A stretch of DNA of 64,000 bases, from positions 7,233 to 71,232 of the forward strand of contig JACQEX010000072.1 in NCBI GenBank assembly GCA_016200345.1, given 5' to 3'. The notes below the pieces were generated by a model. That model worked only from the letters and a program-made list of their open reading frames with translations, did not search any database and was not told where the DNA came from. Shown piece after piece: positions 1 to 64,000 of the stretch. Position 1 is the stretch's first letter. Each line of letters opens with the position of its first letter. The translations under genes were made by a program, and so were the position numbers. Source of the DNA: Nitrospinota bacterium (lineage in GTDB: Bacteria; Nitrospinota_A; UBA7883; JACRGQ01).

Positions 1-78
1 ACGCTCATGAACGTGACCTAAAGAATTTTTGAAGATATGACGATGAGAACAGGATCAGGGATATAACGGAGAAATAAA

Positions 79-1611
79 ATGATTAGGTTAACGAACGCGA
101 TGCTCTACAACAACGCGCTGACCAACCTCAGCTCGGAAAACCAGAATTTGTTGCAGATTAACAACCAGGTTAGCTCCGGCAAGCGGGTAAACAGCCCCGC
201 CGACGATCCGGTCGCAATAGGGCAGATTCTTAACTACCAGACCAACCTTAACGACAACGCGCAGTTCACCTCGAACACAAACCATGCGAATAACCTTCTC
301 TCGCAGGCCGACACCGTGCTGACCTCCACCTCGTCGCTTGCCACCGAGGCGCAGACGCTTATTACCCAGATGTCCAGCGGCACCTACACGGCCCAAAACC
401 GCCTTACAAACGCGGCGCAGGCGGATAGTTTCATCGCGCAGGCCGAACAGCTGGGGAACACAAGGATTGGCTCCCAATATATTTTCGGCGGCACCAACAA
501 CGGAACCCCGCCGATAAACACAAACGGACAATACGTCGGCGGCTCGACTCCGCTCACAGCGCAGGTGGAAACCTCGACGATGGTTCAAACGGCCCCGCTG
601 GCCTCGAGCTTCCTTGCGGGTAGTATGAACCCAAATTTAAACATTTCCGCCGGTTCCTCGACGCCCCTCTCCGCAATAAAGGGCGGGGTGGGCGTAGGGA
701 CGACTCCCGCCACGTTTACGGTCACCGACAGGGCGGGAAACGTGACCACGGTGAACGTGGCCTCCGGTAGCAATCTTAACGCGGTGATAACCGCCATCAA
801 CGGTGGCGCCGCAAAAGTGACCGCCTCGCTCGCAAAAAACGGGCAGTCCATTCAGATAACGGACAACAATACAACCGGGATAACCGGGCCTTTGACGATA
901 ACGGACACCACCGGTACTGCGGCGGCTAGCCTTGGAATTGCCGGCTCAAGAAACATTAGCTCGTTCGCAGGGGACAACATCGCCCCGGCCCTCACCACAG
1001 GCACCAGCATCAGCGATCTTTTCGGCGGCGCTGGCATGTCCCTCACCAACATAAGCGTCCAAAACGGCGGCGTGACCAACACCGTTTCGTTCGCCGGGGC
1101 GAAGACTATAGGCGACATAATAACCGCAATCAACGGCGCCACTCCGTCGGCCAACGTAACCGCCGGAATCAACTCGGCGGGAAACGCGCTTACGGTTACC
1201 TCGAACAACCCCGCCACCGTGGCGATAGCCTCGGACATTGGCAACGGTTCCACCGCCTCGAAGCTCGGGTTAGACGGCGGGACAAACATGATAAAGACAC
1301 TGCAGGATCTTAGCTCCGCGCTAAAATTAAACGACACGGACGCCCTAAGGGCGCTGATACCGGCATTCCAGTCGGTCGTAAACAACATCTCGCTCGTGCA
1401 GGGCGTAGTCGGCGCGTCCGTCAACCAGCTTACGACCAACAATACCTTTTTGTCGTCGAATGTTAGCTCCGTTACGGCGGCGCTTTCGTCCGTGCAGGAC
1501 GCGGACATGGCGAGCGTGCTAACCCAGCTGGCGCAGTTGCAGACGGCATACCAGGCCACGGCCAAGGTGACCGCCCAAATACTACAACCCGGCCTTTTGA
1601 GCTACCTGTAA
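79..1611 (+). CDS. flgL: flagellar hook-associated protein 3 (FlgL/HAP3) with long Thr/Gly/Asn-rich central insertion
   Basis: N-terminus MIRLTNAM...SSGKRVNSPADDPVAIGQ matches the FlgL N-terminal helix signature (TGKRV-x-PSDDP), distinct from flagellin. C-terminal helical segment LAQLQTAYQATAKVTAQILQPGLLSYL. 510 aa because of a ~250 aa low-complexity central region with an internal ~50 aa duplication (..AINGG..VTA..NGQ.I.ITDNN). Confidence 0.75.
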   Translation: MIRLTNAMLYNNALTNLSSENQNLLQINNQVSSGKRVNSPADDPVAIGQILNYQTNLNDNAQFTSNTNHANNLLSQADTVLTSTSSLATEAQTLITQMSSGTYTAQNRLTNAAQADSFIAQAEQLGNTRIGSQYIFGGTNNGTPPINTNGQYVGGSTPLTAQVETSTMVQTAPLASSFLAGSMNPNLNISAGSSTPLSAIKGGVGVGTTPATFTVTDRAGNVTTVNVASGSNLNAVITAINGGAAKVTASLAKNGQSIQITDNNTTGITGPLTITDTTGTAAASLGIAGSRNISSFAGDNIAPALTTGTSISDLFGGAGMSLTNISVQNGGVTNTVSFAGAKTIGDIITAINGATPSANVTAGINSAGNALTVTSNNPATVAIASDIGNGSTASKLGLDGGTNMIKTLQDLSSALKLNDTDALRALIPAFQSVVNNISLVQGVVGASVNQLTTNNTFLSSNVSSVTAALSSVQDADMASVLTQLAQLQTAYQATAKVTAQILQPGLLSYL

Positions 1612-1767
1612 AAAAGGCGAGGCAATAAACCCTTATGACTCCATTTAAATCTACGGTAAAATGCGCTGACGCGGGCGTTCCGGCGGAGAGCTCGTGCGCT
1701 CCGCACGGTCTGCTTCACAATATTTTGCCGGTAGAATACGAACCAAGGACGGTTATGGAGGTAATGG

Positions 1768-2013
1768 ATGCTTGTATTGACGAGGAAAATCGGGGAGGCC
1801 ATAAACATAGGGGACTCCATAAAGGTCTCCATCATGGACGTAAAGGGACAGTCGGTGCGCATAGGCGTGGAGGCGCCTCGGTCGATGGGAGTGTTTCGCG
1901 AGGAAATCTACAGCAAAATCCAGCAGGAGAACAAGCTGGCCTCGGGCTGGGCGGACACGAATCTGGCCTCCTTGCAGAGCCTGATGAAAGGCCTGAAAAA
2001 GGGGGAGAAATGA
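1768..2013 (+). CDS. csrA: carbon storage regulator CsrA (RNA-binding global regulator)
   Basis: [48 protein letters not shown] matches the CsrA/RsmA consensus. GGAGG SD sits upstream; the 5' leader carries several GGA motifs. Confidence 0.93.
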
Positions 2014-2438
2014 TAATAAACACCCGCAGGTACGGCGACATAAAAATAGACCCCGCAAAAATAATTACCTTTAACGACGGCGTCATAGGATTTGGCAGAA
2101 ACACCAGGTACGTGCTCATTCCGTTCGCCGAGGGGACGCCGTTCGAGCTTTTGCAGGCGGTGGACGACTCCAACCTGGCCTTCGTCGTGATTAACCCGGC
2201 CCTGCTCGTGCCGGAATACAAGATAGATATTTCAGGCGACGATCTGGAGAGCATCCAGGTGAAGAATGTCGCCGACGTGGCTCTAAGGGTCATAGTCACG
2301 CTTCCGATGGAATTGAGCCAGATGACCGCAAACCTGCAGGGGCCGATTCTTATCAACGAGGCGAGACTGCTTGGCAAACAAATCGTGCTCGTCAACTCGG
2401 ACTACCATCTGAGGCACCCGGTTCTCTCCGTGGCATAG
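2010..2438 (+). CDS. fliW: flagellar assembly factor FliW (CsrA antagonist)
   Basis: ATG at 2010 overlaps the csrA stop (ATGA). 143 aa, [28 protein letters not shown]...[18 protein letters not shown] is the typical FliW (DUF180) N-terminus. Genomic context flgL-csrA-fliW. Confidence 0.85.
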
Positions 2439-2529
2439 CACGGCAGGTAGGCCGGGCAAAACCGTCCCGCCATCCGTCGTTCCGTAAAATTCATTTTCCT
2501 AATGCTCCAATCCGGGGTAAATTAACCCC

Positions 2530-3537
2530 ATGAAACTTTGCGAGCTTGCCTCGGCCCTTGGAAAACAATTTGTCGGGAATCCGGAAACGGAGATAACTTG
2601 TTGCTCTTCCCCACAAAGCGCAAAAAGCGGTTCGTTGATTTTTGTCGAGAACTCAAAATATGCCGCGGACGCGCAAAAATCCGGCGCCTCGGCGGCAATA
2701 GTCCCGCCGGACGTCGAAATTGATTTCCCCGCGATTAAATCAGAACGGCCGAGCGTGACCTTCGCCCAGGCCGTCTCGATTCTTCATCCGCAGAAAAAAA
2801 CCTCCGGCGGAAGGGACTCGCGCGCGTTTGTGGATCCGTCCGCCAAGGTGGGCGAGGGGACGGACATCGGCCCGTTTTCAACGGTCGGCGCGAACAGCCG
2901 AATCGGGAAAAATGTCTTGATTCACTCCAACGCGGCCATCGGCGAAAACGTGACCGTGGGGGACGACTGCGTGATTTACCCCAACGTAACGATTTACGAC
3001 GGAAGCATACTCGGTGCGCGGACCGTAATACACGCGGGTTGCGCTATTGGGGCCGACGGGTTCAAGTTCATGCCGGACAAAAGCGGTAGGCAGATAAAAT
3101 TTCAGCACATCGGAATTGTCCGCATCGGCGACGACGTGGAGATAGGAGCGAACAGTTGCGTGGACAGGGCGGTGTTGGACGAGACGATAATCGGAAACGG
3201 GGTGAAGCTCGACAACCTTGTCCAGGTCGGCCACAACTGCGAGATAGGAGACAACACGGTGGTGGCCGGATGCACGGGAATCGCCGGGTCGGTCAAAATA
3301 GGGAAGAACGTCATTATCGGCGGCCAAGTCGGGTTTAAGGATCATGTGACGATTGCCGACGGGGTCGTCATCGCCGCCAAAAGCGGGGTAATCGGCGACC
3401 TTGGCACAAGGGGCATATATTGCGGAATGCCGGCTGTGCCGCTTGGCGAGTGGAGAAAACAGTCTGCGGCGATATCCCGCGGGCCCGAGACGCTAAAAAG
3501 GGTAGCCAGGCTTGAAAAAGGCCCACGGGCAGATTGA
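2530..3537 (+). CDS. lpxD: UDP-3-O-acylglucosamine N-acyltransferase
   Basis: LpxD N-terminal domain followed by long left-handed beta-helix hexapeptide repeats (IGxxVxIGxxxxI...). 335 aa, typical length. Confidence 0.88.
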   Translation: MKLCELASALGKQFVGNPETEITCCSSPQSAKSGSLIFVENSKYAADAQKSGASAAIVPPDVEIDFPAIKSERPSVTFAQAVSILHPQKKTSGGRDSRAFVDPSAKVGEGTDIGPFSTVGANSRIGKNVLIHSNAAIGENVTVGDDCVIYPNVTIYDGSILGARTVIHAGCAIGADGFKFMPDKSGRQIKFQHIGIVRIGDDVEIGANSCVDRAVLDETIIGNGVKLDNLVQVGHNCEIGDNTVVAGCTGIAGSVKIGKNVIIGGQVGFKDHVTIADGVVIAAKSGVIGDLGTRGIYCGMPAVPLGEWRKQSAAISRGPETLKRVARLEKGPRAD

Positions 3538-3605
3538 ATTAGCCGGGCTTTTTAAGCTATCATCGTGATTCGTTAAAAATAATTTTGCTTGGAAAAGAGG
3601 TTTAA

Positions 3606-4100
3606 ATGGAAATGGACAGCGTTGACCGCGCGGTGTTAAACGTCATTCAAACCGGGTTTCCCGTCGCGTCGCGGCCCTACGCCGTGATTGGCGAGAAGAC
3701 CGGGCTTACCGAGGAGGAGGCGTTCAGCCGCATTCAAAATTTGAAGAAGGGGGGCATCATCAGGCGCATCGGGGCGAGCTACGACTCGCGCGGCCTGCAC
3801 TTCTCAAGCACGCTCTGCTCGGCCAAAGTGCCGCCGGAAAAAATAGAGGCCGTCGTAAAGGCGATAAACAAATACCACGAGGTGACGCACAACTACGAGC
3901 GAAACCACGCCTACAACATCTGGTTCACCCTCATCGCCGAGTCAAAGGAGAGGATACAACAAATACTGGACGAGATTTGCGGGGAGACCGGGATAAGCGT
4001 GATTCGCAACATGCCGGCCATTAAAAAATTCAAGATAAAGGTTGATTTCAAGTTCAAGGACGCGGGCTCGAACGGAAACAACGCGGAGGAGGACGAGTGA
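3606..4100 (+). CDS. siroheme decarboxylase subunit (AhbA/AhbB-like, NirD/L/G/H family, Lrp/AsnC-like fold)
   Basis: DRAVLNVIQTGFPVASRPYAVIGEKTGLTEEEAFSRIQNLKKGGIIRRIGA matches the AhbA/AhbB N-terminal HTH-like region. Adjacent paralog overlaps by 4 nt. Confidence 0.75.
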   Translation: MEMDSVDRAVLNVIQTGFPVASRPYAVIGEKTGLTEEEAFSRIQNLKKGGIIRRIGASYDSRGLHFSSTLCSAKVPPEKIEAVVKAINKYHEVTHNYERNHAYNIWFTLIAESKERIQQILDEICGETGISVIRNMPAIKKFKIKVDFKFKDAGSNGNNAEEDE

Positions 4101-4576
4101 ACCCCGAAATAACCGAGTTGGACAAAAAGATAATGAAGTGCCTCCAGGACGACATCCCGCGGACGCTCACCCCCTACAAGGACATAGCCGAAAGCGCCGG
4201 CACCACCGAGGACGTGGTGTTGGAGCGCATAAACCATTACAAGGAAAAAAAATGGATACGCCGTTTCGGCGCCACGCTACGCCACGCAAAGGCCGGCTTC
4301 AAGGCCAACGGCATGGGAATTTGGGTGGTGCCAAACGAAGGGGACAGGCAACGCATCGGGGAGGAAATGGCCTCGTTCAGGGAGGTCAGCCATTGCTACG
4401 AGCGTCCGTCGTACTCCGACTGGCCGTTCCACCTTTTCACCATGGTGCACGGGGAGAGCAAGGCGGAGTGCGAGGACGTCATGCGCAGAATCTCGGAGAA
4501 AACGGGGCTGAAGGAGTACGACATACTTTACAGCTCGAAAGAGTTTAAGAAATCCAGCATGAAATATTTTTTATAG
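4097..4576 (+). CDS. siroheme decarboxylase subunit (AhbA/AhbB-like paralog)
   Basis: Second Lrp/AsnC-like NirD/NirL-family protein (..LDKKIMKCLQDDIPRTLTPYKDIAE..WIRRFGA..). It is translationally coupled to the upstream paralog, as in ahbA-ahbB pairs. Confidence 0.72.
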   Translation: MNPEITELDKKIMKCLQDDIPRTLTPYKDIAESAGTTEDVVLERINHYKEKKWIRRFGATLRHAKAGFKANGMGIWVVPNEGDRQRIGEEMASFREVSHCYERPSYSDWPFHLFTMVHGESKAECEDVMRRISEKTGLKEYDILYSSKEFKKSSMKYFL

Positions 4577-4585
4577 GGGCGGGAA

Positions 4586-5521
4586 ATGACACATCCAAAA
4601 AAAGGCCAGCCGTTGTTGGTGGTCGGTACGGTGGCGATTGATTCGGTGGAGACGCCGTTTGGCAAGGCGGACGAGGTGCTTGGCGGCTCGGCCACGTATT
4701 TTTCGGTCGCGTCCAGTTTTTTCACCGACGTAAGGCTCGTCGCCGTCGTCGGGGAGGATTTTCCCGAACGTCACGTGGACGTGTTCAAAAAACACAAGGT
4801 TGACATACGCGGGCTTCAAAAGCTCAAAGGCGAGACCTTTCGATGGAGGGGCTCGTACGGGTACGACCTCAACACGGCGAACACGCTCGAGACAAAGCTC
4901 AACATCCTCACCGAGTTCGACCCGGTTTTGACCGACGAGCAAAAAAACACACCGTTTGTTTTTCTTGCAAACATAGACCCCGACCTGCAAATCAAGGTCA
5001 TCAAACAGCTTAAAAACCCCGGCTTCGTGGCGTTGGACAGCATGAACCTCTGGATAAAGATAAAAAAGGACTCCCTGTTAAAGGCGATGGGGATGGTGGA
5101 CATGGTGATTGTAAACGAGGGGGAGGCCAGGGAGCTTACCGGACAGTCCAACCTCGTAAAGGCGGCGAAGGAGATAAGAAAGTTCGGCGCAAAGGGCGTG
5201 ATAATAAAACAGGGGGAGTACGGTTCGCTCGGACTTTTTAACGACGAGATTTTTAGCGCGCCGGCCTACCCGCTGGAGGACGTGTTCGACCCGACCGGCG
5301 CCGGAGACTCGTTCGCCGGTGGCGTGATGGGCTACCTCGCAAGGCAGGGGAAGGTCACGCGCGACAGCCTTCGACAGGCGATGATAGTCGGCGCCGCCGT
5401 CGCCTCCTACAACGTCGAGGCCTTCAGCCTAGAGCGTCTTACGTCGCTTGAGTTCCACAACATCGTGGACAGATACAACGAGATAAAACGGCTCACGGTG
5501 TTCGACGATTTTACCCATTAG
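4586..5521 (+). CDS. PfkB-family carbohydrate/nucleoside kinase (ribokinase-like)
   Basis: Ribokinase-like fold. C-terminal DPTGAGDSFAGG anion-hole motif characteristic of PfkB kinases. 311 aa. Confidence 0.8.
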   Translation: MTHPKKGQPLLVVGTVAIDSVETPFGKADEVLGGSATYFSVASSFFTDVRLVAVVGEDFPERHVDVFKKHKVDIRGLQKLKGETFRWRGSYGYDLNTANTLETKLNILTEFDPVLTDEQKNTPFVFLANIDPDLQIKVIKQLKNPGFVALDSMNLWIKIKKDSLLKAMGMVDMVIVNEGEARELTGQSNLVKAAKEIRKFGAKGVIIKQGEYGSLGLFNDEIFSAPAYPLEDVFDPTGAGDSFAGGVMGYLARQGKVTRDSLRQAMIVGAAVASYNVEAFSLERLTSLEFHNIVDRYNEIKRLTVFDDFTH

Positions 5522-5566
5522 CAGGGGTATCGGACAATTAGGATAATAGGAGGCCTTGCAAAGGGG

Positions 5567-6088
5567 TGCACACTGGAGGGGCCGGGGCGCGAAAAAATTC
5601 GGCCCACCCCGGACAAAGTCAGGCAGGCGCTTTTTAACATAATCAATCCGGATGGCGCCGCCTTTCTCGACCTTTTTTCCGGCACCGGCGCCGTGGCGTG
5701 CGAGGCGATGAGCAGGGGAGCGGCTTCGGTTACAATCGTTGACTCCTCTAGGAAATCGGTCGAGATTATCAAACGCAACGTGGAGAAAACCGCCGCGTCG
5801 GCAAAGACCGCGTTCCGCCCGAAAATCGTCCAAAAGCCGGTCGTTGATTTTTTACGCGACACCGGCGGAAAGTACGATTTTGTTTTTGCCGACGCTCCGT
5901 ACGATTGGGACGGCTCGCCGACGCTTCCGGATTTGGTGGCGAACTCCGGAATTCTAAAACCGGGGGGGCTTTTCGTGATGGAGTGCGCGAGCAGGAACGT
6001 CCCAAAAGTATTGCGCGCCGCGGACAGGGTGAACAAATACGGCGACACCTCGCTCCTCTTCTACGGGCAATCCGGGGTAGAATCCTAG
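5567..6088 (+). CDS. rsmD: 16S rRNA (guanine966-N2)-methyltransferase RsmD
   Basis: ...RPTPDKVRQALFNII..FLDLFSGTGAVACEAMSRGA...DFVFADAPYD is the RsmD N6-adenine/N2-guanine MTase signature. Start is uncertain: GTG 5567 is the first canonical start after a GGAGG at 5547-5551. The conserved IRIIGG segment lies upstream of it (5537-5554), so a non-canonical ATT/ATA start is possible. Confidence 0.7.
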   Translation, partial: CTLEGPGREKIRPTPDKVRQALFNIINPDGAAFLDLFSGTGAVACEAMSRGAASVTIVDSSRKSVEIIKRNVEKTAASAKTAFRPKIVQKPVVDFLRDTGGKYDFVFADAPYDWDGSPTLPDLVANSGILKPGGLFVMECASRNVPKVLRAADRVNKYGDTSLLFYGQSGVES

Positions 6089-6090
6089 GC

Positions 6091-7182
6091 ATGGATACGA
6101 CGATTATTTTCGCGGCGGTTGTTGCCGTAGTGGGCGCGGTGTTTTATTTCATCGGCAGATCCTCTTCCGAGAAAAGAGGGGGTTCGGACGCCGATTTGCA
6201 AAAAACGCTGAACGACCGCCTGATGGAGCAGACGCAAAGGCTCGTGGAGACGATTGGCCGGGCGCGCGAGGAAAGCAAATCGGCCATTGGCGACGGGCTC
6301 GGCGACGCCCAAAAAAAACTTTCCGAGTCCCTTTCGGCGGGGCGAACGGAGGTCTCCGAGCGTCTGGAGCGAACGCAAAAAATGCTCTCCGAAAGGCTTG
6401 AAAGCCTCGCCCGCGAGACGTCGGAAATAAAGTCCGCCTCCGTCCGCCTTTTGGAAATTGGGGGCGACATACGAAACCTAAGCCAGATTTTGGAGGGGCC
6501 CAAGGGAAGGGGCGGGTTCGGCGAGTTTCAACTGGAGTTGTTGCTGAAACAGGCGGTGCCTGCGGACAGGTATGTTTTGCAATACGAGGTCGAAAACGGC
6601 AAGGTGGCCGACGCCGCGATTTTATTCAAGGACTCCGTCCTGTGCATAGACAGCAAGTTCCCGCTGGCGAACCTGCAAAAGTATTACGACACAAAGGAGC
6701 CGTCGGTCGAGAAGGAAAAGCTTCTTTCGCTTTTTTACTCCGACGTCAAAAACCGAGGAAAGGAAATCAGCAATAAATACGTGGCGCCGCCCAAGACGCT
6801 CGGTTTCGCGGTTATGTTCATCCCGGCCGAGTCGGTTTTCTTGGAGATAATCTCGAACGTCGACCTGCACAAAAGCCTTATGGACATGAGGGTCGTTCCG
6901 GCCTCGCCCAATTTCCTTTATGTCTATTTCCAGGCGCTTGCCATCGGGTTCGCGGGGATGGCGGTGGAGGCGAGGGCCAAGGAGATGTTGGACGCCTTTT
7001 CCGACCTAAAGGTGAATTTCGAAAAATTTCAGGACGGCTTCGCCACGCTCGGCAGGCACATAGGCGACGCCGCCAACACCTACGTTAAGTCCGAAAAACA
7101 GGCGGCCAAAATATCGCAGACGCTGGACAACCTCCGCCTCGGCCAGTCCGACGCGGATAACAAGGACGTTCCGGCGTCCTGA
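6091..7182 (+). CDS. rmuC: DNA recombination protein RmuC
   Basis: N-terminal TM helix and a long coiled coil. C-terminal RmuC nuclease-like domain (FAVMFIPAESVFLE...). ATG 6091 chosen inside the longer track ORF. Confidence 0.82.
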   Translation: MDTTIIFAAVVAVVGAVFYFIGRSSSEKRGGSDADLQKTLNDRLMEQTQRLVETIGRAREESKSAIGDGLGDAQKKLSESLSAGRTEVSERLERTQKMLSERLESLARETSEIKSASVRLLEIGGDIRNLSQILEGPKGRGGFGEFQLELLLKQAVPADRYVLQYEVENGKVADAAILFKDSVLCIDSKFPLANLQKYYDTKEPSVEKEKLLSLFYSDVKNRGKEISNKYVAPPKTLGFAVMFIPAESVFLEIISNVDLHKSLMDMRVVPASPNFLYVYFQALAIGFAGMAVEARAKEMLDAFSDLKVNFEKFQDGFATLGRHIGDAANTYVKSEKQAAKISQTLDNLRLGQSDADNKDVPAS

Positions 7183-7206
7183 ACGGCGGCGGCCGTTTAT
7201 CGGCGG

Positions 7207-8532
7207 TCAGGCGTGCGCCGGGTGGGCCTCCGCCAAATCCCGAATCCAGTTTGGCAGGGTGTTTTTGTTTTTATGCATCGCCGGCAGTACGGTGGACGTC
7301 ATAAACGCCCCGCACCCGGAGGTCTGTAGCCCGATGGCGGCGGCGTAGTTGTCAAAAAAAATCTCTTTTTCCGCGAAGTTCGGCGCACCCATCAGGCGGT
7401 CCGCGCAACGATTGGCAAGATACACGGCGGAAAGATGCTTCCTCGTCCCCTCCGGAATTTTTTCCGGCGGCATGAACTCCGGGTGTTCCAGCATTCCGAC
7501 CACGGCGCATATTTTCTCCGGAAGGCCCCAGCTGGTCAAAAGTTGCGCCCCGACTTTGGGGCCCGCCAGCAAATCCAGCAACGGCGCGGCCTTCGGGTTT
7601 TGTCTTTTGACAAGATACACCACGACCGAGCCCATGTTGTGCAAAAGCCCGATTGTTCCGTTCACGTTGCTCGCCCCCTTGTTTTTGGACGCGAGCGATA
7701 TGTCGTGGGCCAAAATTGACACCATGAGCGACTTGCGCCTCAGGGCCTCAAATTCCTTGGTTTTTGGCATGGAGCTGTGCAGTCCCTCGTCCATCACGAT
7801 GCTGATGATTTTATTGGCTCCGAGGAAAAGGAACGCGCGATAGATGTCGGATATTTTCTCCGCCACCCCGTAAAAAGGGGAGTTGACCGCCTTTAGAACA
7901 AGGCCCGTCAGGGAGGGGTCGGCCTTTATGGACTCGGCTATCTCCGCAACGGGGGCGTTCTCGTCCATTATTCTCGAGGCCAGGTTTCCCACGAACGGGG
8001 GGAGTTTTGGAATCTTGGCTATGATTTCTTGGACGACCTCGCTTTTAACGGATTCCTCGGCCCGCTGGCGATAGGCCTCCACGTACTTTCCCAGCTTGGA
8101 CAGCTTGTCCTTTGCGTCGGACATTTTTCTTTCCAACGCCGATAATCGCTTTGTCGCCAGAGTCAAAAAAAGTTTTTGAAAATGAACCCTTATTTTTTCC
8201 GGCAACGAGTTGAACGCCTCCGGCGTGAAAAGCATGGTGGTAAGCGCCGTGGCCGCGACAACCGTGGCAACGCGCTCCGTGTTTACCGCCATGGCGATCT
8301 CGCCAACCCACTCCCCGGCGGACAAATTTTCGATGTACACCTGGCCGCCGGACACCATTTTGTACACCTCGGCGGATCCTTCGACTATAAAATGGAACGA
8401 TTTTTCACGCTCCCCTTCTCGGACGATTTTATCCCCCGGCTTGAACTTTTTGGTCACGGCGACGTTGTAAATTGACGCCATTTCCTTTTTGGAAAGCTCA
8501 TCGAAACCGGCAATGCTAAACACGTTACCCAT
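7207..8532 (-). CDS. cyclic nucleotide-binding domain + HDOD domain signalling protein
   Basis: cNMP-binding (CAP-effector) domain (FKPGDKIVREGEREKSFHFIVEGSAEVYK..) followed by an HDOD-like domain. ATG at 8532 has an AGGGG SD; the longer track ORF would overlap the divergent gene. Confidence 0.7.
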   Translation of the reverse strand: MGNVFSIAGFDELSKKEMASIYNVAVTKKFKPGDKIVREGEREKSFHFIVEGSAEVYKMVSGGQVYIENLSAGEWVGEIAMAVNTERVATVVAATALTTMLFTPEAFNSLPEKIRVHFQKLFLTLATKRLSALERKMSDAKDKLSKLGKYVEAYRQRAEESVKSEVVQEIIAKIPKLPPFVGNLASRIMDENAPVAEIAESIKADPSLTGLVLKAVNSPFYGVAEKISDIYRAFLFLGANKIISIVMDEGLHSSMPKTKEFEALRRKSLMVSILAHDISLASKNKGASNVNGTIGLLHNMGSVVVYLVKRQNPKAAPLLDLLAGPKVGAQLLTSWGLPEKICAVVGMLEHPEFMPPEKIPEGTRKHLSAVYLANRCADRLMGAPNFAEKEIFFDNYAAAIGLQTSGCGAFMTSTVLPAMHKNKNTLPNWIRDLAEAHPAHA

Positions 8533-8677
8533 CCGCGAACCCCTGACGATGAATTTTGACACCCTCGTACGATTTGATGATACGCCTTTTTTCGCCCAAA
8601 ATAAAGAACCGCCCACAAATGCCCGGCCAGCCATTTTCTGCCAATGATAATCGGGGACAAACGTATAGAATGGGCGT

Positions 8678-9409
8678 ATGGCGAACATCGAAAAACGCGA
8701 GCTCTTGGCTTTGGTGGTCGAAGACGACAAGATTAACCAAAAGCTCGCCGGTTATTATCTAAAAAAACACGGTTACACGGTGACATTCGCGGACGACGGC
8801 CATGAGGCCCTGGGTCTGCTGGATGCGAATAAATTCGACGTCGTTTTAATGGACGTGAACATGCCGTTGATGGACGGGTACTCCGCCACGACAGCGTTCC
8901 GAAAAAAGGAAAAAAAATGGAAGGGACGTCTCCCGATTATCGCCCTGACAGCCGCAACCGACACGGAGGCGGTGGAAAAATGCATGGAGGCCGGGATGGA
9001 CGGATTTATCGCCAAACCTATTTCCAACGCGGCGCTGGGCGAAATTCTTGAAAGGTTCGTGGTGGGAAAAACGGCGGCGGAAGAACTCTTTTCGAGGGTG
9101 GCGGCCTTAAAGGTGTGCGACGACGACCCCCAACTTCTGGGCGAGGTGGCGGAGATGTTTCTAAAGGACGCTCCGAGGCAGATGGAACGGATAAGACTGG
9201 CCGTGCTGGAAAAAGATTTTATGAACCTGGAGTTCTTCGCGCACAAACTGAAGGGGGGAGCCTCAAATCTCGCGGCGAGAAAACTTGCCCTTGCGGCGGA
9301 TGAGGTGGAGAATTGCGCGACGAACCGGGACGCCAATGGATTTAGCCTTTCGGGCGCGTTGTTGGAAATGGCGGACAAATTTATGGACGAGCTAAAAACC
9401 GCCCTTTGA
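8678..9409 (+). CDS. response regulator receiver domain fused to HPt phosphotransfer domain
   Basis: REC domain (LVVEDDKIN...DVVLMDVNMP..DG) and C-terminal HPt motif HKLKGGASNLAA. Confidence 0.85.
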   Translation: MANIEKRELLALVVEDDKINQKLAGYYLKKHGYTVTFADDGHEALGLLDANKFDVVLMDVNMPLMDGYSATTAFRKKEKKWKGRLPIIALTAATDTEAVEKCMEAGMDGFIAKPISNAALGEILERFVVGKTAAEELFSRVAALKVCDDDPQLLGEVAEMFLKDAPRQMERIRLAVLEKDFMNLEFFAHKLKGGASNLAARKLALAADEVENCATNRDANGFSLSGALLEMADKFMDELKTAL

Positions 9410-9425
9410 GTTGGTGCGCCGCAAA

Positions 9426-10649
9426 CTAGATGCGGAAAACGGTTTGTTCGGTGGCGGTGCAGATGGTCATTGCAAGCTTGTTGTCGGCAACAAACTTTTT
9501 GGCGAAGGCGTCCATTTCGTCCATCATTGCGTCCGTGTGCGCCGGGTCGTGGTGGAATATGCATAGGGATTTCGCGCCGGCATCGCGAGCCAGGCCAAGC
9601 ACCTCGGAAACCGGAGAATGTCCCCACCCGACGTGGGATTTGTACTCCTCGTCAAAATATGTGGTGTCGTGTATTAATAGGTCTACCCCTTTTAGGAATG
9701 TCACAAGCTTGTCCCTGAAAAATTGGTCCATTCCCCCCATCTCTTTTGGTGGCAGTTCGTTGTCGGTGATGTACGCGACGGATTTGCCGGAGTTGTCGGT
9801 CAGTCTGAAACCCAGCGTGTTCCCCGGATGGTTCAGCAGGATGGTTTTTACGGAAATTCCGTCCACCGTCTGCGAGGCCTCGCGAATCTCCTTGAAATAA
9901 AGTCTCGACGCAAACTCGCGTATTGTTATGGGGAAATAGATGCTCTCCATCTGTCCGCTTATCACCTCTAGCAGGCTTATGTCGCCGTGGGCCGACCCGT
10001 AAACGGCTATTTCGTTCCCCTGCATAAACGCCGGCTTGAAAAACGGGAATCCCTGTATATGGTCCCAATGCGGATGGGAAATGAGGAGGTTCAGCTTTAG
10101 TTTTCTCTTTTCCGAGGCGAGGCTGTTGCCAAGGTTAATTATTCCCGTTCCGGCGTCGAAGATGAACGTCTCCCCCTTTGAAAATTCCACCGAAAAGCAG
10201 GGTGTGTTTCCGCCGTACTTTAAATATTCCGCCTGCGGGGTCGGGTAGGTGCCCCTTGCACCCCAGCATTTGACTACGACCGTGTTGCTGACGATTCGGT
10301 CTATTTTCTCCTTCAAAACTTCGAAGGGAACCGGCTTGGTTATGTACAAGTTGGCGCCGAGCGAAAGGGCGCGGGACTCGTCGTGGGCGAATGATTTTGA
10401 GCTAAGGACGATTATTTTTACGTCCGCGAATTCCGGCTGGGACTTTATATTTTTCATCACCGCAAACCCGTCGGTCTCCGGCATCATCAGGTCGACCAGC
10501 ACCACGTCGGGTTTGTTTGCGGCCATATGTTCCAGCGTATCCGACGGATTGGACAGGGTGGTTACGTTATATCCCCTTTTGGCGAGTCCGGCCTTCAATA
10601 GATGTAGCTGGCTCTGGTCGTCGTCAATAATAAGAATTTTATGTTCCAT
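9426..10649 (-). CDS. response regulator receiver domain fused to metallo-beta-lactamase-fold hydrolase
   Basis: REC (KILIIDDDQSQ..DVVLVDLMMPETDG) then an MBL fold with intact HPHWDH metal motif. ATG at 10649 has a GGGGGA SD. Confidence 0.8.
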   Translation of the reverse strand: MEHKILIIDDDQSQLHLLKAGLAKRGYNVTTLSNPSDTLEHMAANKPDVVLVDLMMPETDGFAVMKNIKSQPEFADVKIIVLSSKSFAHDESRALSLGANLYITKPVPFEVLKEKIDRIVSNTVVVKCWGARGTYPTPQAEYLKYGGNTPCFSVEFSKGETFIFDAGTGIINLGNSLASEKRKLKLNLLISHPHWDHIQGFPFFKPAFMQGNEIAVYGSAHGDISLLEVISGQMESIYFPITIREFASRLYFKEIREASQTVDGISVKTILLNHPGNTLGFRLTDNSGKSVAYITDNELPPKEMGGMDQFFRDKLVTFLKGVDLLIHDTTYFDEEYKSHVGWGHSPVSEVLGLARDAGAKSLCIFHHDPAHTDAMMDEMDAFAKKFVADNKLAMTICTATEQTVFRI

Positions 10650-10804
10650 TTTCCCCCGTTGCGGCAAACGTCAGACCACCCTGCATCGGTTTCTACGCAT
10701 AGACACATCGAAACATCCTACGGAAACGGCCTGGAATAGTCAAGAGTTTAGGTAAATCTAATATGAGTGGTTTCTTGGGGGGTAACTCCCGGCGGTCTAA
10801 AAAG

Positions 10805-11599
10805 TCATGAGTTCCCGTTGGTTTTTAAATACCGCGACCCGTAGAGGGCGAGTGTTACGGCCAGTATTGTTCGAAGTATCCGCTCGTCGAACAAAATGGC
10901 GATCGTCCCGCCCAAAAAGGAGCCGATAACGACTCCGAAAAGCAATCCGGGAATTAGTCCCGTCCCCACGTTCCCAAACTTCCAATGCGTTCTCGTCCCG
11001 GAAATTCCGGCAGGAACCATGGCCAGAAGCGACGTTCCCTGCGCCACGTGCTGGCCCATGCCGGCCAGAAGCACCATGGCGGGGACCATCATGCTTCCTC
11101 CTCCGACGCCCATCATGCCGGAAATAAATCCTGTCGCACCCCCGGCCAAAACCAGCACGGTGTATTTTTCGAAAAGTCCGCCGGCCACGGCCGAAGGGAG
11201 GTGCTCCTTTAACAGCAACATGGCCGAGATGAAGACCATAAAAAAACCAAAATATCTTTTTAGTCTGTTCTCGGAAAGCCTGTTGGCGTATTTTGCGCCC
11301 GAGTGGGCCGTAAAAATCGTCGGCGCCGATATGAGCGCGGCCGCGACTAAATCAACCCTTCCGCCGAGCCAGTATGCCGTCGCCCCCGCGATTCCGGTGA
11401 ACACCAGCGCGGCAAGGCTCGTGCCGTGGGCCTTGTGCTGGGTTAGGCCCAAAAACGCGGTCAGCATTGGGACCATCACGATCCCGCCGCCAAGCCCGAC
11501 AAGCCCGCCGAAGGCTCCGCCACATAGCCCGACGCCGAGGGATATTAGATTGTCCCTCGCGTTAAATTTTGTCTCCTCGGAGTGAAGTGGAAATGGCAT
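10805..11599 (-). CDS. TSUP/TauE-SafE family anion (sulfite/sulfonate) exporter
   Basis: Two internally repeated 4-TM halves rich in G/A (GGGxxxVP motifs), typical of DUF81/TauE. Confidence 0.8.
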   Translation of the reverse strand: MPFPLHSEETKFNARDNLISLGVGLCGGAFGGLVGLGGGIVMVPMLTAFLGLTQHKAHGTSLAALVFTGIAGATAYWLGGRVDLVAAALISAPTIFTAHSGAKYANRLSENRLKRYFGFFMVFISAMLLLKEHLPSAVAGGLFEKYTVLVLAGGATGFISGMMGVGGGSMMVPAMVLLAGMGQHVAQGTSLLAMVPAGISGTRTHWKFGNVGTGLIPGLLFGVVIGSFLGGTIAILFDERILRTILAVTLALYGSRYLKTNGNS

Positions 11600-11612
11600 C
11601 CGTCCCCTCCCC

Positions 11613-12128
11613 CTACCTTGTGACCGGCAGGCGTATGAAAAACGCCACGCCGATTCCCGGTTCGTTTTTTACGCCCAGTTCCCCGCCGTGCGCCTTCATG
11701 ATGTCGTGCGAAAGCGGTAGCCCCAGGCCTGTCCCAGTTTCTCCCCCGGTGCCGGGGAGCGAGGTTTTTACGTGGTGCTTGAATATGTCCGGAAGAATTT
11801 TTTCAGATATGCCGGCCCCGGTGTTTCTAACGCAGATGGAGCGCTCGTTCTCCATAAAGACGGATATGGCTCCGCCCGCCGGGGTGAATTTTACCGCGTT
11901 GTCCAGCAAGTTCTGTAAAACCGCCCCCACAAGGGACTCGTCCGCAAGCCACTCCAGTTCCCCGGGTATCTCGATGCTTAACCGCGAGCCTTTCTGGTCG
12001 GCAATTTGTCCTAGGCGAAGACCCTTCTCGGCGACCAGTGTTTTCAGGTTAAAGGGGCGCGTCTCGGGCTTTATTGTTCCGGTGTGTAGCCTGCCTATGG
12101 TCAGGAGGTTTTCGACTACTTTTGACAT
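11613..12128 (-). CDS. sensor histidine kinase, C-terminal fragment (HATPase_c catalytic domain)
   Basis: N, G1 and G2 boxes (LLDNAVKFT, NTGAGI, GGETGTGLGL). Begins 12 nt inside the end of the upstream HisKA ORF in a different frame. Confidence 0.7.
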   Translation of the reverse strand: MSKVVENLLTIGRLHTGTIKPETRPFNLKTLVAEKGLRLGQIADQKGSRLSIEIPGELEWLADESLVGAVLQNLLDNAVKFTPAGGAISVFMENERSICVRNTGAGISEKILPDIFKHHVKTSLPGTGGETGTGLGLPLSHDIMKAHGGELGVKNEPGIGVAFFIRLPVTR

Positions 12129-12898
12129 TGAATCGGCGGTAGAGCGCAGGCTTCCATTATCCTTCCAGTGTCGTCTGATGGAATTTGGCCGGATATAATA
12201 AGATCCATATAACCTTTTATCGTGCCGGCTGGCCCCTTAAGGTCGTGCGAGACAAGCGCTAAAAACTGGTTTTTAAGCAGGGTCGCCTGTTCGGCGCGTA
12301 TTTTTTCGGCGAGCAACTGTTTCCTTGCCATGTAATTTTTGCGAAAAAGCAGGTCGAAAACAATCACCAACACCAAACAGTAAAAGAGTGTGGGAACCGT
12401 GAAGGCCATTATTCCCGCCAGCGCCACGCTTTTCAGAAAACCGGAGGCAAAAAGTACGTACGGCGTCAGCGCCACGGCGAAAAGCACAGCTATGGCCTGC
12501 CTGCGGCCGACCCCCACGGACATTATTAGCACCCCGCCAAGTCCGCAGACCACTCCGGTGGCAATAAAGGCAATTTCACTGTTTAACCTAGAGGCGACAA
12601 AAAGGGCGATGATTGAGGTGATGCAAATGCCGACCGCCAGGGACAGGGGATACCATTTTCGCGGAAGGTTTAGGCGCAAGTATAAGGGGCAGGCCGTCAA
12701 CAAGACGACAGAGTTGAGCAGACGCCATTTCAACGTCCCCGCGGCCTCGCCGGGATTGACGACGAAATCCCCCATCGCCATGCTCAACACCACAAAGGCG
12801 GCGACCAAACCCGTGTAAATGGTCAAGGTTCGAAGCTCCGCGAACTTTTGCTCCTCGAATTCCTCGAGGTCGAAGCGCGTGACTTCAGTCCCGGGCAT
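12116..12898 (-). CDS. sensor histidine kinase, N-terminal fragment (6-TM sensor + HisKA dimerisation/H-box)
   Basis: Multiple TM helices, then H-box LALVSHDLKGP. Terminates 40 aa after the H-box, where the catalytic domain should continue. Confidence 0.7.
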   Translation of the reverse strand: MPGTEVTRFDLEEFEEQKFAELRTLTIYTGLVAAFVVLSMAMGDFVVNPGEAAGTLKWRLLNSVVLLTACPLYLRLNLPRKWYPLSLAVGICITSIIALFVASRLNSEIAFIATGVVCGLGGVLIMSVGVGRRQAIAVLFAVALTPYVLFASGFLKSVALAGIMAFTVPTLFYCLVLVIVFDLLFRKNYMARKQLLAEKIRAEQATLLKNQFLALVSHDLKGPAGTIKGYMDLIISGQIPSDDTGRIMEACALPPIQCQK

Positions 12899-13034
12899 CG
12901 GGCGTTTTACTCTTTTTCAATAGTTTCTCCCTAAAGGGAGATTTTAACCCGCTTTTCCCGCAAAGGAAAGCTCGCCAAATATTTTGTTGCCGTCTCAGAA
13001 AAAAGTTGTATCATTTCAGCTTCCTTGAAACGTT

Positions 13035-13460
13035 TTGGAAGGGAACATGAAGTTTACGACCGAGTATCTTAATTTTACGACAAAGCGAAAACGCGAGTAC
13101 GTGGACATAACCGACGAGGTCGCCCACGTCCTAAAAAGAAGCGGCATTTCCGAGGGGATGGTGCTCGTCTCCGCCATGCACATCACCGCCGGCGTCTACG
13201 TGAACGACGCCGAGGGGGGATTGTTGCAGGACATAGACAAATGGCTCGACGAACTGGCCCCGCACAACGAGGCATACCTTCACCACCACACCGGGGAGAG
13301 CAACGGCGACGCACATTTAAAGTCCCTGCTCGTCCACCACCAAATCATCGCCCCGGTCACGGGCGGAAGGCTCGACTTCGGGCCGTGGCAGAGGATTTTT
13401 TACGCCGAGTTCGACGGGCAGAGAAAAAAACGCGTCATTATAAAGGTGATGGGCGAGTGA
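13035..13460 (+). CDS. YjbQ/UPF0047 family protein (secondary thiamine-phosphate synthase-like)
   Basis: [23 protein letters not shown]...[15 protein letters not shown] matches the YjbQ conserved core. Possible internal start at 13047. Confidence 0.75.
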
Positions 13461-14545
13461 CAAAAAAAACCGTCCTTTACGACAGACACGTCTCCGCCGG
13501 GGCGAAGATTGTGGATTTCGCGGGGTGGATGATGCCGGTTCAGTACGCCGGGGTTTTGGCGGAGCACGCCACTGTTCGGAACAACGCCGGGGTCTTCGAC
13601 GTCTCCCACATGGGGGAGGTTTTCGTGACAGGGCCGGAGGCGCCCGCGTTCGTGGACAACTTGGTTACGAACGACACGCGCGGAATGTCCGATGGGAACA
13701 TCCTTTACACGGTGATGTGCGACAACGCGGGCTTCGTGATAGACGACCTGCTGGTCTATAAAATTGGGCCCCAGAAATTTTTGCTCGTCGTCAACGCGTC
13801 CAACACGGAAAAAGATTTTAAGTGGATGCTCTCGCAAAAGGGGCGGTTCAACGTCGAGGTGGCGGACAGGTCGCCCGATTTGGGGATGCTGGCGGTGCAG
13901 GGGCCGAAGGCCGTCGCAATCGCGTCCAAAATTATTGCCATCCCCAAAAACTTGAAGTACTACAATTTCTTCACCGTAATGCGCGACGGAAACGAGCTGA
14001 TAGTCTCCCGCACCGGCTACACCGGCGAGGACGGAGTGGAAATCATCGCCAAGAACGACGATATAGTAAAACTTTGGGACGCGCTGTTCGAGGCCGGGAA
14101 GAGCGAGGGAATCGCCCCGGCGGGCCTTGCGGCGCGCGACCTACTGCGGATAGAGGCCGGCTACAGCCTGTACGGGCACGAACTGGACGAAAAGACCGAT
14201 CCCCTCTCGGCGGGTCTCTCCTGGGTTGTCAAAATGGAAGGCAGGGAGTTTGTCGGAAAGGCCGTGCTCAAAAACTTCGGCCGCGATAATAAAAGAATCT
14301 GCTTTGCCATGGAGGGGAAGGCCGTCCCGAGGCAGGGATATAAGTTGTTGACAAACGGAAAAGAATCGGGCTTCGTCACAAGCGGCACCTTTTCCCCTGT
14401 TTTGCAAAAGCCGTTTGGAATCGGCTATATTTTAGGTGAAGGGGGGAATGCTCCCCTCGATGGCAGTCTGACGGTCGAAATCCGGGGCAGGGAGATTCCC
14501 GCCAAGATTGTCAAACCGCCGGTACGGTTAAGGGTTGGAGGTTGA
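13457..14545 (+). CDS. gcvT: glycine cleavage system aminomethyltransferase T
   Basis: GTG 13457 overlaps the yjbQ stop. [24 protein letters not shown]... is the GcvT N-terminus; full-length folate-binding domains. Confidence 0.9.
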
Positions 14546-14546
14546 A

Positions 14547-14933
14547 ATGGATTATCCTGACGGGCTGTATTACACAAAAGACCACGAGTGGGGAATGGAC
14601 GAGAACGGCATCCTGACAGTCGGCATCACGGACTACGCCCAAGGGGAACTGGGCGACGTCGTTTACGTCGAGCTTCCGCAGGAAGGGACGATTATAAAGG
14701 CGGGCGAGCCGTTTGGCGTCGTCGAGTCAGTCAAGTCAGTATCCGACCTTTATTCTCCCGTCAGCGGAGAGGTGGTGGAGATAAACCCGGATTTGGAGGC
14801 GGAGCCGGAAACGGTCAACTCCTCCCCTTACGACCGCGGCTGGATGATAAAGATAGCCATGAGCAAGCCGGCCGAGCTGGAAAAACTGCTCTCGCCCGAA
14901 GCTTACGCGGAATACTTGGCGACCCTTAAGTAG
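14547..14933 (+). CDS. gcvH: glycine cleavage system H protein (lipoyl carrier)
   Basis: YTKDHEW...VESVKSVSDLYSPVSGEVVEIN contains the lipoyl-lysine motif (ESVK). GGAG SD before ATG 14547. Confidence 0.9.
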   Translation: MDYPDGLYYTKDHEWGMDENGILTVGITDYAQGELGDVVYVELPQEGTIIKAGEPFGVVESVKSVSDLYSPVSGEVVEINPDLEAEPETVNSSPYDRGWMIKIAMSKPAELEKLLSPEAYAEYLATLK

Positions 14934-14952
14934 GGGTCGCAAAAAAAATAGA

Positions 14953-16302
14953 ATGAGATACATACCTCTAACCCCCGAGGACAGGAAAACAATGCTGTCC
15001 TCGATAGGGGCCGCCTCCGTGGAGTCGCTTTTCTCGCACATCCGGGATGAAATACGGTTCAAGGGGAAATTCTCCATTCCAACCGCCATGTCCGAGCAGG
15101 AGGTCATGCGGTTTGCTTCGGAGCTTGCCGCGCAAAACTCACCAGCGGCGTCGGCTCCGTGCTTTCTCGGCGCCGGGGCGTACAATCATTTCGTCCCTTC
15201 CGCGGTGGACCAGTTAATAATGAGGAGCGAGTTCTACACCTCCTACACCCCGTACCAGCCGGAGATAAGCCAGGGGAACCTGCAGGCCATTTACGAGTAC
15301 CAAAGCTACGTCTGCTCACTCTTCAACATGGAGGTCGCAAACGCCTCGATGTACGACGGCGCAAGCGCGCTGGCGGAGGCGGTGCTGATGGCGTGCCGCA
15401 TCACAGGAAAAAACGAGGTAGTGATTTCCGACCTGGTGCACCCGAGGTGGCGAAAAACCGTCGCGACCTACGTCTTAAACAGGGGGACGAACATAATTCA
15501 AACCGAGGACCATCCGACCGGGAAAACCGACCCTGAGCGTCTTCTGAAGGCAATCACCCAAAACACGTCGGCCGTCGTGGTGCAATCGCCGAACTTCTTT
15601 GGCAACGTGGAGGATTGGGACGCCGTCGGCAAGGTCTGCCGCGAAAAGGGGGTTTTGTTCATCGCCTGCACCGCGGAGGCGATGTCGCTCGGCCTGCTTC
15701 GTCCCGCCGGTGATTTCGGCGCGGACATCGTCGTCGGCGAGGGGCAGTCGCTCGGCCTCGGCCTTAACTTCGGCGGCCCGTACCTCGGGATGTTCGCGAC
15801 TCGCGAGAAGCATCTTCGGCAGACGCCGGGGCGCATTTGCGGGCGCACGACGGACAAGGACGGCAAAAAGGGTTTTGTCCTCACCATGTCCACCCGCGAA
15901 CAACACATAAGGCGCGAAAAGGCCACGTCGAACATCTGCTCAAACCAGGCGTTGTGCGCGCTCACCACGACGATTTATCTGACCCTCATGGGAAAAGGCG
16001 GTTTTTCGCAGACGGCAAAAAATTGCCATTACGCCGCGCTGGCCCTTAAACAAAAAATTTCTTCCGTCGGGAACGGCGCGCGGAACAGCTTCGACCTTCC
16101 GTTCTTCAACGAGTTTTTGGCCGACCTCCCCGTTTCGGCGGACGAGCTGAACAAACGCCTCGCGAAGAAAGGGGCGGTGGGCGGCTACGACGTCTCAAGG
16201 GATTATCCGAAGATGGAAAATAAAATTTTGCTCGCCGCCACGGAGCTTACGACCCCAGCGGAGATAGACCTTATGGTGAAAACGCTGGGGGAGGGGAAAT
16301 AG
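14953..16302 (+). CDS. gcvPA: glycine dehydrogenase (decarboxylating) subunit 1
   Basis: 449 aa N-terminal half of P-protein (split form). Order gcvT-H-PA-PB. Confidence 0.9.
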   Translation: MRYIPLTPEDRKTMLSSIGAASVESLFSHIRDEIRFKGKFSIPTAMSEQEVMRFASELAAQNSPAASAPCFLGAGAYNHFVPSAVDQLIMRSEFYTSYTPYQPEISQGNLQAIYEYQSYVCSLFNMEVANASMYDGASALAEAVLMACRITGKNEVVISDLVHPRWRKTVATYVLNRGTNIIQTEDHPTGKTDPERLLKAITQNTSAVVVQSPNFFGNVEDWDAVGKVCREKGVLFIACTAEAMSLGLLRPAGDFGADIVVGEGQSLGLGLNFGGPYLGMFATREKHLRQTPGRICGRTTDKDGKKGFVLTMSTREQHIRREKATSNICSNQALCALTTTIYLTLMGKGGFSQTAKNCHYAALALKQKISSVGNGARNSFDLPFFNEFLADLPVSADELNKRLAKKGAVGGYDVSRDYPKMENKILLAATELTTPAEIDLMVKTLGEGK

Positions 16303-17805
16303 ATGGGCGGCGCGCAATCAAGGAATATTTTGGGAAAGCCGTACGCGAGGGGCATCGTCTTCAACGAGCCGCTCATATTTGAGCGAAGCCGGGCCGGACG
16401 CAACGGGTGCGACGTCGCAAAATCCCCGTTTGAGCAAAAGGAAATTTCCGCCGGTTTTGCAAAGGGAACGCTGAGGGAGGATTTTACGGGGTTCGTGGAG
16501 GTGAGCGAACCATCCGCCGTGCGCCATTTCACCCGGCTGTCGCAATGGAACTACGGGGTGGACTCCAATTTCTACCCGCTCGGCTCGTGCACGATGAAAT
16601 ACAACCCGAAGGTCAACGAGGCTGTCGCAAGGCTCGCCGGTTTCACCGGCCTCCACCCACTTCAGGACGAGGCTACGGCGCAGGGGGCGCTGAGGGTTAT
16701 TTACGAGTTGGAAAAATATCTCTGCGACATAGTGGGGATGCACTCGGCCTCGCTTCAACCGGCGGCGGGGGCGCAGGGGGAGCTTACGGGACTCATGCTC
16801 ATCCACGCCTACCTAAAGGACAAGGGGAACGCCAGAAAAAAAGTGATACTACCCGACTCGTCCCACGGCACAAACCCGGCCAGCGCCGCCTTGTGCGAGT
16901 ACTCGACCGTGCCGCTGGCAAGCGGCACGGACGGTCTTATTGATTGCTCAGCGTTGGAAAAATTGATGGACGAGGAGACCGCGGCCCTGATGGTCACAAA
17001 CCCGAACACGCTCGGGATGTTCGAAAAAAACATAAAAAGGGTCTGCGAGATAGTCCACGCCAAAGGGGGGCTGGTGTATGCGGACGGAGCGAACCTGAAC
17101 GCAATTTTGGGCAAGACCCGGTTCGGCGACATGGGGGTGGACGTCTGCCACATGAACCTGCACAAGACCTTCTCCACTCCGCACGGCGGCGGCGGCCCCG
17201 GCTCCGGCCCGGTGCTCGCCAAGGATTTTCTGGCGCCGTACATGCCCGCCCCGCGCGTGGTGCTGGCAGACGGACGCTACAAATTGGAGCACAATCCGCC
17301 GAAAAGCGTCGGAGCGTTAAACGCCTTTTATGGCAACTTCGGCGTCTACCTTAGGGCGTACGTTTATCTGCTATCCGTCGGCGGCGAGGGGCTGGGCGAC
17401 ATCTCCGACGCGGCGGTGCTGAACGCCAACTATATTTTGTCCAGATTAAAGGGGCATTACCACGTCCCGTACGACGGGCCGTGCATGCACGAGTGCGTCC
17501 TTTCGGACAAGTTCCAAAAAGACGCGCACGTCTCGACGCTCGACATAGCAAAATCGCTCATTGACAGGGGCTTCCACCCACCGACGATTTATTTCCCGCT
17601 TATCGTCAAGGGGGCGATGATGATAGAGCCGACCGAGTCCGAGTCGCTCGAAACCATGGACACCTTCGTGGACGCGATGGTGGACATCGCGGAGGTGGCG
17701 AAAACCCATCCGCTCTCCCTCGCCGAGGCGCCGGTTTTGGCGAAGATGCGTCGGCTGGACGAGACGCAGGCCGTGCGCAACCCCGACCTCCGCCACAAAC
17801 CCTGA
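16303..17805 (+). CDS. gcvPB: glycine dehydrogenase (decarboxylating) subunit 2 (PLP-binding)
   Basis: 500 aa C-terminal half of P-protein with PLP-lysine region (CHMNLHKTFSTPHGGGGPG). Confidence 0.9.
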   Translation: MGGAQSRNILGKPYARGIVFNEPLIFERSRAGRNGCDVAKSPFEQKEISAGFAKGTLREDFTGFVEVSEPSAVRHFTRLSQWNYGVDSNFYPLGSCTMKYNPKVNEAVARLAGFTGLHPLQDEATAQGALRVIYELEKYLCDIVGMHSASLQPAAGAQGELTGLMLIHAYLKDKGNARKKVILPDSSHGTNPASAALCEYSTVPLASGTDGLIDCSALEKLMDEETAALMVTNPNTLGMFEKNIKRVCEIVHAKGGLVYADGANLNAILGKTRFGDMGVDVCHMNLHKTFSTPHGGGGPGSGPVLAKDFLAPYMPAPRVVLADGRYKLEHNPPKSVGALNAFYGNFGVYLRAYVYLLSVGGEGLGDISDAAVLNANYILSRLKGHYHVPYDGPCMHECVLSDKFQKDAHVSTLDIAKSLIDRGFHPPTIYFPLIVKGAMMIEPTESESLETMDTFVDAMVDIAEVAKTHPLSLAEAPVLAKMRRLDETQAVRNPDLRHKP

Positions 17806-17848
17806 CTTCTTCTTTATTAACTTCCGAAAGCGGGATATAATCCACAAA

Positions 17849-18472
17849 ATGAAAATACGGGTGTTCGAGTTGGCAAAGGCGAAAAACCTCCCCATTTCGA
17901 GGACGCTGGAGCTCCTCTCGCAAAAAGGAATCCAAGACGCCACAGCGGTGACGTACGTCGAGCAGGCGATTTTGGACGACGTGCCAAACGGCGAGGCGCA
18001 GACCCAGCCGTTGCCGGACGCGCCCGACAGGTCGGCCACCTTGGCCCGCAACATTCTCAACCGCTCCGAGACAAAAAGTGGTTGGGATAAGGAAGAGCCC
18101 CGTTCGTCAATGGAAAGCCCGCTTGCGATTATCGCCGTCGGAGTCGGCGCGGCGTCGCTACTGTTTGCGGTCTTTCTATTTTTCTCCGAAAGGTCCGACC
18201 GCGCGGATATTGCCAGGATGCAGGCGGAAATTAATCTTGTCAAGGCGGGGAACGCGAAGATCGAGGACGTGGTCGTAAGCAACAGGGCGCAGATTCTCGA
18301 GACGCGCGAACAGATGGTCGCGGTGGAAAAAAGGTTCTACGAGTTCAAAAAATCGTCGCTCACCTCCCAGCTAAAAAGCCAGGGGGTCGTGCTAAAGGCC
18401 CTTTCCGAAAACATGAGGGAGCCGCTCAAGAGCAAATTCCAGGCCCTTTCAAACGGGCTTTCCACGTTTTGA
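17849..18472 (+). CDS. hypothetical membrane protein with IF2-N-like N-terminal domain and coiled coil
   Basis: MKIRVFELAKAKNLPISRTLELLSQKGI resembles the IF2_N fold. One TM helix (LAIIAVGVGAASLLFAVFLFF), then a coiled coil. Confidence 0.5.
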   Translation: MKIRVFELAKAKNLPISRTLELLSQKGIQDATAVTYVEQAILDDVPNGEAQTQPLPDAPDRSATLARNILNRSETKSGWDKEEPRSSMESPLAIIAVGVGAASLLFAVFLFFSERSDRADIARMQAEINLVKAGNAKIEDVVVSNRAQILETREQMVAVEKRFYEFKKSSLTSQLKSQGVVLKALSENMREPLKSKFQALSNGLSTF

Positions 18473-18503
18473 CGCCCGGTTTGAGCAAAGGGAATTTTTA
18501 ACC

Positions 18504-19586
18504 ATGGGTTTTAACTGCGGAATAATCGGCCTTCCAAACGTCGGCAAATCCACCCTCTTCAACGCGCTCACCTCCGCAGGGGCCGCCGCGAGCAACTTTC
18601 CGTTCTGCACCGTTGACCCCAACGTCGGGCGCGTGGACATGCCGGACTCGCGGCTTTTAAAACTTAAGGAGATTGTCGTGCCGGAGCGCGTCGTTCCCAC
18701 GCAGATGGAGTTTGTGGACATCGCGGGTCTCGTAAAAGGGGCGAGCCAGGGGGAGGGGCTTGGTAATAAGTTTTTAAGCCACATCCGAAACGTGGACGCC
18801 GTGGCGCACATCGTCCGATGTTTCAAGTCCGCCGACGTCACGCACGTAGCGGGGGACGTGGACCCGGTGCGCGACATAGAGATTATCGAGAGCGAGTTGA
18901 TGCTTTCGGATTTGGACGGCGTGGAGAAAAAAATCAACTCGCTGAAGAAGTCCGCCAAAGGGGGCGGAAAAAAAGAGGACGCCGAGCTTTTAGTGGTGTT
19001 GGAAAAAATTGCCGAGGGGCTACAAAAGGGGATACCGGCCGCCGAGACAGGCGGCGCCGCGATAGCCAAAGATTTGCCGTTGTTGACCGCAAAGCCGGTC
19101 ATGTTCGTCGCCAACATCGGGGAGCCTTCCGAGGAGGGGGGACAGCTTGTCGCCTCCGTCCGCGAGTTCGCAAAAAAACGGGGCGCGGGTTTTTTAAGCA
19201 TCTGCACCAAGATAGAGTCCGAGATAGCCGAGCTGGATGCCGCCGAACGCGCCTCCTACCGGGCTGAGATGGGCTTAAAGCAGTCTTCGCTCGACAACAT
19301 GATATTGGAGGGCTACAAGCTGTTGAACCTTGCCACGTATTTTACGGCCGGCGTAAAAGAGGTTCGCGCTTGGACAATCCCGGTCGGCGCGAAGGCGCCG
19401 CAGGCGGCGGTGGTGATTCACACCGATTTCATAAAGCACTTCATCCGGGCCGAGGTAATTGCCTACGAGGATTTCGTGGCCTTCGGCGGCGAAAACGGCG
19501 CGAAGGAAAAGGGAAAGACGAGGCTTGAGGGAAAGGACTACGTCGTGAAGGACGGCGACGTGATTTTCTTCCGCGTCAGCGCGTAA
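18504..19586 (+). CDS. ychF: ribosome-binding ATPase YchF (Obg-family GTPase)
   Basis: GIIGLPNVGKSTLFNALT G1 motif, TGS C-terminal domain, 360 aa. Confidence 0.92.
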   Translation: MGFNCGIIGLPNVGKSTLFNALTSAGAAASNFPFCTVDPNVGRVDMPDSRLLKLKEIVVPERVVPTQMEFVDIAGLVKGASQGEGLGNKFLSHIRNVDAVAHIVRCFKSADVTHVAGDVDPVRDIEIIESELMLSDLDGVEKKINSLKKSAKGGGKKEDAELLVVLEKIAEGLQKGIPAAETGGAAIAKDLPLLTAKPVMFVANIGEPSEEGGQLVASVREFAKKRGAGFLSICTKIESEIAELDAAERASYRAEMGLKQSSLDNMILEGYKLLNLATYFTAGVKEVRAWTIPVGAKAPQAAVVIHTDFIKHFIRAEVIAYEDFVAFGGENGAKEKGKTRLEGKDYVVKDGDVIFFRVSA

Positions 19587-19798
19587 TTTCAGCAGGGAAA
19601 AAATAGAGCGACTCGGTTAATCGAGCTATTTTTTCTTTTTTGCGGCCTTTTTTTTGGGCTTCATGCCGCCCATTTTCGGTTTGCACTTCAGCTTTAAAAT
19701 CACCCCTTCCAAACTTTCTTAAAATCCAAGCAATATATTTTTCTTAGTAGAGTGGCCCTGCGGCTATTCTAATCCCGAAATAAATTTTTTTCAAAAAA

Positions 19799-20845
19799 TT
19801 ATGATGTCAACCAGTCGAGAAATTTTTTCTCGTCCCGCACTCTCGCCTCGACCGACAAAATATGGAAACGGTTTTTAAGCGCGTCCGGCACCCGAACCAA
19901 GTCCTTCCTCGTCGTAAGCAAAATCTCGCCGTCAGGAACCAAGTTCGCCGCATCGCGTATCTCGGTCTCATTGTACCGGTGGTGGTCCGCAAATACAAAA
20001 TGCCGCGCCACCGTTGCGCCAAGTTTTTTCACGCTCTCCGCGAATTGGACAGGCGACCCAAGCCCGCTCAAGAGCGCGACGTTTTTCCCCATGAGGGAGC
20101 TTAACGGCAAGAACGAGCCGTCGGGGGCGGTTAGGTTTGCCGGTTCGACGTCACACAAAAACAGCGGGACGTCCTTTTTCGCATAGCCAATTATCTCCTC
20201 CCTAATCGCATTAAGAAGTTCGTCGGAAACAAAATTTGCGCGAGTTATTACGACGCAGTCCGCGCGGGCGATTGAGGAGAGCGGCTCCCGCAACGTCCCC
20301 GCCGGCAAAAGGCGTTTGCCACCAAACGGGTCGAGCGCGTCCGTCAAAAGGATGTTTTTGTCCCTGTGCGCTGAGAGGTGCGAAAATGCGTCGTCCAACA
20401 CGACCGTTTTTGCGCCAAGCTTCACCGCCTTCCCAATCCCCAAATTTCTATTTGGCGAGCAGATGACAGGCGTCCCTTTTAGCTCGCCTGCGGTGACCAT
20501 CGCCTCGTCCCCGGCCTCCGGATATTCGGCCAAAAGTTTATTTCCGTCGGAGACAATTTGCACAGGCTCCTTGGATGTTCTACCATAGCCTCTGCTGACC
20601 ACCGCGACTTTGCCGCCGAGCATTTTTACGACCATTACGACCACCGGCGTTTTTCCGGTGCCGCCGGCGGTGATGTTGCCGACGCTGATTACTTTTACCC
20701 CCGCGGTTTTTTGCGCGCGCGGAAAACCGAGGGAGTAGGCAAAAAGCCTTAGGCGAACCGCCGCGCCGTAGAGGATGGAGAGGGGGATGAAGAAAAATCC
20801 CGCCAAGCCTTTGGAGGTCGGGCGAATTTTGAGGAGATCACTCAT
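19799..20845 (-). CDS. lpxK: tetraacyldisaccharide 4'-kinase
   Basis: Walker A ISVGNITAGGTGKTP. 348 aa, typical LpxK. Confidence 0.88.
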   Translation of the reverse strand: MSDLLKIRPTSKGLAGFFFIPLSILYGAAVRLRLFAYSLGFPRAQKTAGVKVISVGNITAGGTGKTPVVVMVVKMLGGKVAVVSRGYGRTSKEPVQIVSDGNKLLAEYPEAGDEAMVTAGELKGTPVICSPNRNLGIGKAVKLGAKTVVLDDAFSHLSAHRDKNILLTDALDPFGGKRLLPAGTLREPLSSIARADCVVITRANFVSDELLNAIREEIIGYAKKDVPLFLCDVEPANLTAPDGSFLPLSSLMGKNVALLSGLGSPVQFAESVKKLGATVARHFVFADHHRYNETEIRDAANLVPDGEILLTTRKDLVRVPDALKNRFHILSVEARVRDEKKFLDWLTS

Positions 20846-21098
20846 GTCCGAGCATTTCCCTTATCGCGGGCGGAACGAAAACCTCTTCCAGATTCAGCGT
20901 TTTTAGCGCGTCAAGCGCGGTTTGAATCCGTCCGTCGTCCCCTAATCTTTCGTCCACGATTAAATATTTTTTTCCGCCCATTTCGCAAAGCCCGCCCTTG
21001 ATTATTATGTCCTCGTCGTCGAGGTTTCGCAGTTCCACCAGCACTCCGCATCTTTCGAGTGTGTGCGCCAGTATTTCAAACGTAACCCCGCCTTCCAT
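20838..21098 (-). CDS. hypothetical small protein (86 aa) translationally coupled to lpxK
   Basis: ORF overlaps the lpxK start by 8 nt. No recognisable motif. Confidence 0.4.
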   Translation of the reverse strand: MEGGVTFEILAHTLERCGVLVELRNLDDEDIIIKGGLCEMGGKKYLIVDERLGDDGRIQTALDALKTLNLEEVFVPPAIREMLGHE

Positions 21099-21165
21099 GC
21101 CTAAAGATTCTACCTCACCCGGAACAATCCCTAACGGTGGTAATTCTTTTCTGATTTGATATCAT

Positions 21166-21474
21166 GTGTGTATGAATGGATTAAAAATTGACCTGCCGCT
21201 GAATAGCATCGCCGAAATATGTAAACGATACCAAGTGCGGGAGCTTTCCATCTTTGGCTCGGCAGTTCGCGAGGATTTCACCGCCAAAAGCGACGTGGAC
21301 TTTTTGGTCGAGTTCAAGCCGGAGGCCTCGATTGGCTTTCTTGAATTGGCCGGCATGAACATCGAGCTTTCGGAATTACTTGGCCGGCCGGTTGACCTTG
21401 TGTCCAAAAACGGGCTAAGCCCCGTTATTCGGGACGTGGTCTTGGAAAGTGCCAAGGTCTTCTATGCGTCGTGA
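21166..21474 (+). CDS. mntA: MntA-like minimal nucleotidyltransferase antitoxin
   Basis: GSAVREDFTAKSDVDFLVEF is the Pol-beta-like NTase signature (GS..x9-13..DxD). Confidence 0.8.
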   Translation: MCMNGLKIDLPLNSIAEICKRYQVRELSIFGSAVREDFTAKSDVDFLVEFKPEASIGFLELAGMNIELSELLGRPVDLVSKNGLSPVIRDVVLESAKVFYAS

Positions 21475-21808
21475 AAAGCTCTACCTTGTTGACATTGTTG
21501 ACGCCGCAAAAGCCATAAGTGAGTTCATATCCGGCGTAACTCTGGAGCAATTTTTAGGAAGCGACCAGTTAAAGAGCGCAGTGCTATATAAACTGGCAAT
21601 CATTGGCGAGGCCGCCTCTAAGATTTCCTAGGAATTTAAAGGCAAGTACCCGGATATTGACTGGGCCAGAATATCGGCCTTTCGCAACATTGCCGTTCAC
21701 GCATATTTCGCCGTGGACGTGGGCATAACATGGGTCGCCGCCACAAAGAACGCCCCAGCGCAAAAAGAAATGGTCGAACGGATAATGAAGACAGAATTCC
21801 ACGAATAA
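21464..21808 (+). pseudogene. hepT: HepT-like HEPN (DUF86) RNase toxin interrupted by an in-frame TAG (21629-21631)
   Basis: The N-terminal half (MRREKLYLVDIVDAAKAISEFISG...) ends at an amber codon. The same frame continues with EFKGKYPDIDWARISAFRNIAVHAYFAVD..., carrying the HEPN Rx4HxY motif (RNIAVHAY), to a TAA at 21806-21808. Confidence 0.7.
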
Positions 21809-22021
21809 TTGTGAGCCAACGTGTGATTAATCTCATCCGGGGCTTTACGCGGATTAGTGTCGGGTTTTGCGGCGGAGGGATATTATCAGGTGATAGATGA
21901 ACAACCCGGACAAGACCTTGTAAGGGACTAAAATCAATGCCGGTGGTTTGAAATAGGTGCCTTCAAATTTAATTTCTAAAGGGTTCATGAAGAGTAAAAA
22001 GTTGTTTGCTTCGCGGCGGGT

Positions 22022-22267
22022 TTATTTCTCGCCATAATAAATGTTCCCTGGCAAATGACTATAGACAGGGTTGGTATGTTCAAGTGTCCCAGCATCAAAA
22101 GATGCGGAAACTGGGTCGGAACCATCCCCAAAATGGGTTTCCTTCATGGGAGAAAAGGCTGGCTTCCCATCATGGACACCCAGTGCTGGTTCCCCCCTAA
22201 TCAGGCGGACTACCACCACCAATCCCAGCAAGCCAAGCAAACCGAAAAAAACTATATCGCCTTCCAT
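22022..22267 (-). CDS. small membrane-anchored protein (81 aa) downstream of hicAB
   Basis: Strong AAGGAG SD 5 nt before ATG 22267. N-terminal TM helix (IVFFGLLGLLGLVVVV), soluble C-terminal tail. Same strand as, and 45 nt after, hicB. Confidence 0.55.
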   Translation of the reverse strand: MEGDIVFFGLLGLLGLVVVVRLIRGEPALGVHDGKPAFSPMKETHFGDGSDPVSASFDAGTLEHTNPVYSHLPGNIYYGEK

Positions 22268-22312
22268 AAAAACTCCTTCTACCGCTTTTTATACACCCAA
22301 TTCCTAGCCAGG

Positions 22313-22810
22313 TCAAACCAAAGCATGTCTTCCGGCGGAAACCTTCCTACCTTTCGACCGTGCGCGTTTGCCGCCGAAATCGTCTCCAAAGATTATTGCC
22401 AACGGCTTTTCCGCGTTTGGATTGGCCGCTTTAAGCAATTGAGCCACCAGATGCAGTGTCGGTTCCCTTTTCCCCTGCTCGTAGGCGGCGTAGGCGTTCA
22501 CAAAGGCGCTTCCCATATTAGCCGCGGCCTGTTTAATGGTGACTTGGGCTATCTGCCGTTGTCGCCTAATAAGCAGGCCAAAAAAGGCCTTGGTGTCTTT
22601 ACTGCCTATATACACGTTTTCCCCTTCGCCCCGGCGGATCTCTAAGAACAGGACACGTTTTTCATGCAATGCCATAAGTTCAACAGCGTCCTTCAACATG
22701 GCCATGGCGTCGTTATAATCCTTTCCCTGGGTGATTATGGCCAGTGCCTCGCATTCCGCAACTAATCCACACTCCTTTCCGGCCTTAAAAATTCGTCCTT
22801 CAATCCACAT
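22313..22810 (-). CDS. hicB: HicB-family antitoxin with C-terminal HTH (XRE-like) domain
   Basis: N-terminal HicB/UPF0150-like fold (..GLVAECEALAIITQGKDYNDAMAMLKDAVELM..). C-terminal HTH (RQRQIAQVTIKQAAANMGSAFVNAYAAYEQGKREPTL). AGGAGG SD. Confidence 0.75.
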   Translation of the reverse strand: MWIEGRIFKAGKECGLVAECEALAIITQGKDYNDAMAMLKDAVELMALHEKRVLFLEIRRGEGENVYIGSKDTKAFFGLLIRRQRQIAQVTIKQAAANMGSAFVNAYAAYEQGKREPTLHLVAQLLKAANPNAEKPLAIIFGDDFGGKRARSKGRKVSAGRHALV

Positions 22811-22820
22811 TATGCCCTCC

Positions 22821-23000
22821 TTACTTCTTATATTTTTCCACTTGCTTTAGGATTCCCAACGCGGTGAATTCCTTTAATTCCGCATGGCGCGGAACATACA
22901 CGGAGTTCACGCCGTCCGTCCAAACCTCGTGGTTGCCACCCTCTCTTGTGAGATACCATCCCATCCTCGACAGCCTTTTGGTCAGTTCCGTTTTCTTCAT
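22821..23000 (-). CDS. hicA: HicA-family mRNA interferase toxin (59 aa)
   Basis: Not in the ORF track (<60 aa). The minus strand encodes MKKTELTKRLSRMGWYLTREGGNHEVWTDGVNSVYVPRHAELKEF..., the YcfA/HicA signature (GW...GSHH-like core). It lies 10 nt upstream of hicB. Confidence 0.75.
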   Translation of the reverse strand: MKKTELTKRLSRMGWYLTREGGNHEVWTDGVNSVYVPRHAELKEFTALGILKQVEKYKK

Positions 23001-23227
23001 AGCAAAATATTACAACTTTAGTTGTAAGTTGTCAAGCATAAATATTCCGTACGGGCAAATTTAAAATGGAAGGTTCCTATTATGAAAAGACGAACCCTTC
23101 AGCCGGTTTAATAAACTTCGCTGGAGGTGAAAAAATACTCCCACTCCCTCCTGTGACATGGAACGATTAATCATTGAAACGAGTGTATCAACAAATGATA
23201 CCGAAAGGAAGAGTGACGGTGCGGTTA

Positions 23228-23800
23228 TTAATTCTGGGAGCGGAGGTGGGCCAATAGCTCGTCTTTGGTGAAAATGGCCTCGACTGCGGGGACTTCGGCC
23301 AGAAGGCGTTCGCGTCCACCTTCCTGCCTGTCAACCAAAGCAACAACCGCAAGCACCTTCAGGCCAAAATCGCGCGCGCTCTTGATTGCCGTTAAGGCGG
23401 AGTCGCCGGTCGTTATCACGTCCTCCAAAATAACCACTGCGTCCCCGGCTGACACGTCCCCCTCAACCGGGCTTTTGGTGCCGTGCTCTTTCGTCACTTT
23501 GCGGACGACGAACGCCTTTATCGGCGAGCCGCGCCGGAAACTTTCCCCCGCCACCGCAATGGCTATTGGGTCGGCGCCGAGCGTAAGCCCCCCGACCGCC
23601 GTGGGGGAATATTTTTTTACCGCGTCGAACACCACGGAGCCGATGAGGTTAATCCCCTCCGCGTCGTATGCGGTTTTTTTGCAATTGACGTAGTAGGAGG
23701 ACATTTTTCCCGAGGCGAGCTTGAAGGTAGGCGTTTCGGAAAACATGAACGATTTTTCAACCAGTAGGGAAAGGAGCCCGTTGCGTGCGTATTGGCCCAC
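23228..23800 (-). CDS. pyrE: orotate phosphoribosyltransferase
   Basis: PRPP-binding motif VVILEDVITTGDS. Start uncertain: GTG 23800 gives 190 aa, ATG 23746 gives 172 aa. The longer track ORF has a non-PyrE, Arg-rich N-terminus. Confidence 0.8.
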   Translation of the reverse strand: MGQYARNGLLSLLVEKSFMFSETPTFKLASGKMSSYYVNCKKTAYDAEGINLIGSVVFDAVKKYSPTAVGGLTLGADPIAIAVAGESFRRGSPIKAFVVRKVTKEHGTKSPVEGDVSAGDAVVILEDVITTGDSALTAIKSARDFGLKVLAVVALVDRQEGGRERLLAEVPAVEAIFTKDELLAHLRSQN

Positions 23801-23805
23801 GGGGG

Positions 23806-24462
23806 TCAGTCCTTTATCGGGTTTTTGGCGATGGACTTTTCGGCGTCCTTTATCAGGGTGTTTATCCTCGCCGTCTTCGTTTTGAGCGAGCCTCGGCATA
23901 CGACCAGCCGAGCGGTGACGTTCATGATTGTCTCGACCTCCACAAGGCCGTTGGCCTTCAGCGTGTTGCCTGTGGAGACCAGATCCACGATTCTTTCGCA
24001 AAGGCCGACCAGCGGCGCGATTTCGATTGAGCCGTAAAGTTTGATGACCTCCACGTGTATCCCCTGGTCGCGGAACCATTGCGTGGCGAGGTTTGTGAAC
24101 TTTGTCGCCACGCGAAGGTGCGTCCACCTGCGCGGGTCGTCGTGCTCCTTAAGCGATGCCGGTTCGGCTATGACGAGTCTGCACGCGCCGAAGCCGAGGT
24201 CGAGCATTTCGTAGATGGATTTGTCCTGTTCCTCAAGCTGGTCTTTGCCGGAGACGCCGAGGTCGGCGGCGCCGTTTTCCACGTAGACCGGTATGTCGGT
24301 GTCCCTTACTATTATAGCCCTCGAGCGCGAGGCGGGATCCTCGAAAATCAATTTTCTGTTGTCCTCAAGCGCGCCGCTAAAATCCATCCCTAGCCGCTTA
24401 AAAAGCTCGACCGAGGGCCTCAAGTTTCTGCCGCGCGGGATGGCGACGGTTAGTTGTGACAT
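23806..24462 (-). CDS. hisG: ATP phosphoribosyltransferase (short form)
   Basis: MSQLTVAIPRGR...; short-form HisG, 218 aa. Confidence 0.85.
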   Translation of the reverse strand: MSQLTVAIPRGRNLRPSVELFKRLGMDFSGALEDNRKLIFEDPASRSRAIIVRDTDIPVYVENGAADLGVSGKDQLEEQDKSIYEMLDLGFGACRLVIAEPASLKEHDDPRRWTHLRVATKFTNLATQWFRDQGIHVEVIKLYGSIEIAPLVGLCERIVDLVSTGNTLKANGLVEVETIMNVTARLVVCRGSLKTKTARINTLIKDAEKSIAKNPIKD

Positions 24463-24569
24463 TTTGTTATTTCCATGATTGTAAGAAAATACCATTCAAT
24501 CGCCCCCCAAGCAAATAAATGTGCGCGCCTTGACTTGACCCTAACGCCATAAAAGAGCGAAAATGGGTC

Positions 24570-24773
24570 ATGTCCAACAGGTTTGAAATAATTGCGTCGG
24601 ACGGCGCGGTTGTCCACGGGGTTAAGGTCGGCCTCGGCAGATGGCTGGTGACGGTTCGATATAAGACGGCGACAAAGAAAATAGAGGTCGGGGGCTCCAA
24701 TCTCGTTGCGATTCTAAAGTGGCTTGGGCAGGATGAACACTTCATACGGCGTATTCTTGAAAACGGAGAATGA
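24570..24773 (+). CDS. hypothetical small protein (67 aa)
   Basis: ORF whose stop overlaps the next small ORF start (ATGA). No known motif. An alternative antisense ORF exists. Confidence 0.35.
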   Translation: MSNRFEIIASDGAVVHGVKVGLGRWLVTVRYKTATKKIEVGGSNLVAILKWLGQDEHFIRRILENGE

Positions 24774-25006
24774 AAGGGCTGAAGATGAAAAACAAGGGCG
24801 GCGATAAAATAATTCGAGGAACGACGAAAAGAACCGGCGGGGAGATATTTGCCATGATTGACCAATTTTCGGACATGGAGCCGGTTTTTGTAGAGAGGAG
24901 TTTGGCGAGGAAGATTGAACAAGGCGCCAAGCGCCTCAAAGTTTCGACGGGCCAGTATGCCTCGGCCTTGTTGGACGCGCAGTTGAACTCCAAGACGAAC
25001 AGATAA
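24770..25006 (+). CDS. hypothetical small protein (78 aa), possible ribbon-helix-helix-like
   Basis: Translationally coupled to the upstream small ORF; basic N-terminus. Speculative. Confidence 0.35.
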   Translation: MKGLKMKNKGGDKIIRGTTKRTGGEIFAMIDQFSDMEPVFVERSLARKIEQGAKRLKVSTGQYASALLDAQLNSKTNR

Positions 25007-25017
25007 CGGAGGCGACA

Positions 25018-25647
25018 ATGGGTGCTACGGTTTTTCACGGCGGGCTGTCCAAAAAAATGCTGGACGCCGCGACGAAGGCGTTGCGCGACGGGGAACTGAT
25101 AATCTACCCGACCGACACGATATACGGCATCGGTTGCGACATGAGAAACGGCAAGGCCCTCGAAAAACTCAACCGCCTAAAGAACAGGCCGAGCAACAAG
25201 CCGTTCAGCTTCATCTGCAACAACATAAGCGAGGCGGCCCAGTACGCCCGCCTTTCCAACGCCGCGCACCGCGTGATGAAGCGTTTTCTTCCCGGCCCGT
25301 ACACCTTCATCCTCCCCGTCGGGAGCGGTGTGCCAAAAAAAATGACATCCGCCGAGCACACGGTCGGCATACGAATCCCGAACCATTTCATAACGCTCGA
25401 GCTGGCGAAGGCGTTCGGCTCCCCGATTATCACCACATCCGTGAACCTCTCCGGCGACGCCCCGGTCTGCGCAATCGGCGACCTGCCGCCGGAGTTCACC
25501 TCGGCTGTCTCCGTAATAATCGACGGCGGCCCGCTTGAGTACGAGCCTTCGACGATAATTAATTTTGTTGGCGAGGCCCCCGTCGTGGAGAGGGAGGGGA
25601 GGGGCTTCGCTGAGATAAAACCGTTTTTAGAAACCCACCAAAGTTAA
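25018..25647 (+). CDS. tsaC: L-threonylcarbamoyladenylate synthase (YrdC/Sua5 family)
   Basis: YPTDTIYGIGCD and later ..TSVNLSG.. motifs of the YrdC fold. 209 aa. Confidence 0.85.
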   Translation: MGATVFHGGLSKKMLDAATKALRDGELIIYPTDTIYGIGCDMRNGKALEKLNRLKNRPSNKPFSFICNNISEAAQYARLSNAAHRVMKRFLPGPYTFILPVGSGVPKKMTSAEHTVGIRIPNHFITLELAKAFGSPIITTSVNLSGDAPVCAIGDLPPEFTSAVSVIIDGGPLEYEPSTIINFVGEAPVVEREGRGFAEIKPFLETHQS

Positions 25648-27192
25648 ATGGCCGCCGACGAACCCGTATTTAAGTACAAGTGGTGGGCCGCGGGGGACGT
25701 AAACGCCTTTTTCGGCCTGATGCTGGACAACCTCACCGGCCTCGTTATTTTGTCATCCATACTCACCGGCATTTTTAAGATGCCCGCCGACGTGGTTTTG
25801 CTAAAAATGGTTCCCGGCACCGCGTTGGGCGTGATGCTGGGCGACCTCGCGTACACGTACATGGCCTTTCAACTCGCCAAAAAAGAGCGGAGGCAGGACG
25901 TTTGCGCCATGCCGCTTGGGATAGACGCGATAGCGTTGTTCGGCCTCTCTCTCGGCGTGGTGGGGCCGGCGTTCGCCGTTACGAAAGACGCCGACAAGGC
26001 GTGGGCCGTCGGCATGGCGGTCCTCGTCGTGATGGGCGCCGTCAAGGTCGTCACCGCGTTCTTCGGCGAGGCGGTGCGGCGCAACGTGCCCCGCGCGGCG
26101 TTGCTCGGCTCGCTTGCCGCGCTCGCGGTAGTGTTCATCGCGTACCTTCCGTTTCTAAAAATAATCTCCGACCCAATGGCGGGGCTCGTTTCGCTCGGCG
26201 TGATACTTCTTACGCTCACCGCGCGGGTAAAGCTCCCGCTAAAAATTCCAGGCGCACTCGCCGGGGTCGGCCTTGGTACGCTCGTCTATTACGCGGCGGA
26301 CGCCTTCGGCCTTTCGGAGGGGAGGCACGTCGCGGAGGCGGGCTTTGCATTCGCCTTCCCGAACCCGACGTTGCATTTTATGGACGGACTCTCGATGGGG
26401 CTAAACTACCTTCCGCTCTCCATTCCCATAGCCATCTCCAGCATCATCGGCGGGATAGACAACACCGAAAGCGCGGCCGTCGCCGGCGACAAGTACGACA
26501 CGCGGGACATACTGCTTGTGGAGGGGGTCGCCACGCTGGTGGCCGGCGTTTGCGGCGGGGTCATTCAAAACACGCCGTACATCGGCCACCCGGCGTACAA
26601 GGCGATGGGGGGAAGGGCGGCCTACACGCTGGCGTCGGGCCTGTTCATCGGCCTCGGCGCGTTGGTCGGCCTGACCGGGTATTTGATAAGCGTCCTTCCG
26701 GAGTCGGTCATGGTGCCGATACTCGTCTTCATCGGTCTAGAGGTCTGTTCGCAGGCTTATGGGGAGTCGGACAAAAGCCACCTTGCGGCTGTTTCCATCT
26801 GTTTCGTGCCGACGATTGCGAACCTCGTGTTCATCCAATACAACTCGCTGATGGGGGCCGCGGGAATCGGGCTTGGGAAGCTCGGGCCCGATTTTCAGGA
26901 GACCTATCGTTCGGTGATGCTATTGGGAAACGGCTTTGTGCTGACCGCGATGATATGGGCGGCGATGATAGCGTTCTTGACGGACGATAATTTTGCCAGC
27001 GCGGCTTGGGTGGCGTTTATCGCCTCGGTCTGCGCCATGACGGGGTTTATACACTCCCCATTTCCGGACGGGCGGCTTTTTGCGCCGTGGGGGGTGCCGG
27101 CGACGACCTATAAAATCGCCGTCGGGTATTTGTTAATGGGCGGAATTTACCTTACAATGTTTTTCCTACGAAGACCGAAAACAGATTTATAG
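25648..27192 (+). CDS. polytopic membrane permease (NCS2/AzgA-like nucleobase or solute transporter family)
   Basis: About 12-14 TM helices, G/A-rich. Family assignment tentative. Confidence 0.55.
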   Translation: MAADEPVFKYKWWAAGDVNAFFGLMLDNLTGLVILSSILTGIFKMPADVVLLKMVPGTALGVMLGDLAYTYMAFQLAKKERRQDVCAMPLGIDAIALFGLSLGVVGPAFAVTKDADKAWAVGMAVLVVMGAVKVVTAFFGEAVRRNVPRAALLGSLAALAVVFIAYLPFLKIISDPMAGLVSLGVILLTLTARVKLPLKIPGALAGVGLGTLVYYAADAFGLSEGRHVAEAGFAFAFPNPTLHFMDGLSMGLNYLPLSIPIAISSIIGGIDNTESAAVAGDKYDTRDILLVEGVATLVAGVCGGVIQNTPYIGHPAYKAMGGRAAYTLASGLFIGLGALVGLTGYLISVLPESVMVPILVFIGLEVCSQAYGESDKSHLAAVSICFVPTIANLVFIQYNSLMGAAGIGLGKLGPDFQETYRSVMLLGNGFVLTAMIWAAMIAFLTDDNFASAAWVAFIASVCAMTGFIHSPFPDGRLFAPWGVPATTYKIAVGYLLMGGIYLTMFFLRRPKTDL

Positions 27193-27203
27193 AAAGGTGC
27201 CAG

Positions 27204-28952
27204 ATGGACGTTAATTCGATGAGACATTCCGCCGCCCACGTTATGGCGCAGGCGATTCGCGAGATCCACCCGAACGCGCAGTTTGCGTTCGGCCCGGAAA
27301 CGGAGAACGGCTTTTACTACGACGTTAAAATTCCCGGCGGGGCGATACACAACGACGACCTCGGGAAAATCGAAAAGGCCATGTTGCGCATCGCAAAGGG
27401 GAAGCACCCCTTCGAAAGGACCGAGGTGGGGCGCGACGAGGCGCTTAAGCGTTTTGCCGACCAGGAGTTTAAGGTGAGGGCGTTGAACGACCTTTTGAAG
27501 GACGAGGCCACCGTTTCGCTCTACACGCAGAACGGCTTCACCGACCTCTGCAAGGGGCCGCACGTGGAGCACACGGGGCAGATAGGCGCGTTTAGCATAG
27601 ATAGAATCGCGGGGGCGTACTGGCTGGGCGACTCCAAAAACGAGCCTCTGCAAAGGGTATACGGGCTTTGCTTCCGCACGATGGAGGAGTTGAAGGAATA
27701 CAAGGCGATGATGGAGGAGGCCCGAAAAAGGGATCACCGCGAGGTGGGGAAAAAGCTCGACCTCTTTTCCTTCCACGAGGAGGGGCCGGGCTTTGTTTTC
27801 TGGCACCCGAAGGGGCTTACGCTTTTCAACACGCTAATAAGCTTCATCCGCGCCGAGAACGAAAAACGGGGCGCGCACGAGATTAAGACGCCGGAAATTT
27901 TAAGCGTGGACCTTTGGCACAGGTCGGGCCACTACGACAATTTTAGGGAGAGCATGTACTTCACCTCGGCGGAGGAAAAGCCCTTCGCAGTGAAGCCGAT
28001 GAACTGCCCCGGCTCGATATTGGTCTACAAGGACGGGCTTCACTCCTTCCGCGATTTGCCGCTGAGGCTCATGGAGATGGGGCACGTCCACAGGTTCGAG
28101 CTTTCCGGCGTTTTGCACGGCCTGTTCCGACTGCGCGCGTTCACGCAGGACGACGGGCACATCTACTGCGCGCAGGAGCAGGTGGAGGGGGAGATATCGG
28201 CCTTCGTGGACTACGTCTACTCCGTGTACGGCATATTCGGGTTCGAGGAGATAACGGTGTTCGTCTCCACCCGCCCGGAGCATTCGATGGGCTCGGACGA
28301 GGTGTGGGAGAGCGCGACGAACGCGCTGAAGTCCGCGTTGGACAAGAAGGGCGTGCAATACAAGATTAAGGAAGGGGAGGGGGCCTTCTACGGCCCCAAG
28401 ATTGAGTTCAACGTAAAGGACTGCATAAAGCGAAATTGGCAGTTGGGGACCATACAGGTGGATTTCTCGATGCCCGAGAGGTTCGATTTGGAATACGTTG
28501 CGAGCGACGGCACGCGGAAAAGGCCGGTGTTGTTGCACCGTGCCGTGCTCGGTTCCCTCGAAAGATTTTTGGCGATATACATGGAGCAGGTCGCGGGGGC
28601 CTTCCCGCCGTGGCTCGCGCCGGTTCAGGCGGTGATTTTGTCCGTTACCGACAACCTTAACGATTACGCATTGGAGGTCTTGGCGGCGATAAAGGCCGGC
28701 GGGGTCAGGGGGGAGTTGGACGTCTCCGGCGAAAGACTGAACAAAAAAATACGCAACGCTCAAATCGCCAAAATTCCGTACATGATTATTCTCGGCGACA
28801 AAGAGGCGGCCTCGAAGACCGTCTCCGTGCGCCTGCGCTCCGGCGAGAACGTGAACGAAATATCGGTTGACGATTTCATCAAGATAGTGGCGGAGAGAAC
28901 CGCTACGAAGAGTCCGGCCCTCTGGCCGACGCCGGTCGCGCCCGCCGCTTGA
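27204..28952 (+). CDS. thrS: threonine--tRNA ligase lacking the N-terminal TGS domain
   Basis: Begins at the N2 editing-domain motif RHSAAHVMAQA (E. coli ThrRS ~residue 73). Class II motifs and anticodon-binding domain present. 582 aa. Confidence 0.9.
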   Translation: MDVNSMRHSAAHVMAQAIREIHPNAQFAFGPETENGFYYDVKIPGGAIHNDDLGKIEKAMLRIAKGKHPFERTEVGRDEALKRFADQEFKVRALNDLLKDEATVSLYTQNGFTDLCKGPHVEHTGQIGAFSIDRIAGAYWLGDSKNEPLQRVYGLCFRTMEELKEYKAMMEEARKRDHREVGKKLDLFSFHEEGPGFVFWHPKGLTLFNTLISFIRAENEKRGAHEIKTPEILSVDLWHRSGHYDNFRESMYFTSAEEKPFAVKPMNCPGSILVYKDGLHSFRDLPLRLMEMGHVHRFELSGVLHGLFRLRAFTQDDGHIYCAQEQVEGEISAFVDYVYSVYGIFGFEEITVFVSTRPEHSMGSDEVWESATNALKSALDKKGVQYKIKEGEGAFYGPKIEFNVKDCIKRNWQLGTIQVDFSMPERFDLEYVASDGTRKRPVLLHRAVLGSLERFLAIYMEQVAGAFPPWLAPVQAVILSVTDNLNDYALEVLAAIKAGGVRGELDVSGERLNKKIRNAQIAKIPYMIILGDKEAASKTVSVRLRSGENVNEISVDDFIKIVAERTATKSPALWPTPVAPAA

Positions 28953-29010
28953 ACGGTAGGCGCGGACTTTAGTCTGCGCTAGTATTGGCGCTCCGCGCCC
29001 ACCGGTGCGC

Positions 29011-29283
29011 TTATTTCAGTATGGAGGGGAGGTCGAGCCCGTTGTCGCGCGCGGCCCTGCCCACGGCGACCTTGCAACCCATGACGGCGACCGCGCCGTA
29101 TTTGTCGTGCAACGTTTGAACCAGCGCCTCAAGTTCCTTTATGGTGTAGGCTCCGTTGGAAAGGAGGCCCTCCCCGTTCACCTTCATCTTCATGTCGGAA
29201 AGAATGTCCATCATTCTTTCTTTTCCAAGAATGCCGAACTCCCGTTTGATAACGGTTTCAATCAGGTCTTTATAAGTCGCCAT
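29011..29283 (-). CDS. hypothetical small protein (90 aa) downstream of MBL-fold di-iron-like gene
   Basis: ORF 35 nt downstream of the ODP-like gene on the same strand. No secure family. Confidence 0.45.
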   Translation of the reverse strand: MATYKDLIETVIKREFGILGKERMMDILSDMKMKVNGEGLLSNGAYTIKELEALVQTLHDKYGAVAVMGCKVAVGRAARDNGLDLPSILK

Positions 29284-29318
29284 CGTCGTGTTATTTACCT
29301 TTTTGCCTTGTTGTGTTT

Positions 29319-30059
29319 TTATTCAAAGTAAAATTCGCCGCATTCGCAGTTCTTAAGAATTTCGATGTAGTTCTTCACGTCCTTTTTGGGGATTATGGAG
29401 CCGTGTTGCGGCGCAATCATGTCTATCTCAAATTTGTCCAGCTTGTTGATGGTGTGCCTTAGTATGTGGTTGGAGGGCATGTAGTTCTCGTGCCACGCCT
29501 TCATCGCCTCGGCGTAATGCTCGTTTGCGTAAAGGCTCCAGTCGAAGCTCAGTCCGCCGAAGATGTCGCCCGAAAAAAGAATCTTGGATTTTTCGTCGTA
29601 GGTCATGAACGCCGCCGGGAAATGGAGGAACGGCGCAAAAATGAACCTAAGCGTCCGACCGGACTTGAGCGTAAGCTTCCAGTCGTTCGCGTCCACCCGG
29701 TAAAAATTTGAGATGGTGCCGTAGTAGGCGATGAGGACGGAGGCGCGGGTGTGCGTGCAGATGTCGAAAGCGCCGCCGATGCCGGTCACAAGCTCCTCGA
29801 ACCTCGGTATGGCGGAGCAAAGATCCGGGTCTTGGTGCGTTACGACCACGTGCTTGATTTTGTTCAGGGTGGTCACCTGCAGGGTCTTTTCAAGAACCAT
29901 CGGAAAGTGCGGGACGCTCCCCGGGTCGAAGAAGACGGTTTCGTCCCCGTCGTTTAGTATGTACGGGTTGCACCGGAACCCCGCGGTCGGGTCGTCGAAG
30001 CCGACCCAATATATGCCGTCGGCTATCTCGACTGCCTTCGTCAAATCCGATTTTTTCAT
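29319..30059 (-). CDS. metallo-beta-lactamase-fold protein resembling the di-iron domain of flavodiiron proteins (ODP-like, no flavodoxin domain)
   Basis: MBL fold with VVVTHQDPDL metal motif region. 246 aa, matching stand-alone FprA N-terminal domain proteins. Confidence 0.6.
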   Translation of the reverse strand: MKKSDLTKAVEIADGIYWVGFDDPTAGFRCNPYILNDGDETVFFDPGSVPHFPMVLEKTLQVTTLNKIKHVVVTHQDPDLCSAIPRFEELVTGIGGAFDICTHTRASVLIAYYGTISNFYRVDANDWKLTLKSGRTLRFIFAPFLHFPAAFMTYDEKSKILFSGDIFGGLSFDWSLYANEHYAEAMKAWHENYMPSNHILRHTINKLDKFEIDMIAPQHGSIIPKKDVKNYIEILKNCECGEFYFE

Positions 30060-30150
30060 GTTAGAAAAACCTCCTGTTCGGGCGGGTAATCATTCCGCCC
30101 ATTATCGTAATATAGCCCAGCCGACGCCGCAGACAATTTTTTGCGGAAAC

Positions 30151-30399
30151 CTATTGCGCGGAATCGCCGCGTCCGCCCTTAACGTCCCAATAAAGCGTCC
30201 GCACGGAAAAAAATATTATTGCGCCGAACGCGACCAGCAGAATTAAGGCGTACGGGGATCGCGCCACCTTTTCAAGGTTGTTGTTCAGCAGTATCGCCGC
30301 CGCGTACCCGATTCCGACGAACGCCGCCGAAATCGGGAAAATAAGCGACTCGGCCTTTCTCCAAGCGGAGGAGTTTTCGTCCTTCTTCTCGTCCGCCAT
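30151..30399 (-). CDS. small 2-TM membrane protein (82 aa) directly after radical SAM gene stop
   Basis: Its ATG abuts the TAG of the upstream radical SAM gene (TAGATG). Two hydrophobic helices. Confidence 0.5.
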   Translation of the reverse strand: MADEKKDENSSAWRKAESLIFPISAAFVGIGYAAAILLNNNLEKVARSPYALILLVAFGAIIFFSVRTLYWDVKGGRGDSAQ

Positions 30400-31611
30400 C
30401 TAGCCCTTTGCGGCGTCCGTGATTTTTACCGGCTCGTAGATGCAGTACGGCTCCTCTTCCATGTAGTCGCCGTTTTTTTCGTAGAAGGCGCGCGCACGGC
30501 ACCCCTCGCAGACTTTTTTGTACTCGCAAATTCCGCATTTGCCCTTCAGCGCGTCCGGGTTTCGCAGGTTGGCGAAAACCTCGGAGTAGTCCCACACCTC
30601 TTTGAAGGACTGTTTGTGTATGTTGCCCGCCTCAACGGGAAGGTATCCGCACGGGAACACCTGCCCCTTGTGGGATATGAAGCAGATGGCCGAGCCGGCA
30701 AGGCACCCCTTGGTCATGGCCGCCATTCCGTGCGTTTTCGGGGTTATTTGGATTCCCTCCTCCTTGGCCTTTTGGCGCATTATTCGGAAATAATGCGGGG
30801 CGCACGTCGCCTTCGTCTCTATTTTCTTCTCCTTGCTTATCTCGTAGAACCAGGAGAGCGTCTCCTCGTACACCTGCGGGTCCAGCATCTGGTCCTCGGC
30901 TATCGAGACGCCGCAACCGACCGGCACGAGCATGAAGATGTGCAGGGCCACCGCGCCCAGGTCTATGGCGTTTTGGTAGATTTCCTTAACCTGGTGGATG
31001 TTGTGCTTTGCGATGGTGCAGTTTATCTGCACCGGCATTCCTATCTTTTGAAGCTCCTTCATTCCCCTTATCGCCATGTCGTAGGAGCCCACGAGCTTTC
31101 TCAGCTTGTCGTGCGTCTCGCCTATGCCGTCCAGCGAAATGGAGACGCGCTGAATTCCGGAATCAACGATTTTTTGCGCGACCTCGGCGTTTATCAGTGT
31201 GCCGTTGGTCGCAAGCGCAACGGTAAGCCCCTTGCCCTTGGCGTATTTTGCTATGTCGTATATGTCCGGCCTGTAGAGCGGCTCGCCGCCGGAAAGAACC
31301 AATATGGGGCTTCCGACGTCGAGCAGTCCGTCAATCATTTTGCACGATTCCTCGAAGGTGAGGTCGTCCTTCATCAGCGTATTGGCCACGTCGAGGCGCC
31401 TGCAATGGGCGCACTCCAGGTTGCAACCGGCGGTCGTCTCCCAAAAGACCAGCCTTAGCTGGTTGGCCTTGTTCATCATGTACGAGTGCGATTTGGCGTG
31501 CGCGTCGGGCGCGTCCTTAATGTCCTTGAACGCCTCCTTTATGGTGCCTGGGTGCCCGCCTGGATGTCCCCCCGGATGTCCGCCGGGATGGCCTTTCATT
31601 TTGTCGCTCAT
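30400..31611 (-). CDS. NirJ/AhbC/AhbD-family radical SAM/SPASM enzyme (alternative heme biosynthesis) with N-terminal (GHPGG)x3-4 His-rich tail
   Basis: CNLECAHC radical SAM CxxxCxxC. C-terminal SPASM cysteines (CGICEYKKVCEGCRARAF...PYC). N-terminus MSDKMKGHPGGHPGGHPGGHPG...DAHAKSH. Confidence 0.8.
   Translation of the reverse strand: MSDKMKGHPGGHPGGHPGGHPGTIKEAFKDIKDAPDAHAKSHSYMMNKANQLRLVFWETTAGCNLECAHCRRLDVANTLMKDDLTFEESCKMIDGLLDVGSPILVLSGGEPLYRPDIYDIAKYAKGKGLTVALATNGTLINAEVAQKIVDSGIQRVSISLDGIGETHDKLRKLVGSYDMAIRGMKELQKIGMPVQINCTIAKHNIHQVKEIYQNAIDLGAVALHIFMLVPVGCGVSIAEDQMLDPQVYEETLSWFYEISKEKKIETKATCAPHYFRIMRQKAKEEGIQITPKTHGMAAMTKGCLAGSAICFISHKGQVFPCGYLPVEAGNIHKQSFKEVWDYSEVFANLRNPDALKGKCGICEYKKVCEGCRARAFYEKNGDYMEEEPYCIYEPVKITDAAKG
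31546..31593 (-). repeat. 15-nt tandem repeat encoding (G-H-P-G-G)x3.2 at the N-terminus of the radical SAM gene
   Basis: Plus strand shows ...ggatgtcc(c/g)ccggg... units. Translated on the minus strand as GHPGGHPGGHPGGHPG. Confidence 0.8.
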
Positions 31612-32903
31612 ATTGCCGTCACCGGCGCCTTCTTCTGCAACAGGTGGGCCGGCACGGCGAACTCCTCTCCCTTTGCCTTTAGCGCGGCAAGCTTGTCCTG
31701 GGTCAGCCCTATCTCCTCGTCCGTCAGGTAGCAGGCGGGGTCTGGCGCGAACGGGTCGCTAAAAATCGCGTCCGCCCTAACGCGCATGCTACCGCCGCAG
31801 GCGTTGAGCCATTTGCAGACGGAGCACCTTCCCTTAAGGTGGTCGAGCCTGTTTTTCAGCCCCTTCATAAGCGGGTCGCTTTGGTCGAGCCAAATCTCGC
31901 TGAACGGGCGCTCCTTTACGTTTCCGAAGGAGTAATACTGCCAGAACTGGTCGGCGTGGACGTTGCCGTAGAAATCAATGTTGGAAAAGCTCACGCCGGA
32001 GGAGTACCGCCCGCCGCCGTTCCATTCGAGCATCTTTAGCGTTTCGGCGGCCTTTTCCGGATTTTTCTCCGCCTGCTTCATATATAGGTATACGCCGTCC
32101 ACGTGGTTGTCCACCGTCAGGATGTCCTTTTGAAGGCCGCGCGCGTGGAAATCCGCCGAGCGCTCCAAAATAATGTCCATGGCGTGGCGCGACTCCTCGT
32201 GGGTAAGATCCTCGTTGCTAAGGCCCCTTCCCCTGCCGGAATAGACAAGGTGGTAAAAACAGGCGCGGTTTATCTCCTCGCGCTCGATGAAGTCAAAAAT
32301 TTCGTTTAGGTTTTCGTAGTTGTGGCGCGTGAGCGTTAGCCTAAGGCCGACGCGCTGGTCCACCGCCACGCAGTTTTTAAAGGCCGACATCGCCTTTGCG
32401 AAGGCCCCCGCCTTTCCGCGAAATTTGTCGTTAATCTCCCCGATTCCGTCGAGCGAGATGCCGACGTACACGAAGCCGCTTTCCTTTATTCTCTTGGCCG
32501 TGGCCGGGTCAATCAGCGTCCCGTTGGTCGAGAGGGTGCTTCTTAGCCCCAGCGACCTCGCGTGCGCCACAAGCTCGAACACGTCCGGCCTAATAAGCGG
32601 TTCTCCGCCCGAAAAGAGAAGTGCGGGGCTTTTGAACTGCGCGACGTCGGCGATGACCTCCTTGGCCTGCGCCGTTGTAAGCTCGCCGTCGTATGCTTTG
32701 GCCTCGGAGTCGCTGTAGCAATGGATGCAACTAAGGTTGCAGGTGCGGGTTATGTTCCAAGACACGACCGGCCTACGCTCGCCGGACGCCTTGGGCACGC
32801 TGTGGGCGTGGGGCATTTTTGACATATGCACGGACTGTTTGCCGTACCGTATGGCGTCCCCTTCGTTTTCGATTCCGCAATATAGTTTAGAAATTCCAAT
32901 CAT
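31608..32903 (-). CDS. NirJ/AhbC/AhbD-family radical SAM/SPASM enzyme (alternative heme biosynthesis)
   Basis: CNLSCIHC radical SAM motif, SPASM C-terminus (CSVCKWLNACGGSMRVRA). 4-nt ATGA overlap with the downstream paralog. GGAG SD 8 nt before ATG 32903; alternative internal ATG at 32825. Confidence 0.8.
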   Translation of the reverse strand: MIGISKLYCGIENEGDAIRYGKQSVHMSKMPHAHSVPKASGERRPVVSWNITRTCNLSCIHCYSDSEAKAYDGELTTAQAKEVIADVAQFKSPALLFSGGEPLIRPDVFELVAHARSLGLRSTLSTNGTLIDPATAKRIKESGFVYVGISLDGIGEINDKFRGKAGAFAKAMSAFKNCVAVDQRVGLRLTLTRHNYENLNEIFDFIEREEINRACFYHLVYSGRGRGLSNEDLTHEESRHAMDIILERSADFHARGLQKDILTVDNHVDGVYLYMKQAEKNPEKAAETLKMLEWNGGGRYSSGVSFSNIDFYGNVHADQFWQYYSFGNVKERPFSEIWLDQSDPLMKGLKNRLDHLKGRCSVCKWLNACGGSMRVRADAIFSDPFAPDPACYLTDEEIGLTQDKLAALKAKGEEFAVPAHLLQKKAPVTAI

Positions 32904-33573
32904 GCATGTTTCTCCATGTTAGTAATGTCCGACTCCTCGCAATTTCCGCGAACCCCCATTTTACCTTGAAACCTCGCCCCCCGTAAATCCCCAAAGAGGA
33001 AAATCTTATTATCCACGGCTCGGACGCGAGCGGGCGTGGCGGTCGCACAAAACGCGGCGTCTTTTTTTCTTGAGTTATTATTTTCAACATGATAGTTTAT
33101 CGCCTAGTGAGTAATACCCGCGGACACAGACCGGCGCAAGAGCGTCGCTTTGGAGCGGCGGACTAACCTTTTGGGGGGATTTTTGCGGATGGCAAGCGCC
33201 GTTTTTTCAGCAATCACGCCCTTTCTTTGCGTATTTTTATCGGGGTTGGTCGCGTCGGTTTTAATGTCGGGAAATGTTCGCGGCGTGGGACGGAACCAGT
33301 TTTTGTCGGTAAATAATAGTTTGTTTCAGATAATTACGCTTTCAACATCTCAAAAGCGCTTTTCCATGAACCCGGAGATAAAACGCGGCTTTTATTCGCC
33401 GCAATTCGCCATTTCCACCTCGCCGGGTTTATCTGAATTAACCGCACTCGCCGCGTTCGCGGGCGGGTTCGCGGCATTGAAAACAAACTCCTAAAAACCG
33501 CCGACACTAACCTTTCGTAATCCCGCCGCTTGTTGGCGTTCGCGCCGTTTTTTTACTGGAGGCATTTGAAATT

Positions 33574-35127
33574 ATGAACTCGATATTAATTTACGCGGCA
33601 ATAGCGTTGGGCGGCGTGGCGGTCGGCTGGCTTGTCAGCTGGTTCGTGGAATCGCGAAAGGCGGTGAAATCCACCCAACAGGCGGAGCAGATAATCAAGT
33701 CGGCGAAAAAAGAGGCGGCTGACGTCGTCCGTGACGGCCAGTTGGAGGCGAAGGACACCATCCTGAAGGGGAGGAACGAATTGGCGCGGGAGATCAGGGA
33801 GGCCAAAAGCGACCAGTCCCAGATTGAGCGAAGACTTCAACAACGTCAGAGCCAGATGGACAAAAGAATCGAGCAGGTGGAGCAGAGAGACCGCGAGTTC
33901 CAAGGCAAGGAGAAGGAAGTAAAAAGACTGGCCGACAAGGCGACCGAGGCGGCCTCTAGGTACGATGCGCTTTTGCAGGACCAGCTTAAAAAGCTGGAGT
34001 CAATAGCCGTGATGACGCAATCCGAGGCCAAGGAGGAGCTCAAGACGCGCCTTCTCGACCAGGCGCGCAACGAGTCCGGCATATTGATGAAGAAAATCGA
34101 GGAAGAGGCGACAACCGAGGCGAATCGGAAGGCGCAGAAAATCATCGGCCTGGCCATACAGCGTTGCGCCGCCGACACGGTGGCCGAGTCGTCCGTCTCG
34201 GTAGTGGCCCTTTCGGGTGACGAGATGAAGGGGCGGATAATCGGGCGCGAGGGGCGAAACATAAAGGCTATAGAGCAGGCGACCGGTGTAGACCTGATAA
34301 TAGACGACACGCCAGAGGCGGTCATCCTTTCCTCCTTCGACCCGATAAAGCGCGAGGTTGCGCGCCTTTCGCTTGAGAGGCTCGTGACGGACGGAAGAAT
34401 ACATCCGGCGCGAATAGAGGACGTGGTCAACAAGGTCAAAAAAGACGTCGAACGAACCATCATCGAGGCGGGCGAAAAGGCCGTCATGGAGGTCGGTTGC
34501 GACGCGGTTCATCCTGAGATTTTGCGGCTTTTGGGGCGGCTGAAATTTAGGACCTCGTACTCGCAAAACGTGCTGTTGCATTCCGTCGAGGTGGCGTTCC
34601 TTTGCGGCATGATGGCCTCCGAGCTTGGTTTGGATCCGAAGGTGGCGCGAAGGGCCGGGCTGTTGCACGACATCGGCAAGGCCGTGACGCACGAGATAGA
34701 GGGGCCGCACGCCGCCATCGGCGCGGATTTCGCCCGACGCTACAACGAAAAGCCGATAATCATCAACGCAATCGCGTCTCACCACGAGGACGTGGAGGCC
34801 GAGTCGGTCACGGCCACCTTGGTCGCGGCGGCGGATTCGCTTTCCGCGTCGCGCCCCGGCGCGCGCATAGAGATGCTGGAGGCCTACGTAAAGCGGCTTG
34901 AGCAGTTGGAGGGAATAGCCAACTCCTTTAAAGGGGTGGACAAAACCTTCGTCATGCAGGCCGGCAGGGAGATAAGGGTCAGCGTCATTCCCGAGACGAT
35001 ATCGGACGGCGCGACCTATTTGCTGGCGAAGGACATCGCGAAGAAAATCGAGTCCGAGATGGCGTACCCCGGCGAGATAAAGGTGACGGTCATACGCGAG
35101 ACCCGCGTGACGGAGACAGCGAAGTAA
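33574..35127 (+). CDS. rny: ribonuclease Y
   Basis: N-terminal TM helix, coiled coil, KH domain, HD domain (LLHDIGK). 517 aa. Confidence 0.93.
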   Translation: MNSILIYAAIALGGVAVGWLVSWFVESRKAVKSTQQAEQIIKSAKKEAADVVRDGQLEAKDTILKGRNELAREIREAKSDQSQIERRLQQRQSQMDKRIEQVEQRDREFQGKEKEVKRLADKATEAASRYDALLQDQLKKLESIAVMTQSEAKEELKTRLLDQARNESGILMKKIEEEATTEANRKAQKIIGLAIQRCAADTVAESSVSVVALSGDEMKGRIIGREGRNIKAIEQATGVDLIIDDTPEAVILSSFDPIKREVARLSLERLVTDGRIHPARIEDVVNKVKKDVERTIIEAGEKAVMEVGCDAVHPEILRLLGRLKFRTSYSQNVLLHSVEVAFLCGMMASELGLDPKVARRAGLLHDIGKAVTHEIEGPHAAIGADFARRYNEKPIIINAIASHHEDVEAESVTATLVAAADSLSASRPGARIEMLEAYVKRLEQLEGIANSFKGVDKTFVMQAGREIRVSVIPETISDGATYLLAKDIAKKIESEMAYPGEIKVTVIRETRVTETAK

Positions 35128-35169
35128 ACTTGGGCTTCACAAGGCCGGCATTGCAACTGGAGAAATAGA

Positions 35170-35994
35170 ATGAGGCTTTTGTTTATCGGCGACTGCATCG
35201 GCAGGATAGGGCGCGAGGGGGTTAAATCCCTTTTGCCCAAACTTGTCGAGCTTTACAAGGCGGACTTTGTGGTGCTAAACGGCGAGAACCTCGCGGGCGG
35301 TTTCGGCCTCACGGCCGACACGGTGCACGAGATGTATTCCGCCGGTGTGGACGTAATCACAAGCGGCAACCACATCTGGGACAAAAAGGTCGCCCTTAAA
35401 ATGCTTGACGAGGACGACCGAATCCTAAGGCCCGCCAACTACCCGCCCGGCGTGCCGGGCAGGGGGAGTGCGGTTTACCAAAAAAACGGCCTTTCCATAG
35501 GCGTGGTGAACCTTATCGGAAGGGTGTACATGGATTTTTACGACGACCCGTTCCGCGGCGTCGACGAGGAGCTAAAAAAAATCGCCGGCGAGACAAACCT
35601 TATCTTTGTGGATTTTCACGCCGAGGCTACGTCCGAAAAACAGGCGATGGGCTATTATCTGGACGGGCGTGTGACCGCCGTGATGGGAACCCACACCCAC
35701 GTGCAGACGGCGGACGAAAGATTGCTTTCCAAAAACACCGCGTACATAACCGACGCCGGGATGACGGGGCCGGTTGACTCCGTAATCGGCCTTAACAAGA
35801 AAGAGGCGTTGGACAGGTTCTTCACCAGAATTCCGCACAGGTTCATGGAGGTTCCGAAAGGGGAGGGGGTTTTGTCCGGCGTGCTGGTTGAGGCGGACAA
35901 GGAGACCGGCAGGGCGCGCGCCATCACCCGCGTGTCGTCAAAATTCAACGTCACCACGGAGCCGCCCCCGCAACACCACAAGGGCAGACAGTAA
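35170..35994 (+). CDS. ymdB: YmdB-family 2',3'-cyclic-nucleotide 2'-phosphodiesterase (metallophosphoesterase)
   Basis: MRLLFIGDCIGRIGR...GNHIWD calcineurin-like motifs. Conserved position downstream of rny. Confidence 0.88.
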   Translation: MRLLFIGDCIGRIGREGVKSLLPKLVELYKADFVVLNGENLAGGFGLTADTVHEMYSAGVDVITSGNHIWDKKVALKMLDEDDRILRPANYPPGVPGRGSAVYQKNGLSIGVVNLIGRVYMDFYDDPFRGVDEELKKIAGETNLIFVDFHAEATSEKQAMGYYLDGRVTAVMGTHTHVQTADERLLSKNTAYITDAGMTGPVDSVIGLNKKEALDRFFTRIPHRFMEVPKGEGVLSGVLVEADKETGRARAITRVSSKFNVTTEPPPQHHKGRQ

Positions 35995-36017
35995 CAATAA
36001 TTCTTTTTTACGCGAAG

Positions 36018-36042
36018 ACCCCAACGCACGGGGTAGGTTTTT
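36018..36042 (+). terminator. possible intrinsic terminator after ymdB
   Basis: acccc-aacgcac-ggggt stem-loop followed by aggTTTTT. Confidence 0.35.
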
Positions 36043-36107
36043 CCGCATGGTAGGGGCGAATTTATTCGCCCGCCGGATGGAACGGCGGATAGACTCGCTT
36101 TAAAAGA

Positions 36108-36605
36108 TTATTTTTTCTTCGGCGCGTATTCCTTAAACACCCAGCGTCGCGGTGCCTTTCCATGGGTTTTTCGTAGAATGTTGACCTCCTCGTTGTCCAC
36201 GGCCCCGTCGCAAGCGGGACAGTGGTATCGAATTTCCAAATCGCCGCCGCACTTTTCATGCACCAAAGACATCTCGTGCCCGAAGTGCCGTCCCCCCCAG
36301 TGGATAAAAACCCCCAGAAGAAACTTCAGGCTCTCCCCCTCTTTCGTCAGTCGGTACTCCATTCTGCGCGGATGCTCCTCGTACGTCTTGCGTTTCACCA
36401 GTTTGGCGGCCTCGAGCGTTTTTAGGCGGGAGGAGAGAAGGTTGGGGGATATCCCACCCAGGGCGTCCATAATCTCCTGGTACTTTGTCTTGCCGATTAA
36501 TAGCTCCCTGACTACCAGCAGGGTCCATCTGTCGCCGAATATGTCGAGGCTTTTTGCGACGGGGCAGTTTTGACCGTATGTCCTAACCATGATGTTGACA
36601 ATCAT
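36108..36605 (-). CDS. HxlR-family (MarR-like) transcriptional regulator with Cys-containing C-terminal extension
   Basis: CPVAKSLDIFGDRWTLLVVREL is the HxlR wHTH signature. The extra ~50 aa C-terminus contains HCPAC. Confidence 0.8.
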   Translation of the reverse strand: MIVNIMVRTYGQNCPVAKSLDIFGDRWTLLVVRELLIGKTKYQEIMDALGGISPNLLSSRLKTLEAAKLVKRKTYEEHPRRMEYRLTKEGESLKFLLGVFIHWGGRHFGHEMSLVHEKCGGDLEIRYHCPACDGAVDNEEVNILRKTHGKAPRRWVFKEYAPKKK

Positions 36606-36667
36606 ACCCCGGGACAGTATATTATAAAAGTAGTAACTATCTTTTTAATAGTAACTTTTTAGGAGGC

Positions 36668-37207
36668 ATGATGAAAAAAGGTTTTTTTGTGTTTATTCCG
36701 CTGTTCGCCGTCCTGGCGTGGATTGCGATTCCAGTCGTATTCGCGGGGGACGAACACCGCGGCGCCTCGCATCACGACCACATGGAGGGAGAGGGGGATT
36801 CCGCGGACGGCAAGGTCGAACGGGTGCCGGGCGGAACAGCGCACGAGCACGCTGACCGGAAGGACGGCAGGATCTCGCTGGGACTTTCGCCGATGATGAG
36901 GAGCCACCAGCACGCCGAGATGCGGGAGCACTTTAAGGGGGTTCAAATGATTGTCAAGGGCATTTCTGAGGGGGACTTCGAGACGGCCTCCAAGGCGGCC
37001 CACGAAAAACTGGGGCTCACCCCGGAAGTGGCAAAGATGTGCGACTTGATGCCAAACCAACAATTCCGCGAAATCGGCATCGCCTTCCATAACGCCGGCG
37101 ACGAACTGGGGGAGGTGCTTTTAAAGAGGGACGTTACGTCGTCATTAAAGTCGCTTGAGGCGGTTCTGGCAAAATGCGCCTCCTGCCACGAAAAATTCAG
37201 GCAATAG
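36668..37207 (+). CDS. secreted class II cytochrome c (cytochrome c'-like four-helix bundle) with His-rich N-terminal region
   Basis: Signal peptide. Single CxxCH (CASCHEKF) 6 residues from the C-terminus, as in cytochrome c'/c556. HHDHMEGEGD...HEHADR His-rich stretch. AGGAGG SD. Confidence 0.7.
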   Translation: MMKKGFFVFIPLFAVLAWIAIPVVFAGDEHRGASHHDHMEGEGDSADGKVERVPGGTAHEHADRKDGRISLGLSPMMRSHQHAEMREHFKGVQMIVKGISEGDFETASKAAHEKLGLTPEVAKMCDLMPNQQFREIGIAFHNAGDELGEVLLKRDVTSSLKSLEAVLAKCASCHEKFRQ

Positions 37208-37324
37208 GATAGGAGAATTAACCGCGAAAAGCACGAAAATACACGAAAGGTTTTTTGGTGTTAGTCAAAACATAACCCTCCCTCTTTCGTGTTCTTTCGC
37301 GTTTTTCGTGGTTGTCTTTGTAAG

Positions 37325-37867
37325 TTATTTTGAGGAGATTTTGGAGTCGGGCATTCCCGATTCCTCCGGCTCCTGAACGTCGAACTGTTCCTCGTAGGCC
37401 TCGGCTATGGAGCCGAGCGTCGCGTTGCGTATTTCAGTGTGTCGAACCTGGCCGCCCGACTGCGCTGTGCGCTCCCCTATGATGGCGGCGAGAACGGCCA
37501 CCACGAAAAGGGCCTTGTACAGCGAGGGGTTGACAGTCGCGTTCTTTTTTTGCAGATATAAAATCGCGCAGGAAACCAGTCCCGCGATACATGCGATGAT
37601 TAGGAAAAACAGACCCGCCGTCTCGTGCGCGTGTATGACCTGCTCGGTAACTCCCGGCATTTTTTTGACCAAATCTTCCGCCGACTCGCCTGTGGAGAAC
37701 GTGATGATTGCGAAAATTGCAACCACCACAAACGTCCATACCGCGGCATTTTTTAAGTCCGCGCTCTCATTTTTCAGTCCGAATGCCAGCAGGGGGACCC
37801 CGAATAAGAATCCGATGAAGGGAACGTGGTTGACCATAAGGTGCAAATGACCAAGAAATGAGTCCAT
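37325..37867 (-). CDS. hypothetical integral membrane protein (4 TM)
   Basis: Four hydrophobic helices; acidic C-terminal tail. Confidence 0.55.
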   Translation of the reverse strand: MDSFLGHLHLMVNHVPFIGFLFGVPLLAFGLKNESADLKNAAVWTFVVVAIFAIITFSTGESAEDLVKKMPGVTEQVIHAHETAGLFFLIIACIAGLVSCAILYLQKKNATVNPSLYKALFVVAVLAAIIGERTAQSGGQVRHTEIRNATLGSIAEAYEEQFDVQEPEESGMPDSKISSK

Positions 37868-37888
37868 ACGACCTCCAGAGTTAATTGT

Positions 37889-38461
37889 TTATCCCGGTGT
37901 TCTCCCAGTATACCGCATCACGGTCGCCACTTTAAATTGGAAATTGTAGAGCCTTTTTTCGGCGTCTATGGCGACCGGGATGATGACCGAGAAGGTCTTG
38001 TCCAGATTCGCCGGCGCCTTGTCGTCCTTGAGGTTGAAAAGCGGCTTTATGTACCACGTCCATTGTTCCATCTGCTCCTGGTTGTCCGCCGGAACGATTA
38101 GGTTTTCCTCGTCGGCCCCCGGCGCGATGCTTGTAGGCTTAATTTTGTCCTGGTCCTTGGAGATTGCGGTTTGTTTGTTCGCAACCTTGTGCTTGAATCC
38201 CTCCGGATCCACGTATTGCGCGTCGGGCCATTCCACCTCCACCGGTTTTGCGCCACGGTTGGAGATGAGCACGTTGATTTTCTTTTCCGTGAATTCGAAC
38301 TGAAACCGGAGAGAGGCATCCTCGTATACGCCGTCGTAGTTTTGAACCGGGGATATCATGGCGTAGGACTGGCGGTATTTGTAGGCCGAAAATCCGGCGC
38401 AAGAGACGGCGGAAAAGGCTCCCGCCAAAATGGCCGCGGACAGAATAGATTTCTTTTTCAT
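37889..38461 (-). CDS. hypothetical lipoprotein
   Basis: Signal peptide with lipobox-like ..FSAVSC. Its ATG overlaps the metH stop (ATGA). Confidence 0.6.
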   Translation of the reverse strand: MKKKSILSAAILAGAFSAVSCAGFSAYKYRQSYAMISPVQNYDGVYEDASLRFQFEFTEKKINVLISNRGAKPVEVEWPDAQYVDPEGFKHKVANKQTAISKDQDKIKPTSIAPGADEENLIVPADNQEQMEQWTWYIKPLFNLKDDKAPANLDKTFSVIIPVAIDAEKRLYNFQFKVATVMRYTGRTPG

Positions 38462-40893
38462 TTTGCCATCGCCTTCATCAGTTTTTCGGCCAGGGCCGGA
38501 ATTTCGCTTACGTCCCTTCCGTAGCCGTCCGCGCCGATCTCCTGGGCGAAGGATTTGGTGACCACCGCGCCCCCCACCATAATCCTATAGGGGAGGTTGC
38601 GCTTTTTAACCTCCTCCACAACGAGCGGCATTTGTATCATAGTCGTGGTCATAAGGGCGGAAAGCGCGAGGATGTCCGCGTTGTTTTCCTCCGCCGACCT
38701 TAGAATGTCGTCCAGTGGGACGTTTCTGCCCAAATCAACCACCTTGTAGCCGTAGTTTTGCAACATTATGCAACATACGTTTTTGCCGATGTCGTGAACG
38801 TCCCCCTTCACCGTCGCGAAAATAATCGTGCCGGCGTTTTTCCCCTTTCGTTCGGCGGCCAGCAATGGCTCCAATATTTCCATCGCCTTTTTCATCGTGT
38901 CCGCCGAGGCGACGAGGTGCGGGATGAATTTTTTACGCTCCGCGAAAAGATCCCCCACGCGCCGGATGGCCGGGGTCAGGTGATTAAAGAAAATGTCCAT
39001 CGGCTTCTCGCCTCCGGCCAGCGCGGTCTTGACCAGCGCCATAACCGAGTCCTTCTCCCCCTCCACCACCGCGTTAAAAATCGGGTGGTGTTTTACGGGC
39101 GATTCCCCCCCGGCGGAGGCCGACGGGGCGATAATTTTCGACTGCGGCTCCGAGACGGACTGAACCCATTTTCCCGCCTCCTCCATGTACCTTTTGCAAC
39201 CTACGTCGCGCCTTGTGAAAAGCGAGGCCGCTGACGAGGTTTTGTGTATCCATTCGTCATACGGGTTGACTATCGCGGCGTCCAGCCCCTCGGCCATGCA
39301 CATAGCCAAAAAGCCGTTGTTTATCGCCTGCCTGTCCGGCAGGCCGAAGGAGGTGTTTGAAAGCCCAACCGTGGTCGCGCAACCAAGCTCCTCCCTGATT
39401 CGGCGGATGGTGATAAGCGTCTGCGCCGCCCCCTCCTGCATGGCGGAAACCACCACCGAAAGGCAGTCGAACACAATGTCCTCGCGCCGAAGGCCGAGCG
39501 CAAGCGCGCGGTCAAGAATTCTTTTTGCGTACTCAAACCGTTTTTGGGCCGATTCCGGCACGTCCTCGCCCGCGGTGAGGGCGATTACGGCGGCGCCCAT
39601 CCGTTTTATGAGAGGGAGAATCGCCTCCATTTTTTCCGCCTCCGCGTTGACGGAGTTGACCAGCGCCCTGCCGGCATACACCGAAAGGCCGGTCGCAAGC
39701 GCGTTGTTGTTGGAGGAGTCAATCACCAGCGGAAGTCTTGTGACGTTTTGCAGGGCGGTCACGGCCTTCGCCATCATCTTCGGCTCGTCCGTTAGGGGAA
39801 CGCCGACGTTGACGTCGAGCGCCGATGCACCGGCCTCCTCCTGCTTGCGCGCCTCCAATAAAATGAGGTCGGTGTCCCCGTCCTTCACCGACTGGGCGAA
39901 TTTTTTTCTGCCGGTGGGGTTTATTTTTTCGCCGATTTTTACGAACGGTTTTCCCTCGCCAATCCATAACGCGCTGGAGCGGGATGATATGCCGACGCCC
40001 CCCCTGCCGCGTCTGGCGAGAACCGGCTTCCCCTTGACCAGGGCGGATATTTTTTGGATGTACTCCGGTCTTGTTCCACAACAGCCGCCGATGATGTTGG
40101 CGCCTAGCTCCACGAATTTTTCGGAGTAGGAGGCGATTTCGTCCATGGAGGCGAGGTAGCTGGTAATTCCGCCTTTTATGGTCGGAAGTCCGGCGTTTGG
40201 CTCCACCATTATGGGTAGGCTGGAGACCTCCGCAATTCGCCCGACGACCTCCAGCATCTCGGCCGGGCCTGTGGAGCAGTTCACGCCGATGACGTCCACG
40301 CCAAGCCCCTCCATGACGACCGCCGCGGCTTCGGGGCCGGTGCCGGTGTCGGTCACACCCCCGGCGGCGTACGTCATGCTCGCGATAAGCGGTGTGTTTT
40401 TTCGCACCTCGTTGCAGGCTATTATCGCGGCCTTCATCTCCATGAGGTCGAACATGGTCTCGATTATCAGGATGTCCGTCCCGGCCTCGACGAGCGCGGA
40501 GGCCTGTTGCCTGAAAATTGTTATCGCGTCCTCGAACGCCAGGTCGCCCACGGGGAACACCAGCCTACCGGACGGCCCCATGCCCCCCGCGACAAGCGCC
40601 CTGCCGTCGGCGCCGCGCCGCGCGTTTTCCACTGCGGCCCTGTTGATGGCCTTTAGGTCGCCATGTCTGCCGTATTCCTCCAGGCGCGGAACGCACGCTC
40701 CGAATGTGTTGGTGATTACAATCTGCGCCCCGGCGTCCACGTACCTCTTGTGGACGTTTACGATTACGTCCGGTTTTTCCAGGTTCCAAAGGTCGGGCGC
40801 GTACCCGGCGGGAAGCCCCTCGCCCTGTAGCAAGGCCCCCATGGAGCCGTCAATTATCATCACCTCTTTGGAGACTCTTTCGACGAATTTCAT
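38458..40893 (-). CDS. metH: cobalamin-dependent methionine synthase lacking the C-terminal AdoMet reactivation domain
   Basis: Hcy-binding, pterin-binding and B12-binding domains (DVHDIGKNV...SALMTTTM). 811 aa versus ~1230 for full-length MetH. Confidence 0.88.
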   Translation of the reverse strand: MKFVERVSKEVMIIDGSMGALLQGEGLPAGYAPDLWNLEKPDVIVNVHKRYVDAGAQIVITNTFGACVPRLEEYGRHGDLKAINRAAVENARRGADGRALVAGGMGPSGRLVFPVGDLAFEDAITIFRQQASALVEAGTDILIIETMFDLMEMKAAIIACNEVRKNTPLIASMTYAAGGVTDTGTGPEAAAVVMEGLGVDVIGVNCSTGPAEMLEVVGRIAEVSSLPIMVEPNAGLPTIKGGITSYLASMDEIASYSEKFVELGANIIGGCCGTRPEYIQKISALVKGKPVLARRGRGGVGISSRSSALWIGEGKPFVKIGEKINPTGRKKFAQSVKDGDTDLILLEARKQEEAGASALDVNVGVPLTDEPKMMAKAVTALQNVTRLPLVIDSSNNNALATGLSVYAGRALVNSVNAEAEKMEAILPLIKRMGAAVIALTAGEDVPESAQKRFEYAKRILDRALALGLRREDIVFDCLSVVVSAMQEGAAQTLITIRRIREELGCATTVGLSNTSFGLPDRQAINNGFLAMCMAEGLDAAIVNPYDEWIHKTSSAASLFTRRDVGCKRYMEEAGKWVQSVSEPQSKIIAPSASAGGESPVKHHPIFNAVVEGEKDSVMALVKTALAGGEKPMDIFFNHLTPAIRRVGDLFAERKKFIPHLVASADTMKKAMEILEPLLAAERKGKNAGTIIFATVKGDVHDIGKNVCCIMLQNYGYKVVDLGRNVPLDDILRSAEENNADILALSALMTTTMIQMPLVVEEVKKRNLPYRIMVGGAVVTKSFAQEIGADGYGRDVSEIPALAEKLMKAMAK

Positions 40894-40973
40894 TGTGCGC
40901 CTATTCTACAGCGACAAATCGTTTAAATGATAGGCGGGAAAAAAGTGGTTGAGGTGTCGGAGTTTTACGAAAT

Positions 40974-41576
40974 TCAACGGTCAACTTTTCGCATCTCCTC
41001 GGCGGTGAGGATGTCAAGCGGGGTTCCACGTTCGACAAGTTTTTCAATTATGGTTTTTTTGGTCTCCGGCGGGAGGTTTTGCCCCATTTTGTTTTTCACC
41101 TCCGCGGTCTCCGGCAAAATTTTGAACACGGCGGTCTCGGCCAGCCCGTTTTTATAAAGCGGGTCGTCCGCCGAGATTTGCGAGTATCCCCCCTCGGGCT
41201 GGTATTTTTGCATTATCACGTTTAGCGCGTCCGCCTTTTCCGCCGGATTCTCCACCAAAGAGCCGCGCCCCTTAATGTAGGCGGACTTGTAATAAATGCT
41301 CGCCGGACAGGCGTATTTCGGCGAACGCCAGTAGGAGGGTACCGACGAGTAGGTGAGGTAGGCCATGAACGTCACCTTCGGGCCGTTTGTCAACAGCTCG
41401 AATTTTTCGCCAGACCCGGCCCCGTGAAAATAAACCGCCCCTTCGTGCCAAGCAAAATTAACCGGGATCACGCGGGGAAAGCCGGACGAATCGGTAATTC
41501 CAAGCTCCCCCACGATGGCGGATGCGAAGATGAAATCAAGCTCCTCGTTTTGGCCGGCGAAGTCTTCCCTTCTCAT
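40974..41576 (-). CDS. pyridoxamine 5'-phosphate oxidase-like FMN-binding split-barrel protein
   Basis: PNPOx-like fold (..FPRVIPVNFAWHEGAVYFHGAGSGEK..). ATG 41576 preferred over the upstream TTG. Confidence 0.65.
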   Translation of the reverse strand: MRREDFAGQNEELDFIFASAIVGELGITDSSGFPRVIPVNFAWHEGAVYFHGAGSGEKFELLTNGPKVTFMAYLTYSSVPSYWRSPKYACPASIYYKSAYIKGRGSLVENPAEKADALNVIMQKYQPEGGYSQISADDPLYKNGLAETAVFKILPETAEVKNKMGQNLPPETKKTIIEKLVERGTPLDILTAEEMRKVDR

Positions 41577-41681
41577 TTTGGGGATGATACGCGATGAGCG
41601 GGGTCTTTTCAATTATTTTGAATGTTGCGAATCATCCATTTTCCCCCTTCGCGGGCTTCGGGGCTTCGCGCGAGCTTCTTT

Positions 41682-42725
41682 TTAGTCGGTTTTTCCGGAC
41701 GGCGCGAAGACAGAATCTTTTTCGGACATTTTCTTTCGGGGAACCGGAACCTTTAGAAGATAGCCGGACGGAACGGCGTCTTTCTCTGTCATGCCGTTCA
41801 TCACCGCAATTTCAAACGCCATCCCCTCGTCCTTGGAAAGCTCCCTAGCGATGCCCCTGTACGTGTCTCCTTCCTTTGTCCTATACGCCTTCAAGACAAA
41901 CGGCGGTGGGGTTTTTGTGTTCTTATCTCCCCTCCCGTACGCAAGACCCTCAATCGCAATTATGTACTGCTCGCGGTTTACGACGGAGCTTTTTCCGCGG
42001 TTGAGGAGTATGTCCGCCTTTTCCCTGCTTTTTACCACGCGCTCCACCGTTTCCGGGTGGCTTGCCATGAACCCGTGGTATTCCACGCCGGAAACGCGCT
42101 CCTTAAACTGTAGCGACCTGAAAAATCTTGACTGCTCCCTCGGGTCGAACCCGGCGTCCATGGAGTAGATGAGGCCGAACTCGTCGGCCTGCGACTCCAA
42201 ATCCCTGCCGTAACCGGCCCCGTTCAAGGCGGAAAGGGTGGACGCGGCCGTTACCCAGGCCGCCGCCCCCTGCGCGCCGCCGCCGCCGGCCACCGTCGCG
42301 CCAAGTCCGGCAAGCATCAAAAGCGAGTCCCCCATGCTTTTTTGCATCTGCTTGTAGGAGTGGTGGCCTATGACGTGCCCCATCTCGTGTCCCAGCACCC
42401 CGGCAAACTCCGCCTCGCTGTCCAGATAGGCAAGCATCCCGCGCGCGATGTAAACGTAGCCGCCGGGGACGGCGAATGCGTTTATCATCGGGTCGTCTAT
42501 AACCAGAATGTGAAATTGAAACTCCGGGTTTTCTATGGACGCCGCAAGTTTTTGCGACATTTCCGAGGCGTATTTTTGTATTTTTTCGTCATGGACCACG
42601 CCGAACTGATCTCGGACGAATTTGTCGTACTGTTCGCCTATTTTAACCTCGTCCTTGGCGGTCTCGGCTGAAGCCCCCACGACGAGCGCAATCGCCGTGC
42701 AAAAAACCAATAATGTCTTTTTCAT
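41682..42725 (-). CDS. secreted M48-family Zn-metallopeptidase with C-terminal LysM domain
   Basis: Signal peptide. HEMGHVIGHH (HExxH) zincin motif, LysM-like C-terminus (YRTKEGDTYRGIARELS...). Confidence 0.8.
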   Translation of the reverse strand: MKKTLLVFCTAIALVVGASAETAKDEVKIGEQYDKFVRDQFGVVHDEKIQKYASEMSQKLAASIENPEFQFHILVIDDPMINAFAVPGGYVYIARGMLAYLDSEAEFAGVLGHEMGHVIGHHSYKQMQKSMGDSLLMLAGLGATVAGGGGAQGAAAWVTAASTLSALNGAGYGRDLESQADEFGLIYSMDAGFDPREQSRFFRSLQFKERVSGVEYHGFMASHPETVERVVKSREKADILLNRGKSSVVNREQYIIAIEGLAYGRGDKNTKTPPPFVLKAYRTKEGDTYRGIARELSKDEGMAFEIAVMNGMTEKDAVPSGYLLKVPVPRKKMSEKDSVFAPSGKTD

Positions 42726-42802
42726 TTTCCTGTCCACATGGTAGCACCTTTCAAACAAAATAATCCTGCAAAACGCCGGTTCGCCGGGGGTATCATGGCG
42801 CG

Positions 42803-43399
42803 ATGGGGCAGATGGAAATTAATTTTAACGCCGGGCGCGAGAAGCGGGTGGTGACGTTCGACATAGAGACGCGCCTCTCAGCCCAAGAAGTCGGCGGCTG
42901 GAACAACAAGCATCTCATGCGGGTCGCCGTCGTCGTGGCGCACGATTCGGCGGACGGCCAGTTCAAGGTTTTTTACGAGGAGCAGACCCCCGCGCTTTTG
43001 GAGCTTTTAAAAAACGCCGACCTCGTCGTCGGTTATAACTCCAGAAACTTCGACTACGCCGTCCTTGGCGGCTACACAAAGGAGCCACTGCATAAAACCC
43101 TCCCCACCTTTGACGTGATGGAGGAGATTGAGAAAAAAATCGGCTTCCGCGTCAAGCTGGACAACGTGGCGCAGTTCACGCTCGGCGTGGGGAAAAGCGG
43201 CGACGGCCTTCAGTCGCTTGAGTGGGTTAAACAGGGAAAGATGGACTTGGTGCGCGACTATTGCATACAGGACGTGAAGGTGACGCTGGACGTGTTTAAA
43301 TACGCCGTGGAGCACAAGGAGCTTTTTTATTCGGACAAAAAGGGGAACAAGGTCTCGATAAAGATGGACGTGGATCTCGGCAAGTTTTATAAAAAATGA
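42803..43399 (+). CDS. DEDDy-type 3'-5' exonuclease (RNase H-like fold)
   Basis: Exo I FDIET, Exo II VGYNSRNFDYAVL, Exo III YCIQDVKVT motifs. Confidence 0.65.
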   Translation: MGQMEINFNAGREKRVVTFDIETRLSAQEVGGWNNKHLMRVAVVVAHDSADGQFKVFYEEQTPALLELLKNADLVVGYNSRNFDYAVLGGYTKEPLHKTLPTFDVMEEIEKKIGFRVKLDNVAQFTLGVGKSGDGLQSLEWVKQGKMDLVRDYCIQDVKVTLDVFKYAVEHKELFYSDKKGNKVSIKMDVDLGKFYKK

Positions 43400-43532
43400 G
43401 GCTCCGAAAAGTTCCGTTGCCGGAAGGCCACTTCGAACCCATAAAACCTCGGGGAAAATGTAGATGAGGCGTATTCGTGGCGCCTATTAAAAATAATTTT
43501 TGGCACCATAATTGCTTCTTGGAGACGACCAG

Positions 43533-44459
43533 ATGATGAGGGGTTGTAATGGAAGAAACAAATTTTGGGTGGTCATTTCACTTTTGGCCACCATTATGAT
43601 TTCATCCACAGGCTGTTCCGGCTCCGCCACCCCAAGTGCGTCATCCGGTAGCGGGACTTGGGCCGGCCTGGGCGTCAGCACAAAATCCGACACCATAACG
43701 GGCGTCGGCGGTCTGCCACACGCCCAGTACATGGTGGACAGCCACGCCACGCTTAGTTGTGTAAACTGCCATGCCTCCGGGGTGGCGAGGGAATCCATCT
43801 GCGTCAACTGCCACCCGTTAAACGCACTAGGCTCCTCAATCACCGGCACGGCGGTCGACCTCTCGACGGTAACCACAAATGCCAACCACGTCACTCTGTC
43901 CACCGGCACGCATTGCAACGCCTGCCACTACTCCAACAACGGTTCCGGCGCGGGCCAGGGGTGGCGATGGCCGACCATAACCGACACGACGATAGTGTCG
44001 CCGACGTTGAAGACTAGAATTAACCACGCGCAGTGGCACGGCATTTTAAAAGGGGTCTGCCTAAAATGCCATCCGTTTGCAAGCATAACGCTTCCGTCCG
44101 CGCATCCCTCCGTAAACTCCTCCACCGCCTGCGAGTCTTGCCACTATTATTTGAACGGCAAATGGGGCGGCAGGCACATCTTGGTGTCGAGCGGGTGCAA
44201 CCAGTCCGGTTGTCACGCCACCCACGCCCACTCCACCGTCTCCAGCAGAACCATCACGTCCGGGCAGTCGTTCGGGAGCATAGATTGCGCCAACTGCCAC
44301 CAGGCGTCGGTGTCGGGTAGCTTTGCGAACTGGCTTGGCGCGGGTCATGAATCCGTAAGCAACGGTTGCAACGCCTGCCACCAATACCACCACAACTCAA
44401 GCGACTGCGTAAGTTGCCACTCCGTAAACTATTCTTCCTGGTCGGGCGCGAGGGATTGA
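43533..44459 (+). CDS. lipoprotein multiheme c-type cytochrome (8 CxxCH + 1 CX4CH)
   Basis: Signal peptide with lipobox (LATIMISSTGCSG). Heme motifs CVNCH, CVNCH, CNACH, CLKCH, CESCH, CNQSGCH, CANCH, CNACH, CVSCH. GGAG SD before ATG 43533. Confidence 0.85.
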   Translation: MMRGCNGRNKFWVVISLLATIMISSTGCSGSATPSASSGSGTWAGLGVSTKSDTITGVGGLPHAQYMVDSHATLSCVNCHASGVARESICVNCHPLNALGSSITGTAVDLSTVTTNANHVTLSTGTHCNACHYSNNGSGAGQGWRWPTITDTTIVSPTLKTRINHAQWHGILKGVCLKCHPFASITLPSAHPSVNSSTACESCHYYLNGKWGGRHILVSSGCNQSGCHATHAHSTVSSRTITSGQSFGSIDCANCHQASVSGSFANWLGAGHESVSNGCNACHQYHHNSSDCVSCHSVNYSSWSGARD

Positions 44460-44488
44460 TTGAAAAACAATATTGGCAGAGATTTAAA

Positions 44489-47365
44489 ATGACGGTTCGT
44501 AAGGGGGGGGCGCATAAGGTTGCGTCGGCGCCGCGTCTATGGCTGTTTCTACTTTTGTTTCCGCTTGTTTTTGCGTCCCCGGCCCTTGCCGCCGATTTTG
44601 GAAGCCTGATAACTCCGGGCGAGCTTTCCTCCCTCCATAAGGAGGCGGACGGAATATCAAACTGCACCAAGTGCCACATAAGGGGGAGCGGAATAACCAA
44701 CTCGGCCTGTCTGGAATGCCACAAGGACGTCTCCTCCGCCATTGACTCCAAAATCGGGTACCACGCCTCCGTATCGTCGCAAAAGTGCATAGAGTGCCAC
44801 ACCGACCACAAGGGGAAATCGTTCTCGCTGGTGGATTGGAGCCCGAAAAAATTCGACCACTCCAAGGCCGGGTACAACCTCACGGGCAAACACTCGCAGA
44901 CCGCCTGCGAAAAATGCCACAAGACAAAAACAAAGGGAGGGGCTCAGAGCTACCTCGGCGCGCAAACCGCGTGCAAATCGTGCCACGAGGACGTCCATAA
45001 AGGGGAGTTCAAGGAGGCCGCCTGCGACACGTGCCACAACACCGAGGGGTGGAAGTGGAAATACGTCAGGTTCGACCACAACAAGCCCTACCCGCTTGAC
45101 GGCAAACACGAAAAAGTCCCGTGCCTAAAATGCCATCCCGTCAAGGCAATATTCCTCGTGCCTGAAAAAGAGAAGTGCGTCACCTGCCATTTGAAGGACG
45201 ACAAGCACAAGGGCAAGCTCGGCCCGGCCTGTGAAAAATGCCACAAGACCGCCGGGTGGAAGGACATTTTGATGGATCACTCAAAGACAAGGTATCCGCT
45301 TGTCGAAAAACATTTGCAGGTCGCGTGCGAAAAATGCCATGTTGACTCGAAGAAGACCGGCTCTTTCAAACTGGCCCGGTTCGACGTCTGCGACGCGCCG
45401 GGATGCCACGACGTCGGCAAATTTGGCAACGTGCACGAAAAACAGTTCGTCGGCAAAACCTGCGACGCGTGCCACAACGTCGCGGGGTTCAAGCCGTCGT
45501 TGTTCAAGCACGAGGCCCAGGCTTACGTTGGTTTCAAACTGGCCGGCAAACACGCGCAGACCGCGTGCGTAAAATGCCACAGGCCCGATCCCATCACGAA
45601 GGTCGCTCTCTTCAAGCCCATTGTAACCACGTCTTGCGACGTAAAAGGGTGCCACGACGTGAAGGAGCGCGGGAACATCCACGGGCTTCAGTTCAAGGGG
45701 CAGAAGTGCGACGCATGCCACAACGAGCAGGGATGGAAACCGACCGTGTTCAGGCACAACGACGAGCGGTACGCGGGCTTTAAACTTTTGGGCAAACATG
45801 AAAAGACGGAGTGCTCCAAGTGCCACGTTCCCGATTCGCTCACCAAAGCGGCGTTGTACAAGCCATTAAACAGTTCCTCGTGCGACGCGAGGGGATGCCA
45901 CGACGTGAAGGAGCGGGGGGGCGTACATGGTTCGCAGTTCAAGGGTCTGCGGTGCGAGACCTGCCACAACGAGCAGGGGTGGAAGCCGACCCTTTTCAAG
46001 CATTCCGACGATAGATTCCAAATCTTCCGGCTTGTCGGGAAGCACGAGAAAACTCCGTGCGAAAAATGTCACAGAGCCGACGCGGACACGAAGGTGGTCA
46101 AATACAGGCCGATAGTCAGCACCACGTGCGACTGGGGCGGTTGCCACGACGTGAAGGAGCGCGGGAACGTCCACGGCCCTCAGTTCAAGCGGCAAACGTG
46201 CGACTCCTGCCACAACGAGCAGGGATGGAAGCCGACGCTTTTCAAACACGACGACCCGAAGTACGCCGGGTTCAAACTTTTGGGCAAGCACGAGAAAACG
46301 CCCTGCGAAAAATGTCATCCGACCGGCCCCGTCGGGACGGCTGTATACAAGCCGATAAACTACTCCTCCTGCTCCGAGGTGGCCTGCCACAAAAATCCGC
46401 ACGGCGAACAGTTCACGGATAAAAAATGCGAGCAGTGCCACAACGAGAGGGATTGGAAGGAGCTTACCTTCAACCACAAGACTCAGTCGCGCTTCCCCTT
46501 GGAAGGAAAACATATCCCGGCAAAATGCGACAAGTGTCACGCCAACAAAGTTTGGCGTCCTCTGGCGATGGAGTGCATAAACTGCCACAAGAAAGACGAC
46601 GACAAGGCCCACGGCGGTAAAATGGGGGACAAGTGCGTCTCGTGCCACACCGCCCAAAACTGGGAGCCGAATAATTTCTTCCACGACGTAACGGGGTTCA
46701 AGCTCCAATGGGCGCACAAGCAGATTGCCTGCACCGAGTGCCACAAGACGAAGGGCGTTTTCGCCGGCCTCGGGCCGGAGTGCACAAAATGCCACACCGA
46801 CCCGCATCTGAACCAATTCGGGCCGGCCCAGTGCTCGCAATGCCACACGGCCAAAAACTGGTACGCGGAAAAATTCAACCACGGCTTCACCGGCTTCAGG
46901 CTGGAGGGGGGGCACAGGGCGGCCTCGTGCGAGCAGTGCCACAAAAACAGGGCGTACAGGAGCCTTTCCACGGACTGCTACCGATGCCACCAAAAAGAAT
47001 TTACGCGGTCCGCGTTCCACGCCGGGCAGGGCTCCACGAACTGCGTCCTCTGCCACAAGGTTTACGGATGGAATCCGGCCTCGTTTTTCCACAAGACTAT
47101 GACGTTTACCGGCTATCACAAGGTGATTCAGTACACCTGCACGTCGTGCCACACCTCCAACCCGCCGACGACGGCCAACCTAAAATGGGCCGCGTCCGTG
47201 CAGTCGCAATGCTCCGTTTGTCACACCCCGCCGCACCCGGCGTCGGGGGCGCACTCCACCGGGACCTGTCCGACGTCGTGCGATTTGTGCCACAACACGT
47301 CGAATTTTACCTCCGTCTCGTCCAGCCTTCCGTCCTGCAAGCCGGGGGTGAAACATGGGCGTTGA
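44489..47365 (+). CDS. secreted giant multiheme c-type cytochrome (~31 CxxCH + ~5 CX4CH; tandem c7-like triheme modules)
   Basis: Signal peptide (..LVFASPALA|ADFG). 958 aa with CxxCH roughly every 25-30 aa. Repeated module C-x4-CHDVKERG...C-x2-CHNEQGWKPT.F.H....GFKL.GKHE.T.C.KCH, four times. Confidence 0.9.
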   Translation: MTVRKGGAHKVASAPRLWLFLLLFPLVFASPALAADFGSLITPGELSSLHKEADGISNCTKCHIRGSGITNSACLECHKDVSSAIDSKIGYHASVSSQKCIECHTDHKGKSFSLVDWSPKKFDHSKAGYNLTGKHSQTACEKCHKTKTKGGAQSYLGAQTACKSCHEDVHKGEFKEAACDTCHNTEGWKWKYVRFDHNKPYPLDGKHEKVPCLKCHPVKAIFLVPEKEKCVTCHLKDDKHKGKLGPACEKCHKTAGWKDILMDHSKTRYPLVEKHLQVACEKCHVDSKKTGSFKLARFDVCDAPGCHDVGKFGNVHEKQFVGKTCDACHNVAGFKPSLFKHEAQAYVGFKLAGKHAQTACVKCHRPDPITKVALFKPIVTTSCDVKGCHDVKERGNIHGLQFKGQKCDACHNEQGWKPTVFRHNDERYAGFKLLGKHEKTECSKCHVPDSLTKAALYKPLNSSSCDARGCHDVKERGGVHGSQFKGLRCETCHNEQGWKPTLFKHSDDRFQIFRLVGKHEKTPCEKCHRADADTKVVKYRPIVSTTCDWGGCHDVKERGNVHGPQFKRQTCDSCHNEQGWKPTLFKHDDPKYAGFKLLGKHEKTPCEKCHPTGPVGTAVYKPINYSSCSEVACHKNPHGEQFTDKKCEQCHNERDWKELTFNHKTQSRFPLEGKHIPAKCDKCHANKVWRPLAMECINCHKKDDDKAHGGKMGDKCVSCHTAQNWEPNNFFHDVTGFKLQWAHKQIACTECHKTKGVFAGLGPECTKCHTDPHLNQFGPAQCSQCHTAKNWYAEKFNHGFTGFRLEGGHRAASCEQCHKNRAYRSLSTDCYRCHQKEFTRSAFHAGQGSTNCVLCHKVYGWNPASFFHKTMTFTGYHKVIQYTCTSCHTSNPPTTANLKWAASVQSQCSVCHTPPHPASGAHSTGTCPTSCDLCHNTSNFTSVSSSLPSCKPGVKHGR
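45389..46372 (+). repeat. four tandem in-frame 246-bp repeats (82-aa triheme modules) inside the giant cytochrome gene, plus a degenerate fifth unit
   Basis: TGCGAC...GGNTGCCACGACGT repeat anchors at 45389, 45635, 45881 and 46127 (period exactly 246 nt). A divergent unit starts at 46370. Confidence 0.85.
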
Positions 47366-48638
47366 GAGGCCTGGTATCGCGAAGGTCTTGTGCGCGGCGG
47401 CGCTGGTGTTGTTGCCTGTCGAGGGCTTTGCGATGAACCTTAAGGGGCGTGTTTCGGAGTCGGTCTTGTACGTTACCGACGACTCCGCAAAACAAAACTA
47501 CTCCTACACGTGGAGCAAGCTAAGGCTGGACGCAACCGATATTTACGGCAACAAGGAGAACAGCGCGCATTTCGACGGCGCCTACACGGGCGCGTCCTCC
47601 AACGTTTACAACAGCCAGACCCCGCCGACAAGGATTAATTACGCGAACGTAAAAATGGAGAAACTGTTTCAAGACACCGACGTGGTCATCGGCAGGCAGG
47701 CGATAGACGACCTTGTGGGGGCGAGGCTGGACGGCGCGCTATTTGACATGCACTCGTCCGACGCCGCCGGTCTCGGCGTTTTCGGCGGCACGATGCCGGA
47801 TCCGTACATGGATTATTTTTCCTCCGGCTTCCTAACTTTTGGCGGCTTTGGGTATTACAAAAAAAAGGAGGCCGGGGTCACGCTTGGTTACGCGGAAAGC
47901 CTGTACAACGGCAACGAGGACCAGGCGTATATTTACGGCTCGACCTACCTGGCCCCGACGGACGAATTTGACGTGAACGGCTCCGCAAGGCTCGACCACA
48001 ACGCCGGCAACACCAGCGGATATGATTTCACCAACCTTTTGGTCAACGCCAACTACCGAAGCGGGTGGCGCGCCAACTTAAACCTAACGTACAACCAATA
48101 CCGCGCCGTCTGGTACCAGGCGTCGGAAACGATGAACTACGGGCTTGACATGGCGTTGCAAAAATCGGCGCGCGTTTTCACCGACGTCGCGTTGGTTCCG
48201 ACCGTGAAGGTGTACGCCGACTATGACTATCGCATAAGGGACAGCGACGGCCTGTCTGCCTCCCTGCTGATGGTGGGGCTGAAGGAGAACGACTTGATGG
48301 AGATTTTTTACTACAACGTCTCGTATCGCAACATAAATTATTTCACCGCCGTTTCATGGCAGGGGGCGCTTGCGGTCGGGGCGCAGTTCAACGAAAAGGC
48401 CACGGCCGAGTTGGGCGCGGCATACTCTGAAAACCAGCAAAACCAGACCTCGAACGGCATGACGCAGATTATTTACACCGCCTCGGCCGACTACACCGCC
48501 TCAAAATCTTGGATGTTCAACTGCTCGGTGGAGACCTCCACCCAGAAGTTTGTAAGCGTCGACTCCGTGTATCTGTCGAAATACAACGACCAATACCAGA
48601 CCACGACGGTTTTTGCCAACCTCACCTACCGTTTTTAA
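47355..48638 (+). CDS. outer-membrane beta-barrel (porin-like) protein
   Basis: Signal peptide (..LLPVEGFA|). Alternating amphipathic beta-strand pattern rich in Y/N/G/T. C-terminal ...ANLTYRF with terminal Phe. Start overlaps the cytochrome gene end. Confidence 0.75.
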   Translation: MGVERPGIAKVLCAAALVLLPVEGFAMNLKGRVSESVLYVTDDSAKQNYSYTWSKLRLDATDIYGNKENSAHFDGAYTGASSNVYNSQTPPTRINYANVKMEKLFQDTDVVIGRQAIDDLVGARLDGALFDMHSSDAAGLGVFGGTMPDPYMDYFSSGFLTFGGFGYYKKKEAGVTLGYAESLYNGNEDQAYIYGSTYLAPTDEFDVNGSARLDHNAGNTSGYDFTNLLVNANYRSGWRANLNLTYNQYRAVWYQASETMNYGLDMALQKSARVFTDVALVPTVKVYADYDYRIRDSDGLSASLLMVGLKENDLMEIFYYNVSYRNINYFTAVSWQGALAVGAQFNEKATAELGAAYSENQQNQTSNGMTQIIYTASADYTASKSWMFNCSVETSTQKFVSVDSVYLSKYNDQYQTTTVFANLTYRF

Positions 48639-48820
48639 CCGCGCTTCCGAAAAAAAGGGGGCTTTCGCAACAACGCTACACGCCCCGTCGCATGGAGTCT
48701 ATTTTTTCTTGTCCTTCTTCGGTTTCTTTTTTTCCCTTCTCTTGTCCATTCCCTTTGCCACTGTCAATCACCTCCTTCAGTTTTTCCGTTAGTGTGAGAG
48801 CAAAAAATCGCCAACCCGCA

Positions 48821-49903
48821 TCAATCGCTGAACGGGTCCTGTTGGTCGTAGATTATGGAGTAGCTTATCGGACGGTAATTGGCCGAGCCGGACTTGGGGA
48901 TTAGAAACTGGTTCGCCACCCTCAGCCATTGGACGTCGGGCAAAAGCTCGCGAAGCTTTCCGTCCGGCGGAGGCGTGGAGTGCTCGTTCCTTTCGTACAC
49001 CACCTGAAAAACCGCCACGCCGTAGTCGTCGGCCCGGTGCACCAGGTAGTTGTCCCTAAATTCCCTCGCGGTCATCAGCCCGTCCTTTTCTATCATCTCG
49101 ACGTGCTCCGACGGAATTTTAACCAGGCAGTGCTTGGCGACGTTGTCCCGCGTGATTTTTGAGAACGTGCGCGACTCGGAGCTGTTCACGTACACGGTCG
49201 CCAGCGAGTCCCCCATGCTGAGAAGCTGATAGGCGACCATGGCGGCCGTCCGCCTGCCCGATACGGTGTGGTGGAAGCTGTAGTACTCGAAAAGTTTCTC
49301 CACCAGCGTCTCGGCGTATTTGTCCCCCTTTTCGTAAAGGTCCTTCGATATGTAGCGAAGTTGTTTCCCCAGCGACTCCGCGGCGAAGTCAATCAGCCAG
49401 TCTATGCGCACGTGAAAATGCGAGAGGTGGTAGCGCACCCTTTTTCGGGCGGAGGCGTCCTGCTGTATGAGCAGGGCGTAGTCCACGGGGAGGAGGCTTT
49501 TCAAAAGGTCGTGGAATTTTTCGTGCTCGTAATATTTTTGCACCTTCAAAAGTTGCGGGGCCACGCGCGCGCTTGAAAGGACTATCTCGGGCAGGTTTTC
49601 CTTGGTGACCTTGTTGTTGTCGAAATATCGGATGTATTTTTTCAGGTCGGCGCGCACCTCGTCCTCGGTAAAAATAACTATGAAGCCGTTGATGAGGTCG
49701 TTCTCGGTCTCCGTGACCTTGCCGCGCGGCTTTAGCTCCCTTTTTTCGACGAACTTGTAGTCGGCCTTCGCGTCGAGAAAATTCTTATAGGAGTCGTTCA
49801 CGCCGTAGTCAATGAGCGAGAAATCCAGCTCGTTGCGCAGGGTCGTGTAAAGCGCCCTTCGCAACTTTTGGTTTCTACTCAGCTCGGCGTCGGATTTAAA
49901 CAT
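48821..49903 (-). CDS. hypothetical cytoplasmic protein (360 aa), no recognisable family
   Basis: Long uninterrupted ORF starting at ATG 49903. Has an Rx5H segment (RKRVRYHLSHFH) of uncertain meaning. Confidence 0.55.
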   Translation of the reverse strand: MFKSDAELSRNQKLRRALYTTLRNELDFSLIDYGVNDSYKNFLDAKADYKFVEKRELKPRGKVTETENDLINGFIVIFTEDEVRADLKKYIRYFDNNKVTKENLPEIVLSSARVAPQLLKVQKYYEHEKFHDLLKSLLPVDYALLIQQDASARKRVRYHLSHFHVRIDWLIDFAAESLGKQLRYISKDLYEKGDKYAETLVEKLFEYYSFHHTVSGRRTAAMVAYQLLSMGDSLATVYVNSSESRTFSKITRDNVAKHCLVKIPSEHVEMIEKDGLMTAREFRDNYLVHRADDYGVAVFQVVYERNEHSTPPPDGKLRELLPDVQWLRVANQFLIPKSGSANYRPISYSIIYDQQDPFSD

Positions 49904-50004
49904 AGCTCCAATCCCCTAAGGACAATTTTTTCGGTCGCACCACGTCCGTCTAAAATTATCAGGTTGCGGGGAATAACTCAACGGGAAAGAGAGTGAAAGG
50001 AACC

Positions 50005-51354
50005 CTATCGGGGTCTGGATTCGCCGTGGTGCGTGTCCATGCTGACTCCGCAGGCGCGAAGAAATTCGTTCGGAAGGTTGCCGCCCGCAAACACAAAGAC
50101 GGAGTCGTTCGGATATTCGCGCACGTTCCCCTTTTGCTCGATTGTCACGGAGTCGGTCTTTATCTCCTTCACGTTGGACTCCATCATGAGGGCCACTTTT
50201 TTACCCGCGACAAGGTTGTCCAGCCTTTTTTGATTGTCCGCCTTGATTCTTCCGAACGCCGGACCGCGATACGAAAGCGACACATTTGTCCCTTTCTGGC
50301 ACGAAAAGGCGACCGCGGCCTCCACAGCGCTGTCGCCGCCGCCGACTACCAAAATTTTTTGGTTTTCGTGGTGTTCCGGCTCCAATAGCCTGTACATCAC
50401 CTTTGGAAGTTGCTCCCCCGGAACGCCGAGTTTTCTAGGCGTGCCCCTTCGTCCCGTGGTCAGCAGAACATACCTTGTGCTGATGTTTCTATTCGAGGTC
50501 TTAACATTAAACGCCTCTCCCGTGTTTTCGATGGAGAGGGCCTTTTCGCCGGTGTTTATCTCCAGCCCCGTTTTCTCGACGATGTTTTTCCAAAGCGCCA
50601 CAAGCTCCTCTTTGCTAAGCGTGCCGACTTTTATTTTGCCGTACATCGGAACGTCCGCTGGCCGGGTCATGACCACCTTTGCGCGCGGGTAGGAGAGTAT
50701 GGCGCCGCCGAAGGATTCCTCCTGGTCCAGCAACAAGAACTTCATCTTTAAAAATTTCGCCTGTAGGGCGGCGGACATCCCCGCCGGGCCGGCGCCGACA
50801 ACCACCAAGTCCACCATGTCCGCCGGTCTGTTATACGGCGCACCCCTAAAATCCTCGAAACTATAATCCACCGCCTCCTTTCCCTGAAGGATGGCGTTTT
50901 TTATAAGGCCCATTCCACCCAATTCCCCGGCGATAAAAAGTCTTTTTACGTTGGACTCGAAGTTTGGAAAAACCTGCGGCAGGTCTACGCCGCGCTTTTC
51001 CGTTCCGAACACAAGCTCGATGGCTCCGACCGGGCACGCCCTGGCGCAGGCCCCGTGCCCCACGCACCTCGAGGCGTATATGGGCTCGGCCTGGTTGTTT
51101 ACCTTGCCCAAAATCTCCTGCTCGGGGCAGGCGGTGATGCAGGCCCCGGAGCCTATGCATATGGCCTTGTTAACCTTCGGGTGAATCGTCGCCGGCTCGT
51201 AAAGCCCGAATTTTTGCGCCTCGGATATCTTGACCCTCACCTTTTTCGACTTCTTTTTTTGCGACATCAGATAAGGAACGAGCACGACGGCCACGATGAA
51301 CGCCCCCACCACAAACGTGGCGTTTTCCATTAACAGCGACGTTAAAAAATCCAT
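50005..51354 (-). CDS. membrane-anchored 2x[4Fe-4S] ferredoxin domain fused to FAD/NAD(P)-dependent pyridine nucleotide-disulfide oxidoreductase (TrxR-like)
   Basis: N-terminal TM helix. CIGSGACITACP and CVGHGACARACP cluster motifs. Two Rossmann GxGxxG/A motifs (VVVGAGPAGMSAA, ILVVGGGDSAVEAA). Confidence 0.8.
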   Translation of the reverse strand: MDFLTSLLMENATFVVGAFIVAVVLVPYLMSQKKKSKKVRVKISEAQKFGLYEPATIHPKVNKAICIGSGACITACPEQEILGKVNNQAEPIYASRCVGHGACARACPVGAIELVFGTEKRGVDLPQVFPNFESNVKRLFIAGELGGMGLIKNAILQGKEAVDYSFEDFRGAPYNRPADMVDLVVVGAGPAGMSAALQAKFLKMKFLLLDQEESFGGAILSYPRAKVVMTRPADVPMYGKIKVGTLSKEELVALWKNIVEKTGLEINTGEKALSIENTGEAFNVKTSNRNISTRYVLLTTGRRGTPRKLGVPGEQLPKVMYRLLEPEHHENQKILVVGGGDSAVEAAVAFSCQKGTNVSLSYRGPAFGRIKADNQKRLDNLVAGKKVALMMESNVKEIKTDSVTIEQKGNVREYPNDSVFVFAGGNLPNEFLRACGVSMDTHHGESRPR

Positions 51355-51355
51355 T

Positions 51356-52249
51356 TCAAACCTTGAACAGGTAAAAGACCCCTATGTGCAAAAACATCAC
51401 GATGAACATGATTACGGCAAACGGTTTATGGAAGACGTGCCAGTGGTGGAGCAGTTTGTGCGACACGTCCAAAAACATCCGCGAACGGACCAGCCTTCGT
51501 TTCTCCTTTATCAACCAGTAGAGCCTGTGCTTCACGTGGGCGGGCATGGAGACGTCGCCCTTCAACTCGGCCCGCACCCGCCACAGGGCGCCCATGTTTT
51601 CCAAATCGGCCTTCGCCATCGCGAAGAGCGAGGCAAGGGCGCCGCTTTCCTCGTCGGGCGGCTCCGTCGAAATGCCGTCGAAATGCGACGATACGCGCGG
51701 CCCCGACTCGTATTTGTTTATCTGGGCGTTAATAGTCTCCATAGACTCGTCCAAATCTCCCATCATCAGTTCGTTTCCCGTGACGCTTCTGGGAATCTTC
51801 ACGTAAAGATAGCGGCCCAATATGCCGCTAAGCGCCACCAGCACCGCCGACCAGTAGCTGAGGGAGACGATGCCGCCGAATTTGTAGGTGCTGTGCACGG
51901 TAATCAGCACGGTGCCGACGATTCCCAAAAAAATATGAACGTCCAGCCACAACCTTATCGGCCCGGCGTCCACCATAAACTTAAAGCGCTTTCTAAAGGA
52001 GTAGAGCATCATTATAACAAAACAGGCGGAACCGAGCCAGCCGGTGAGGTGCCAAATCCCCTTGTTTGGCTCTTTGGCGACCTTGTATGTCGTCATCCCC
52101 GCCTCGTTCAGCCACTTAACGATGCCGTACGGTTTGCCGGTCAGCTGTAGCCAGCTTTCGACCAAAATGACGGCCGACCCGGCAAGACCGGCGATGGTAA
52201 GAAAATTTATCGTCAATTCCAGCAGGCCGCCCTGTTTTTTTTGCGCCAT
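51356..52249 (-). CDS. integral membrane protein with paired conserved His in TM helices (ferric-reductase/cytochrome b-like di-heme transmembrane domain)
   Basis: Five or six TM helices. His pairs 13 residues apart in TM3 (DVHIFLGIVGTVLITVHS) and His-rich TM5 (HHWHVFHKPF...FLHIG). AGGAG SD. Only 1 nt gap to the oxidoreductase gene. Confidence 0.6.
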   Translation of the reverse strand: MAQKKQGGLLELTINFLTIAGLAGSAVILVESWLQLTGKPYGIVKWLNEAGMTTYKVAKEPNKGIWHLTGWLGSACFVIMMLYSFRKRFKFMVDAGPIRLWLDVHIFLGIVGTVLITVHSTYKFGGIVSLSYWSAVLVALSGILGRYLYVKIPRSVTGNELMMGDLDESMETINAQINKYESGPRVSSHFDGISTEPPDEESGALASLFAMAKADLENMGALWRVRAELKGDVSMPAHVKHRLYWLIKEKRRLVRSRMFLDVSHKLLHHWHVFHKPFAVIMFIVMFLHIGVFYLFKV

Positions 52250-52545
52250 CTTTTTCTCCTACTCTTTTATTTCGTGGCGCCCGATTTTATTACATACCCG
52301 GTGCCCGTGTATACAGGGTAGTTTAGCCGGGTCAGTTCATAGCAATTTGTCCAATTATTGCAAAAAGCACAAAAAACGCCAAAGATGCAAAAAAGGTCAA
52401 TAAAGTCAAAGACGCAAAGGCCCTCCATGCAGATGCGGTGTATAAAGTAGACATGATGGATTGTGGCATAGGAGCAGAAGTTAAGAATGTGAATTTTCGC
52501 TTTTCTTTCTGGAGTTGTCAAGAAGCCACATAAAGGAAAATCCAT

Positions 52546-52574
52546 TTGACAAAAAATCACGGTTTTGGTAGTCT
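52546..52574 (+). promoter_or_regulatory. sigma70-like promoter (TTGACA -17 nt- TAGTCT) upstream of small ORF 52621
   Basis: TTGACA at 52546-52551, 17-nt spacer, TAGTCT at 52569-52574. It lies in an AT-rich divergent intergenic region. Confidence 0.4.
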
Positions 52575-52620
52575 CCAGTAAGAAGTCAGCGAAGTAATTC
52601 ATTTTATAGAGAGAACACAT

Positions 52621-52839
52621 ATGACGGATTTTTTATTCGCCACCCCGGGATTTTTTATGGGGATGGTTCGGGCATTGGATTTGGGCTCTACGTTTAACGC
52701 TTATAACGCAAGCAAAACCCCCTCTGAAGCTGATGCACTGGCTTTTTATAATGACTTTAAGGCCATTGGCGACGACCTTCGCTTGGTTATGAAGAGTGAA
52801 GAGGCGAAAATAGCCGCAAAATCTCTTAAGTTGGCGTGA
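52621..52839 (+). CDS. hypothetical small protein (72 aa) in AT-rich segment
   Basis: Preceded by a sigma70-like promoter (TTGACA-17-TAGTCT). No known family. Confidence 0.4.
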   Translation: MTDFLFATPGFFMGMVRALDLGSTFNAYNASKTPSEADALAFYNDFKAIGDDLRLVMKSEEAKIAAKSLKLA

Positions 52840-52991
52840 GCAAACGTAAGAGCCATTCCGTAAGTATCACCCAACACAAACTTACTGTTGGCCCTATCCC
52901 ACCTCCCGAGCAACTCGCCCGGTATAATGCGATTGTTCCTGGGTTCGCCGAACGTATCATAAGCAGATGGGAAGAATAGGGAACCCATCGC

Positions 52992-53234
52992 ATGAAGTTG
53001 GAGAGGGATGTCATCGGGTCGGGTATTTGGCTAGCGTATCTTGGCCTTCTTTCTGCATTTGTTTTGGGGCTGGTTGGCGTTGGAGGCGGGATTTGGCTTA
53101 TCCACGATGGAAAAGATGTATATGGGCTAGCCGCCAGCATTACGGCCTTGGGGACGCTTGCGGGTGTATATATTTGGGGAAAATCAAAACAGGGGAAAGA
53201 GCTTCAAGGGAAGCGTGAGATCATAGGACGATAG
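52992..53234 (+). CDS. hypothetical small 2-TM membrane protein (80 aa)
   Basis: Two G-rich hydrophobic helices (GIWLAYLGLLSAFVLGLVGVGGGIWLI; GLAASITALGTLAGVYIW). Confidence 0.4.
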   Translation: MKLERDVIGSGIWLAYLGLLSAFVLGLVGVGGGIWLIHDGKDVYGLAASITALGTLAGVYIWGKSKQGKELQGKREIIGR

Positions 53235-53587
53235 ACTTCTTGTCCATTGTCCCATACCAGTTTGGCAAGCTGTACTGGGTCGCTCGGACATTCTAATCGC
53301 TTTTTCATGCTCCCGTTATAAGACACAAGTTAAGGAAAATACACTTTTTGACTTATTCACAATTCAAACTGGCCCACTACAGTTTTGCCACATCGTAAAA
53401 CGTGGGGTCATTGGTAGCGACATTCCCACTCCCCTAGAATTACTGGTGCGGTGTTTTTGTGGCGCGAGTGTTACGATTCCAACGCATTTCGTCGATTTTG
53501 CTTGAAATCTGAAGTTATTAAGTCAAAAATTTCAATAAGTTAAGAAATGGCCTTTGGCATTTAAATTGCTCATTTGGAGCGGGCATT

Positions 53588-54445
53588 ATGAAAAGGGTCA
53601 ACACACTTAATTGGAATAATCGCATGGCGAGGCTGTCGCCGGTTTTTGCAACGATTTCTGCGTTACTTTTCTTTGCGGGGTGCGGGGAGGGGGAGTCAAA
53701 ACCGAACCTTCAGTCACCAACGTCGGGTAGTGTTGGGATTGTCCTTAAGGATTGGGTCGGGGTGGGGGTGAATACCGTCACCACTTCGGCGGCTTTGTCG
53801 TCCGTCAACCACAGCGAATATCTATTGGGTTCCCACGCTTCTTATACGTGCGCCGATTGCCACAATCCGGTGGATTCGACCACCGGTTTGCAGACCGCGA
53901 TACAACGCGACCAAATATGCGCCCGATGTCATCCGTTTTCTAGATATAGCGCGGTGACGACAAGCGTGGATCACGTCGCGTTGAAATCCGGGACTCATTG
54001 CAACGCCTGCCACCATTCAGCCTCCGGCGCGTCGCTTTCCACAATTATCGGATGGAGGTGGTCCTCCGTCACCAGCCCCATCGTCCGCGTGACGCACAAA
54101 ACATGGCACGGCAACGTTAAGGGAACCTGCCTAAACTGCCACACTCTGGCAAACGAAACGCTTCCGTCCTCCCACCCGGCCGTGACGTCCGCCACGGCGT
54201 GCGAGCCGTGCCACCATTACTCAAACGGCAAATGGGCCGGCCAGCACCGCAAGGTCACGAGCGGATGCAACATATCCGGGTGCCACACCGGGCATTATTC
54301 CGGCAACGACTGCTCCCTGTGTCACACCGGCGCCGCGGCGGGGGGATACACGAACTGGGCTATTTCATTCAGCAAAGGGGGGCACCAAATACAGTTCGGT
54401 TCGGCCTCGTGCGGGATATGCCACAGCGGGGGCTTTGGCGACTAA
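53588..54445 (+). CDS. lipoprotein multiheme c-type cytochrome (7 CxxCH + 1 CX4CH), paralog of 43533-44459
   Basis: Lipobox LLFFAGCG. Heme motifs CADCH, CARCH, CNACH, CLNCH, CEPCH, CNISGCH, CSLCH, CGICH. About 50% identity to the upstream lipoprotein cytochrome over the core (SGTHCNACH...GCN.SGCH). Confidence 0.85.
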   Translation: MKRVNTLNWNNRMARLSPVFATISALLFFAGCGEGESKPNLQSPTSGSVGIVLKDWVGVGVNTVTTSAALSSVNHSEYLLGSHASYTCADCHNPVDSTTGLQTAIQRDQICARCHPFSRYSAVTTSVDHVALKSGTHCNACHHSASGASLSTIIGWRWSSVTSPIVRVTHKTWHGNVKGTCLNCHTLANETLPSSHPAVTSATACEPCHHYSNGKWAGQHRKVTSGCNISGCHTGHYSGNDCSLCHTGAAAGGYTNWAISFSKGGHQIQFGSASCGICHSGGFGD

Positions 54446-54582
54446 CCCCTTTCGGCATTTTTCTATCGGGCGCCTCGGGAGAAATAATCGGGGGAATTTT
54501 TGCAAAACCTTGACGAACAGCCTAGGCGGTCTTATTTATCAACCATGAGAAAGACACTAGCATTTAAGAAATTGGAGGATTA

Positions 54583-56493
54583 ATGGGAAAAATTATTGGA
54601 ATTGACCTTGGCACAACCAACTCGGTGGTTGCCATTATGGAAGGCGGACAGCCGAAAGTCATTGTAAATGAAGAGGGTTCACGGCTCACTCCCTCTATCG
54701 TCGCTTTTGCGAAGGACGGCGAGGTGCTTGTCGGCCAAGTCGCCAAACGGCAGGCCATAACAAACCCAACCAACACGGTTTATTCCATAAAGCGGTTTAT
54801 GGGGCGAAAATTCTCCGAGGTGCAGGAAGAGATGAAGATGGTCCCTTACAAAGTGGTCGAGGGGCCGAACCAAGACGTACGAATCGTCGCCTCCGGGAAG
54901 CAGTACAGCCCGCCGGAGATTTCCGCCATGATTCTCGGCAAACTGAAAAAATCGGCCGAGATATACCTCGGCGAAAAAGTAACGGAGGCGGTAATCACCG
55001 TCCCGGCGTATTTTAACGACGCGCAAAGGCAGGCGACAAAGGACGCGGGACGAATCGCGGGCCTTGAGGTAAAAAGAATAATCAACGAGCCGACGGCCGC
55101 CGCGCTGGCGTACGGGCTGGACAAGTCGCGCGACCACATGATAGCCGTTTACGACCTTGGCGGCGGAACGTTCGACATCTCCGTGCTGGAGGTCGGGGAC
55201 AACGTCGTGGAGGTCAAGGCGACCAACGGCGACACGCATCTGGGCGGCGATAACTTTGACCAGCGGATAATTGACTGGCTGGCGACGGAATTTAAAAAGG
55301 AGCAGGGGATAGACCTTACCAAGGACGCGATGGCCCTCCAGCGTCTAAAAGAGGCGGCTGAAAAGGCGAAAATGGAGCTTTCATCGGTTGTCGAGACCGA
55401 CATAAACCTCCCGTTCATCACTGCGGACGCCACCGGGCCGAAGCACATGAACCTAAAGCTCACACGCTCCAAGTTCGAACAGATGATAGACGACTATCTG
55501 CAAAGGACGCTCGGCCCGCTAAAACAGGCCATGAGCGACTCCGGCCTAAAGCCGGACGACATACAAGAGGCCGTTATGGTCGGCGGCTCCACCCGCGTTC
55601 CGAAGGTCAACGAAATCGTAAAAGGATACTTCGGCGGAAAAGAGCCCCACAAGGGCGTCAACCCGGACGAGGTCGTGGCGCTCGGCGCCGCCGTCCAAGC
55701 GGGAGTTTTGGCGGGCGACGTGAAGGACATCCTTCTTTTGGACGTCACCCCGTTGTCCCTCGGCATAGAAACTTTGGGCGGGGTCATGACGAAGCTCATC
55801 GAGCGCAACACGACGATTCCCACTAGAAAAGGCGAGGTCTTTTCCACCGCCGCGGACGGGCAGACGTCGGTCGAAATCCACGTGCTCCAAGGGGAGCGCG
55901 AGATGGCGCGGGACAACCGCACCCTCGGCAAGTTTCATCTGGACGGCATACCCTCCGCGCCCAGGGGAATCCCGCAGATAGAGGTCGCTTTCGACATAGA
56001 CGCCAACGGAATAGTCCATGTAACGGCAAAGGACAAAGGCACCGGCAAGGAGCAGAAGATAACCGTGACCGCCAGCTCCGGCATCAACGAGGAAGAAATC
56101 AAGAAGATGGTCAAGGAAGCCGAGGCGAACGCCGAGGACGACCGCAAAAAACGCGAGGCGGTTGACGCAAAAAACACGGCCGACAACCTTGTCTATCAAA
56201 CCGAGAAAACACTTACGGAGAACAAGGAGAAAGTCGGGGGCGAAGTCGCCAAGCAGGTCGAGGAAGCCCTCGCCAAGTGTAAAAAGGCGATGGAGGGAAC
56301 CAACGTGGACGAGATAAAAGCGACAGCCGAGGAATTGCGAAAGGCCTCCCATAAGATGGCCGAGGCGATTTACCAGCAGGCCTCCGCCCAAGGCGGCGCA
56401 GGCACCCCTCCGCAGGGCGGAGCGGGCGGCGAGGCGCCGGGCGGCGACAAAGGAAACGTGGTAGACGCCGAGTTCGAGGACGCGAAGAAGTAA
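54583..56493 (+). CDS. dnaK: molecular chaperone DnaK (Hsp70)
   Basis: [18 protein letters not shown] and the rest of the Hsp70 signatures. 636 aa. Confidence 0.97.
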
Positions 56494-56522
56494 AGCTGAC
56501 TGACCCACTCCCCCCAAAAAAA

Positions 56523-56566
56523 CCCGTCCGGTCTTGTCGAACGACAGGGCCGGGCGGGTAAAATTT
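56523..56566 (+). terminator. GC-rich stem-loop downstream of dnaK (putative intrinsic terminator)
   Basis: cccgtccggtc-t-tgtcg-aa-cgaca-g-ggccgg-gcggg is a nested hairpin, followed by TAAAATTT and preceded by an A-run. Confidence 0.45.
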
Positions 56567-56639
56567 AACCAAAACCTAATATAAAACCCCCAAGGAATGA
56601 GATAGAGTTCACCATGATAATGTTTAAGGAATTATTCAA

Positions 56640-57386
56640 ATGACGGCCCACGAAGAGGCGTTGGTCAAGAAGCACAACGAGATTCTTTCAATGGTCAGCC
56701 ACGACCTAAAGTCGCCGATGGTGGCGATCATCGGCGCGGCGCAGTTCATAGTCAACGACATGAAAAACAAGCCGCACGACCCCGTTTGGGCCGAGCTTCT
56801 CAACCGCGTGTCAAACGCCGGAAAGGGAATGCAAAAACTGATCGAGGACATCCTCTCGATGGCGAAACTGGAGGCCGGAAACGAAGTGGTTGAGACCGAC
56901 TGGATTCCCGACCTGGAGGACGAGATAAAAAGGGCGGTCCGGACGTTTGACTTCGAGGCGGACTCGAAAAAAATCGCCATGTCCGTCGAGACAAGCGGGG
57001 TAATTCCGCCGGTAAGGTGGGACATGAGGAGAATCCACTATCACGTCCTAAACAACCTGCTTTCCAACGCGCTGAAATTTACGCCTTCCGGCGGACGCGT
57101 CAATATTTCACTGTCCGAGGCGGACGGCAAGGTGGACATACGGGTTTCCGACACCGGGCGCGGCATACCCCCCGGCGAGCAAAAAAGAATTTTCAACCGG
57201 TTCGAGCGCGGCGTGACCGCCTCCGAAAGGGTGCAGGGTGGCTTTGGCCTCGGACTTTACAACGCCAATTTTTTCGTGAAAAAGCACGGCGGATGCATAA
57301 AGGTGGAAAGTTCCAACGAAACCGGCACGACGTTTTTGATAAAACTTCCGCTCGACGCCGCGACGGCGGAGCCAGCGGGCGTTTAG
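56640..57386 (+). CDS. cytoplasmic sensor histidine kinase (HisKA + HATPase_c only)
   Basis: H-box MVSHDLKSP. N box LSNALKFT, G boxes DTGRGI and GGFGLGL. No TM or sensor domain. Confidence 0.85.
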   Translation: MTAHEEALVKKHNEILSMVSHDLKSPMVAIIGAAQFIVNDMKNKPHDPVWAELLNRVSNAGKGMQKLIEDILSMAKLEAGNEVVETDWIPDLEDEIKRAVRTFDFEADSKKIAMSVETSGVIPPVRWDMRRIHYHVLNNLLSNALKFTPSGGRVNISLSEADGKVDIRVSDTGRGIPPGEQKRIFNRFERGVTASERVQGGFGLGLYNANFFVKKHGGCIKVESSNETGTTFLIKLPLDAATAEPAGV

Positions 57387-57525
57387 CCCGCCTCCGCGGC
57401 TTCCCCCGTGGCGCGGTTTTTTCGTTTTTTTAAGCGCAACCGAAGGGTTATACTACCCGCAGTATGGCAAATAATTGTGTCAATCCCCGTTTCGGCCCCG
57501 TGAAAACGGCGAAGGCAGGCGCTTA

Positions 57526-58398
57526 ATGCAGAGCATGACCGGCTTCGCAAGGGCCGAATCCGAAAACGGCGGCAAAAAATGCGTGGTGGAGACGCGCTCC
57601 GTCAACCACAGGTTTATGGAAATAAACCTTCGCATGCCGGCCAAGGATTTGGAGTTGGAGCGAAGGATAAAAAAACTCCTCGAGCAAAAAATCTCGCGCG
57701 GGTACGTCGAGGTGACCATAACGCTGGGCGATAATGGCAACGCGAAAAAAAAGCTCTCCCTGGACGAGGGTTTGGTTAAGCAGTTCCTCGCCGCCTCGGA
57801 AACCCTTGGAAAAAAGTTCGGCGTCGGCGGCTCGCCGGACATGTCCTCCATTCTCTCCCTAAAGGACATCTTTAAGTACGAGGAGGACGCCGCGACCATC
57901 GAGGACCGCTGGGCCGTCTTGAAACCGGTGCTGGAGTCCGCGTTTGCCGGGCTTGTCGTAATGCGGGAGTCCGAGGGGGCGGAGTTGAAGAAGGACGTTC
58001 ACGCCAGGTTGGAGGCGATTGAGAAAAGCGCGAAGGCGATTTTTGCGGCGCGAAAGGGGCAGGAGACGGAAATCGTCGAAAAGTACAGAAAAAAAATTGC
58101 CGAAATCGCCGGGGTCGAGGTCGAAAAAGAAAGGGCGTTGATAGAGGCGGCGGTGCTCGCGGAGAGATCCGACATTTCGGAGGAGTTGGTGAGGCTGGAC
58201 TGCCATCTGAAACAAATGCGCGAGCTTATGTCCTCCGGCGCGCCGGCGGGGAGAAAAATGGAGTTCATAACGCAGGAGATGAACCGCGAGGCGAACACCA
58301 TAGGCTCCAAAAGCGTGCTGTACGAGATAAGCAGGGAAGTGGTGGAGATAAAAAGCAACTTGGAAAAAATTCGCGAGCAGACCGCCAATGTCGAATAA
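57526..58398 (+). CDS. yicC: YicC-family stress-induced protein (DUF1732)
   Basis: MQSMTGFARAE...ETRSVNHRFMEINLRMP matches the YicC N-terminus. ATG 57526 chosen inside the longer track ORF. Confidence 0.85.
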   Translation: MQSMTGFARAESENGGKKCVVETRSVNHRFMEINLRMPAKDLELERRIKKLLEQKISRGYVEVTITLGDNGNAKKKLSLDEGLVKQFLAASETLGKKFGVGGSPDMSSILSLKDIFKYEEDAATIEDRWAVLKPVLESAFAGLVVMRESEGAELKKDVHARLEAIEKSAKAIFAARKGQETEIVEKYRKKIAEIAGVEVEKERALIEAAVLAERSDISEELVRLDCHLKQMRELMSSGAPAGRKMEFITQEMNREANTIGSKSVLYEISREVVEIKSNLEKIREQTANVE

Positions 58399-59053
58399 CG
58401 AGGGCGCGACGGATAAAAACCACGGCGCGGCCGGCGTGCTGTTCGTCATCTCCGCCCCGTCAGGCGCGGGGAAAACAACCCTTGCCGGCATGACAACGCA
58501 AAACGTGGGGGGAATCAAGCAGTCCGTTTCACACACAACCCGTCTTAAAAGGCCGGGGGAGACGGAGGGGAAATCTTATTTCTTCGTGGACAAGAAACGC
58601 TTCGAAACCATGATCAAGAAAAAAATGTTTGTGGAATGGGTTAGAGTTCACAACGAATATTACGGCACGTCGTACGAAACCGTAGACAACATCATCAAGG
58701 GCGGAAGCGACCTTCTTCTTGTGATTAACGTGGAGGGGGCCTTGGCGTTGCGGAGGCGTTTTAAGGAGACGGCGTTGATATTCATCATTCCGCCGACGAT
58801 GGCGCATCTGGAGGAGAGGCTCGGAAGGCGCGGGACGGAGGTGGTCGAATCCATAAGGCAAAGGATAATCGAGGCAAAGAGGGAGATGGCCGCCAGCGTA
58901 AAGTTCGACTATCTGGTCGTGAACGACAAAATAGAGGTCGCCGCGAGGGAGATTGAGGGCATAGTGCGCGCCGAAAGATGCAAAACATGGAGGAGGGTTA
59001 AAAACTTTCCGGAATTTTTCAAGAAACGAACGGGGAAGGGGCGAAAAAAATGA
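58388..59053 (+). CDS. gmk: guanylate kinase
   Basis: P-loop ISAPSGAGKTT. GMP-binding and lid motifs. Confidence 0.9.
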   Translation: MSNNEGATDKNHGAAGVLFVISAPSGAGKTTLAGMTTQNVGGIKQSVSHTTRLKRPGETEGKSYFFVDKKRFETMIKKKMFVEWVRVHNEYYGTSYETVDNIIKGGSDLLLVINVEGALALRRRFKETALIFIIPPTMAHLEERLGRRGTEVVESIRQRIIEAKREMAASVKFDYLVVNDKIEVAAREIEGIVRAERCKTWRRVKNFPEFFKKRTGKGRKK

Positions 59054-59910
59054 GCGCAAAAATTATCGACGGAAAGGCGACCGCGCAGGAGCTAAAAAAC
59101 GAAATTAAGATTGAGGTGGACAAAATAACCTCCGGCGGAAGCAGGCCCCCCGCGCTTGCCGTGGTGCTGGTCGGCAAAGACCCCGCCTCGCAGATATACG
59201 TGAACAACAAGCGCAAGGCGTGCCATGCGCTCGGCATCAAGTCCGTCGAGCACCTCTTGGACGCCGCCACAAGCGAAAAAAACCTTATGGAGCTCGTCAC
59301 CGCGCTGAACAACGACAACGACATAGACGGGATACTCGTCCAGCTCCCCCTTCCGAAACATATCCACGAGCCGCACATCCTGGAGCACATCAACCCGCTG
59401 AAGGACGTGGACGGGTTCCACCCGGTGAACGTGGGGCGGCTCGTCGCGAATTCGACGGGGCTTCGCCCGTGCACCCCCGCCGGAATACTGGAGATGTTAA
59501 AACGCTCCGGACAGGAGTTGTCCGGTAAAAAAGTGGTTGTGCTCGGCAGAAGCAACATCGTCGGCAAGCCGACCGCCACGCTTTTACTGCACGAAAGTTG
59601 CACCGTGACTATTTGTCACTCGAAGACGCGCCACTTAAACGACATCACGAGCAGGGCGGACATCATCATAGCCGCCATCGGAAAGCCGGAGTTCGTAACC
59701 GCCGAGATGGTGAAGCCGGGCGCGGTGGTCATAGACGTCGGCGTTAACCGCACGGCGAAGGGAGTGGTCGGCGACGTGGATTTCGAGGGGGTCAAAAAAG
59801 TGGCGGGTTTTATTTCGCCCGTTCCCGGCGGCGTCGGCCCGATGACGATTGCGATGTTGATGTACAACACGCTCAAGGCCTACAAGGGCCTCTCCCCCTC
59901 GGGTCACTAA
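59050..59910 (+). CDS. folD: bifunctional methylenetetrahydrofolate dehydrogenase/methenyl-THF cyclohydrolase
   Basis: MSAKIIDGKA...; conserved YVNNKRKAC and GRSNIVGKP motifs. Confidence 0.93.
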   Translation: MSAKIIDGKATAQELKNEIKIEVDKITSGGSRPPALAVVLVGKDPASQIYVNNKRKACHALGIKSVEHLLDAATSEKNLMELVTALNNDNDIDGILVQLPLPKHIHEPHILEHINPLKDVDGFHPVNVGRLVANSTGLRPCTPAGILEMLKRSGQELSGKKVVVLGRSNIVGKPTATLLLHESCTVTICHSKTRHLNDITSRADIIIAAIGKPEFVTAEMVKPGAVVIDVGVNRTAKGVVGDVDFEGVKKVAGFISPVPGGVGPMTIAMLMYNTLKAYKGLSPSGH

Positions 59911-59927
59911 AGGTTTGACTAGTCGGC

Positions 59928-60179
59928 ATGAAGAAAAGCGTGCTTGAGTTCATTTTATCCGGGCTTTCGGACAACAACATACGGTTTCTTGACTTAAGGA
60001 AAGTCATTGTTGATTTCGGTTTTAATGAAAGAATCAAGGGTAGCCATCATATTTTTTTCAAATCCGGGATAGAGGAAATAATTAACTTGCAACCCTTGGG
60101 CAACGGAAAGGCGAAACCTTACCAGGTAAAGCAAGTCCGCGGTATAATCATGAAGTACAAGCTACATCAGGAGGATTAA
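59928..60179 (+). CDS. hicA: HicA-family toxin (second copy)
   Basis: ..IKGSHHIFFKSG.. is the HicA/YcfA signature. 83 aa. Confidence 0.75.
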   Translation: MKKSVLEFILSGLSDNNIRFLDLRKVIVDFGFNERIKGSHHIFFKSGIEEIINLQPLGNGKAKPYQVKQVRGIIMKYKLHQED

Positions 60180-60388
60180 TGTACAAATATGAAGTGATAA
60201 TTTATTGGAGCGAGGAAGACTCGGCTTTTCTGGCCGAGGTGCCTGAATTGCCGGGATGCATGGCGGACGGGCCGACGCAGGAAGAGGCGTTGCGCAATTC
60301 CCAAACGGTAATTGCGGAATGGATTAAAACCGCCAAAGCCATTAAGCGTCCCGTTCCAAAACCCAAGGGCAAGCTTCAATACGCATAG
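60179..60388 (+). CDS. hicB: HicB-family antitoxin (UPF0150, short form)
   Basis: MYKYEVIIYWSEEDSAFLAEVPELPGCMADGPTQEEALRNSQTVIAEWI matches the HicB N-terminal fold. Its ATG overlaps the hicA stop (TAATG), with an AGGAGG SD. Confidence 0.8.
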   Translation: MYKYEVIIYWSEEDSAFLAEVPELPGCMADGPTQEEALRNSQTVIAEWIKTAKAIKRPVPKPKGKLQYA

Positions 60389-60543
60389 AAGATATCCGCC
60401 GTCACGCCATCGCCCAAGCATCCCTTATTAGCATGATGTCTTAAATGCCATAAAGTTTTTCAGGGGGTGTGGGTACATTTTTTCGTGTATCATGACCTTT
60501 GTCATTTGAACGCGCGGCTATTGCCGTTATTTTAGGGGTAACA

Positions 60544-61290
60544 ATGCTTGAAATAAAAGATTTGCGCGCCGGGCTGGTCGAGGGCACGGAGATATTAAGG
60601 GGTATTTCCCTCACGGTTAAAAAAGGGGAGATACACTCCATAATGGGGCCGAACGGCCACGGGAAAAGCACGCTCTCGAAAATCCTCATCGGCCATCCGG
60701 CCTACAAGGTCTTCTCCGGCTCCGTGCTCTGGAACGGAAAAGACCTGCTGGCCCTTTCGCCGGAGGAGCGCGCCTTGGAGGGGTTATTTTTGGCCTACCA
60801 ATACCCGGTGGAAATTCCCGGCGTGAATAACGCCGAGTTTCTTCGCATGGCCTACAACGCTAAGCTAAAAAAACAGGGGAAGGAAACGGTCGACCCGCTC
60901 GACTTCGAGGACATCCTGACGGCGAAGATGGAACTGCTCGGCATGGACCAAAAATTCCGCGAGCGAGCCGTCAACGAGGGATTCTCCGGCGGCGAGAAAA
61001 AGAAAAACGAAATCCTGCAGATGGCGGTGCTGGAGCCACAGCTTGCCGTGTTGGACGAGATTGACTCCGGTCTGGACATAGACGCACTTAGAATCGTGGC
61101 GGACGGCGTGAACAAACTCTCGAACTCCGAAAACGCGGTGCTGGCAATCACGCACTACCCGCGCCTGCTCCAATACATCAAACCGAGGTTCGTCCATGTT
61201 TTGTTCAACGGCGCGATAGTACGCTCCGGCGGTTACGAGCTTGCCGAGGAGTTGGAGGAAACCGGCTACGACTCCTACCTGAAGAAATAG
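60544..61290 (+). CDS. sufC: Fe-S cluster assembly ATPase SufC
   Basis: Walker A GPNGHGKST. ABC signature FSGGEKKKNEI. Walker B LAVLDEIDSGLD. Confidence 0.93.
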   Translation: MLEIKDLRAGLVEGTEILRGISLTVKKGEIHSIMGPNGHGKSTLSKILIGHPAYKVFSGSVLWNGKDLLALSPEERALEGLFLAYQYPVEIPGVNNAEFLRMAYNAKLKKQGKETVDPLDFEDILTAKMELLGMDQKFRERAVNEGFSGGEKKKNEILQMAVLEPQLAVLDEIDSGLDIDALRIVADGVNKLSNSENAVLAITHYPRLLQYIKPRFVHVLFNGAIVRSGGYELAEELEETGYDSYLKK

Positions 61291-61294
61291 CCCG

Positions 61295-62581
61295 ATGAGC
61301 CCGCAACCAGGATCCCCGGAATCAGCGTTTTTGGAGGGTTACGACGCCTTCAAGCACGAGGGGCGGTTCCGCCACATCAACGAAACCGGGGCCGCGCGTT
61401 TCGGCGCCCTGGGCTTTCCTGCAAAAAAACACGAGATGTTCACATTCGTGAACCTGCGCGAGTTTTTGGCGGAAAAATTCGAGCACGTGGAGGGGCCGGA
61501 AAAAATGCCCTCCAAGGATGAGATAAAACCGTTCGTATACGCCGGTTGTGAAAACTCCCTGGTCGTTTTGGTGGACGGGCGTTTTTCCGCGGCGCTATCG
61601 GACATGACCGCGCACGACGGAAACGCGTCGGCCACGGAGCTTGACGAAGGAAACCCCGCCTTGGACGTCCATGCGGAAAACGACGTTTTTGCCAGCATTA
61701 ACGCGCTTTTCCTAACAGGCGGTGTTAAAATAGAGGTGACAAATGAAGGGGCGCAAATCGGCGTCCCCATTCAGGTATTGCACATATCGACGGCGCAGGC
61801 GCGAAGCGCCGGAAAGGTTCCGGCCTATTCGCCGCGAATCGTTGTTAACTTACCCGGGGACGCCAAGGCCCGAATCGCGGTCAAGTATTGCGGTTTGGGA
61901 AAGGCGTATTTTGTGAACACCGTCACCGACCTTGTTTTGGGCGAGGGGGCGGAGTTGGACGTTTCGTCGGTTCAGGGTGACCCTGCGTCAGCCTGGCATT
62001 TTTCAAAAACCACCGCGAGGCAGAAAAAAAACAGCAGGCTCGGAATCGTCGGCGCCACAACCGGCGGGAGGCTTGTGCGGCACAACTTCGACCTCAGGCT
62101 GGAGGGCGAGGGCGCCGCGCTGTCGCTTTTGTCGCTTGCCATTCTCGACGGGGCCGAGCAGTCGCACAACTACGTTCGCGTCACGCACGACGCGCCGGGT
62201 TGCAAAAGCTTCGAGCATTACAAAAACATTTTACGCGGCAGGTCGGTCTCCAGCGTGGACACCACGGTCACGGTGAACGCCGGGGCGCAACTCGCCGTGT
62301 CCGAGCAGTTGGTGAACAACCTTATGTTCTCGTCGACGGCGCGGGCCGACACGAAGCCGCGCCTTATGATTCGCGCGGACGACGTTAAGTGCAAACACGG
62401 GGCAACAGTCGGCAGGATTGACGAGGCGCAGATTTTTTACCTGGTCAGCCGCGGGCTGTCGGAAAAGGCGGCGAAGGCGCTCATCATATCGGGTTTCGCG
62501 AAGGGCGTTTTAAACGCCATGCCGAACGGGCCGATATCCGCCGACGCGGAGAGCCTGCTTCTAAACAAACTTGGAGAGTAA
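61295..62581 (+). CDS. sufD: Fe-S cluster assembly protein SufD (SufB/SufD family)
   Basis: C-terminal right-handed beta-helix region conserved in SufB/D. No SufB-type N-terminal Cys motifs. Confidence 0.8.
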   Translation: MSPQPGSPESAFLEGYDAFKHEGRFRHINETGAARFGALGFPAKKHEMFTFVNLREFLAEKFEHVEGPEKMPSKDEIKPFVYAGCENSLVVLVDGRFSAALSDMTAHDGNASATELDEGNPALDVHAENDVFASINALFLTGGVKIEVTNEGAQIGVPIQVLHISTAQARSAGKVPAYSPRIVVNLPGDAKARIAVKYCGLGKAYFVNTVTDLVLGEGAELDVSSVQGDPASAWHFSKTTARQKKNSRLGIVGATTGGRLVRHNFDLRLEGEGAALSLLSLAILDGAEQSHNYVRVTHDAPGCKSFEHYKNILRGRSVSSVDTTVTVNAGAQLAVSEQLVNNLMFSSTARADTKPRLMIRADDVKCKHGATVGRIDEAQIFYLVSRGLSEKAAKALIISGFAKGVLNAMPNGPISADAESLLLNKLGE

Positions 62582-62585
62582 GAAA

Positions 62586-63827
62586 GTGGAAAAGATAAAA
62601 ACCAATCCGGCCCCGTTCGACGTGGACGCGGTAAGGCGCGATTTCCCCATGCTGGCGACAGAACTCGACGGCAAACCTCTGGTGTATCTGGACAACGCGG
62701 CCACCACGCACAAGCCGAGGGCGGTGATTGACAGAATCGTAAAATTCGAGTCCGAACAGTACGCCCCCGTCCGGCGCGGCTCCTACAGGCTGGGCGAGGC
62801 GGCCACGGAGATGTTCGAGGACGTCCGCAAAAAGGTCGCCGCGTTCATCAACGCCGGCGACCACAGGCAGATCGTGTTCACAAGCGGGGCGACGCAGTCC
62901 ATAAACTTGGTCGCGCACAGTTTTGGCAAACGCCTCTTGGCGGGGGACGAGATAATAATTTCCAACATGGAGCACCACGCCAACACCGTTCCGTGGCAGA
63001 TGCTAAGGGACGAAAAAGGGTGCGTGCTGAGGGTGATACCGGTCAACGACGACGGCACGCTTTCGATGGAGGGATACGCGAAGCTTCTAGGCCCAAAGAC
63101 AAAACTCGTGGCAATTACGCAGGCCTCCAACGTGCTCGGCACGGTGAACCCGATTAAGGAAATCGTCAAAATGGCCCGCTCCGTCGGCGCAAAGGTTTTG
63201 GTGGACGGCGCGCAGAGCGTTCCGCACATGAGGATTGACGTGAGGGAGATGGACTGCGATTTCCTCGCCTTCTCCGGACACAAGATTTACGCGCCGAACG
63301 GCGTCGGGGTTCTGTTTGGCAAATACGACGTTTTGGAGTCCATGCCGCCGTACGTTACGGGCGGGGACATGATAAACACCGTTACATTGGAGCGCGCCAC
63401 GTTTGCAAAGCCCCCCGGACGGTTCGAGGCGGGAACGCCCGCCGCGTCGCAGGTGATTGGTCTTGGCGCCGCGCTGGAATACGTCAACGGGCTGGGGATG
63501 GAAAAAATCGCGGCCCACGAGCAGTCGCTGTTGGAATACGGCACGCGGGTTTTGTCCGGCGTGAAGGGGCTTAGGATTATCGGCAACGCCCCGCACAAGG
63601 CGGCGATAATCTCCTTTTGGCTGGAGGCCGCCCATCCGCACGACGTGATAACGATAATCGACCAAGACAACGTGGCGGTGCGCGGCGGGCACCACTGCGC
63701 CCAGCCGGTGATGGACCGGTTCAAAGTCCCCGCCACCACCCGCGCCTCCTTCTCCTTTTACAACAAGTACGAGGAGATAGACGCGCTGGCGGAGAACCTG
63801 CAAAAAGTGATAAAGGTTTTCGGCTGA
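62586..63827 (+). CDS. sufS: cysteine desulfurase SufS (class V aminotransferase, group II)
   Basis: ...FDVDAVRRDFPML...NAATTHKP.. PLP-lysine region FSGHKIYAPNGVG, catalytic-Cys region RGGHHCAQP. GTG 62586 preceded by GGAGAG SD. Confidence 0.9.
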   Translation: MEKIKTNPAPFDVDAVRRDFPMLATELDGKPLVYLDNAATTHKPRAVIDRIVKFESEQYAPVRRGSYRLGEAATEMFEDVRKKVAAFINAGDHRQIVFTSGATQSINLVAHSFGKRLLAGDEIIISNMEHHANTVPWQMLRDEKGCVLRVIPVNDDGTLSMEGYAKLLGPKTKLVAITQASNVLGTVNPIKEIVKMARSVGAKVLVDGAQSVPHMRIDVREMDCDFLAFSGHKIYAPNGVGVLFGKYDVLESMPPYVTGGDMINTVTLERATFAKPPGRFEAGTPAASQVIGLGAALEYVNGLGMEKIAAHEQSLLEYGTRVLSGVKGLRIIGNAPHKAAIISFWLEAAHPHDVITIIDQDNVAVRGGHHCAQPVMDRFKVPATTRASFSFYNKYEEIDALAENLQKVIKVFG

Positions 63828-64000
63828 TGTCGTACCAAAGCGACCTTTACCAGCAGGTGATTTTGGACCACAACAAAAACCCGAAGAACTTTCGGGAGAT
63901 TGCCGAGCACTCCCACTCGTGCGACGGATACAACCCGCTCTGCGGAGACAAGATAAAAATTTGGATGAACATAAGCCCGGCAGGAGCTGTGGAGGACGTG
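63827..64000 (+). CDS. sufU: SufU/IscU-like Fe-S scaffold/sulfur acceptor (5' partial, runs off window)
   Basis: MSYQSDLYQQVILDHNKNPKNFREI...NPLCGD is the SufU N-terminus with the first conserved Cys-Gly-Asp. Confidence 0.8.
   Translation, partial: MSYQSDLYQQVILDHNKNPKNFREIAEHSHSCDGYNPLCGDKIKIWMNISPAGAVEDV

Follow-up and report, generated by a model that had tools for sequence, protein, structure and literature searches.

The window examined here, a stretch of 64,000 nucleotides from a Nitrospinota bacterium, contains two adjacent minus-strand genes, which we call A and B, beside a plus-strand porin-cytochrome cluster. An earlier note on this DNA had described the pair as a split NOX-like electron module with a 1-nt spacing between its genes and a porin-cytochrome cluster next to it; both open reading frames are present exactly where it placed them, and the adjacent cluster is real. 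What is reported below on genes, conserved motifs, folds, and synteny was established by computation.

43512..44459, plus strand: lipoprotein-type multiheme cytochrome (lipobox ...SSTGC), candidate outer-face cytochrome of the conduit
44489..47365, plus strand: exported multiheme cytochrome c with 31 CXXCH and 5 CX3-4CH motifs (~36 hemes), signal peptide ...ALA/AD
47355..48638, plus strand: outer-membrane beta-barrel (porin-like) protein, 427 aa, signal peptide, C-terminal ...LTYRF
50005..51354, minus strand: gene B, membrane-anchored iron-sulfur flavoprotein, 449 aa, starting 1 nt past the stop codon of A
51356..52249, minus strand: gene A, inner-membrane protein of the PCC3/PCC4-type 'conserved IMP' class, 297 aa, five TM helices, predicted di-heme cytochrome b
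53588..54445, plus strand: second lipoprotein multiheme cytochrome, paralog of 43512-44459 (36% identity)

Within the cluster, the start of the porin-like gene overlaps the stop codon of the ~36-heme cytochrome gene by 11 nt. The porin-like protein has no Pfam match; its homologs come after cytochromes at other loci, and most have an aromatic C-terminal residue. On the minus strand, an AGGAG ribosome-binding site precedes the ATG of gene A at 52249, and the junction between the two genes reads TGA-A-ATG, which suggests that A and B are translationally coupled.

Hydropathy and AF2 place the hydrophobic helices of protein A at residues ~12-34, 66-85, 100-122, 126-148, and 277-295, with a ~110-aa cytoplasmic helical insertion between TM4 and TM5 and no sixth helix beyond the second His-bearing helix, so that helix 5 is the last. 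The predicted topology orients both His-bearing helices from inside to outside, and the 85-99 loop and the segment ahead of TM5 carry a positive net charge. The His codons are distributed as follows.

51893..51937, minus strand: codons H105 to H119 in helix 3 (H-x13-H), putative axial ligands for the hemes on the cytoplasmic and periplasmic sides
51386..51448, minus strand: codons H268, H271, and H274 to H288 in helix 5, with H274-x13-H288 as the second proposed heme-ligand pair

The earlier note had claimed paired His residues 13 apart in one TM helix and a second His cluster in another, and these are the residues just listed; a check of TM topology puts both pairs within predicted TM helices at FRD-like spacing. 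In an alignment of 24 homologs with 29-58% identity to A, all six His residues (H105, H119, H268, H271, H274, and H288) are invariant, H268 and H271 being two further invariant residues beyond the ligand pairs, as are the motifs W101-x3-H105-x13-H119 (TM3), W270-x3-H274-x13-H288 (TM5), and S141-G142-x-x-G145 (TM4). The H105/H119 pair is also kept in relatives from Emticicia, Bradyrhizobium, Legionella, Roseomonas, and Sphingobium. When all six frames of the window were scanned for H-x13-H within hydrophobic surroundings, only five matches appeared, two of them the pairs of A, and we therefore do not regard the pairs as a chance occurrence.

The proposal that A bears a ferric-reductase/cytochrome b signature holds for its four canonical His residues and for matches to Ferric_reduct (PF01794) in 18 of the 24 family members, but every one of these matches lies below the Pfam cut-off. 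A itself scores 17 bits (E 0.006) against a gathering score of 28 bits, over residues 69-127 and the first half of the model only, and the best E-value in the family is 2.8e-5. DUF4405 is matched by 17/24 members, again below cut-off, and no match of any of the 24 members reached a curated Pfam cut-off. A profile search of PDB sequences with A returned nothing, and its relatives are annotated as hypothetical throughout. Taken with the structural matches considered below, these data support in silico a di-heme four-helix-bundle cytochrome b fold for A, in which two b hemes would be bound.

Several known families share parts of this architecture. In NOX2, NOX5, SpNOX, and FRE (PF01794 with PF08022/PF08030), electrons pass from NAD(P)H through FAD to two bis-His b hemes stacked across the membrane, a path like the one that we propose for A and B, and the His pairs of both NOX/FRE and A lie on TM3 and TM5, both of which run from inside to outside. 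The A/B pair differs in that the dehydrogenase is a separate protein with a two-Rossmann TrxR fold rather than an FNR fold, and in its added Fe-S relay; five helices are predicted for A, with the TM4-TM5 insertion, compared with the six-helix core of NOX/FRE. All four canonical His residues are present in A with x13 spacing on both TM3 and TM5, whereas TM5 of NOX2 has x12, and most short bacterial FRDs resembling YedZ/MsrQ retain just two or three of them, the first His of YedZ being replaced by Arg (PMC3591440). A does not fit the NOX definition in two respects: the FNR-type PF08022/PF08030 domain is absent from it, B being a separate TrxR-fold protein, and an invariant Lys123 occupies the place of the signature NOX His (His119 of NOX2, 4 residues past the second His of TM3) (PMC3591440). 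The DUF4405, PepSY-like, and MsrQ-like flavinylation-associated cytochromes resemble A in remote Pfam similarity and in four central conserved His residues; one DUF4405 protein binds heme b experimentally, and transmembrane electron transfer to extracytosolic acceptors has been proposed for this type (Huang et al. 2024, PMC11334425). Those cytochromes, however, have six TM helices and are linked to ApbE and flavinylated proteins, not to multiheme cytochromes, porins, or a B-type partner.

The closest description in the literature is the PCC3/PCC4 'conserved IMP' of He et al. (2017, Front Microbiol), a protein of ~300 aa and five TM helices with SGXXG on TM4 and WX3HX13H on TM3 and TM5, likened to the ferric-reductase domain and cytochrome b, predicted to bind two b hemes, and encoded beside very large multiheme cytochromes and a porin, as well as in clusters of the type 'MHC + IMP + other redox protein' (PMC5566968). 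A shares every listed feature of size, helices, motifs, and cluster; its likeness to the Sideroxydans PCC3 protein is one of features and not of direct sequence comparison. The FRD-like nature of A and its porin-cytochrome association are thus already published as a hypothesis (PMC5566968). The PCC3/PCC4 clusters are proteobacterial and have been discussed as quinone-coupled Fe(II)-oxidation conduits, whereas carriers of A span other phyla; moreover, A is paired with a TM-anchored Fe-S/TrxR-fold flavoprotein, a partner that does not appear in the accessible text on PCC3/PCC4 (PMC5566968), and we found no description of B in the literature.

This precedent raises an alternative in which A is a cytochrome b that reacts with quinones, either as a quinol:cytochrome c or as a cytochrome c:quinone oxidoreductase, and links the conduit to the quinone pool, with B as an auxiliary or alternative donor or in a role of its own. 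Quinone coupling was proposed by He et al. for a motif-identical protein (PMC5566968), several of the best structural matches of A (CybB, FdnI, and HyaC) are quinone-reactive cytochromes b, and MsrQ, according to the accessible part of a recent report, carries a ubiquinone cofactor (PMC12525009). We could nevertheless identify no quinone-site motif in A, and the character of its partners, taken up below, also speaks against this alternative, which we consider rather unlikely while granting it a real chance. It and the A-B electron exporter that we favor are not mutually exclusive.

Gene B encodes, in order from the N-terminus, a TM anchor, an Fe-S domain, and an FAD/NAD(P) domain.

51265..51321, minus strand: TM anchor, residues 12-30 (hydropathy, alignment, AF2 helix 12-48)
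51010..51180, minus strand: ferredoxin-type domain, residues 59-115 (Pfam Fer4_10 and related models), with two C-x5-C-x3-CP motifs
50026..50811, minus strand: FAD/NAD(P)-binding domain, residues 182-443, low-Mr thioredoxin-reductase / YpdA fold without redox-active Cys

A KKKSKK stretch directly follows the TM helix, which indicates that the remainder of B is cytoplasmic. The ferredoxin-type domain scores 37.6 bits against Fer4_10 (cut-off 25.5) and the flavin domain 135 bits against Pyr_redox_3 and 95 bits against Pyr_redox_2, so the Pfam check upheld the earlier assignment of a membrane anchor, a ferredoxin domain, and an FAD/NAD(P)H oxidoreductase; its 'two [4Fe-4S] motifs', however, proved imprecise. 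The motifs are C66-x5-C72-x3-C76-P and C97-x5-C103-x3-C107-P, with six invariant Cys residues; where the canonical motif has its second Cys, B has a near-invariant Ser69 and an invariant His100, respectively. The 2x[4Fe-4S] bacterial ferredoxin type, with two CxxCxxCxxxCP motifs and eight Cys residues, was accordingly rejected for B, and because each motif holds three Cys residues instead of four, any Fe-S clusters that B binds would be non-canonical. The B protein of Emticicia has an identical pair of C-x5-C-x3-CP motifs. The C-x5-C-x3-CP motif of the membrane-proximal cluster is similar to the [3Fe-4S] motif of SdhB/FrdB. The AF2 model of the Fe-S domain is poor (pLDDT <45).

The flavin domain of B carries GxGxxG at 187-192, GGGDSAVE at 338-345, and invariant S361-Y362-R363 and R369; we take this S-Y-R...R arrangement after the second Rossmann motif to be akin to the NADPH-binding HRRxxxR of TrxR. 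YpdA/Bdr and TrxR-like ferredoxin-NADP reductases, with which it has the FAD and NAD(P)H Rossmann motifs in common, are its best matches (nearest PDB match YpdA/Bdr 7a7b, E 5.7e-27; Foldseek E 6e-20), and the relatives of B carry generic annotation only. In YpdA, the active-site Cys sits in the first GxGxxG region. Assignment of B to YpdA/Bdr (TIGR04018) failed at 154.4 bits against a cut-off of 339.9, since B reads GAGPAG there with Ala at the position of the Cys, and B adds a TM anchor and a ferredoxin domain that YpdA/Bdr lacks. A low-Mr thioredoxin reductase was likewise rejected, as CxxC is missing and C352 and C435, the sole Cys residues outside the Fe-S motifs, are not conserved. Having neither CxxC nor a YpdA-type Cys, B does not appear to be a disulfide reductase. 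These features bear on the notion that A and B are functionally unrelated neighbours, with B either a ferredoxin/NAD(P) oxidoreductase of the soluble type or a thiol reductase like YpdA. YpdA/Bdr and thioredoxin reductases are indeed its best named relatives, but its distance from the TIGR04018 cut-off, its missing Cys residues, and the conservation of its TM anchor, including an invariant Tyr28, make this notion very improbable, as does the genomic context.

Relatives of A occur in at least 584 species genomes, including Nitrospinota, Nitrospirae, Deltaproteobacteria-labelled MAGs, Acidobacteriota, Bacteroidota (Cytophagia, Emticicia), Ignavibacteria, Calditrichota, Zixibacteria, and Marinimicrobia. 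In these genomes, the ~36-heme cytochrome is the most regular companion of A: at 56 of 69 informative loci, spanning at least 10 phyla, a homolog of it lies downstream and on the strand of A, so that co-occurrence with multiheme cytochromes is stronger than the earlier note knew. Of the 37 fully flanked loci, 24 contain B, which occurs in three distinct gene orders and adjoins A in 14 of those 24 (8 downstream, 6 upstream); in the closest Nitrospinota/Nitrospirae loci it lies directly downstream of A in every case (7/7). None of the 37 fully flanked loci lacks both B and the cytochrome. Starting the comparison from B, two of three genomes show it beside a convergent porin-cytochrome pair. Among cultured organisms, Emticicia oligotrophica carries a complete module on a plasmid, comprising ccsA, A, B, a 23-heme cytochrome, a 40-heme cytochrome, and a porin-family protein. 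This maintenance of A-B linkage over many phyla and three gene orders argues against unrelated neighbours. The linkage has exceptions: B is absent within ~6 kb of A in 13/37 fully flanked loci, three Nitrospinota loci have A with neither B nor cytochrome nearby, and one B homolog is solitary, neither A nor a cytochrome occurring within 9 kb of it, so B is not an obligatory neighbour of A. The loci without B also agree with the quinone-reactive alternative, as does the fact that no B has been reported from proteobacterial PCC3 clusters, and the solitary B with the unrelated-neighbour one. None of the 150 top-ranking family representatives is a natural fusion of A with B, which counts against the pairing.

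Independent support for an electron path from an NAD(P)H flavoprotein to A comes from partner swapping on proteobacterial plasmids, as judged from gene order and domain content. These plasmids encode short A-family proteins (E 1e-14 to 4e-19 against the A profile) whose sizes agree with Table S6 of He et al. 2017. In Legionella, Roseomonas, and Bradyrhizobium, the short relative adjoins an FNR-type FAD/NAD reductase with a 2Fe-2S domain; one such partner has a FAD_binding_6/NAD_binding_1 module that also scores above cut-off on the 'Ferric reductase NAD binding' model. The Sphingobium neighbour combines Pyr_redox with cNMP-binding domains and multiple 4Fe-4S motifs. In three of the four plasmid lineages the short A gene is followed by one for a periplasmic multiheme cytochrome, none being annotated after the Roseomonas one. 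Three non-orthologous cytoplasmic NAD(P)H Fe-S flavoproteins thus recur immediately beside genes of the A family, many of the junctions being overlaps or 1-nt gaps. That other reductases fill the position of B in other lineages weighs against unrelated neighbours, and the recurrence of such flavoproteins, together with the membrane anchoring of B and the Fe-S domain adjoining its anchor, weighs against the quinone-reactive alternative.

Motifs, folds, synteny, and partner swapping therefore support in silico the earlier suggestion of a split NOX-like path from NAD(P)H through FAD and Fe-S to heme b. The earlier note had also named beforehand three findings that would contradict it; each was looked for, and we found neither His residues outside the TM helices, nor a homolog characterised with an unrelated function, nor a lack of co-conservation of A and B. 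We propose that A and B are the two subunits of a transmembrane electron exporter, probably quinone-independent, that delivers electrons from NAD(P)H to the multiheme cytochrome/porin conduit, and we put the probability of this reading at roughly one in two. B, tethered to the inner membrane by one helix, would oxidise NAD(P)H at its FAD on the cytoplasmic side and pass single electrons through two non-canonical Fe-S clusters, which their placement between anchor and flavin domain would hold next to the membrane. The cytoplasm-side heme b of A (H105/H274) would accept these electrons and hand them to the periplasm-side heme b (H119/H288), from which they would pass to the exported ~36-heme cytochrome c and out of the cell by way of the adjacently encoded porin-cytochrome conduit. 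We infer the occupancy by heme b and Fe-S, the contacts of A with B and with the cytochrome, NAD(P)H as the donor, the direction of flow, and the independence from quinones. Since outward flow would follow the membrane potential, the likely role is the discharge of cytoplasmic reducing equivalents onto extracellular acceptors.

The proposed pair is not entirely new in its cofactor logic, which is that of NOX/FRE and of MsrQ-Fre, divided in our reading over two polypeptides. Di-heme succinate:quinone and quinol:fumarate oxidoreductases also share the order FAD, Fe-S, two b hemes, and their outward transfer is helped by the membrane potential, as we propose for A and B; they belong to unrelated folds and families, however, and succinate:quinone oxidoreductases have succinate rather than NAD(P)H as donor and quinone rather than cytochrome c as acceptor. 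In the 'two-component NOX-like' MsrQ (YedZ)-Fre system, a cytochrome b and a separate NAD(P)H flavoprotein feed the periplasmic MsrP (PMC5676040). A and B likewise combine an FRD-type membrane protein, a separate cytoplasmic NAD(P)H flavoprotein, and a periplasmic redox acceptor, but Fre is soluble and FNR-type and has neither the Fe-S cluster nor the anchor of B, and the MsrQ acceptor is a molybdoenzyme where that proposed for A is a multiheme cytochrome with a porin. The MsrQ-Fre precedent, in which an FRD-type protein feeds a periplasmic enzyme (PMC5676040), would also fit a maintenance role, as opposed to a respiratory one, in which the pair supplies reductant to the periplasm for keeping or priming the large cytochromes in the reduced state, for heme attachment, or for the repair of oxidised periplasmic proteins. 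The Emticicia cluster starts with ccsA, a cytochrome c biogenesis gene, yet this link is seen at a single locus only, and the conserved partners are multiheme cytochromes and a porin, with no repair enzyme. Thiol reduction in cytochrome maturation is, furthermore, normally the task of CcdA/DsbD-type proteins, and we give the maintenance role little credence.

The same chain could instead run inward, from extracellular donors such as Fe(II), minerals, cathodes, or syntrophic partners through the cytochromes and A to B, which would then reduce NAD(P)+ for biosynthesis or CO2 fixation. TrxR-fold ferredoxin-NADP reductases are in principle reversible, Nitrospinota include chemolithoautotrophs, and the PCC3 clusters of Gallionellaceae have been discussed mainly as candidate iron-oxidation or electron-uptake systems. 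Inward flow would, however, carry electrons from the positive side of the membrane to the negative one, against its potential, and strongly uphill from Fe(II)-range potentials to NAD(P)+, and on bioenergetic principles A and B show no hint of an ion-coupled energy input. Many carriers, moreover, belong to Ignavibacteria, Calditrichota, Zixibacteria, Marinimicrobia, and Bacteroidota, lineages generally considered organotrophs. We regard inward flow as improbable.

Returning to electron export, a wider and more tentative extension is that B, A, the multiheme cytochrome or cytochromes, and the porin may act as one trans-envelope, quinone-independent NAD(P)H:extracellular-acceptor oxidoreductase, a 'whole-envelope NOX'. 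If this is true, PCC3-like conduits in at least 10 phyla would share a common input module that has gone unrecognised, and the PCC3-like clusters of these lineages would be electron-export (reductive) devices and not iron-oxidation machinery. The membrane di-heme protein would then serve as a universal adaptor for interchangeable cytoplasmic NAD(P)H Fe-S flavoproteins, its partners being TrxR-type with ferredoxin, FNR-type with 2Fe-2S, or TrxR-type with cNMP-binding and poly-ferredoxin domains.

Electron export of this kind would dissipate membrane potential instead of building it, which counts against the exporter. The second lipoprotein cytochrome (53588..54445) is possibly part of the same system.

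Two minus-strand genes, A and B, lie where the earlier note had placed a split transmembrane electron module, and the 1-nt spacing it reported also holds. Their junction reads TGA-A-ATG, and this spacing suggests that A and B are probably translationally coupled. On the best-supported reading, electrons pass from the flavoprotein B to the membrane protein A, then to an exported multiheme cytochrome, and finally to a porin-cytochrome conduit. The genes concerned, and the segments of B, are as follows.

51356-52249, minus: gene A, a five-helix inner-membrane protein and predicted di-heme cytochrome b (297 aa; AGGAG before its ATG)
50005-51354, minus: gene B, a membrane-anchored Fe-S/FAD flavoprotein (449 aa)
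48821-49903, minus: gene C (360 aa)
47355-48638: the 427-aa porin-like protein
44489-47365: the giant exported cytochrome, with ~36 hemes
B, residues 12-30: transmembrane helix, followed by a Lys-rich stretch
B, residues 59-115: ferredoxin-type domain
B, residues 139-171: conserved strand-helix segment
B, residues 182-443: FAD/NAD(P) domain

Hydropathy and an AlphaFold model (pLDDT 73) both give A five transmembrane helices, the fourth and fifth of which are separated by a helical insertion of ~110 residues. Because loop 85-99 and the stretch before TM5 are positively charged (family mean net charge +4.4 and +2.7, respectively), the N-terminus, loop 85-99 and the insertion are predicted to be cytoplasmic and the C-terminus to lie outside, so that both His-bearing helices would run from inside to outside. 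In an alignment of 24 homologs with 29-58% identity to A, the paired histidines that had first drawn attention to this protein proved to belong to two invariant motifs on predicted helices, W101-x3-H105-x13-H119 and W270-x3-H274-x13-H288. Also invariant are S141-G142-x-x-G145, G145-R146-Y147-x-Y149-x-x-I152-P153, and residues H268, H271, K123, R86 and K87. A is predicted to adopt the general fold of di-heme membrane cytochromes. Pfam matches across the family were consistent but sub-threshold (Ferric_reduct in 18 of the 24 members, DUF4405 in 17), and when all PDB sequences were searched with a profile of A, only chance matches came back, to the helical insertion. Its two His helices are predicted to be oriented like TM3 and TM5 of NADPH oxidases (NOX). 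A lacks the NOX signature His, and it is not a Pfam-level member of the ferric reductase transmembrane domain family. The A family, which has neither a Pfam model nor a solved structure, comprises 4,264 clusters at 50% identity (E <= 1e-3), with relatives in at least 584 species genomes. Two of the invariant histidines fall outside what a two-heme model explains: H268 and H271 (51437-51448, minus) are placed one or two helical turns beneath H274, the putative ligand of the inner heme, where helix 5 meets the cytoplasm, and could be ligands of a third cofactor or metal, or a contact to B.

The second gene does encode the proposed thioredoxin reductase-like FAD/NAD(P)H domain, whose nearest relatives are YpdA/Bdr, followed by thioredoxin reductases and thioredoxin reductase-like ferredoxin-NADP reductases. 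Assignment of B to YpdA/Bdr or to the thioredoxin reductases was rejected: it scores 154 bits against a YpdA cut-off of 340, carries Ala at the YpdA Cys position and has no CxxC motif. Judged by these residues, B is not a disulfide reductase. Its second Rossmann motif, GGGDSAVE, is followed by an invariant S-Y-R...R that appears to resemble the NADPH 2'-phosphate motif of thioredoxin reductase. The expectation of two ferredoxin-type motifs was borne out, but not their canonical [4Fe-4S] character, as each motif (C-x5-C-x3-CP) has three cysteines; a near-invariant Ser69 and an invariant His100 occupy the usual position of the second Cys, and the B ortholog of Emticicia shows the identical pattern. 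In ferredoxins and SdhB/FrdB, this pattern goes with a [3Fe-4S] cluster, or with a [4Fe-4S] cluster that has a non-Cys ligand. Clusters of either type would be expected to have a potential above that of clusters with Cys ligands only, and such a potential would favour the passage of electrons from flavin to heme b. The order of anchor, Fe-S domain and flavin domain would hold the Fe-S domain against the membrane. Residues 139-158 of B (50881-50940, minus) form an almost invariant segment, FIAGELGGMGLIKNAxxQG, N-terminal to the first GxGxxG; it is confidently modelled as a strand plus helix. The YpdA match to B ends ~50 residues before the YpdA family C-terminus, and the segment possibly represents a copy of the C-terminal FAD-binding motif in circularly permuted form.

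To place the pair in a wider genomic setting, A relatives were sought in one genome per species, and 80 loci were kept from Nitrospinota, Nitrospirae, 'Deltaproteobacteria' MAGs, Calditrichota (including Caldithrix abyssi), Ignavibacteria, Zixibacteria, Marinimicrobia, KSB1, Latescibacteria, Acidobacteriota and Cytophagia. Neighbours were called by tblastn with the window's proteins, and a locus was treated as fully flanked if the sequence extended 5.5 kb or more to either side of A, as it did in 37 loci. The co-occurrence check suggested by the earlier note favoured linkage: 56 of the 69 loci with enough sequence have a giant-cytochrome homolog downstream of A, encoded on the same strand (in 47 of those 56 it starts within 700 nt of A), B is present in 24 of the 37 fully flanked loci, and none of these 37 lacks both. 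B directly adjoins A in 14 of the fully flanked loci (8 downstream, 6 upstream), and among the closest Nitrospinota/Nitrospirae loci it follows straight after A in 7 of 7, with gaps of 11-124 nt. Three gene orders recur, namely A-B-cytochrome, B-A-cytochrome and A-cytochrome(s)-porin-B. When B was instead used as the starting point, two of three genomes placed it beside a convergent porin-cytochrome pair, matching the arrangement of the window, and one had it alone. The proteins of ~410-640 aa encoded after the cytochromes are homologous to the 427-aa protein, and the aromatic C-terminal residue in most of them fits an outer-membrane barrel.

The loci without B bear on the main rival reading, a published idea in which the A-type membrane protein exchanges electrons with quinones. 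Quinone exchange would explain such loci, in which no conserved alternative partner was found upstream of A beyond close relatives, and it could operate side by side with an NAD(P)H mode. Three Nitrospinota MAGs (L006, L008 and L009) carry A relatives of 37-40% identity, with no B and no cytochrome in the flanking sequence reached; directly upstream of each is a gene for a conserved protein of 315-326 aa that has a membrane anchor.

The case for an NAD(P)H-oxidising partner comes chiefly from annotated plasmids, where a tblastn search with A gave two kinds of match. The first is a complete module in a cultured Bacteroidota strain, Emticicia oligotrophica DSM 17448, whose plasmid pEMTOL02 (L086; NC_018749.1 78197-90781) carries, in order, the cytochrome c biogenesis gene ccsA, A-like (EMTOL_RS21090), B-like (EMTOL_RS21095), a 23-heme cytochrome, a 40-heme cytochrome and a porin-family protein. 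Upstream on the opposite strand are genes for a sigma-70 family sigma factor, an outer-membrane barrel, a Rieske protein and a c-type cytochrome. The second kind consists of short A relatives (246-292 aa) on proteobacterial plasmids, which match the A profile at E 1e-14 to 4e-19 (database of 1e6 sequences) and each contain two H-x13-H motifs plus SGxxG. Immediately upstream of the short A in Legionella pneumophila, Roseomonas mucosa and Bradyrhizobium sp. BTAi1 is a gene for an FNR-type reductase (FAD_binding_6, NAD_binding_1 and a C-terminal 2Fe-2S domain), which is membrane-anchored in Legionella and Roseomonas and cut by an insertion sequence in BTAi1. Against the 'Ferric reductase NAD binding' model (cut-off 22.2), the Legionella reductase scores 32.7 bits and that of Roseomonas 22.2. 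The corresponding upstream partner in Sphingobium sp. TomTYG65 (L090; AP027331.1 952758-957951) is a thioredoxin reductase-fold flavoprotein that carries a pair of cNMP-binding domains as well as several 4Fe-4S motifs. A 7-heme cytochrome gene lies downstream of the short A in Legionella and Bradyrhizobium, and in Sphingobium the downstream gene encodes a 10-heme cytochrome with a fused N-terminal FHA domain; the short A of Roseomonas has no annotated cytochrome gene after it. At least three non-orthologous NAD(P)H Fe-S flavoproteins thus occupy the same position beside an A-type protein, with a periplasmic multiheme cytochrome gene following in 3 of the 4 plasmids that carry the short form, and this recurrence is the strongest argument that the cytoplasmic partner of A is an NAD(P)H-oxidising reductase.

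Some of these plasmids suggest further specialisation. The cyclic-nucleotide-binding domains in the Sphingobium reductase, together with the FHA domain on its cytochrome, suggest that electron flow there may be under signalling control. The triads of Legionella pneumophila pH3-D-14 (L088) and Roseomonas mucosa pTT14-5 (L089) adjoin multicopper-oxidase genes, the latter also with copB and Spy/CpxP chaperone genes, and the Legionella reductase has a His- and Met-rich N-terminal segment that looks periplasmic; these features hint at a copper-related role for this subclass.

Taken together, comparative evidence and structural prediction support, in silico, the electron path that the earlier note had proposed. 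The FAD of B would oxidise NAD(P)H and its two Fe-S clusters would relay the electrons to the inner heme b of A (H105/H274), from which they would cross to the outer heme b (H119/H288) and enter the exported multiheme cytochrome and then the conduit. Because electrons moving outward would follow the membrane potential and leave a proton inside, the module would dissipate energy and conserve none, which would suit the dumping of excess reducing power on extracellular acceptors. Inward flow from outside to NAD(P)+ is unlikely, as electrons would have to climb both the redox gradient and the membrane potential, and neither A nor B shows a coupling device.

Exactly this type of membrane protein was described by He et al. 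2017 (PMC5566968) in PCC3 and PCC4 porin-cytochrome clusters, where it was likened to the ferric-reductase domain and proposed to hold two b hemes; the sizes they tabulate for clusters of a multiheme cytochrome, an inner-membrane protein and another redox protein match the plasmid triads found here. Later papers, to 2025, still list the PCC3 inner-membrane component as a hypothetical protein. MsrQ with Fre is the accepted two-component NOX-like precedent (PMC5676040), and heme b binding has been shown for one DUF4405 protein (PMC11334425). Our literature search for a B partner or a named system returned nothing beyond He et al. 2017. Apparently new, as neither was found in the literature, are the membrane-anchored ferredoxin/thioredoxin reductase-fold partner and the more general pattern of interchangeable NAD(P)H Fe-S flavoproteins encoded beside the A-type protein.

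The module bears on the route by which electrons from metabolism reach PCC3-type conduits. If the NAD(P)H partner is real, such conduits could draw directly on the pyridine nucleotides of the cytoplasm without passing through quinones; this would settle which way the electrons flow, and the clusters in metagenomes would be read as systems that reduce iron or humics and balance redox state, not as systems that oxidise iron. The A family is very widespread and uncharacterised, and the presence of the whole module on a plasmid of cultured E. oligotrophica makes direct testing possible. The recurrence of the three-part layout with unrelated reductases also bears on how enzymes of the NOX and ferric reductase type may have been assembled.

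Several candidate fusions were discarded. Apparent A-cytochrome fusions of 770-862 aa in three loci (L021, L022 and L068) were ORF-calling artefacts without the WX3HX13H motif, and an 886-aa family representative (P0249), in which cytochrome c domains follow on from the first half of A and which has only four helices, is probably a frameshift or assembly artefact. No A-B fusion was found among the best 150 representatives of the 4,264 A-family clusters.

Gene C was rejected as a third subunit: tblastn found no homolog in the 80 A loci, and in sister Nitrospinae genomes the locus tags of C and A are far apart. In the window, where the B/C intergenic region shows no convincing terminator and scans for terminators and promoters gave matches at background level, C may share a transcript with A and B; outside the window it is unlinked to them. 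C has no match in Pfam, NCBIfam or PADLOC. Its family (2,355 matches) is unusually well conserved, with 45-82% identity among the 120 matches listed, and among these its relatives range from Nitrospinota to Desulfobacterales and Desulfomonile and are annotated as hypothetical.

The remainder of the window is ordinary chromosome (flagellin, RmuC, glycine-cleavage system, ThrRS, RNase Y, MetH and DnaK), and an Rfam search of the window gave nothing. The closest database relatives are annotated as Nitrospinae/Nitrospinota metagenome-assembled genomes, and one identical protein has a Nitrospinae 'HY280' locus tag. The 1.3 kb between A and the next cytochrome gene (52250-53587) is lower in G+C (47% for the block 52001-54000 vs ~55% elsewhere) and holds only small ORFs, such as an 80-aa hydrophobic ORF at 52992-53234, along with promoter-like hexamers 5' of A in a promoter scan that was at background overall; the repeats detected in 52200-53650 were all short two-copy matches, none notable. 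The entire cytochrome/porin/A-B region is bracketed by two paralogous lipoprotein-type multiheme cytochromes (43512-44459, plus, and 53588-54445, plus; 36% identity, E 6e-57), which suggests a duplicated outer-face component.
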